This document shows, piece after piece, positions 1 to 17,644 of a stretch of 17,644 nt of DNA. The notes under the pieces are model-generated. The model had not been told where the DNA came from and did no database searches. It saw nothing but the letters and a program-made list of their open reading frames with translations. Position numbers and translations under genes: made by a program. The stretch covers positions 1-17,644 of the forward strand of contig JBMFJL010000007.1 of the NCBI GenBank assembly GCA_049973735.1, given 5' to 3'. The first letter of the stretch is position 1. Each line of letters opens with the position of its first letter. Source of the stretch: Nanopusillaceae archaeon (GTDB lineage Archaea; Nanobdellota; Nanobdellia; Nanobdellales; Nanobdellaceae).

Positions 1-1
1 T

Positions 2-274
2 GATGAAATAGGTGTAAGTGAAATTGCATATATATTGGGGTTAATGGACTTTGTAGGAGAATTGTATAGAAAATCTATAGAAGAAATGCTAAAAAACAAT
101 ATAGAATTTGCAGAAAATGCAAGAAACATAATATACGAAATATACAAAAACATGTTGTATATGGAATTTAAGAATTATGATCTTAGGAGAAAAGTAGATT
201 ATGTTGGAGATATATATAATCTATTAACTGATAAATTATTTATAAGAAAAACATTTAGAAACCAAAAGACATAG
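2..274 (+). CDS. Translin-family (COG2178-like) nucleic-acid-binding protein, C-terminal part; the 5' end lies outside the window
   Basis: Frame 2 is open from nt 2 (DEIGVSEIAYILGLMDFVGELYRK...), so the TTG at 35 in the ORF track is probably not the true start. The GLxDxxGELxR-type motif plus helical tail resembles archaeal translin-like proteins. Assigned from remembered family motif only. Confidence 0.5.
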   Translation, partial: DEIGVSEIAYILGLMDFVGELYRKSIEEMLKNNIEFAENARNIIYEIYKNMLYMEFKNYDLRRKVDYVGDIYNLLTDKLFIRKTFRNQKT

Positions 275-1358
275 CTATGTTGTAGAAGATAAGCAATGTT
301 ATTAATATGGATATAATTGTTAATATACTCATTCTTCTTTTTTTATTCAAAAATCTCTGCAATATACCATCAACAGTTCTACCCCCATCTAATGGATATA
401 TTGGTAACATGTTGGCAATTCCAAGACCTATATTTACAACAAAGATCCAAAACAGTAAAGAAGATATAAAAGGTATTATTTCATTTTCATAATTCTGTGT
501 AACCAATATTCCTATCAATTTTCCTCCACTATAATTTGATATTGGTATTGTATAAACACCAGAGCTAGTATATAATGTTATATTTTCTCCAATAGAATAA
601 TTACTTATCGCTTCTGATATTTGATATGTAAAATGTATTGGATAACCATTTATTGAATACAATATAGTATTATTTGGAATTACATTGTATGCTGAAGTAT
701 TTGGTATTGTACCAACAATCTCAACATATGGATTTCCTAAGTTATAGGAATAAACAATGTGGGAAAAGAGAACAAATAATAAAAAGGCTATAAAACCAGC
801 TATAATATTCATTGTAGATCCTGCAGAAAATATCTTTATTTTTTCTTTCCAATTTAGATTTTCTATTTCTTTTTCATCTGGTTCTACAAATGCACCAATC
901 AGAGGACCGAAGTAAAAGAAGCCCCAAGACTTTAATTTAAGATTATTTTTGTAAACTAATATTCCATGAGCAATTTCATGTATAAATGCTCCAATAAATA
1001 TTGCAATTATAGTTTCAAATATTGGTAATGTTATAGGACCGTAGGATATTCCTGGAATTGCTAAAGCATATGTTGGTGTTTTTGTAGATATACCATAAAA
1101 TAATAAAAATAGGGATGCAAATATTAAGATAAAAGAAAAAACAAATGATAAAATAGAAAATATCTTAACAAATCTAGATTTTGATAATTTTTCAATTATC
1201 CAAATACCTTTTTGAGTTCTGAGTATTCCATAAGCGACTTTATAATCTACATTTTGTTTTAAATAAAATTTTATGAATAGAAATAATAAATTTAAAGATA
1301 AAAATAAAATAAATAAAACAAAAATACTTGAAAAACTTATATATGGCTGATAGCTCAT
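255..1358 (-). CDS. Site-2 protease, peptidase family M50 (RseP-like intramembrane zinc metalloprotease with a central PDZ-like insert)
   Basis: Multi-pass hydrophobic protein with HExxH (FIHEIAHGI) and the second M50 hallmark NxxPxxPLDGG (NMLPIYPLDGG). ATG start at 1356-1358. Confidence 0.85.
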   Translation of the reverse strand: MSYQPYISFSSIFVLFILFLSLNLLFLFIKFYLKQNVDYKVAYGILRTQKGIWIIEKLSKSRFVKIFSILSFVFSFILIFASLFLLFYGISTKTPTYALAIPGISYGPITLPIFETIIAIFIGAFIHEIAHGILVYKNNLKLKSWGFFYFGPLIGAFVEPDEKEIENLNWKEKIKIFSAGSTMNIIAGFIAFLLFVLFSHIVYSYNLGNPYVEIVGTIPNTSAYNVIPNNTILYSINGYPIHFTYQISEAISNYSIGENITLYTSSGVYTIPISNYSGGKLIGILVTQNYENEIIPFISSLLFWIFVVNIGLGIANMLPIYPLDGGRTVDGILQRFLNKKRRMSILTIISILITLLIFYNIAMSFGF

Positions 1359-1552
1359 TTAGTAGTTTTGGAAGCAACTAGTACTATCTCTGACTTCTTT
1401 GGTCTTAGTGCTTTTGATTTGCATTTTCTACATCTAACTAGACCAGCCCTAACTTTATTAGGATCTGCTCTAATCCTTGCTCCACATTTTCTACATATAA
1501 ATATCCTATCAAATTTTCTAGCTTTTAACTCGGGAAATAACGAGGTTGCCAT
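1355..1552 (-). CDS. rpl40e: 50S ribosomal protein L40e
   Basis: FPELKARKFDRIFICRKCGARIRA...CRKCKSKALRPKK matches the archaeal L40e pattern (FPEA..R.F...IC.RC.AR....C.KC....LRPKK). Zinc-ribbon CxxC...CxxC. 4-nt ATGA overlap with the downstream M50 gene. Confidence 0.85.
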   Translation of the reverse strand: MATSLFPELKARKFDRIFICRKCGARIRADPNKVRAGLVRCRKCKSKALRPKKSEIVLVASKTTK

Positions 1553-1578
1553 AATAGATAATTAATCTATAATAAATT

Positions 1579-2109
1579 TTATAACAGTTTATACTCTGCA
1601 ATATTTCTATATATAGGACCCTCCCATCTGAGTATACTCTGCTTCAGATAAAACTTATCTACCAATATATTATCTAAAGAGAATTTTTCAATTTCTTTTA
1701 AACTATCTTCAAAATCTTTCTTATTTATTATTTGTTTAATTCTATACAAAGTTATGTGTGGGTGAAAATTAAAATCTCTTTCTATTTTAAACTTTAATAA
1801 TTTCTCTTCTATTATATTATGAAGATTTACTATATCTTGATATCCTCTACTTATTCCTAACCAAAGCACCCTATTTCCAAATAAACCTACTCCAGATATT
1901 TTTATATAAAACTTATTGTAATTGACGAATTTTAACTCTTCTTTTATTTCATTAACGATATTATCATCTATTTCACCAATAAACTTTAATGTAATGTGTA
2001 AATTTTCTTCTTCAACTCTTTTACCATCTATCGATCTAACCTTTTTAGCTACTTCAATGATTCTTCTTTTTACTTCATCTGGAAAATCTATTGCAATAAA
2101 TATCCTCAT
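1579..2109 (-). CDS. thpR: 2H phosphoesterase: RNA 2',3'-cyclic phosphodiesterase / 2'-5' RNA ligase (LigT/ThpR family)
   Basis: Two HxT/S motifs in the typical spacing (LHITLKF and HPHITLYR). I prefer the ATG at 2107-2109 (MRIFIAIDFP...) over the TTG at 2113-2115 used in the ORF track. Confidence 0.85.
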   Translation of the reverse strand: MRIFIAIDFPDEVKRRIIEVAKKVRSIDGKRVEEENLHITLKFIGEIDDNIVNEIKEELKFVNYNKFYIKISGVGLFGNRVLWLGISRGYQDIVNLHNIIEEKLLKFKIERDFNFHPHITLYRIKQIINKKDFEDSLKEIEKFSLDNILVDKFYLKQSILRWEGPIYRNIAEYKLL

Positions 2110-2111
2110 TT

Positions 2112-2633
2112 TCAATAAATAAATATCAAAAATATATAAATTATCCAGAATATATATGATAGCACTATTTGGGCATTTCTATTCCTATTATTGCTTAAAA
2201 TTCCTATTTTAAATTGATAATCTTTTATTGGATAAAGAGGATAAATTCCAGAAACTGTAAAAGAATCTTCAAAAATATGTAGTAAAAATGCTATAGAAAA
2301 TAGGTAAAATAAATGTATAGTAAAGAATCCTAGAATAAAAAATATTAATATTGGGAATATCGAATGTGTAAATCCTCTATGTTTGAATAAATTGACTAAA
2401 ATCCATAAAAATAAATAGTAAGGATATATTAAATATTTTATTTTTTTGTTTTCTAAATATTTATATTGTTTGTAAGCCCAGTTATAAATATTGTAGTCTA
2501 TATCTGGGAGTACGGAAATAAAACCGATAATCAATGATAATATTATTGATGATAATTTATCGACTTTAAATATATAAATAAATATTAAGTAAGCTAATAA
2601 TGTGCTCATAGCTTGGTGCAATCTTTTTATCAT
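2112..2633 (-). CDS. Membrane-bound metal-dependent hydrolase, YdjM/DUF457-like
   Basis: About 5 hydrophobic helices, with LPDIDY and HRGFTHS motifs characteristic of the YdjM family (family recalled from memory). Confidence 0.65.
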   Translation of the reverse strand: MIKRLHQAMSTLLAYLIFIYIFKVDKLSSIILSLIIGFISVLPDIDYNIYNWAYKQYKYLENKKIKYLIYPYYLFLWILVNLFKHRGFTHSIFPILIFFILGFFTIHLFYLFSIAFLLHIFEDSFTVSGIYPLYPIKDYQFKIGILSNNRNRNAQIVLSYIFWIIYIFLIFIY

Positions 2634-2668
2634 AAATTTATTAATTGTCGGAAATTATATTTATTTTT

Positions 2669-3031
2669 ATGGATGAGATATATTATGATAAAATAATAAA
2701 AGAGTTGTTAAATTTTGATGAATACAAAAAAAGAATAGAGGATACTATAAATAAAATGGAGGAAATTAAAAAGGATTTTGAAAAAATAAATGAAAATATA
2801 AAATTGTTTGAACAAAGAAATAAAGAAATAATAGATAAAATAATAAATATAGAAAATAAATATAAAGAAATAGAAACTAAGATAAATAATTTATATAGTG
2901 TTGTAGCTGAATTGGAAAAGAAAATATCAGAATTAAATAAGAAAATAGAAGAAGAATTCATAAATGAAAAAATAGAAAATTATAGATATAAAATGTTATT
3001 AGAGAGATTAAAAGAACTTAACAATGTATAA
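2669..3031 (+). CDS. Hypothetical K/E/I-rich coiled-coil protein
   Basis: Continuous heptad-like K/E/I/N sequence with no recognisable catalytic motif. ATG at 2669 preferred. The ORF track's TTG at 2645 would leave only 11 nt to the divergent neighbour. Confidence 0.55.
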   Translation: MDEIYYDKIIKELLNFDEYKKRIEDTINKMEEIKKDFEKINENIKLFEQRNKEIIDKIINIENKYKEIETKINNLYSVVAELEKKISELNKKIEEEFINEKIENYRYKMLLERLKELNNV

Positions 3032-3374
3032 GTTAGTAGTAGTTGTTAGAAAAGATCTGGATATTGGAAAGGGCAAATTATGTGTCCAAGTAGCTCATGC
3101 TGCAGTAGAGTGCGTATTACAACAATTAAAAAATAATAAAGACTTGGTAGATGCATGGAGAAGGGAAGGGGCTAAGAAGATAGTTTTATATGTAGAAAAT
3201 TTAGAAAAATTATTGGATATATATCAAAAAGCTATAAAAGATGGTTTAAATTCTGTTTTGATATCTGATGCAGGTCTTACACAATTGGAACCAGGTACTA
3301 TAACATGTGTAGGAATAGGTCCGGATGAGGAGGATAAAATTGATAAGATAACAGGAACATTAAAATTATTATGA
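3024..3374 (+). CDS. pth2: Peptidyl-tRNA hydrolase, archaeal/eukaryotic type (Pth2)
   Basis: KLVVVVRKDLDIGKGKLCVQVAHAAV...GAKKIVLYV...SDAGLTQLEPGTITCVGIGP is the Pth2 signature over the full ~115 aa length. Confidence 0.9.
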   Translation: MYKLVVVVRKDLDIGKGKLCVQVAHAAVECVLQQLKNNKDLVDAWRREGAKKIVLYVENLEKLLDIYQKAIKDGLNSVLISDAGLTQLEPGTITCVGIGPDEEDKIDKITGTLKLL

Positions 3375-3721
3375 GTGAAACATTGGAAGATAGGTGGAGT
3401 GTTGATGTGGAAGAAAGTTTTGATGTAGATAGTTTGAAATATGAGAAAAAATTCATAATAAAGATAAAAAATCATTCTCCATATGTAAGAAGATTTGAAG
3501 TTGGTACTAAATATGCATATTTTAAAGATCAAGCAACCTCTTTAAGATTTAGATTATATTATAATCTAATAACTCCTGTATTAATATCCATAGATAAATA
3601 TAGAAAAGAAAATATAGAAGTGTTAATACCAAAAGCAAATTATTCTGTTGGAGATTATATTTTGATTTATGTAAAGAATCTAGATAAGAAAGAAGAAATG
3701 GATGTAAAATTATATGTATAA
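3371..3721 (+). CDS. Hypothetical protein (beta-rich, no recognisable motif)
   Basis: 116-aa ORF overlapped on both sides (ATGA with pth2, 8-nt ATGTATAA with rpp21). Its composition is typical of this genome's coding sequence. No family recognised. Confidence 0.55.
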   Translation: MSETLEDRWSVDVEESFDVDSLKYEKKFIIKIKNHSPYVRRFEVGTKYAYFKDQATSLRFRLYYNLITPVLISIDKYRKENIEVLIPKANYSVGDYILIYVKNLDKKEEMDVKLYV

Positions 3722-4166
3722 AAGAATAGCATTAAAGAGAATTAGATATTTATACAAGAAAGCTATAGAGAATTTAGACAATATAGAGATTTCTAGAAGA
3801 TATATTTATATTTTATGGAAAATAAAAAATAAAGCTAGAATAAGATTGCCAAAAGATTTAAGAAATAAATTCTGCAAAAAATGTTATACTCCCTGGGTTG
3901 TTGGAAAGACCTTACAAGTAAGAGTAAGGAAAGGTAGAATTATATATAAATGTTTATATTGTGGCAATGTTAAAAGGTTCATAATAAGAAAAAATTTAAA
4001 AGATATTTATATTAATGATATGACTAAGGGCGGCCAAAGTGGCCGGGAAACACCCGTTCCCATTTCGAACACGGAAGTTAAGCCGGCCCACGTCCGTGCG
4101 AGTACTGGCGAAGGCCGGGAAAGCACGGAAGCCGCCCACCCTAAATCACAGCAAATGGAACTATAA
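3714..4166 (+). CDS. rnp4: RNase P protein component 4 (Rpp21/Rpr2 family). The ORF continues through the 5S rRNA gene before reaching a stop
   Basis: N-terminal helices (RIALKRIRYLYKKAIE...SRRYIYILWKIKNKARIRLPKDLRNKFCKKC) plus a zinc ribbon CKKC...CLYCG match Rpp21. The homologous part ends near nt 4020. The remaining ~47 codons (GGQSGRETPVPISNTEVKPAHVRAS...) are 5S rDNA read in frame. Confidence 0.85.
   Translation: MYKRIALKRIRYLYKKAIENLDNIEISRRYIYILWKIKNKARIRLPKDLRNKFCKKCYTPWVVGKTLQVRVRKGRIIYKCLYCGNVKRFIIRKNLKDIYINDMTKGGQSGRETPVPISNTEVKPAHVRASTGEGRESTEAAHPKSQQMEL
4026..4141 (+). rRNA. rrf: 5S ribosomal RNA
   Basis: GC-rich island in AT-rich DNA. It contains the conserved 5S core CCCGUUCCCAUUUCGAACACGGAAGUUAAGCC. 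Helix I is GGGCGGC (4028-4034) paired with GCCGCCC (4131-4137), and helix IV/V is CCGUGC paired with GCACGG. Ends are accurate to +/- 3 nt. Confidence 0.92.
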
Positions 4167-4200
4167 TTTCTTACATCTATTATATTGATCTTTATATATC

Positions 4201-4250
4201 TCAGGCAGCCCGTCATTCATCACTCCATCAGATTTTTGGTCCATCATCAT
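4201..4250 (-). ncRNA. C/D-box sRNA (2'-O-methylation guide RNA)
   Basis: The minus strand reads AUGAUGA(C)-UGGACCAAAAAU-CUGA(D')-UGGA-GUGAUGA(C')-AUGACGGGCUGC-CUGA(D). All four boxes are consensus and both guide spacers are exactly 12 nt, giving a 50-nt core, the archetypal archaeal architecture. It lies in the 93-nt gap between the rpp21/5S ORF stop at 4166 and rps17. Confidence 0.88.
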
Positions 4251-4259
4251 ATACATTAA

Positions 4260-4631
4260 ATGATTTTTAAACCTATTTATAACTTAATAGATAACATGGA
4301 TAAAACCACTTATGTTAAAGACATAGGTATAGAAGGGGTAAAGGCTCCGGAGAATACATGTAATGATAAGAAGTGTCCATGGCATGGTGAGGTTAGAATA
4401 AGGGGATTTATCTTTGAAGGATATGTAGAGAGGGTAAAACACGGAATAGCAAGAATAATAATTAAAAGATATCATTATCACCAGAAATATGAGAGATATG
4501 AAATAAGAATTTCAAAGATAAAGGCACATGTACCAAAATGTTTAGATATTAAACCAGGAGATAGAGTATTGATTGGGGAAACAAGGCCTTTATCTAAAAC
4601 AATACACTTTGTTGTCGTAAACAAAATATGA
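4260..4631 (+). CDS. rps17: 30S ribosomal protein S17 (uS17)
   Basis: DIGIEGVKAPENTCNDKKCPWHGEVRIRG...KYERYEIRISKIKAHVPKC...GDRVLIGETRPLSKTIHFVVV is archaeal S17. Comparison with other archaeal S17 N-termini favours the internal ATG at 4296 (MDKTTYVKDIG...). 4260 is the maximal ORF. Confidence 0.9.
   Translation: MIFKPIYNLIDNMDKTTYVKDIGIEGVKAPENTCNDKKCPWHGEVRIRGFIFEGYVERVKHGIARIIIKRYHYHQKYERYEIRISKIKAHVPKCLDIKPGDRVLIGETRPLSKTIHFVVVNKI
4274..4282 (-). promoter_or_regulatory. TATA-like box (TTATAAATA on the minus strand) positioned for the C/D sRNA
   Basis: Its centre is ~28 nt upstream of the first C-box nucleotide (4250), the usual archaeal TATA-to-start distance. Specificity is low because the genome is AT-rich. 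Confidence 0.4.
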
Positions 4632-5029
4632 AACCAATATCTTCAAAAGTAACTAAAGGAATAACAGTAGGAACTATTTTAAAGGTAGCAGATAATTCTA
4701 AGGCAAAATTAGCTAAAGTGATAGCTGTATACAAATATAGAGGTGTAAAGAGAAGATATGCAAGAGCAGGTGTTGCAGATTTGGTCATAGTTTCTATAGT
4801 TGATGGAGATTTGTCTTTAGTAGGAAAGGTAATGAAAGCAGTAATAATAAGGCAAAGAAAAGAGTATAGAAGAAAAGATGGAACAAGAATAAAATTTGAG
4901 GATAATGCATGTGTAATAGTGAAGGATGAGAAGGGAACACCAGCAGGTACAATAATAAGAGGACCAGTGGCTAGAGAAGTTGCTGAAAGATGGCCCGAAT
5001 TATCTAAGATTGCAAGTATAATTATATAA
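4628..5029 (+). CDS. rpl14: 50S ribosomal protein L14 (uL14)
   Basis: LKVADNSKAK...RQRKEYRRKDGTRIKFEDNACVIV...GPVAREV matches L14. ATGA overlap with rps17. Confidence 0.92.
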   Translation: MKPISSKVTKGITVGTILKVADNSKAKLAKVIAVYKYRGVKRRYARAGVADLVIVSIVDGDLSLVGKVMKAVIIRQRKEYRRKDGTRIKFEDNACVIVKDEKGTPAGTIIRGPVAREVAERWPELSKIASIII

Positions 5030-5541
5030 TGGTACTAAACATAAAAAATATTGATTATAATGATTGGAGTTCTTCATGGAAAAGATCGAAGCAACCAAGA
5101 AAACAAAGAAAATATATAATAAATGCTCCTTTGCATATTAGAGGCAAACTAATGTCTTCAATGTTATCAAAAGATATTAAAAATTTAATAAAAATTAACT
5201 CATTACCATTAAGAGTTGGAGATTATGTTAAAATATTGAGGGGAAAATTCAAGAATGTAGAGGGATTTGTTGTATATGTTGATAGAAAGAAATATAAAGT
5301 ATATATCGATAATGCAAAATATGTAAATAAGGCGGGAAAAGAAGTTTATAGACCAATTCATGCTTCTAAATTATTAATATTGAGATTAAATCTAAAAGAT
5401 AAAGAGAGAATTGAAATGATAAAAAGAAAAATGAAAAGTAAAAATGTACCAGAAGAAAAAATAAATGAGCTTATTAATAATTTTTCTGTAAAGGATGAAG
5501 AATTGGCCAAAGTTATGGAAATAAATGAAAAATTCAAATAA
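5029..5541 (+). CDS. rpl24: 50S ribosomal protein L24 (uL24) with N- and C-terminal extensions
   Basis: SKQPRKQRKYIINAPLHIRGKLMSSMLSKD...LRVGDYVKILRGKFKNVEGFVVYVD is the archaeal L24/KOW core. A K/E-rich tail of ~45 aa follows it. Confidence 0.88.
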   Translation: MVLNIKNIDYNDWSSSWKRSKQPRKQRKYIINAPLHIRGKLMSSMLSKDIKNLIKINSLPLRVGDYVKILRGKFKNVEGFVVYVDRKKYKVYIDNAKYVNKAGKEVYRPIHASKLLILRLNLKDKERIEMIKRKMKSKNVPEEKINELINNFSVKDEELAKVMEINEKFK

Positions 5542-5579
5542 AGAATAATTTAAAAAAGGTTTCTTAGATCATAAATAAA

Positions 5580-6311
5580 ATGGCTCATGTTTCAAACAAA
5601 AGACATATAAGATCTATATCTGCACCAAAGACATGGCCAATAAGTAGAAAGGAAAAATATTGGATTATTAGACCAAGAACTGTTGGTTATAAATTTGAAT
5701 ATTCAATGCCAATATTGTTATGGATTAGGGATTATCTAAAATTGGTAAGAACAAGAAGGGAAGCTGTCTATGCATTAAAAAATGGTAAAATACTGGTAAA
5801 TAATAAAGTAATAAGAGATCCTGCTTATTCTGTTGGTTTATTTGATGTAATATCTATACCAGATCTAAACAAAAATTATAGAGTTGTTTTTTCAAATAAT
5901 CTAAAATTAAAATTAATAGAAATACAAGAACAGGAAAAAGATTTAAAGATAATAAGAATAGTAAGGAAAAATTTAGTAAAAGGTGGAAAAATACAAGTTA
6001 CAGGATTGGATGGATCAAATTTCTTATTTGATAACAATGAAATAAATACTGGAGACAGTATATTATATAACACTAAAGAAAATAAAATAGAAAAGATATT
6101 GAAAATGAAAGAAGGAAACATTATATATATTTATTATGGTGCAAAAGTTGGAAGAGTAGGAAGATTAAAATCTATAAAGATAATGAAAAAGACATTCGGA
6201 AATAATAGATTCATAGAATATTTAAATATAGATACTAATAAAGTTGAGGAAACTATATGGGAATATTCTATAGTAATAGGCGAAGACAAACCATTAATTA
6301 CAGTAAGATGA
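5580..6311 (+). CDS. rps4e: 30S ribosomal protein S4e (eS4)
   Basis: KRHIRSISAPKTWPISRKEKYWIIRP...REAVYALKNGKILVNNKVIRDPAYSVGLFDVISIP is the S4e N-terminal/S4 domain pattern. Length is 243 aa. Confidence 0.92.
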   Translation: MAHVSNKRHIRSISAPKTWPISRKEKYWIIRPRTVGYKFEYSMPILLWIRDYLKLVRTRREAVYALKNGKILVNNKVIRDPAYSVGLFDVISIPDLNKNYRVVFSNNLKLKLIEIQEQEKDLKIIRIVRKNLVKGGKIQVTGLDGSNFLFDNNEINTGDSILYNTKENKIEKILKMKEGNIIYIYYGAKVGRVGRLKSIKIMKKTFGNNRFIEYLNIDTNKVEETIWEYSIVIGEDKPLITVR

Positions 6312-6838
6312 ACAAAAATATTAATAACCCAATGAGAAGAATTGTAATTGAAAAGGTAACAATAAATATAGGAGTAGGAAAGCCAGGAGAACCCTTAGAA
6401 AAAGCTGAAAAGTTATTGAAGAAAATGTTTCCGGATAGAAAACCGGTAAGAACAAAAGCAAAGAAAAGAGTACAGGCATGGGGTATAAGGCCAGGATTAG
6501 AAATAGGGGTAAAATTAACTATAAGAGGTAAAAAGGCAGAAGAGGTTTTAAGATGGTTATTGAAAGCGGTAAATAATACATTAAAGGAATCCCAATTTGA
6601 TCAATTTGGTAATTTTGGATTTGGTATAAAAGAATATGTATGGATACCAGGATTAAAATATGATCCTGAGATAGGTATACTTGGAATGGATGTAGTAGTA
6701 ACTGTAGCAAGACCAGGATATAGGGTAGAAAGAAGAAAAATTAGGGCAGCAAAGATACCTAGAAGGCATAAGACTACTAAAGAAGAGGTTATAGAATATC
6801 TAAAGAAAAATTTCGGCATAAATATAATAAAAGAATAA
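6308..6838 (+). CDS. rpl5: 50S ribosomal protein L5 (uL5)
   Basis: NPMRRIVIEKVTINIGVG...FGNFGFGIKEY...GMDVVVTVARPGYRV matches L5. The ATG at 6308 forms an ATGA overlap with the rps4e stop. The ORF-track start at 6257 is a non-ATG upstream extension. Confidence 0.9.
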   Translation: MNKNINNPMRRIVIEKVTINIGVGKPGEPLEKAEKLLKKMFPDRKPVRTKAKKRVQAWGIRPGLEIGVKLTIRGKKAEEVLRWLLKAVNNTLKESQFDQFGNFGFGIKEYVWIPGLKYDPEIGILGMDVVVTVARPGYRVERRKIRAAKIPRRHKTTKEEVIEYLKKNFGINIIKE

Positions 6839-6869
6839 TTTTTTAATATTTCTATAAATTAAAATAAGA

Positions 6870-7403
6870 ATGAGACCATATATTGTAATAGAAAAAGTAG
6901 ATGTACCCGATAATGTTAAAGTATCAATAGAAAAAAATGTAATAAAAGTTGAGGGGCCAAAAGGTAAAAAAGAAAGAATGATTAACAATAGAAATATAAT
7001 AATAGAGAAAAAAGATAATCAAGTTATTTTTAAAGCTTATTTTCCATCTAAAAAAGTATTAAAAGATTTATATACAATGATAGCTCACTTAAAAAATGAT
7101 ATTCATGGTGTTGTAAATGGTTATAGGTATAAATTAAAGGCAGTTTATATACATTATCCAATAAAGCTAAAGCTTGATAAAAATAAGTTAGTTATAGAGA
7201 ATTTTATGGGTGGTAAAAATCCAATAGTAATAGAAATACCTGAAGGTGTGAAAGCATCAATAAATGAAAATGAGATAATATTAGAAGGATATGATTTAGA
7301 GAAGTTGGGAAATTTAGCAGGATTAATAGAAAATTCAGTAAGGTTGAGGGATAAGGATTTAAGAAAGTTTCAAGATGGAATATATATAGTTGAAAAACCA
7401 TGA
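6870..7403 (+). CDS. rpl6: 50S ribosomal protein L6 (uL6)
   Basis: VDVPDNVKVSIEKNVIKVEGPKGK...GYRYKLKAVYIHYPIKL...RDKDLRKFQDGIYIVEK is the two-domain L6 pattern. Confidence 0.9.
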   Translation: MRPYIVIEKVDVPDNVKVSIEKNVIKVEGPKGKKERMINNRNIIIEKKDNQVIFKAYFPSKKVLKDLYTMIAHLKNDIHGVVNGYRYKLKAVYIHYPIKLKLDKNKLVIENFMGGKNPIVIEIPEGVKASINENEIILEGYDLEKLGNLAGLIENSVRLRDKDLRKFQDGIYIVEKP

Positions 7404-7777
7404 AGGAAAAATTGTTGAAGCTAAGAAAGAAAATTAAAAGGAAAAAACCAGATTATTATAGACCGTATTGGTGGACTTCGATATCTCAAAGAAATAGTAA
7501 AGATTCCTGGAGGAGGCCAAAAGGAATACATAATAAGATGAGGCATAAATTAAAGGGAAAGCCAAAGATGGTTGAAGTAGGGTATGGTTCACCAAGAGAA
7601 GTAAAAGGATTATTGCCAAATGGAAAGATTCCAAGATTAGTTTATAATGTAGAAGATTTAATGAAAGTAGATAAAGAAAAGGAGGTTGCTATAATAGCAT
7701 CGACAGTTGGAAGAAGAAAAAGAGAACAAATAATAAATAAGGCAAAAGAATTGAATATTGAGATTTTTAATCAGTAA
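7400..7777 (+). CDS. rpl32e: 50S ribosomal protein L32e (eL32)
   Basis: WRRPKGIHNKMRHKLKGKPKMVEVGYGSPREVKGL is the L32e core. ATGA overlap with rpl6. Confidence 0.88.
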   Translation: MKEKLLKLRKKIKRKKPDYYRPYWWTSISQRNSKDSWRRPKGIHNKMRHKLKGKPKMVEVGYGSPREVKGLLPNGKIPRLVYNVEDLMKVDKEKEVAIIASTVGRRKREQIINKAKELNIEIFNQ

Positions 7778-8319
7778 TTATATAATTTAAAGTATTCGAT
7801 AATCCATTTTCTAATTTCTTCAGATTCATTATACAAATCTCTACCAGATAATTCTGTAAGTTTACTTTTACCAGTTGTTTTTTCTAAATTCTTCTTTAGA
7901 TTGGATAAAACCTTTGAAAAACCTAAAAATAACAAAATTTTTTCGGATTTTTTTGCTTTTTTTACATCAAAATCTTTAAATTCCTCTACTTTATGGAAAG
8001 ACTTTATACTAACAGAAATGTCTCCAATCAATGTATTTATATTGTATCCATTTACTACGATTCCTATTTCTAGTTTCCAATCTATTTTTGGTTCTTCCTT
8101 CCAGAAATTTTTATATAGTTCCCATTGAGCCTCAATATACAATGAATTATCAATTGCGGATAATTTATGAAAGTAGTATTTTTCGAATCTGTCTTTTTTA
8201 AATATACCTTCCCAGTTTTTTGACTTTAGTAGTTTTGCAAACTTCTCGTAAAAATCTTGTAATAAAAATCTAGTTTTGGTTCTTACAGATGTTTCATATA
8301 ATTTTTCCCAATCGCTCAT
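7771..8319 (-). CDS. Hypothetical protein (182 aa), downstream member of a tandem pair
   Basis: Soluble K/E/W/F-rich ORF with no motif I recognise. By eye it shows collinear weak similarity to the upstream 161-aa ORF (QxFY...SK, I.xxWxxxK, hShxI, KKNLxK). Its 3' end overlaps rpl32e convergently by 7 nt. Confidence 0.6.
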   Translation of the reverse strand: MSDWEKLYETSVRTKTRFLLQDFYEKFAKLLKSKNWEGIFKKDRFEKYYFHKLSAIDNSLYIEAQWELYKNFWKEEPKIDWKLEIGIVVNGYNINTLIGDISVSIKSFHKVEEFKDFDVKKAKKSEKILLFLGFSKVLSNLKKNLEKTTGKSKLTELSGRDLYNESEEIRKWIIEYFKLYNY

Positions 8320-8801
8320 AATCTAAATGAAGCAGTCAAGTCTTTTGCCAAATCCAAAAACCCGTCTCCTATTTTTGATAAATTTTTTTTGTGTTCTCCA
8401 ATTTCAGATCCAAAAATATAGCTTTCGAATAAACCCCTCAAAAATATATTAAATGGTTTATCTCCAAAATATTTTGCATAATCGGTTATTAGATCCCCAT
8501 TTATAGTTATTGATAAGTTTTCTGCATATTGTCTTCCACCTTCAAGTACTTTTAGATTATCTAAAGAAATTGATATATCATAGCTATAAGTTACATAATC
8601 TGTTACTTTTTTCTCAATATGCCATTCTAAACTAATAGATCTAGAACCATCTTCTTTAACTTTTTCATCATGTTTAGTTTCAAGAAAATCAAATCCTTTA
8701 GAGTCCCAATACTCTTTTAGAGATTTATAAAATTTTTGAAAATCAATTGGTCCTGAATATGAGAATTTCTTATTATCGATGATTCTATTTTTAGCTGGCA
8801 T
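8316..8801 (-). CDS. Hypothetical protein (161 aa), upstream member of a tandem pair
   Basis: ATG at 8799-8801 and an ATGA overlap with the 182-aa ORF. No TM segments and no recognisable catalytic motif. Confidence 0.6.
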   Translation of the reverse strand: MPAKNRIIDNKKFSYSGPIDFQKFYKSLKEYWDSKGFDFLETKHDEKVKEDGSRSISLEWHIEKKVTDYVTYSYDISISLDNLKVLEGGRQYAENLSITINGDLITDYAKYFGDKPFNIFLRGLFESYIFGSEIGEHKKNLSKIGDGFLDLAKDLTASFRL

Positions 8802-8880
8802 TTTAATATTTAAATATATTGAAAGTTATAACTTTTTACAACAATTTTTATAAAATTTATAAGATAATGATAAAAGTATT

Positions 8881-9267
8881 ATGAAGAAAATTGTTGATTT
8901 TTTATACAACATAAAGAGTAGGGAAAGAACTTTGATTATAGTAGAAGGAAGGAGGGATAAAGAAGCCTTGAATAAAATGGGTATAAAAAATGTTTATACA
9001 ATATATGAACTGAGGAAAATGGAAAATATATTTTTGGATTATAAAGAGGCAATAATCTTGACAGATAATGATAAAAAAGGAAATAAATTATATTTGTATG
9101 TAAAAAACATATTAGAATCAGAAGGATTAACTATTAATAATTATTATAGAAAGAAATTCTTTAATATATTTAAAGTAAAAGAAGTAGAGGATATAAATAA
9201 AAAGATAGATAGAATATTATTTTATGTTAATTATTTTGAGAATCCTGAGAAGATTTTAGAGATTTAA
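8881..9267 (+). CDS. Small Toprim-domain protein (RNase M5 / small primase-like, COG1658-type)
   Basis: LIIVEGRRDKEALNKMGI (conserved Toprim Glu) and ILTDNDKKGNKL (DxD acidic cluster) in a ~128-aa protein. Confidence 0.75.
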   Translation: MKKIVDFLYNIKSRERTLIIVEGRRDKEALNKMGIKNVYTIYELRKMENIFLDYKEAIILTDNDKKGNKLYLYVKNILESEGLTINNYYRKKFFNIFKVKEVEDINKKIDRILFYVNYFENPEKILEI

Positions 9268-10618
9268 ATTTTTTTATTGGATAAGACAATGGATTTTTGA
9301 TGAGTTTGCAAATTTCATCGGGTTTACAAACTCCAATTTCTTTATAATATATCTCATTATCACAATTTGGGGTTAAATATCTTTTATTATTTTTATACAA
9401 TTTTTTATGCCACTCTATTTGATATTCAATATACCTTTCTCTCAATGGTTCGCTTAATTTATCATTCCATTCCTTAATATATTTTTCTATTTTATCCCAG
9501 TCCCATCCAATGTTAGCTAAAAAATTAATTAGTATGAATACAGATCTTTTTCTCCCATCTTCTACTTCTCCACTAAGTATAGTTTTGATACATGGAGGGA
9601 ATAAAGATTCGTCTATATTAATTCTCTTTACTTTAATCTCTTCTATATCCTTTCTTATTTCTTTTTCGTTCTCTTCATTCTTATATTTCTCTGCTTTTTT
9701 TGCTATTTCTGTTATTTCTAAATCATTATTTGTTTTCCATAATAGTGCAGAATTTATTAATTTTTTAAGATCTTCAGATTCTTTTCTTTCTAAATCTTCA
9801 GTCAAAAAAGGTATACCTTCATATGAATAGTTTCCTATTTTAGAATACTCCTTGTCTATCTTTTCTATAAAATTTTCTTTTATCGGTATAGATAAACTAC
9901 CTGTTTTTTCATTTATCGAATACAATCCTCTAATTAAATGTCTCGTAGATATTAATATCGTATCTATTTCTATTATATCATAAGGATCAAAATTGCTAAT
10001 ATCTTTTACTCCAAATTCATTAAGTTGTTCTTCCGAAAATTTATACAATATTATTTTCTTTAAGGTATCTTTTATCTGAGATGAAATATACAAAGCTAAA
10101 ACTCTAGCTAAATCTGGAAATAATTTTCTAGTCTCTTCTTCTATGATATCTTCTTTTTTATATATATTAACCGTTTCAGGAAAAATTTCCCATGGTATGG
10201 CAATATGAAAACCCTTTCCACCAGAATATTTTATATAAATTGGTTTTATTGATTTTTCTTTTAAATAATTTACAATAATCTTTGCAGTAATCTTTGATAA
10301 TTCTAAATCTTTTGTATCAATATCTATTATAAAATCCCATCCAATTCTATAATTTTCAATCTCTTTTTTTGATGCTTTTTCTTTAAGTATATTCAGATCT
10401 AGCCATCTTTCTATAGATATATGATAAGATACTCCTCCTTTTCTAAATATGTTAAAAAAATCTTCTTCAGTTTCTATTTTATAAGGTCTTGAACCGAAAG
10501 AATTATTACTTAACATATATCCAATTTCTCTATTTTGTGAAATCTTTATTATATCTTCGACAATTTCCTTATTTTCTTTATAAAATTTCAGTAGACTTTG
10601 TGATATATTACTATTCAT
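9227..10618 (-). CDS. priS: Archaeo-eukaryotic DNA primase, single-chain fusion of the catalytic PriS module and a PriL C-terminal (Fe-S) domain-like module
   Basis: The N-terminal half carries AEP catalytic motifs DFIIDIDTKD (DxD) and SGGKGFHIAIPW. The C-terminal part carries the PriL-CTD hallmark FPPCIKTIL plus three further Cys (PNCDN...GVCKPDEIC), giving four candidate Fe-S ligands. Confidence 0.85.
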   Translation of the reverse strand: MNSNISQSLLKFYKENKEIVEDIIKISQNREIGYMLSNNSFGSRPYKIETEEDFFNIFRKGGVSYHISIERWLDLNILKEKASKKEIENYRIGWDFIIDIDTKDLELSKITAKIIVNYLKEKSIKPIYIKYSGGKGFHIAIPWEIFPETVNIYKKEDIIEEETRKLFPDLARVLALYISSQIKDTLKKIILYKFSEEQLNEFGVKDISNFDPYDIIEIDTILISTRHLIRGLYSINEKTGSLSIPIKENFIEKIDKEYSKIGNYSYEGIPFLTEDLERKESEDLKKLINSALLWKTNNDLEITEIAKKAEKYKNEENEKEIRKDIEEIKVKRINIDESLFPPCIKTILSGEVEDGRKRSVFILINFLANIGWDWDKIEKYIKEWNDKLSEPLRERYIEYQIEWHKKLYKNNKRYLTPNCDNEIYYKEIGVCKPDEICKLIKNPLSYPIKKFKSLKSSQDSQNN

Positions 10619-10696
10619 TATAAATATAGTATTAGGGCTAAGGTTATTAATAAATCTAAGTTAAATCTTTATAAGTATTTATATAACTAATAAATA

Positions 10697-11239
10697 ATGT
10701 TTTACGAAGTACAAATAACGGACGTTATAAGAATTCCTCCCGAAAAAATAAAAGAAAATGTTGAGGAAATGATAGAAGATGTACTGGTAAATGCATATAT
10801 AGGTAGCGCAGGAAAAGATTATGGAATAATTGTAACCATAAAATCTATTGATGAAATTTCTGAAGGTGTAATGATTTTTGAGGATGGGGGAATATATTAT
10901 AAAGTAAAATTTACAGCAATTTCTTACATACCATTAATTTCAGAAATAACTTATGGAATTGTATCTTCAATTGCAGATTTTGGCGCATTTGTTAATATAG
11001 GACCTGTTGATGGTCTAGTTCACATATCTCAAGTAATGGATGATGAAGTTTCAGTATCTGGTAAAGAAGCATTAATAGGAAAAAATACAAAAAGGGTATT
11101 GAAGTTAAATGATATTGTAAAGGCTAGAATTGTTAGCGTTAGTTATAAAGGAATAAGTACGAGGATATCATTAACAATGAAGCAACCAGGATTAGGAAAA
11201 TTGGAATGGCTAGAACAAAAACAAAAATCTAAGAAATAA
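10697..11239 (+). CDS. rpoE1: DNA-directed RNA polymerase subunit E' (Rpo7) with a C-terminal S1 domain
   Basis: MFYEVQITDVIRIPPEK...GEGVMIFEDGGIYYKVKFTAISYIP...GIVSSIADFGAFVNIGPVDGLVHISQVMDD is the Rpo7 pattern. Confidence 0.9.
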   Translation: MFYEVQITDVIRIPPEKIKENVEEMIEDVLVNAYIGSAGKDYGIIVTIKSIDEISEGVMIFEDGGIYYKVKFTAISYIPLISEITYGIVSSIADFGAFVNIGPVDGLVHISQVMDDEVSVSGKEALIGKNTKRVLKLNDIVKARIVSVSYKGISTRISLTMKQPGLGKLEWLEQKQKSKK

Positions 11240-11442
11240 TGGTATATAAAAAACCAAAAAGAAAAATTTGTAGAAATTGTAAGGCAATATTGGATAAAGA
11301 TGTAGATAAATGTCCTTATTGTGGATCTAGAGATTTTGCAGAAGACTTTTCGGGTTTTATATTGATGATTGATCCCGAAAAGTCAGAAATAGGTAAAAAA
11401 TTCAATATAAAAAGTGGCAAATGGGCTATAAAGGTATTCTAA
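11239..11442 (+). CDS. spt4: Transcription elongation factor Spt4 (RpoE'')
   Basis: Zinc ribbon CRNC...CPYCGS followed by FSGFILMIDPEKSEIGKKFNIKSGKWAIKV. Canonical position directly after rpoE'. Confidence 0.88.
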   Translation: MVYKKPKRKICRNCKAILDKDVDKCPYCGSRDFAEDFSGFILMIDPEKSEIGKKFNIKSGKWAIKVF

Positions 11443-11443
11443 T

Positions 11444-13156
11444 ATGGATCATATAAAGTTAGCAGAAAAGTGGGCATTATATAATAGAACAAAATATGAT
11501 AAAGTAGAGGTAAATTCTGTAATATCAAAAATAATATATGAGAAACCAGAAATAAAAAATAAAATAAAAGAAATAATAAATGATGTAAAAGAAATTGTAG
11601 AAAAAATAAATAAATTATCTAGAGAGGAGGCATATGAAATTTTAAGACAAAAATATCCAGAATTATTGGAAGAAAAGAAAAAGGAAGAAAAGAAAGGATT
11701 ACCTCCACTAAGAGATGCTGTAGATGGAAAAGTAGTTACTAGGTTTGCGCCAAATCCTTCTGGATATTTACACTTAGGGCATGCTAGAGCAATAATATTG
11801 AATTATGAATATGCAAAGATGTATCATGGTAAATTTATATTAAGGATTGAAGATACAGATCCAAAGGTTAAAAAACCAGATCCAAATGTATATGAAGCGA
11901 TAAAAGAAGATGTAGAATGGTTAATAGAGGATAAAGTTGATGATTTCTTTATTCAATCGGAGAGATTAGATATTTACTATAAGTATATTAGGGGATTAAT
12001 AGAGAAGGGATTTGCATATGTTGATTTATCACCACAAGAAAAGATTTCTGAATATAGGGCCAAGGGCATTCCGACAGAATATAGGGAAAAAGATCCATCT
12101 TGGCATTTAGAACAGTTTGAAAAAATGCTGGAAGGATATTATGATGAAGGTCAAGCAGTCATAAGGATAAAAACTGATTTGAATCATCCGAATCCTTCTG
12201 TGAGAGATTGGATTGCTTTTAGAGTAGTGAATCCAAAAAAGAATCCACATCCATATTTATTAAATAAGTATGGAGAAAATTATGTAGAAAAGTATTGGAT
12301 ATGGCCAACATATAATTTTTCTGTATCAATTGATGATCATTTGATGGGAGTTACTCATATATTGAGGATGAAAGAGCATGAGGTAAATTCTTTTAAACAA
12401 AAATATATTTATGATTATTTTAATTGGGAATATCCAGTAGTTATTAACTATGGTGCTTTATTAGTTAAAGATATGCCACTGCACAAATCAGAAATAAGAA
12501 AATTGATAGCGGAAGGAAAGATATCTGGATGGAACGATCCGTTTATTGCTACATTAAGAGGTCTAAAGAGAAGAGGAATAACTAATTATGCAATAAAGAA
12601 ATATATAATAGAAATAGGACCTAATCCTGTAGATGTGCTTGTAAATTGGGATAAAATATATACATATAATAGAGAAGTTTATGATAAAAAGGCAAAAAGG
12701 TTCTTCATAATAAGAGATCCAATAAAAGTTATAGTAGAAAATATGGAATTGCCAAAGAAAATAATAATTAAAAATCATCCAGAAGTTGATTTAGGAACTA
12801 GAGAATTTGTTATAAGATCAAACATATTTTATATAGATAAAAGTGATTTAGATAAGAGATATCTAAGATTTATGGAGGGATTTAATATAGAAATAATAAG
12901 AATTGAAAAAGATCATATAATCGCAAGATACATATCCGATAGATATGAAGATATAAAGAATTATGATTATAAAATAATTCAGTGGGTACCAGAGGAATAT
13001 AAAATAGAGATAGAAGTCTTGGAACCATTTAAAAAGATAAAAGTAATTGCAGAAAAATATGTTATGGATTTAACTAATGATGGAGAAGTGCTACATGGTG
13101 TAAGATATGGTTTCTTTAAGAGAGAAAATGATCATTTAATATTCATGCACAAATAA
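11444..13156 (+). CDS. gltX: Glutamyl-tRNA synthetase (archaeal type, presumably non-discriminating)
   Basis: RFAPNPSGYLHLGHARA (HIGH motif), ILRIEDTDP, WPTYNFSVSIDDHLMGVTHILR. The archaeal-type N-terminal ~95-aa region (LAEKWALYN...LSREEA) is present. Confidence 0.9.
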   Translation: MDHIKLAEKWALYNRTKYDKVEVNSVISKIIYEKPEIKNKIKEIINDVKEIVEKINKLSREEAYEILRQKYPELLEEKKKEEKKGLPPLRDAVDGKVVTRFAPNPSGYLHLGHARAIILNYEYAKMYHGKFILRIEDTDPKVKKPDPNVYEAIKEDVEWLIEDKVDDFFIQSERLDIYYKYIRGLIEKGFAYVDLSPQEKISEYRAKGIPTEYREKDPSWHLEQFEKMLEGYYDEGQAVIRIKTDLNHPNPSVRDWIAFRVVNPKKNPHPYLLNKYGENYVEKYWIWPTYNFSVSIDDHLMGVTHILRMKEHEVNSFKQKYIYDYFNWEYPVVINYGALLVKDMPLHKSEIRKLIAEGKISGWNDPFIATLRGLKRRGITNYAIKKYIIEIGPNPVDVLVNWDKIYTYNREVYDKKAKRFFIIRDPIKVIVENMELPKKIIIKNHPEVDLGTREFVIRSNIFYIDKSDLDKRYLRFMEGFNIEIIRIEKDHIIARYISDRYEDIKNYDYKIIQWVPEEYKIEIEVLEPFKKIKVIAEKYVMDLTNDGEVLHGVRYGFFKRENDHLIFMHK

Positions 13157-13188
13157 TTTTAAAATATTTATATAATATAATATCTAAG

Positions 13189-13548
13189 ATGAACAACTAC
13201 AATATGGAACTAGAAAGGAAGTATGAGGAATATGAGAGGTTAAGACATACATATTTACTACTAGAGGCACAAAAAACAGAATTACTAAATTTGTTAGATG
13301 AAATAGATAATGCTTTGAACGAATTAAGTAATCTAAAAGAAGGTAAAAAGGTATATATGTTAATAGGAAATATATTAATTGAAAAAGACAAAAATGAGGT
13401 AATAGAAAAACTAAAGGAAGAAAAAAATGTTTTTATGATAAAAGCAGAGAGTATAAAAAAGCAAATAGAGGTTTATAAAGAGAAGTTAAATAATTTGGCT
13501 AAGGAGTTGAGAGACATAGTAGATAAAACTAATATAGGTAAAAAGTAA
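13189..13548 (+). CDS. pfdB: Prefoldin beta subunit
   Basis: ~119-aa coiled coil - hairpin - coiled coil layout. The central part, ALNELSNLKEGKKVYMLIGNILIEKDKNEVIEKLKEE, is typical of prefoldin beta. Confidence 0.8.
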   Translation: MNNYNMELERKYEEYERLRHTYLLLEAQKTELLNLLDEIDNALNELSNLKEGKKVYMLIGNILIEKDKNEVIEKLKEEKNVFMIKAESIKKQIEVYKEKLNNLAKELRDIVDKTNIGKK

Positions 13549-13592
13549 CTTTTATTGATTATCAATATTATAAACATCCATATTAACTAAAC

Positions 13593-13600
13593 CTATAAAA
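13593..13600 (+). promoter_or_regulatory. TATA-like box (CTATAAAA, preceded by an A-rich BRE-like AAAC) for the SepF-like gene
   Basis: Its centre is ~27 nt upstream of the ATG at 13624, implying a leaderless or near-leaderless mRNA. It sits in one of the few real intergenic spacers (13549-13623). Confidence 0.45.
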
Positions 13601-13623
13601 ATAGTAGCGACGTATTATCTTAT

Positions 13624-14028
13624 ATGGTATCTTTAGGTGACATATTTAAAAGGAAGAAGAGCGAATCCGAAGATAAATATTTAGAAGTAGTACCAACTCA
13701 AAAGGAGGAGGAAGTAAATATATACGTAAGAATATTTAGATTGAAGGATTCTTCAGAAGTTAAGGCAGTAGTAGATTCATTAAGAGAGAGAAACTATATA
13801 GCAATAGTAGATATAAGTGCATTAAATGTTGGAAAGGATTTGATAGAGGTTAAAAAAGTTGTATCTAGGCTAAGAACAGTAATTGAAACAATAGGTGGAG
13901 ATATTGCAGCAATAGACGTTGGCGGAAATAAGTTGATAATTGCTACACCACCATATGTAAAGATCTGGAGAGGACATCAGATGTCTGCTGTAGAAGAAGT
14001 AAAGAAAGAGGGACCAACTAATCAATAG
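13624..14028 (+). CDS. sepF: SepF-like cell-division protein (DUF552 family)
   Basis: VRIFRLKDSSEVKAVVDSLRERNYIAIVDISAL...VSRLRTVIETIGGDIAAIDVGGNKLIIATPPYVKI matches the SepF core fold pattern (family recalled from memory). Confidence 0.7.
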   Translation: MVSLGDIFKRKKSESEDKYLEVVPTQKEEEVNIYVRIFRLKDSSEVKAVVDSLRERNYIAIVDISALNVGKDLIEVKKVVSRLRTVIETIGGDIAAIDVGGNKLIIATPPYVKIWRGHQMSAVEEVKKEGPTNQ

Positions 14029-14507
14029 ATTTTTGAATACCCTTTTTCATCCTCTATAATTATAGTTAAAGTTTTATTGTTTCTAAGTACCTCTTCTAAA
14101 TAATTTATTTTTTGATTTATTGCATCTATTTTCTCTTTTTCATCATACAAGTACTTAAAGGAAGATAAATTTTCTTTTATTCTATTTATTAAATCATCTA
14201 TCGGTATTATTTCGAATTTTGATTCTATCCCCGGATAAATTTCTAAATCTATTTCTTTTAATATAATTTTTGCATAGGGAGATTTTAATATCAATTTCCT
14301 AAGTTTTTCTTCACTATCAACTATTATATTTAATGTTGTAGGATCACCTTCTTTTATTGGTATAATCTCTGAAGTTTTGTAACCACAATCATTGCATTTG
14401 AAAACATACAATATAGATTCTCCGATAGATGGGAAATCATAATAGATTTCTTTCACTTCGATATTCTTTGAATTACAAATTGGACAGTAATCTGATAAGA
14501 TTATCAT
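14022..14507 (-). CDS. ZPR1-type C4 zinc-finger protein (COG1779-like)
   Basis: CPICNS...(x)...CNDCGYKTSEI, followed by the ZPR1 beta-domain pattern (LNIIVDSEEKLRKLILKSPYAKIILKEIDLEIYPG). Confidence 0.75.
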   Translation of the reverse strand: MIILSDYCPICNSKNIEVKEIYYDFPSIGESILYVFKCNDCGYKTSEIIPIKEGDPTTLNIIVDSEEKLRKLILKSPYAKIILKEIDLEIYPGIESKFEIIPIDDLINRIKENLSSFKYLYDEKEKIDAINQKINYLEEVLRNNKTLTIIIEDEKGYSKIY

Positions 14508-14673
14508 TTATTCTAATTAATCTATATATTAAATTTATTTGAGCCCTCGATTTTGAAACATCTCTTCTATCAACAATAATTCTATTTCCTTCTATTTTTA
14601 TTTTTTCATCTTTTTCTAAAAATCTTATAGAATCTATAAAATCATCATCCAAACCTTCAATTATTACTCTCAT
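14473..14673 (-). CDS. Small protein, possibly a minimal KEOPS subunit Pcc1
   Basis: IKIEGNRIIVDRRDVSKSRAQINLIYRLIRI resembles the Pcc1 C-terminal strand-helix (EGN.L...A.D...LRA..NS.LR.I). The position after rpoP fits the archaeal exosome-superoperon neighbourhood. The call is weak and motif-level only. Confidence 0.4.
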   Translation of the reverse strand: MRVIIEGLDDDFIDSIRFLEKDEKIKIEGNRIIVDRRDVSKSRAQINLIYRLIRINDNLIRLLSNL

Positions 14674-14810
14674 ATCGCTTTTACTTTCTTTACGGTATTT
14701 GGTCTAAGTTTTATTAAAATTTTAGATCCACAATATGGACATTTAACCTTTTTTAGTGCAGTATCATGATCTAAAACTCTCTTACAATTCATACACATGT
14801 ATTTTGTCAT
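14670..14810 (-). CDS. rpoP: DNA-directed RNA polymerase subunit P (Rpo12)
   Basis: MTKYMCMNCKRVLD...VKCPYCGSKILIKLRP is the Rpo12 zinc ribbon. The ATG at 14808-14810 forms an ATGA overlap with the L37ae stop. The longer ORF-track version (to 14864) overlaps L37ae and is rejected. Confidence 0.85.
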   Translation of the reverse strand: MTKYMCMNCKRVLDHDTALKKVKCPYCGSKILIKLRPNTVKKVKAI

Positions 14811-15025
14811 TGTATTGAATATGCTTTTCCAGTAAACTTTTTGCCACAATGTTCGCAATACCATATTCCAAATGCTACTCTTTTTACAGCAACATAGTTA
14901 CAATATGGACATTTCAATCTTTTGTTTCTATATTTTTCTTCAATTTCTTTTACTTTTTCTCTAATACTTTTTCCATACCTAGAACCAAATCTCCCAGCAG
15001 GACCAACTAATTTAGTATGACCCAT
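14807..15025 (-). CDS. rpl37ae: 50S ribosomal protein L37Ae (eL43)
   Basis: GHTKLVGPAGRFGSRYGKSIREKV...CPYC...WYCEHCGKKFTGKAY matches L37Ae. Confidence 0.9.
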   Translation of the reverse strand: MGHTKLVGPAGRFGSRYGKSIREKVKEIEEKYRNKRLKCPYCNYVAVKRVAFGIWYCEHCGKKFTGKAYSIQ

Positions 15026-15067
15026 TTTGTATTATAATTTAAAAATATTTTATAAATATTCCAGATT
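15026..15067. promoter_or_regulatory. 42-nt divergent promoter spacer between rpl37ae (-) and rps19e (+)
   Basis: It contains AATTTAAAAATA (about 15037-15048), ~25 nt before the rps19e ATG. It also contains TTTATAAAT (15048-15056), whose reverse complement sits ~26 nt before the rpl37ae ATG. AT-richness limits specificity. Confidence 0.35.
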
Positions 15068-15577
15068 ATGGTTACTGTAAGAGATATACCAGGAAATTTG
15101 TATGTAGAAAGATTAGCCGAATATTTATTTAAAAACTATAGAAATGTAATAAAACCACCAGTATGGGCAAATTTTGTAAAGACAGGACCGGATAGAGAAA
15201 GAAATCCTGATTTTTATGCAGAGGTAAATTTTGATGGGGGGCCTGGTTGGTGGTATTATAGAGCAGCATCAATATTGAGACAAGTATATCTAAAAGGACC
15301 AATTGGTGTATCTAGATTGAGGAAAAAGTATGGTGGTTTAAGAAAGAGAGGAATGGAGCCAGGTAGATTCGTTAAAGGTTATGGAAAAATTGTAAGATTA
15401 ATATTACAACAATTGGAGCAGGCAGGATTAGTTATGCAAGTAAAGGAAGGAAAAAAGAAAGGAAGAGTTGTTACAAATCAAGGAAAAAGTATAATGGATA
15501 AATTGGCGAAGGAAATATACGAAGAATTACCAGAAGAAAACAAAAATCTAGAAAACTATTTAAAGAGTGTTTCTTAG
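15068..15577 (+). CDS. rps19e: 30S ribosomal protein S19e (eS19)
   Basis: VTVRDIPGNLYVERLAEYL...PPVWANFVKTG...WWYYRAASILRQVYLKGPIGVSRLRKKYGG matches S19e. Confidence 0.9.
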   Translation: MVTVRDIPGNLYVERLAEYLFKNYRNVIKPPVWANFVKTGPDRERNPDFYAEVNFDGGPGWWYYRAASILRQVYLKGPIGVSRLRKKYGGLRKRGMEPGRFVKGYGKIVRLILQQLEQAGLVMQVKEGKKKGRVVTNQGKSIMDKLAKEIYEELPEENKNLENYLKSVS

Positions 15578-16043
15578 ATCTGCAAGTTTATGGGTTGAAT
15601 TTTTATTATATACTGCAGTAGCAATAACAATATTGGCATTTACTTTATACTATGTTAGATTATCAGTGCAAAATCAGCAATCTCAAATAGATCTAAAGTA
15701 TACTGTAAATTTGTTGTCAAGTTTAAATTATCAGATTGAACAAATTAGTTCATGTTATTCATGTAATTATAGATTTTTTCAGCAGTTACCAAATGGTCTA
15801 ACAATTTATGTATATCCTGGAAGAATAAATGCGGTTTATATATCAACAGTAAACTATACACTTAGTTTGCCAAATTATATTAGTTTAAATGTAAAAAGAA
15901 CAGGTTATAATGCTTTTCTATACAATTTTACATTAAATACTGTTCCTTTTAACTTACAAGGTGCCAGTAACTATACATTCACAGATAATATTTGTTTACT
16001 TTTGAATAAAACACCTTCAGGTTACTATATAAGTAAATGTTAA
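15567..16043 (+). CDS. Hypothetical secreted/membrane-anchored protein with a pilin-like N-terminus
   Basis: GTG start overlapping the rps19e end by 11 nt (start uncertain). N-terminus is MFLRSA|SLWVEFLLYTAVAITILAF: a short basic n-region, then ~20 hydrophobic residues with a Glu near the front. The remainder is N/Y/S/T-rich with 4 Cys and 4 NxS/T sequons. Confidence 0.55.
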   Translation: MFLRSASLWVEFLLYTAVAITILAFTLYYVRLSVQNQQSQIDLKYTVNLLSSLNYQIEQISSCYSCNYRFFQQLPNGLTIYVYPGRINAVYISTVNYTLSLPNYISLNVKRTGYNAFLYNFTLNTVPFNLQGASNYTFTDNICLLLNKTPSGYYISKC

Positions 16044-16480
16044 ATACAGAAAAAATTTGTATAACTTTCATTGCTTTTATTTATTATATAACAAAAACAT
16101 ATCCAGTCCGGGGGATTATATATGGTAAAATTTTTATCACAATACTTAAGTATAGAGCTATTTAAGTAAAAATATCCATTGAAATAATAACAGCAATTTA
16201 CATCAGTTCCAGTACATCTAGGTAAAGATAGATTGTGAGATGATACACAAACAAAGGAAAAATTAAAGTTTATATTTTCTACATAATTTTTAAAAAGTAA
16301 AGTATAATCTGATATATAATTATATCCAAAATTTTTGTATATATAAATTATTTCATTTTTGAAATTTTTTCCAATGATAATTGCATCTATATTTTCGATA
16401 GGTCGCATATATCTAACTGTTAAAAATGATAATAATACTATTATAAAAGCAGATGCAAGTAAAATATATTGTACTCTCAT
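16040..16480 (-). CDS. Hypothetical N-terminally anchored, Cys-rich extracellular protein
   Basis: N-terminus MRVQYILLASAFIIVLLSFLTV, followed by an N/Y/F-rich domain with 8 Cys and 6 NxS/T sequons. ATGA overlap with the upstream gene. Its stop shares the TTAA at 16040-16043 with the convergent gene. Confidence 0.6.
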   Translation of the reverse strand: MRVQYILLASAFIIVLLSFLTVRYMRPIENIDAIIIGKNFKNEIIYIYKNFGYNYISDYTLLFKNYVENINFNFSFVCVSSHNLSLPRCTGTDVNCCYYFNGYFYLNSSILKYCDKNFTIYNPPDWICFCYIINKSNESYTNFFCI

Positions 16481-16800
16481 GATAATATTATTAGTATATA
16501 TGGACTATAATTGCTTTTGCCAGAGTATAGATATTCAAATACTGGATGAAAGTTTGATACATCTGATAAATTAGTATAATTTCCAAAAAAACAAACGGTT
16601 ATGTTATAATTTGTTAAATTTATTATTTCATATATTAAATTATTATCATTGCAAGATTCGTTGAGATATCTAAACTTATTTGGGTCATAATATTCATTTA
16701 AAGAAGTCAACGTATTTTGATGATAATAATTATACAAAAAGAAGAATGTTAGTATAATAATAGAAAAAGCAAGTTCTACTAAAACAATCCACCCTCTCAT
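16477..16800 (-). CDS. Hypothetical small pilin-like membrane-anchored protein
   Basis: N-terminus MRG|WIVLVELAFSIIILTFFFLY (an Arg-Gly, then a hydrophobic helix with an early Glu). 107 aa with 2 Cys and 6 NxS/T sequons. ATGA overlaps on both sides. Confidence 0.6.
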   Translation of the reverse strand: MRGWIVLVELAFSIIILTFFFLYNYYHQNTLTSLNEYYDPNKFRYLNESCNDNNLIYEIINLTNYNITVCFFGNYTNLSDVSNFHPVFEYLYSGKSNYSPYILIILS

Positions 16801-17644
16801 TTTATATATATTATCATTTGATCTTTATATAAAGAATTGACATCTTTTGTATTTAGTATATAGATATCAAACAATTGAGAATATTTATAATTGCTTATTA
16901 AATTTCCATTATATACTGTACCATTGTAAATAGTTATATTAGCATTTATAATGTAAAAGTAAGCATCTGGATAGTTTTTTGATATATCTACTAAGTTATT
17001 TATATTTATGGCATTTATTTCTTCTATATAGTTTATTTTCATTTCTGGGATTTGCGTAGAGAACGCTAAAAATCTGGCATCACCTAAATTTATATTTGGA
17101 TTTGCATAAATGTATATGTAGTAATTTTGGTAATTTGGAATATTTGTCAATGATAAATTTAATATATACTTTCCACCAAGATTAGTTAGGTTAACAATTG
17201 GATTATAATTAGTATATAGAATTGAATTTATGTATTTTTCACATGGACTCACGTAACTTCCCGTGAGAATACCATTTTCATATGGGTAATAAATATAACC
17301 ACTCAATAAATTACTTACATCGTACACCAAATTATAAAAATTGGAATAATCTACTACTAATCCATAATTTCTCTGGCTTGTATTCCAGTAAATTAAATTG
17401 GAAGAATTGTAATATTTTTGTGTATCGAATACATACCAGTAGGAGTCAGAAAATAAGATATCTTTTATTGATAAATTTGTGGAATTGTATAAATACATTA
17501 TTGCTAAAGGTTCTTTATATACATAATTAGTTAAGTTATAAGGTTCATATTGGGAAGTATAGAAAGAATATGCTATTTCTTGCCAGATATCAATAAAATA
17601 ATAGCCAGTAGGAGAAACAATAGGGATACTACATACGTATGTCG
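16797..17644 (-). CDS. Large Asn/Tyr-rich putative surface protein, C-terminal part; the 5' end lies outside the window
   Basis: I translated the frame upstream of the ORF-track ATG (17498) by hand. It stays open to the window edge (...TYVCSIPIVSPTGYYFIDIWQEIAYSFYTSQYEPYNLTNYVYKEPLAIMYLYNST...). It is very poor in K/E compared with the cytoplasmic proteins here and has many NxS/T sequons. Confidence 0.6.
   Translation of the reverse strand, partial: TYVCSIPIVSPTGYYFIDIWQEIAYSFYTSQYEPYNLTNYVYKEPLAIMYLYNSTNLSIKDILFSDSYWYVFDTQKYYNSSNLIYWNTSQRNYGLVVDYSNFYNLVYDVSNLLSGYIYYPYENGILTGSYVSPCEKYINSILYTNYNPIVNLTNLGGKYILNLSLTNIPNYQNYYIYIYANPNINLGDARFLAFSTQIPEMKINYIEEINAININNLVDISKNYPDAYFYIINANITIYNGTVYNGNLISNYKYSQLFDIYILNTKDVNSLYKDQMIIYIK

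Follow-up and report, generated by a model that had tools for sequence, protein, structure and literature searches.

Does the RNase P protein gene rpp21 in this stretch really run through an entire rRNA gene, and, if so, does it reflect a new mechanism or an overlap that is tolerated? The source organism is a tiny hot-spring nanoarchaeon of the Nanobdellaceae, whose genome falls in a genus-level group holding Nanobdella aerobiophila (G005, which carries the protein P0003) and Nanopusillus-type genomes; the window is the whole stretch of 17,644 nucleotides analysed here. As the preliminary description had claimed, rpp21 has no stop codon ahead of the 5S rRNA gene: a reading frame of 150 open codons at 3714-4166 (+), with its stop at 4164-4166, spans the 5S gene at 4026-4140. 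Codons 95-104 correspond to the 5S promoter and spacer, codons 105-142 to the 5S gene itself and codons 143-150 to the sequence past it (Table 1). An exact look-up of the 150-aa protein found it not on record. We consider it likely that the locus comprises two overlapping transcription units and that the read-through is a real but tolerated overlap, not a new mechanism; as such, it looks like a side effect of tight gene packing.

Table 1. Features at the junction of rpp21 and the 5S rRNA gene (positions in the window)
Feature	Position	Strand	Evidence
Rpp21 (rnp4) core, aa 1-94	3714..3995	+	Pfam, PDB alignments, cysteines, pLDDT, pN/pS
A-run, BRE-like, abutting the TATA box; its length sets the register	3989..3994	+	junction alignments
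5S TATA box (TTTAAAAG), here Leu-Lys codons	3995..4002	+	motif and spacing conservation
Promoter-to-5S spacer, 8 variable codons (aa 97-104)	4002..4025	+	comparison with G010
5S rRNA gene, in frame as aa 105-142	4026..4140	+	Rfam RF00001, fold
5S trailer, last 8 codons and stop (4164-4166)	4141..4166	+	ORF; trailer not conserved
First run of pyrimidines downstream of 5S; candidate terminator for both transcription units	4167..4172	+	sequence
Box C/D sRNA, converging on the 5S 3' end	4201..4250	-	C, D', C' and D boxes, two 12-nt guides

The upstream part of the frame encodes a regular Rpp21. That its homology is complete upstream of the 5S gene had been recognized before, but the endpoint lies at about aa 93-94 (nt 3992-3995) and not at 4000-4020. 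The Pfam Rpr2 family (PF04032) matches aa 9-84 (E=1.5e-15; 57.6 bits versus a curated cut-off of 29.3), NCBIfam PRK03954 matches with E=4e-16, below its equivalog cut-off, and the solved Rpp21 structures (PDB 2k3r, 1x0t and 6k0a) align over aa 3-95. The AlphaFold model displays a helix-helix-ribbon fold, with helices at 2-19 and 24-41, three strands in 67-90 and a pLDDT of 95-98 for aa 1-90, and the zinc-binding cysteines C54, C57, C80 and C83 are invariant across 78 homologs. Thus, the two helices, the zinc ribbon and the four invariant cysteines are shared with archaeal members of the Rpp21/Rpr2 family (PF04032; 2k3r, 1x0t, 6k0a), whereas this protein stands apart by its short N-terminus and by 56 C-terminal residues read from promoter, 5S and trailer sequence. 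Judged by a pN/pS of 0.18 between this genome and its same-genus relative G010, the core is under purifying selection.

This bears on whether a decaying RNase P might have caused the read-through, a candidate that we rejected: besides the purifying selection on the core, an RNase P RNA (RF00373, 85.6 bits, short at 235 nt; G000:C37:3461-3695) and Rpp29 (PF01868; G000:C15:4945-5184) are present, and missing Pfam matches to Pop5 and Rpp30 are common to read-through and stop-type genomes and hence do not track the read-through. The Pfam search recovered neither Pop5 nor Rpp30 in five genomes of the genus (G004 and two other single-contig genomes among them), while Pop5 was found in 27 of 41 genomes of the class. 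These absences may reflect either loss or divergence, in line with the RNase P of Nst1, described as partly degraded and with a p30 that is called divergent (PMC3655853).

The 5S gene is equally regular. It is recovered by the Rfam 5S_rRNA model (RF00001) over model positions 1-120 with 79 bits (cut-off 38), and is the sole 5S copy in the 786-kb, 86%-complete draft assembly of 199 contigs. Helix I is formed by the pairing of 4028-4034 with 4131-4137 (fold z -3.0), and the mature ends probably lie at about 4028 and 4138. The AT-rich motif that had been pointed out at 3992-4002 is indeed present, and comparisons across the class speak to its function: a box of the TTTA(A/T)AAA type, preceded by an A-rich stretch, is found ~25-35 nt before nearly all of 30 5S genes, and it is kept even if rpp21 is missing, lies downstream or is arranged convergently or divergently. 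The same kind of box, at -31 to -33, precedes about one-third of the 31 tRNAs found in this genome; that of the 5S gene lies at -33. In N. equitans, RNA-seq gives a distance of 26 nt from box A (TTTAAA) to the start (PMC3491384), a spacing that points to a 5S start at 4026-4028. On the strength of this conservation, the 5S gene very probably has its own promoter, which supports the earlier suggestion of separate overlapping transcripts with a 5S promoter inside the coding sequence. A sigma-70 promoter and terminator scan, a method unsuited to archaea, returned counts equal to those of shuffled sequences. We accordingly envisage the 5S rRNA as being transcribed separately from the BRE/TATA promoter at 3989-4002, at the end of rpp21, while the rpp21 mRNA would extend through 5S to the pyrimidine run beyond 4166; T-stretch terminators are documented in N. 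equitans (PMC3491384).

The same promoter has to be weighed against a different fate of the transcript, in which 5S is mainly excised from the rpp21 mRNA, leaving a non-stop message that would be subject to Pelota rescue and an Rpp21 that is truncated or degraded. There is no clear T-run between rpp21 and 5S, so the mRNA probably contains the folded 5S, and, with the stop located 3' of helix I, trimming of the 5S 3' end on such a long RNA would remove that stop; further, a divergent pelota-like gene, scoring below the cut-off of its model, is present. However, stop-type genomes carry that gene just as read-through genomes do, the conserved promoter of 5S makes excision unnecessary and the Rpp21 core has stayed under purifying selection. 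Hence, we regard predominant excision as quite unlikely, though 5S may be excised from a fraction of the rpp21 messages as a side effect.

What sets the locus apart from those of its relatives is the register in which the end of rpp21 meets the promoter. In all 12 other same-genus genomes rpp21 lies directly before 5S, and in 10 of them its stop is a TAA within TTTAAAAA, which leaves 28-29 nt to the 5S helix. The complete genome of N. aerobiophila reads the box as Leu-Lys, like the window, but stops four codons later, whereas G010 reads through 5S in the frame of the window and stops right after it. A stop before 5S is thus seen in 11 of the 12 genomes, as well as in every one of the 25 metagenome loci that were informative. 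P0002 (ENA contig L136), at 89% the nearest Rpp21 found, ends at 94 aa next to an almost identical 5S. The preliminary description had proposed that orthologs with a normal stop and with 5S located elsewhere would reduce the read-through to a neutral accident: normal stops are what most of these loci have, but 5S sits directly downstream and not elsewhere. In gene order, TATA box and a near-identical 5S the locus resembles other Nanobdellaceae rpp21-5S loci (Nanobdella aerobiophila; AP031373.1; Nanopusillus-type); the difference is that in these rpp21 terminates on the TATA-box TAA or a few codons beyond it, and in this genome and G010 only after 5S. Among the best 150 of 811 representatives, no other Rpp21 match extends past aa 118. 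Consequently, the extension is not conserved across a clade, being absent from 11 of the 12 genus genomes, with carriers that do not group together.

A third carrier is X1, a Logan contig of depth 3, which differs from the window by ten listed base differences and one insertion/deletion pair that keep the register; on reconstruction (four of its differences are unlisted) it, too, probably reads through. The position of the stop past 5S differs between carriers, falling directly after 5S in G010 and about two codons after it in X1. A 142-aa protein in Logan corresponds to the G010 gene, and identical DNA occurs in a separate assembly (L140), possibly of the same sample. One metagenome locus (L107) shows a 2-nt deletion near the end of rpp21 that places it in the Leu-Lys register with a stop 11 nt before 5S; this is either a variant or an assembly error.

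The stop-type and read-through states are separated by a one-base difference in the A-run at 3989-3994, which has six bases in the window, G010, N. aerobiophila and X1, and five in the relatives that stop at the TATA box. In the window, the dropping of one A would restore the common TAA stop at 94 aa, and the source is a fragmented draft of 199 contigs, which raises the prospect of an assembly error in which one extra A conceals a normal stop. Yet, the same register recurs in G010, whose six-base run is not pure A but contains a G, in L140, in the complete N. aerobiophila genome and in X1, making such an error very improbable. For the tolerated overlap we propose the following steps: in most relatives the TAA of the TATA box doubles as the stop of rpp21; a one-base slippage in the A-run would take this TAA out of frame, the box being then read as Leu-Lys and the ribosome continuing to the next stop; and the 33-nt spacing from TATA box to 5S would lead the ribosome into the 5S frame that is stop-free genus-wide, so that it ends just past 5S.

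How often this happened was addressed with a 16-protein tree, run without G019, G017, G002, G006 and G007. It places this genome as basal in the genus and G010 as the sister of G001 (AP031373.1; support 100/100), which is of the TAA stop type. A clade of the window genome and G010 is rejected by the AU test (p=1.1e-5, with the constrained tree taken from a fast search), and with it a single +1 insertion in their common ancestor; a single-gene GluRS tree did not resolve the relationships. Since the read-through genomes are not a clade, there must have been a minimum of two or three register flips. In the outgroup G015, whose register is of the stop type, TAT takes the place of TAA. On the protein tree, three insertions and an early insertion with later deletions come at equal cost, while a local DNA tree with weak inner support favors an early insertion and one deletion; for read-through itself, the fewest changes on the tree amount to two separate gains. 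The read-through may instead be old and have been lost several times: in the stop-type L136 the spacer is open in the read-through frame, which fits descent from a read-through ancestor. In all, two lineages, and probably a third, read through 5S; the deepest branch of the genus is among them, and Cys80 is invariably separated from 5S by 78 nt. X1 retains the read-through via an apparent compensating insertion and deletion.

Little is needed for a frame that has slipped to stay open. The frame in which 5S is entered is stop-free in 14 of 14 tandem loci, translated or not, so that read-through requires only an open 8-codon spacer, for which the chance is 0.3-0.4 (28-39% of shuffled spacers have no stop). 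With that stop slipped out of frame, an open frame appears to be no more than chance would provide. At another locus (L056, in G036), rpp21 follows 5S, and its frame can be traced back into 5S without meeting a stop, though it has no start there; this again suggests that stops are often scarce in 5S frames.

The tail itself is probably made, but in the comparison of the window with G010, which offers few sites, it gives no sign of protein-level selection. The promoter and spacer have a pN/pS of 0.74-0.77 versus 0.18 for the core (a single pair with only 11-15 changes); 11 of the 24 bases of the spacer at 4002-4025 differ, with a pN/pS of 0.74. Within 5S one synonymous and two replacement changes separate the two genomes, in line with the 100:258 seen among untranslated copies. 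A search with the tail alone had no match, and AlphaFold predicts a low-confidence helix for aa 95-104 and no secondary structure beyond aa 104, the low pLDDT being expected from an alignment that holds only two tail sequences. We predict that the product would have an ordinary Rpp21 core followed by ~56 unstructured residues, which would be tolerated rather than selected.

Against this could be set an old and selected read-through, wherein the tail, or translation through the 5S fold, has a role, e.g. as a basic or RNA-contacting extension of Rpp21, or in a feedback by which 5S-binding ribosomal proteins would attach to the mRNA and slow Rpp21 synthesis. The basal genome and G010/X1 do share the same frame and length, the local DNA tree, despite its weak support, allows an ancestral Leu-Lys register, and the C-terminal helix of M. 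jannaschii Rpp21 packs on L7Ae and RNA (PMC6565675); AlphaFold, as noted, has a low-confidence helix at aa 95-104. However, only 4 of the 10 residues in that segment match G010, with replacements dominating; most relatives, including the one with the closest Rpp21, lack the tail; the spacing is already constrained by the promoter; the spacer has a chance of 0.55-0.73 of being still open after the 7-11 changes observed between the read-through lineages; and two separate gains require the fewest changes. Selection of this kind thus appears quite unlikely. The more specific proposition that an ancestral read-through has been maintained in several lineages because 5S translation or the tail couples the supply of the RNase P protein to 5S or ribosome assembly strikes us as distinctly improbable.

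The tolerated overlap has precedents, of which it is an extreme variant: 25% of archaeal C/D sRNA genes carry the stop of the upstream ORF, and the effect of such 3' overlaps is neutral or slightly negative (PMC7994747). As in those overlaps (PMC7994747; N. equitans, PMC3491384), sense-strand sequence is shared and the ORF terminates within the RNA gene or past it; here, however, the RNA is an rRNA that sits wholly inside the ORF (~112 nt) with its own predicted promoter, whereas most overlapping C/D sRNAs are processed from the mRNA, unlike what is proposed for 5S. The tail also recalls the spurious rRNA-derived ORFs collected in AntiFam (PMC3308159), in that its protein-like conservation is imposed by the RNA; in contrast to these, the frame continues a genuine gene that has a start, so its translation is probable. 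A literature search of partial coverage found no description of an rpp21/5S overlap. The read-through would hence arise from the combination of slippage at a dual-use stop/TATA site with a stop-poor rRNA. On this most likely reading, the locus is a clean natural illustration of how tightly genes can be packed when an archaeal genome is reduced: a single TAA is stop codon and TATA box at once, its register has changed back and forth more than once, and a protein that looks essential tolerates a tail read off an entire rRNA gene. The locus can mislead annotation, too, as pipelines may drop or truncate either gene. Should the tail or translation through 5S turn out to be selected, this would be a rare functional instance, in a prokaryote, of an rRNA gene that also serves as coding sequence.

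In this genome the ends of ORFs commonly intrude on stable-RNA genes. Several ORFs have their stops on tRNA promoters, and two extend 15 nt into a tRNA gene (tRNA-Asp and tRNA-Arg), one of them with an AFOR_N domain: these are a kinase-like ORF of 184 aa (L143:188-742, minus strand; tRNA-Asp) and an aldehyde ferredoxin oxidoreductase-like ORF of 511 aa (L144:208-1743, minus strand; tRNA-Arg), which end on the same three tRNA-derived residues. The physical link of rpp21 to 5S, to which the preliminary description had drawn attention, is old, the two lying within 2.5 kb of each other in 14 of 28 genomes outside the genus, but it is independent of the read-through: four orientations occur there (tandem either way, convergent and divergent). 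In several genomes of the set G014-G040, rpp21 is followed by rps19e.

The box C/D sRNA downstream lies between 5S and rps17; the element also occurs in G001, G004, G005, G010, G015 and L136. It is without an Rfam match but conserved across the genus and in G015, and its D' guide in the window is unlike the version common to most relatives. As to targets, the assembly is without a 23S match or a 16S signature and the 23S rRNAs of relatives gave no convincing pairing; our guess would be C1402 of 16S. Genus members (L111-L119) have anything from ~260 nt to >3.5 kb between rpp21 and rps17, an interval that is a hot spot for inserted genes. On the other side, a 116-aa ORF at 3371-3721 (+) overlaps both pth2 and rpp21, and relatives have a gene of the same size there. 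The ribosomal protein block of the window comprises only S17 to L32e, with rpl6 following rpl5 after 31 nt (6838-6870) and S14 and S8 missing from their usual slot. Further downstream, a 463-aa ORF at 9227-10618 (-), conserved in relatives, looks like the fused primase of nanoarchaea.

Follow-up and report, generated by a model that had tools for sequence, protein, structure and literature searches.

The window, i.e., the whole stretch of 17,644 nucleotides that was analysed, belongs to a Nanopusillaceae-type nanoarchaeon, a tiny symbiont from hot springs. Four genes, called here A to D, are localized at its end, with the following features.

15567-16043, plus strand: gene A, 158 aa, GTG start; predicted N-terminal anchor and beta-sandwich ectodomain, predicted to be glycosylated; converges on B.
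15579-15656, plus strand: N-terminal hydrophobic segment (residues ~5-30 of A); SLW-x-EFL-x-YT is an invariant motif in it.
16040-16480, minus strand: gene B, 146 aa; predicted N-terminal anchor and ectodomain with 8 invariant Cys.
16415-16471, minus strand: N-terminal hydrophobic segment (residues ~4-22 of B); conserved start: M-[KR]-x-QYIL.
16477-16800, minus strand: gene C, 107 aa; predicted N-terminal anchor and small ectodomain with 2 invariant Cys.
16732-16791, minus strand: N-terminal hydrophobic segment (residues ~4-23 of C), MR-[GS]-W-x4-E-x2-FS; the Glu at position 9 is invariant.
16797-17644, minus strand: gene D, 282 codons of its C-terminal part; the frame stays open up to the edge of the window.
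17154-17622, minus strand: stretch of D matching the hypervariable (mosaic) cassette of the family, from the identity comparison with P0164 and P0163.

The coordinates, the ATGA overlaps and the convergent 158-aa gene given in a preliminary description of this DNA were all reproduced. ATGA overlaps join D to C, downstream of it, and C to B. A and B are convergent and their stop codons overlap by 4 nt, while the start of A overlaps the stop of S19e by 11 nt. It must be stressed that 15 of the 22 same-strand neighbour pairs of the window overlap, unrelated genes included. Since overlaps are a habit of this genome, the ATGA chain is no evidence of a joint function of A-D, and the earlier argument for co-function drawn from it is weak.

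The order A/B/C/D beside S19e, the conservation of which had been put forward as a check, is kept in 14 related loci of Nanopusillus, Nanobsidianus, Nanobdella and Nanoclepta. Each of the three terrestrial nanoarchaeal systems in culture (N. acidilobi, Nanoclepta minutus and Nanobdella aerobiophila) possesses the cluster. Exact-sequence look-ups with C, S19e and B of the window gave no identical record. The nearest locus is L016, the D of which is 73% identical to that of the window. Orthologues of A (56-59% identical, 11 loci) always lie between S19e and B; those of B and C are 60-66% and 57-61% identical, respectively, and 36% in Nanoclepta in both cases. From Nanopusillus to Nanoclepta the identity of the ectodomains drops to 31-36% and the order is unchanged. 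An integrated virus or plasmid remnant was discarded as an explanation, since the cluster always occupies the same place of the core genome, with ribosomal genes on one side and a 95%-conserved ATPase on the other. A search with the concatenated A+B+C profile gave no scoring match; this reflects a limit of the tool or of the query, since A-family orthologues exist in the same collection. The proteome table of N. acidilobi holds no abundance value for A-D (Nps_02805-02820), and the locus tags Nst1_318 to Nst1_322 do not figure in the part covered of the supplements of the 2016 type IV pilus census, in which proteins are listed by GI number.

The low Lys and Glu content, the high Asn, Tyr, Ser and Thr content and the Cys and sequon counts of the preliminary description were all found again on recount. 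Lys plus Glu represents 3.8-7.5% of A-D versus 17-35% of the cytoplasmic proteins of the window; for Asn, Tyr, Ser and Thr together the values are 35-43% and 12-24%, respectively. This composition is of the extracytoplasmic type. For the latter residues, the window's pair of polytopic membrane proteins reaches 24-26%. A low Lys and Glu content is also common to other membrane proteins. A, B, C and D contain 4, 8, 2 and 2 Cys, respectively. GluRS contains none, and the other Cys of the window are mostly those of four-Cys proteins (Rpp21, ZPR1, p64, L37ae and primase). The number of sequons is 4, 6, 6 and 9 for A, B, C and D. The density of sequons claimed for the set is above that of composition-matched shuffles for B (P=0.004), C (P=0.006) and D (P=0.036) but not for A (P=0.28).

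Among 12 orthologues, the Cys of A, B and C are all invariant, and each small protein has 4-5 sequon columns (A 4, B 5, C 4) that persist in 75% or more of the orthologues. In view of this conservation of both across 12 genomes, a non-coding artefact of AT-rich sequence was discarded as an explanation. Each of the four proteins has one hydrophobic segment, which is N-terminal (Kyte-Doolittle); a second, weak one is seen in a single D orthologue, and A has only one segment above 1.6 (19-residue). The N-terminus ahead of the hydrophobic helix is 2-11 residues long in A-D, and the conserved Cys and sequons are all C-terminal to the hydrophobic segment. These sequence features support the view, already expressed earlier, that A-D are extracytoplasmic and N-terminally anchored, and they are those expected for N-glycosylated, disulfide-bonded surface proteins, as which A-D are predicted here. 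The cell surface of N. acidilobi carries GlcNAc, as seen by lectin staining (PMC4935971).

A pilin-like N-terminal helix followed by a beta-sandwich had been proposed as the structure to be looked for. The AlphaFold2 model of A (pLDDT 88.5, pTM 0.74) has a helix at residues 2-61, then 8 strands at 66-157. The model of A, obtained with confidence, is thus an N-terminal helix of 60 residues against which a beta-sandwich is packed. This is the build of a type IV filament subunit, in which a helix of ~50 residues, hydrophobic in its first half, precedes a beta-rich globular domain. The build is seen in the model, but no match to a pilin structure: with Foldseek, A gives only weak Ig-like matches in the PDB (E>0.03). 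For D, the orthologue P0164 was modelled; a helix at residues 2-56 and a confident beta domain at ~140-250 are obtained in a model which is poor as a whole (pLDDT 54.5). The helix runs uninterrupted from residue 2 in both A and the D orthologue. A long N-terminal helix and a beta-rich domain are therefore predicted for A, and a helix, then an alpha/beta region, in the low-confidence model of the D orthologue. The Foldseek matches of the latter are only weak and of CBM6, CDTb-RBD, PA14 and Vip3/Cry type (E>3e-3). They are no evidence by themselves; the beta-rich region that follows DUF2341 in the model is consistent with a lectin/CBM-type sandwich.

The missing 5' part of D could be supplied from orthologues. 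Full-length orthologues have 551-753 aa, and the D of the window is 73% identical to residues 457-720 of P0164 (720 aa, closest relative). By this alignment, its 282 codons are probably the C-terminal part of a gene for a protein of ~720 aa. The missing N-terminal part, as seen in orthologues, comprises a pilin-like helix, a Cys-containing alpha/beta region and DUF2341. The evidence for this domain is as follows: (i) positions ~154-260 of the D-family profile match DUF2341 proteins with E values of 1e-11 to 1e-4 (1.84 billion proteins); (ii) PF10102 was found in 9 of the 10 matched proteins scanned with Pfam, and the coordinates overlap in most of them; (iii) the alignment of D with DUF2341 displays shared motifs. 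Of 37 single D sequences, only 2 match the DUF2341 model of Pfam, and the best E value, 0.0057, comes with a score below the gathering threshold. The D family thus carries a DUF2341 domain, detectable at the profile level only. For the D of the window the assignment holds because its C-terminal 282 residues are orthologous, the domain itself lying beyond the window edge. The statement that no family could be recognised for any of the four proteins is untrue for D, and A-C are still devoid of a family match.

DUF2341 proteins and five or more minor pilins are found in archaeal type IV pilus loci, where the former are considered as PilY-like adhesins (Makarova, Koonin & Albers 2016, PMC4858521). 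The DUF2341 gene of the epd locus of M. maripaludis was recovered repeatedly in a transposon screen, the mutants being transformation-defective (PMC10133366).

The sequence of D is not conserved evenly. Between P0164 and P0163, identity amounts to 95-98% for residues 1-387, falls to 47-60% for residues ~388-602 and is 85-93% at the C-terminal end. Over the cassette, the D of the window shares 73-83% identity with P0164 and no more than 50-63% with P0163. The C-terminal third of D orthologues thus holds a variable cassette that recombines and is swapped between close relatives, and such a mosaic fits a partner-binding surface under diversification. The proposal that the large subunit is adhesin-like is thus supported by the DUF2341 homology and by the mosaic cassette.

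The membership of the pilins is another matter. Pilin, archaellin and TadE families (Pfam, NCBIfam) gave no match, with E values up to 10, for A-D, the N. acidilobi proteins and the aligned orthologues. A has no match in Pfam, NCBIfam or the PDB, and B none in any family or in the PDB. The A, B and C profiles compared to PDB sequences gave compositional noise only (prion proteins, beta-lactamases). A Malectin_like assignment of C was rejected (E=0.007, below the cut-off, in 1 of 12 orthologues).

Class III signal peptides are short charged leaders which end in [KR]-[GA] and are cut ahead of ~20 hydrophobic residues. The N-termini begin with M-[KR]-[G/S/D] in A and M-R-[G/S] in C, and the hydrophobic helix comes right after; there is no conservation of the small residue. 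The residue after [KR] (putative -1) is variable in A and C, which is unusual for a peptidase site. A FlaFind-type core pattern does not match A, B or C in any of 12 orthologues, and matches D at E10-G11 in 10 of 10. In the D family, E10 is found in 35 and G11 in 33 of the 35 sequences, followed by a hydrophobic run; distant D homologues keep EG, except P0222 and P0223. It must be noted that E-G is the only site of D matched by the pattern, whereas archaeal class III sites normally have a positive residue at -2 (PMC3387779). With hhalign, A, C and D share the motif [KR]-[GS]-x5-E in the same register, and the Glu at position 9 of C is aligned with the Glu of A and with that of D.

Within 10 kb (L001-L010, L014 and L016), no PilB/ArlI-type ATPase, no ArlJ/TadC platform and no prepilin peptidase were found. 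The search for a prepilin peptidase, proposed earlier, also failed in the gene table of N. acidilobi, in which none is named. Elsewhere in the genome of N. acidilobi there are genes for ArlI/ArlH and for another pair, ATPase and TadC (Nps_00925/00930 and Nps_02245/02250, the ATPase/TadC pair being the latter). Nanoarchaeota have two type IV pilus systems and an archaellum according to Jarett et al. (PMC6142677). Concerning the pilin-like set of the preliminary description, the helix and beta-sandwich build of A speaks for it, but there is neither a pilin family or structure match nor a clean class III motif, the loci are devoid of pilus machinery, and the N. acidilobi proteome has no peptides of these proteins. 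Membership of A-D in the pilins is thus putative.

The cluster was compared to known systems. As in the archaeal type IV pilus sets of Methanococci and relatives (Epd/system 1, PMC4858521), one or two large secreted DUF2341 proteins accompany several small, N-terminally hydrophobic ones; the proteins have conserved Cys, with disulfides expected, evolve fast and are annotated as hypothetical. Unlike in those sets, no gene for a PilB/ArlI-type ATPase, a TadC/ArlJ platform or a prepilin peptidase adjoins A-D. In addition, pilin families (arCOG, Pfam) give no match for A-C, the N-termini deviate from canonical class III signal peptides and DUF2341 is detected at the profile level only.

In bacteria, the minor pilins of type IV pili with PilY1 and the GspH-I-J-K proteins of type II secretion, i.e., several small subunits and one large, are thought to form a priming or tip complex. 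These subunits have the motif G|F-x3-E5 and are encoded or regulated with the pilus machinery. The numbers of small and large subunits and the conserved Glu near the helix start are similar in the present cluster. The Glu is nevertheless six residues after G/S, and cleavage is putative. PilY1 is no pilin, whereas D resembles a «modular pilin» because it has its own N-terminal helix.

ArlF and ArlG (FlaF/FlaG), of ~150 aa, combine a membrane helix at the N-terminus with an ectodomain of beta-sandwich type, and act outside the membrane as accessory or anchoring parts of the archaellum. A-C are likewise small with an N-terminal membrane helix, and A has a modelled beta-sandwich. Contrary to ArlF/ArlG and to the 146-aa protein of L017, which are of the Flagellin_arch type in Pfam, A, B and C have no such match, and the idea that they are ArlF/ArlG was discarded for this reason; these genomes are reported to have their own.

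The A-D cluster is a real, conserved and lineage-restricted surface module, adhesin-like and pilin-like in build, with a function that we infer as follows. The reading retained, tentatively and at somewhat less than even chances, is that A-D are Nanoarchaeales-specific surface glycoproteins built like type IV filament subunits, in a tip-type complex presenting the adhesin-like D. The proteins would insert with the N-terminus inside and the C-terminus outside, and would be N-glycosylated and disulfide-bonded outside the cell. Their N-terminal helices may associate via the conserved Glu of A, C and D, leading to a short complex of minor-pilin or tip type presenting D. The lectin-like modules and the variable cassette of D would then bind a glycosylated partner surface, most plausibly that of the host cell. 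Assembly would be due to a type IV filament machine encoded elsewhere in these genomes, with or without cleavage by a prepilin peptidase.

A static complex is a less probable reading, though one that has to be weighed. A-D would be uncleaved signal-anchor (type II) glycoproteins of the membrane or pseudo-periplasm, D being a tethered lectin or adhesin, and no filament machinery would be involved. ArlF/ArlG-type anchored proteins and S-layer anchoring or spacing proteins can serve as models. The following points agree with it: (i) the variable putative -1 residue and the lack of a canonical class III motif in A-C; (ii) the lack of a pilin family or structure match; (iii) a locus without filament machinery; (iv) the unbroken helix from residue 2 in the models of A and D; (v) the D homologues P0222 and P0223 without EG. 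However, Glu within the hydrophobic helix (A, C, D) and EG in D are conserved, and a simple anchor is therefore hard to reconcile with them. Moreover, the set of three small proteins and one large DUF2341 protein parallels the minor-pilin/adhesin sets.

An ATPase gene lies upstream of D, outside the window. It overlaps the D start in all loci with upstream sequence (L001-L005, L007-L010, L014 and L016), and in L017 it likewise precedes and overlaps the gene of the very divergent D homologue that remains there. It belongs to the FtsK-HerA pumping superfamily (DUF87 1.8e-11; HerA_C and Zot weak) and has more than 3,400 homologues. It is improbable, in view of what follows, that this ATPase energises a lineage-specific envelope apparatus (secretion, transfer of DNA or macromolecules, filament extrusion) of which A-D would be parts, in loose analogy with Ced/Ted, type IV secretion systems and the pI assembly ATPase of filamentous phages. 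Besides the superfamily and the constant position upstream of D, what agrees with it is that in Ced/Ted and conjugative type IV secretion, too, an FtsK/HerA-superfamily ATPase gene is beside genes of small membrane proteins. Against it, ATPase orthologues of Woesearchaeota and other DPANN (45-59% identical) adjoin unrelated genes (translin, RadA/OB-fold and MiaB-like radical SAM), and none of them has a D-like or A-D-like neighbour, contrary to Ced/Ted and type IV secretion. The ATPase thus does not co-occur with the membrane parts wherever it is found, as a dedicated one would. Overlapping genes are the norm in this genome, and the ATPase gene is beyond the window. The cluster contains no polytopic channel or platform protein, i.e., nothing like CedA/VirB6, and no two-helix pilins: in contrast to the VirB2/CedA1 type, A-D are single-pass with large ectodomains predicted to be glycosylated. 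The CedD model (NCBIfam) reaches only E=0.0097. Direct coupling is also implausible because the cytoplasmic tails of A-D are only 2-3 residues long. In the literature, nothing was found on Nanopusillus and HerA, on arCOG00284 or on DUF87 in DPANN. It would be just as much of a long shot that a HerA/FtsK-type ATPase, instead of one of PilB/ArlI type, has been recruited to the pilin-like D, C, B and A, forming an undescribed apparatus at the symbiont-host contact with host specificity set by the D cassette.

Finally, it is very improbable that A-D are four unrelated secreted or anchored proteins, neighbours by chance in a compact genome: hhalign among their profiles finds no paralogy other than in the N-terminal segment, the strand of A is not that of the other three and L017 has a very divergent D homologue with no B, C or A within 9.7 kb, but the order is identical from Nanopusillus to Nanoclepta despite the low ectodomain identity, and the N-terminal motif is in register. 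The shared composition would, in such a case, be that of all extracellular proteins of an AT-rich thermophile.

If A-D are merely an ordinary set of anchored glycoproteins, four «hypothetical» core genes of the lineage would still be annotated as surface proteins. Wurch et al. (2016) pointed to «conserved predicted membrane proteins» as those among which the basis of host interaction should be sought. The cluster is a concrete, although unproven, candidate for a role in host attachment. It offers a short and specific list of candidate proteins for host recognition and attachment by Nanoarchaeota and other ectosymbionts of the DPANN.

The right end of the window carries four genes, named here A to D; D encodes a large protein whose C-terminal part lies in the window.

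15567-16043, forward strand: A, 158 aa, GTG start
16040-16480, reverse strand: B, 146 aa
16477-16800, reverse strand: C, 107 aa
16797 to the window edge, reverse strand: D, open frame of 282 codons

The window is AT-rich (G+C about 22-29% over this region), and the rest of it is densely occupied by archaeal genes with housekeeping roles (ribosomal proteins, GluRS, primase, SepF, prefoldin). K+E amounts to 3.8-7.5% in A-D versus 17-35% in the cytoplasmic proteins of the window, and N+Y+S+T to 35-43% versus 12-24% (24-26% in the two polytopic membrane proteins). A, B, C and D contain 4, 8, 2 and 2 Cys and 4, 6, 6 and 9 sequons, respectively; the number of sequons is above that of composition-matched shuffles for B, C and D, not for A. 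ATGA overlaps are found at the D/C and C/B junctions, A and B are convergent with overlapping stop codons, and there are 11 nt of overlap between the start of A and the S19e stop. The figures of the preliminary description on composition, Cys, sequons and gene layout are all reproduced by this recount.

The ATGA chaining, from which co-translation had been deduced, is a weak sign of joint function. Indeed, 15 of the 22 same-strand neighbour pairs of the window overlap, mostly by 4 nt (ATGA type) and unrelated genes included; overlap is thus uninformative on co-function here. Longer overlaps (S4e/L5, 55 nt; p64/L37ae, 58 nt; ZPR1/p66, 35 nt; p64 and p66 being numbered window proteins) are probably due to start codons placed too far upstream. 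A 5S rRNA gene is localized at 4026-4140, forward strand (Rfam RF00001, 79 bits, E=1e-15), and accounts for a local G+C peak of 0.36. It lies within the 3' part of a mechanically called Rpp21-like ORF (3714-4166), the odd C-terminal tail of which is probably a read-through into it.

The four-gene order does hold in relatives. A search with S19e retrieved ten Nanopusillaceae loci (67-75% identity; Nanopusillus spp., N. acidilobi, Nanobsidianus Nst1, Nanoclepta), all with the order S19e, A, B, C, D (A forward, B-D reverse). The same order is found in Nanobdella aerobiophila, in the closest metagenomic relative (locus L016) and in locus L018. The module is conserved and confined to the Nanoarchaeales lineage. 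Identity of A-D is 52-73% to nearer relatives and 31-36% to Nanoclepta, i.e., at the low end among window genes, yet A-D are no outliers. In 12 orthologues all Cys are invariant (4 in A, 8 in B, 2 in C) and 4-5 sequon columns per small protein are retained in at least 75% of the sequences; full-length D has 20-35 sequons. A-D are real genes with extracytoplasmic products under purifying selection. The N. acidilobi orthologues are Nps_02820 (A), Nps_02815 (B), Nps_02810 (C) and Nps_02805 (D), labelled uncharacterised or "predicted membrane or secreted", with one TM segment each and without arCOG (PMC4935971 Supplementary Data 1). None of the four has an abundance value in the published N. acidilobi proteome table (PMC4935971 Supplementary Data 1).

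All four proteins are N-terminally anchored, with ectodomains bearing sequons and conserved Cys. The N-terminal patterns are M-[KR]-[G/S/D]-[IV]-SLW-[VI]-EFLIYT (A), M-[KR]-x-QYIL (B), MR-[GS]-W-x4-E-x2-FS (C) and M-[AV]-R-G-I-V-K-E-I-E-G-[VI]-IAIVIF (D); [KR]-[small]-x5-E is in register in A, C and D. A FlaFind-type core pattern, used for the class III test, is negative for A-C and positive in D at the invariant E10-G11 only. At archaeal class III sites the -2 position is typically positive (PMC3387779). The N-termini thus speak neither for nor against cleavage by a prepilin peptidase. A, B and C have no Pfam, NCBIfam or PDB sequence family match and no detectable paralogy to each other outside the N-terminus. 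The AF2 model of A (helix plus beta-sandwich) confidently predicts a pilin-type architecture. It must be noticed that the GTG start of A in the window is two codons 5' of the start in all orthologues (15567-15575, forward strand), giving MFLRSASLW versus M[KR][GS][IV]SLW; the orthologous start codon is CTT, i.e., no start, thus this N-terminus is remodelled in this genome. Both C (16477-16500, reverse strand; P-[YF]-IL-[IY]-I-x-x) and D (16797-16815, reverse strand; [IL]-x-IY-[IL]-K) finish with a short and conserved hydrophobic motif that resembles a strand and might conceivably act in strand exchange among subunits.

D is 551-753 aa long in relatives. The window part is 73% identical to residues 457-720 of the L016 orthologue (P0164, 720 aa). 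A word-indexed profile search with D yields only 59 D proteins, none of them from outside this lineage and each one hypothetical. An exhaustive profile search (1.84 billion representatives) adds a few very divergent homologues and a series of DUF2341-type proteins at profile positions about 154-260 (E 1e-11 to 1e-4). PF10102 (DUF2341) is called by Pfam in 9 of 10 scanned matches, with overlapping coordinates in most, and the alignment has the common motifs NP-x4-LT-x-Y-x-V ... FCY ... C ... IWV ... G-x2-F-x2-YD-x-F. Single D sequences barely match the Pfam model (2/37), thus the assignment of a DUF2341 domain to D is a profile-level one. AF2 gives a poor model of P0164 as a whole (pLDDT 54.5), in which residues 2-56 are helical and a beta domain is confidently modelled at about 140-250; the only PDB matches of this model are weak (CBM6, CDTb-RBD, PA14, Cry/Vip3-type sandwiches). 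At locus L008 (13948-13989, reverse strand) the mechanical call gives D 14 extra N-terminal residues (MAWRCRSYINKKKI...) relative to every orthologue; they almost certainly stem from an in-frame upstream start inside the neighbouring ATPase gene and are no real extension.

In addition to the DUF2341 domain, D has a recombining variable cassette. Identity between P0164 and its counterpart of locus L001 (P0163), the genomes of which are otherwise near-identical, is 95-98% for residues 1-387, drops to 47-60% for residues about 388-602 and is 85-93% towards the C-terminus; the divergence is in a cassette of about 200 residues. The window has the L016-type cassette (nt about 17154-17622, reverse strand). 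This mosaic suggests recombination or diversifying selection.

Directly upstream of D, and overlapping it, all Nanoarchaeales loci have the gene of a 432-aa ATPase of the DUF87/HerA family (arCOG00284 in N. acidilobi; PMC4935971 Supplementary Data 1). The ATPase gene also adjoins and overlaps the very divergent D of locus L017, where A, B and C are absent. This ATPase has >3,400 homologues, and its orthologues in Woesearchaeota and other DPANN (45-59% identity) have unrelated neighbours; the link with D is therefore read as lineage-specific, a candidate association that is unproven. The gene is at 13953-15251, reverse strand, in locus L007 and, by synteny, just past the right edge of the window. 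The family (425-437 aa; also in L011, L013, L015, L017 and L020) is uncharacterised, shows very high conservation throughout DPANN (45-50% identity to Woesearchaeota) and is separate from HerA proper of N. acidilobi (Nps_01240). Its variable neighbours include translin, RadA with an OB-fold protein, a MiaB-like radical SAM enzyme and a small 2-TM protein. In L017 (8311-9764, forward strand), from the divergent lineage GCA_964573185, an NTPase gene and a ferredoxin gene come after the D homologue, and then three genes, i.e., a 146-aa Flagellin_arch-type protein (ArlF/G-like), another 146-aa anchored protein and a third of >192 aa, the start of which (MKNQIYPYVIL) resembles MRxQYILL of B. This arrangement may connect D with accessory genes of the archaellum.

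Genes for a filament ATPase, a platform protein or a prepilin peptidase are absent from the A-D locus. At other sites N. acidilobi does code for ArlI/ArlH and for a further ATPase/TadC pair. According to Jarett et al., Nanoarchaeota have two type IV pilus systems and an archaellum, and an excess of non-synonymous SNPs is present in "hypothetical external" proteins (PMC6142677). The earlier proposal is supported in part: a surface or adhesin module stands, and pilus holds for likeness in build (predicted architecture), without membership being demonstrated.

It is tentatively considered, at a little short of an even chance, that A-D form a filament-type complex assembled by type IV filament machinery. 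Held together by their N-terminal helices, they would build a complex of a minor-pilin/tip-like or stalk-like kind, in which D is presented as an adhesin, directed probably towards the host. A static anchored complex is less likely. A HerA-coupled apparatus is improbable, and four genes without joint function are more improbable still.

No account of the cluster was found in the searchable literature, while the kind of system, i.e., pilin-like subunits with a DUF2341 adhesin, is already known. Makarova, Koonin and Albers found DUF2341 in large proteins encoded by type IV pilus loci of archaea and read these as PilY-like tip adhesins alongside at least 5 minor pilins (PMC4858521). In M. maripaludis, a screen for transformation-defective mutants repeatedly recovered the DUF2341 gene of the epd locus (PMC10133366). 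Unlike such systems, A-D are (i) detached from filament machinery, (ii) without canonical signal motifs and (iii) chained to a HerA-family ATPase. A-D are not surprising in principle; they offer a concrete candidate for host attachment that can be tested in three cultivated nanoarchaeal systems.
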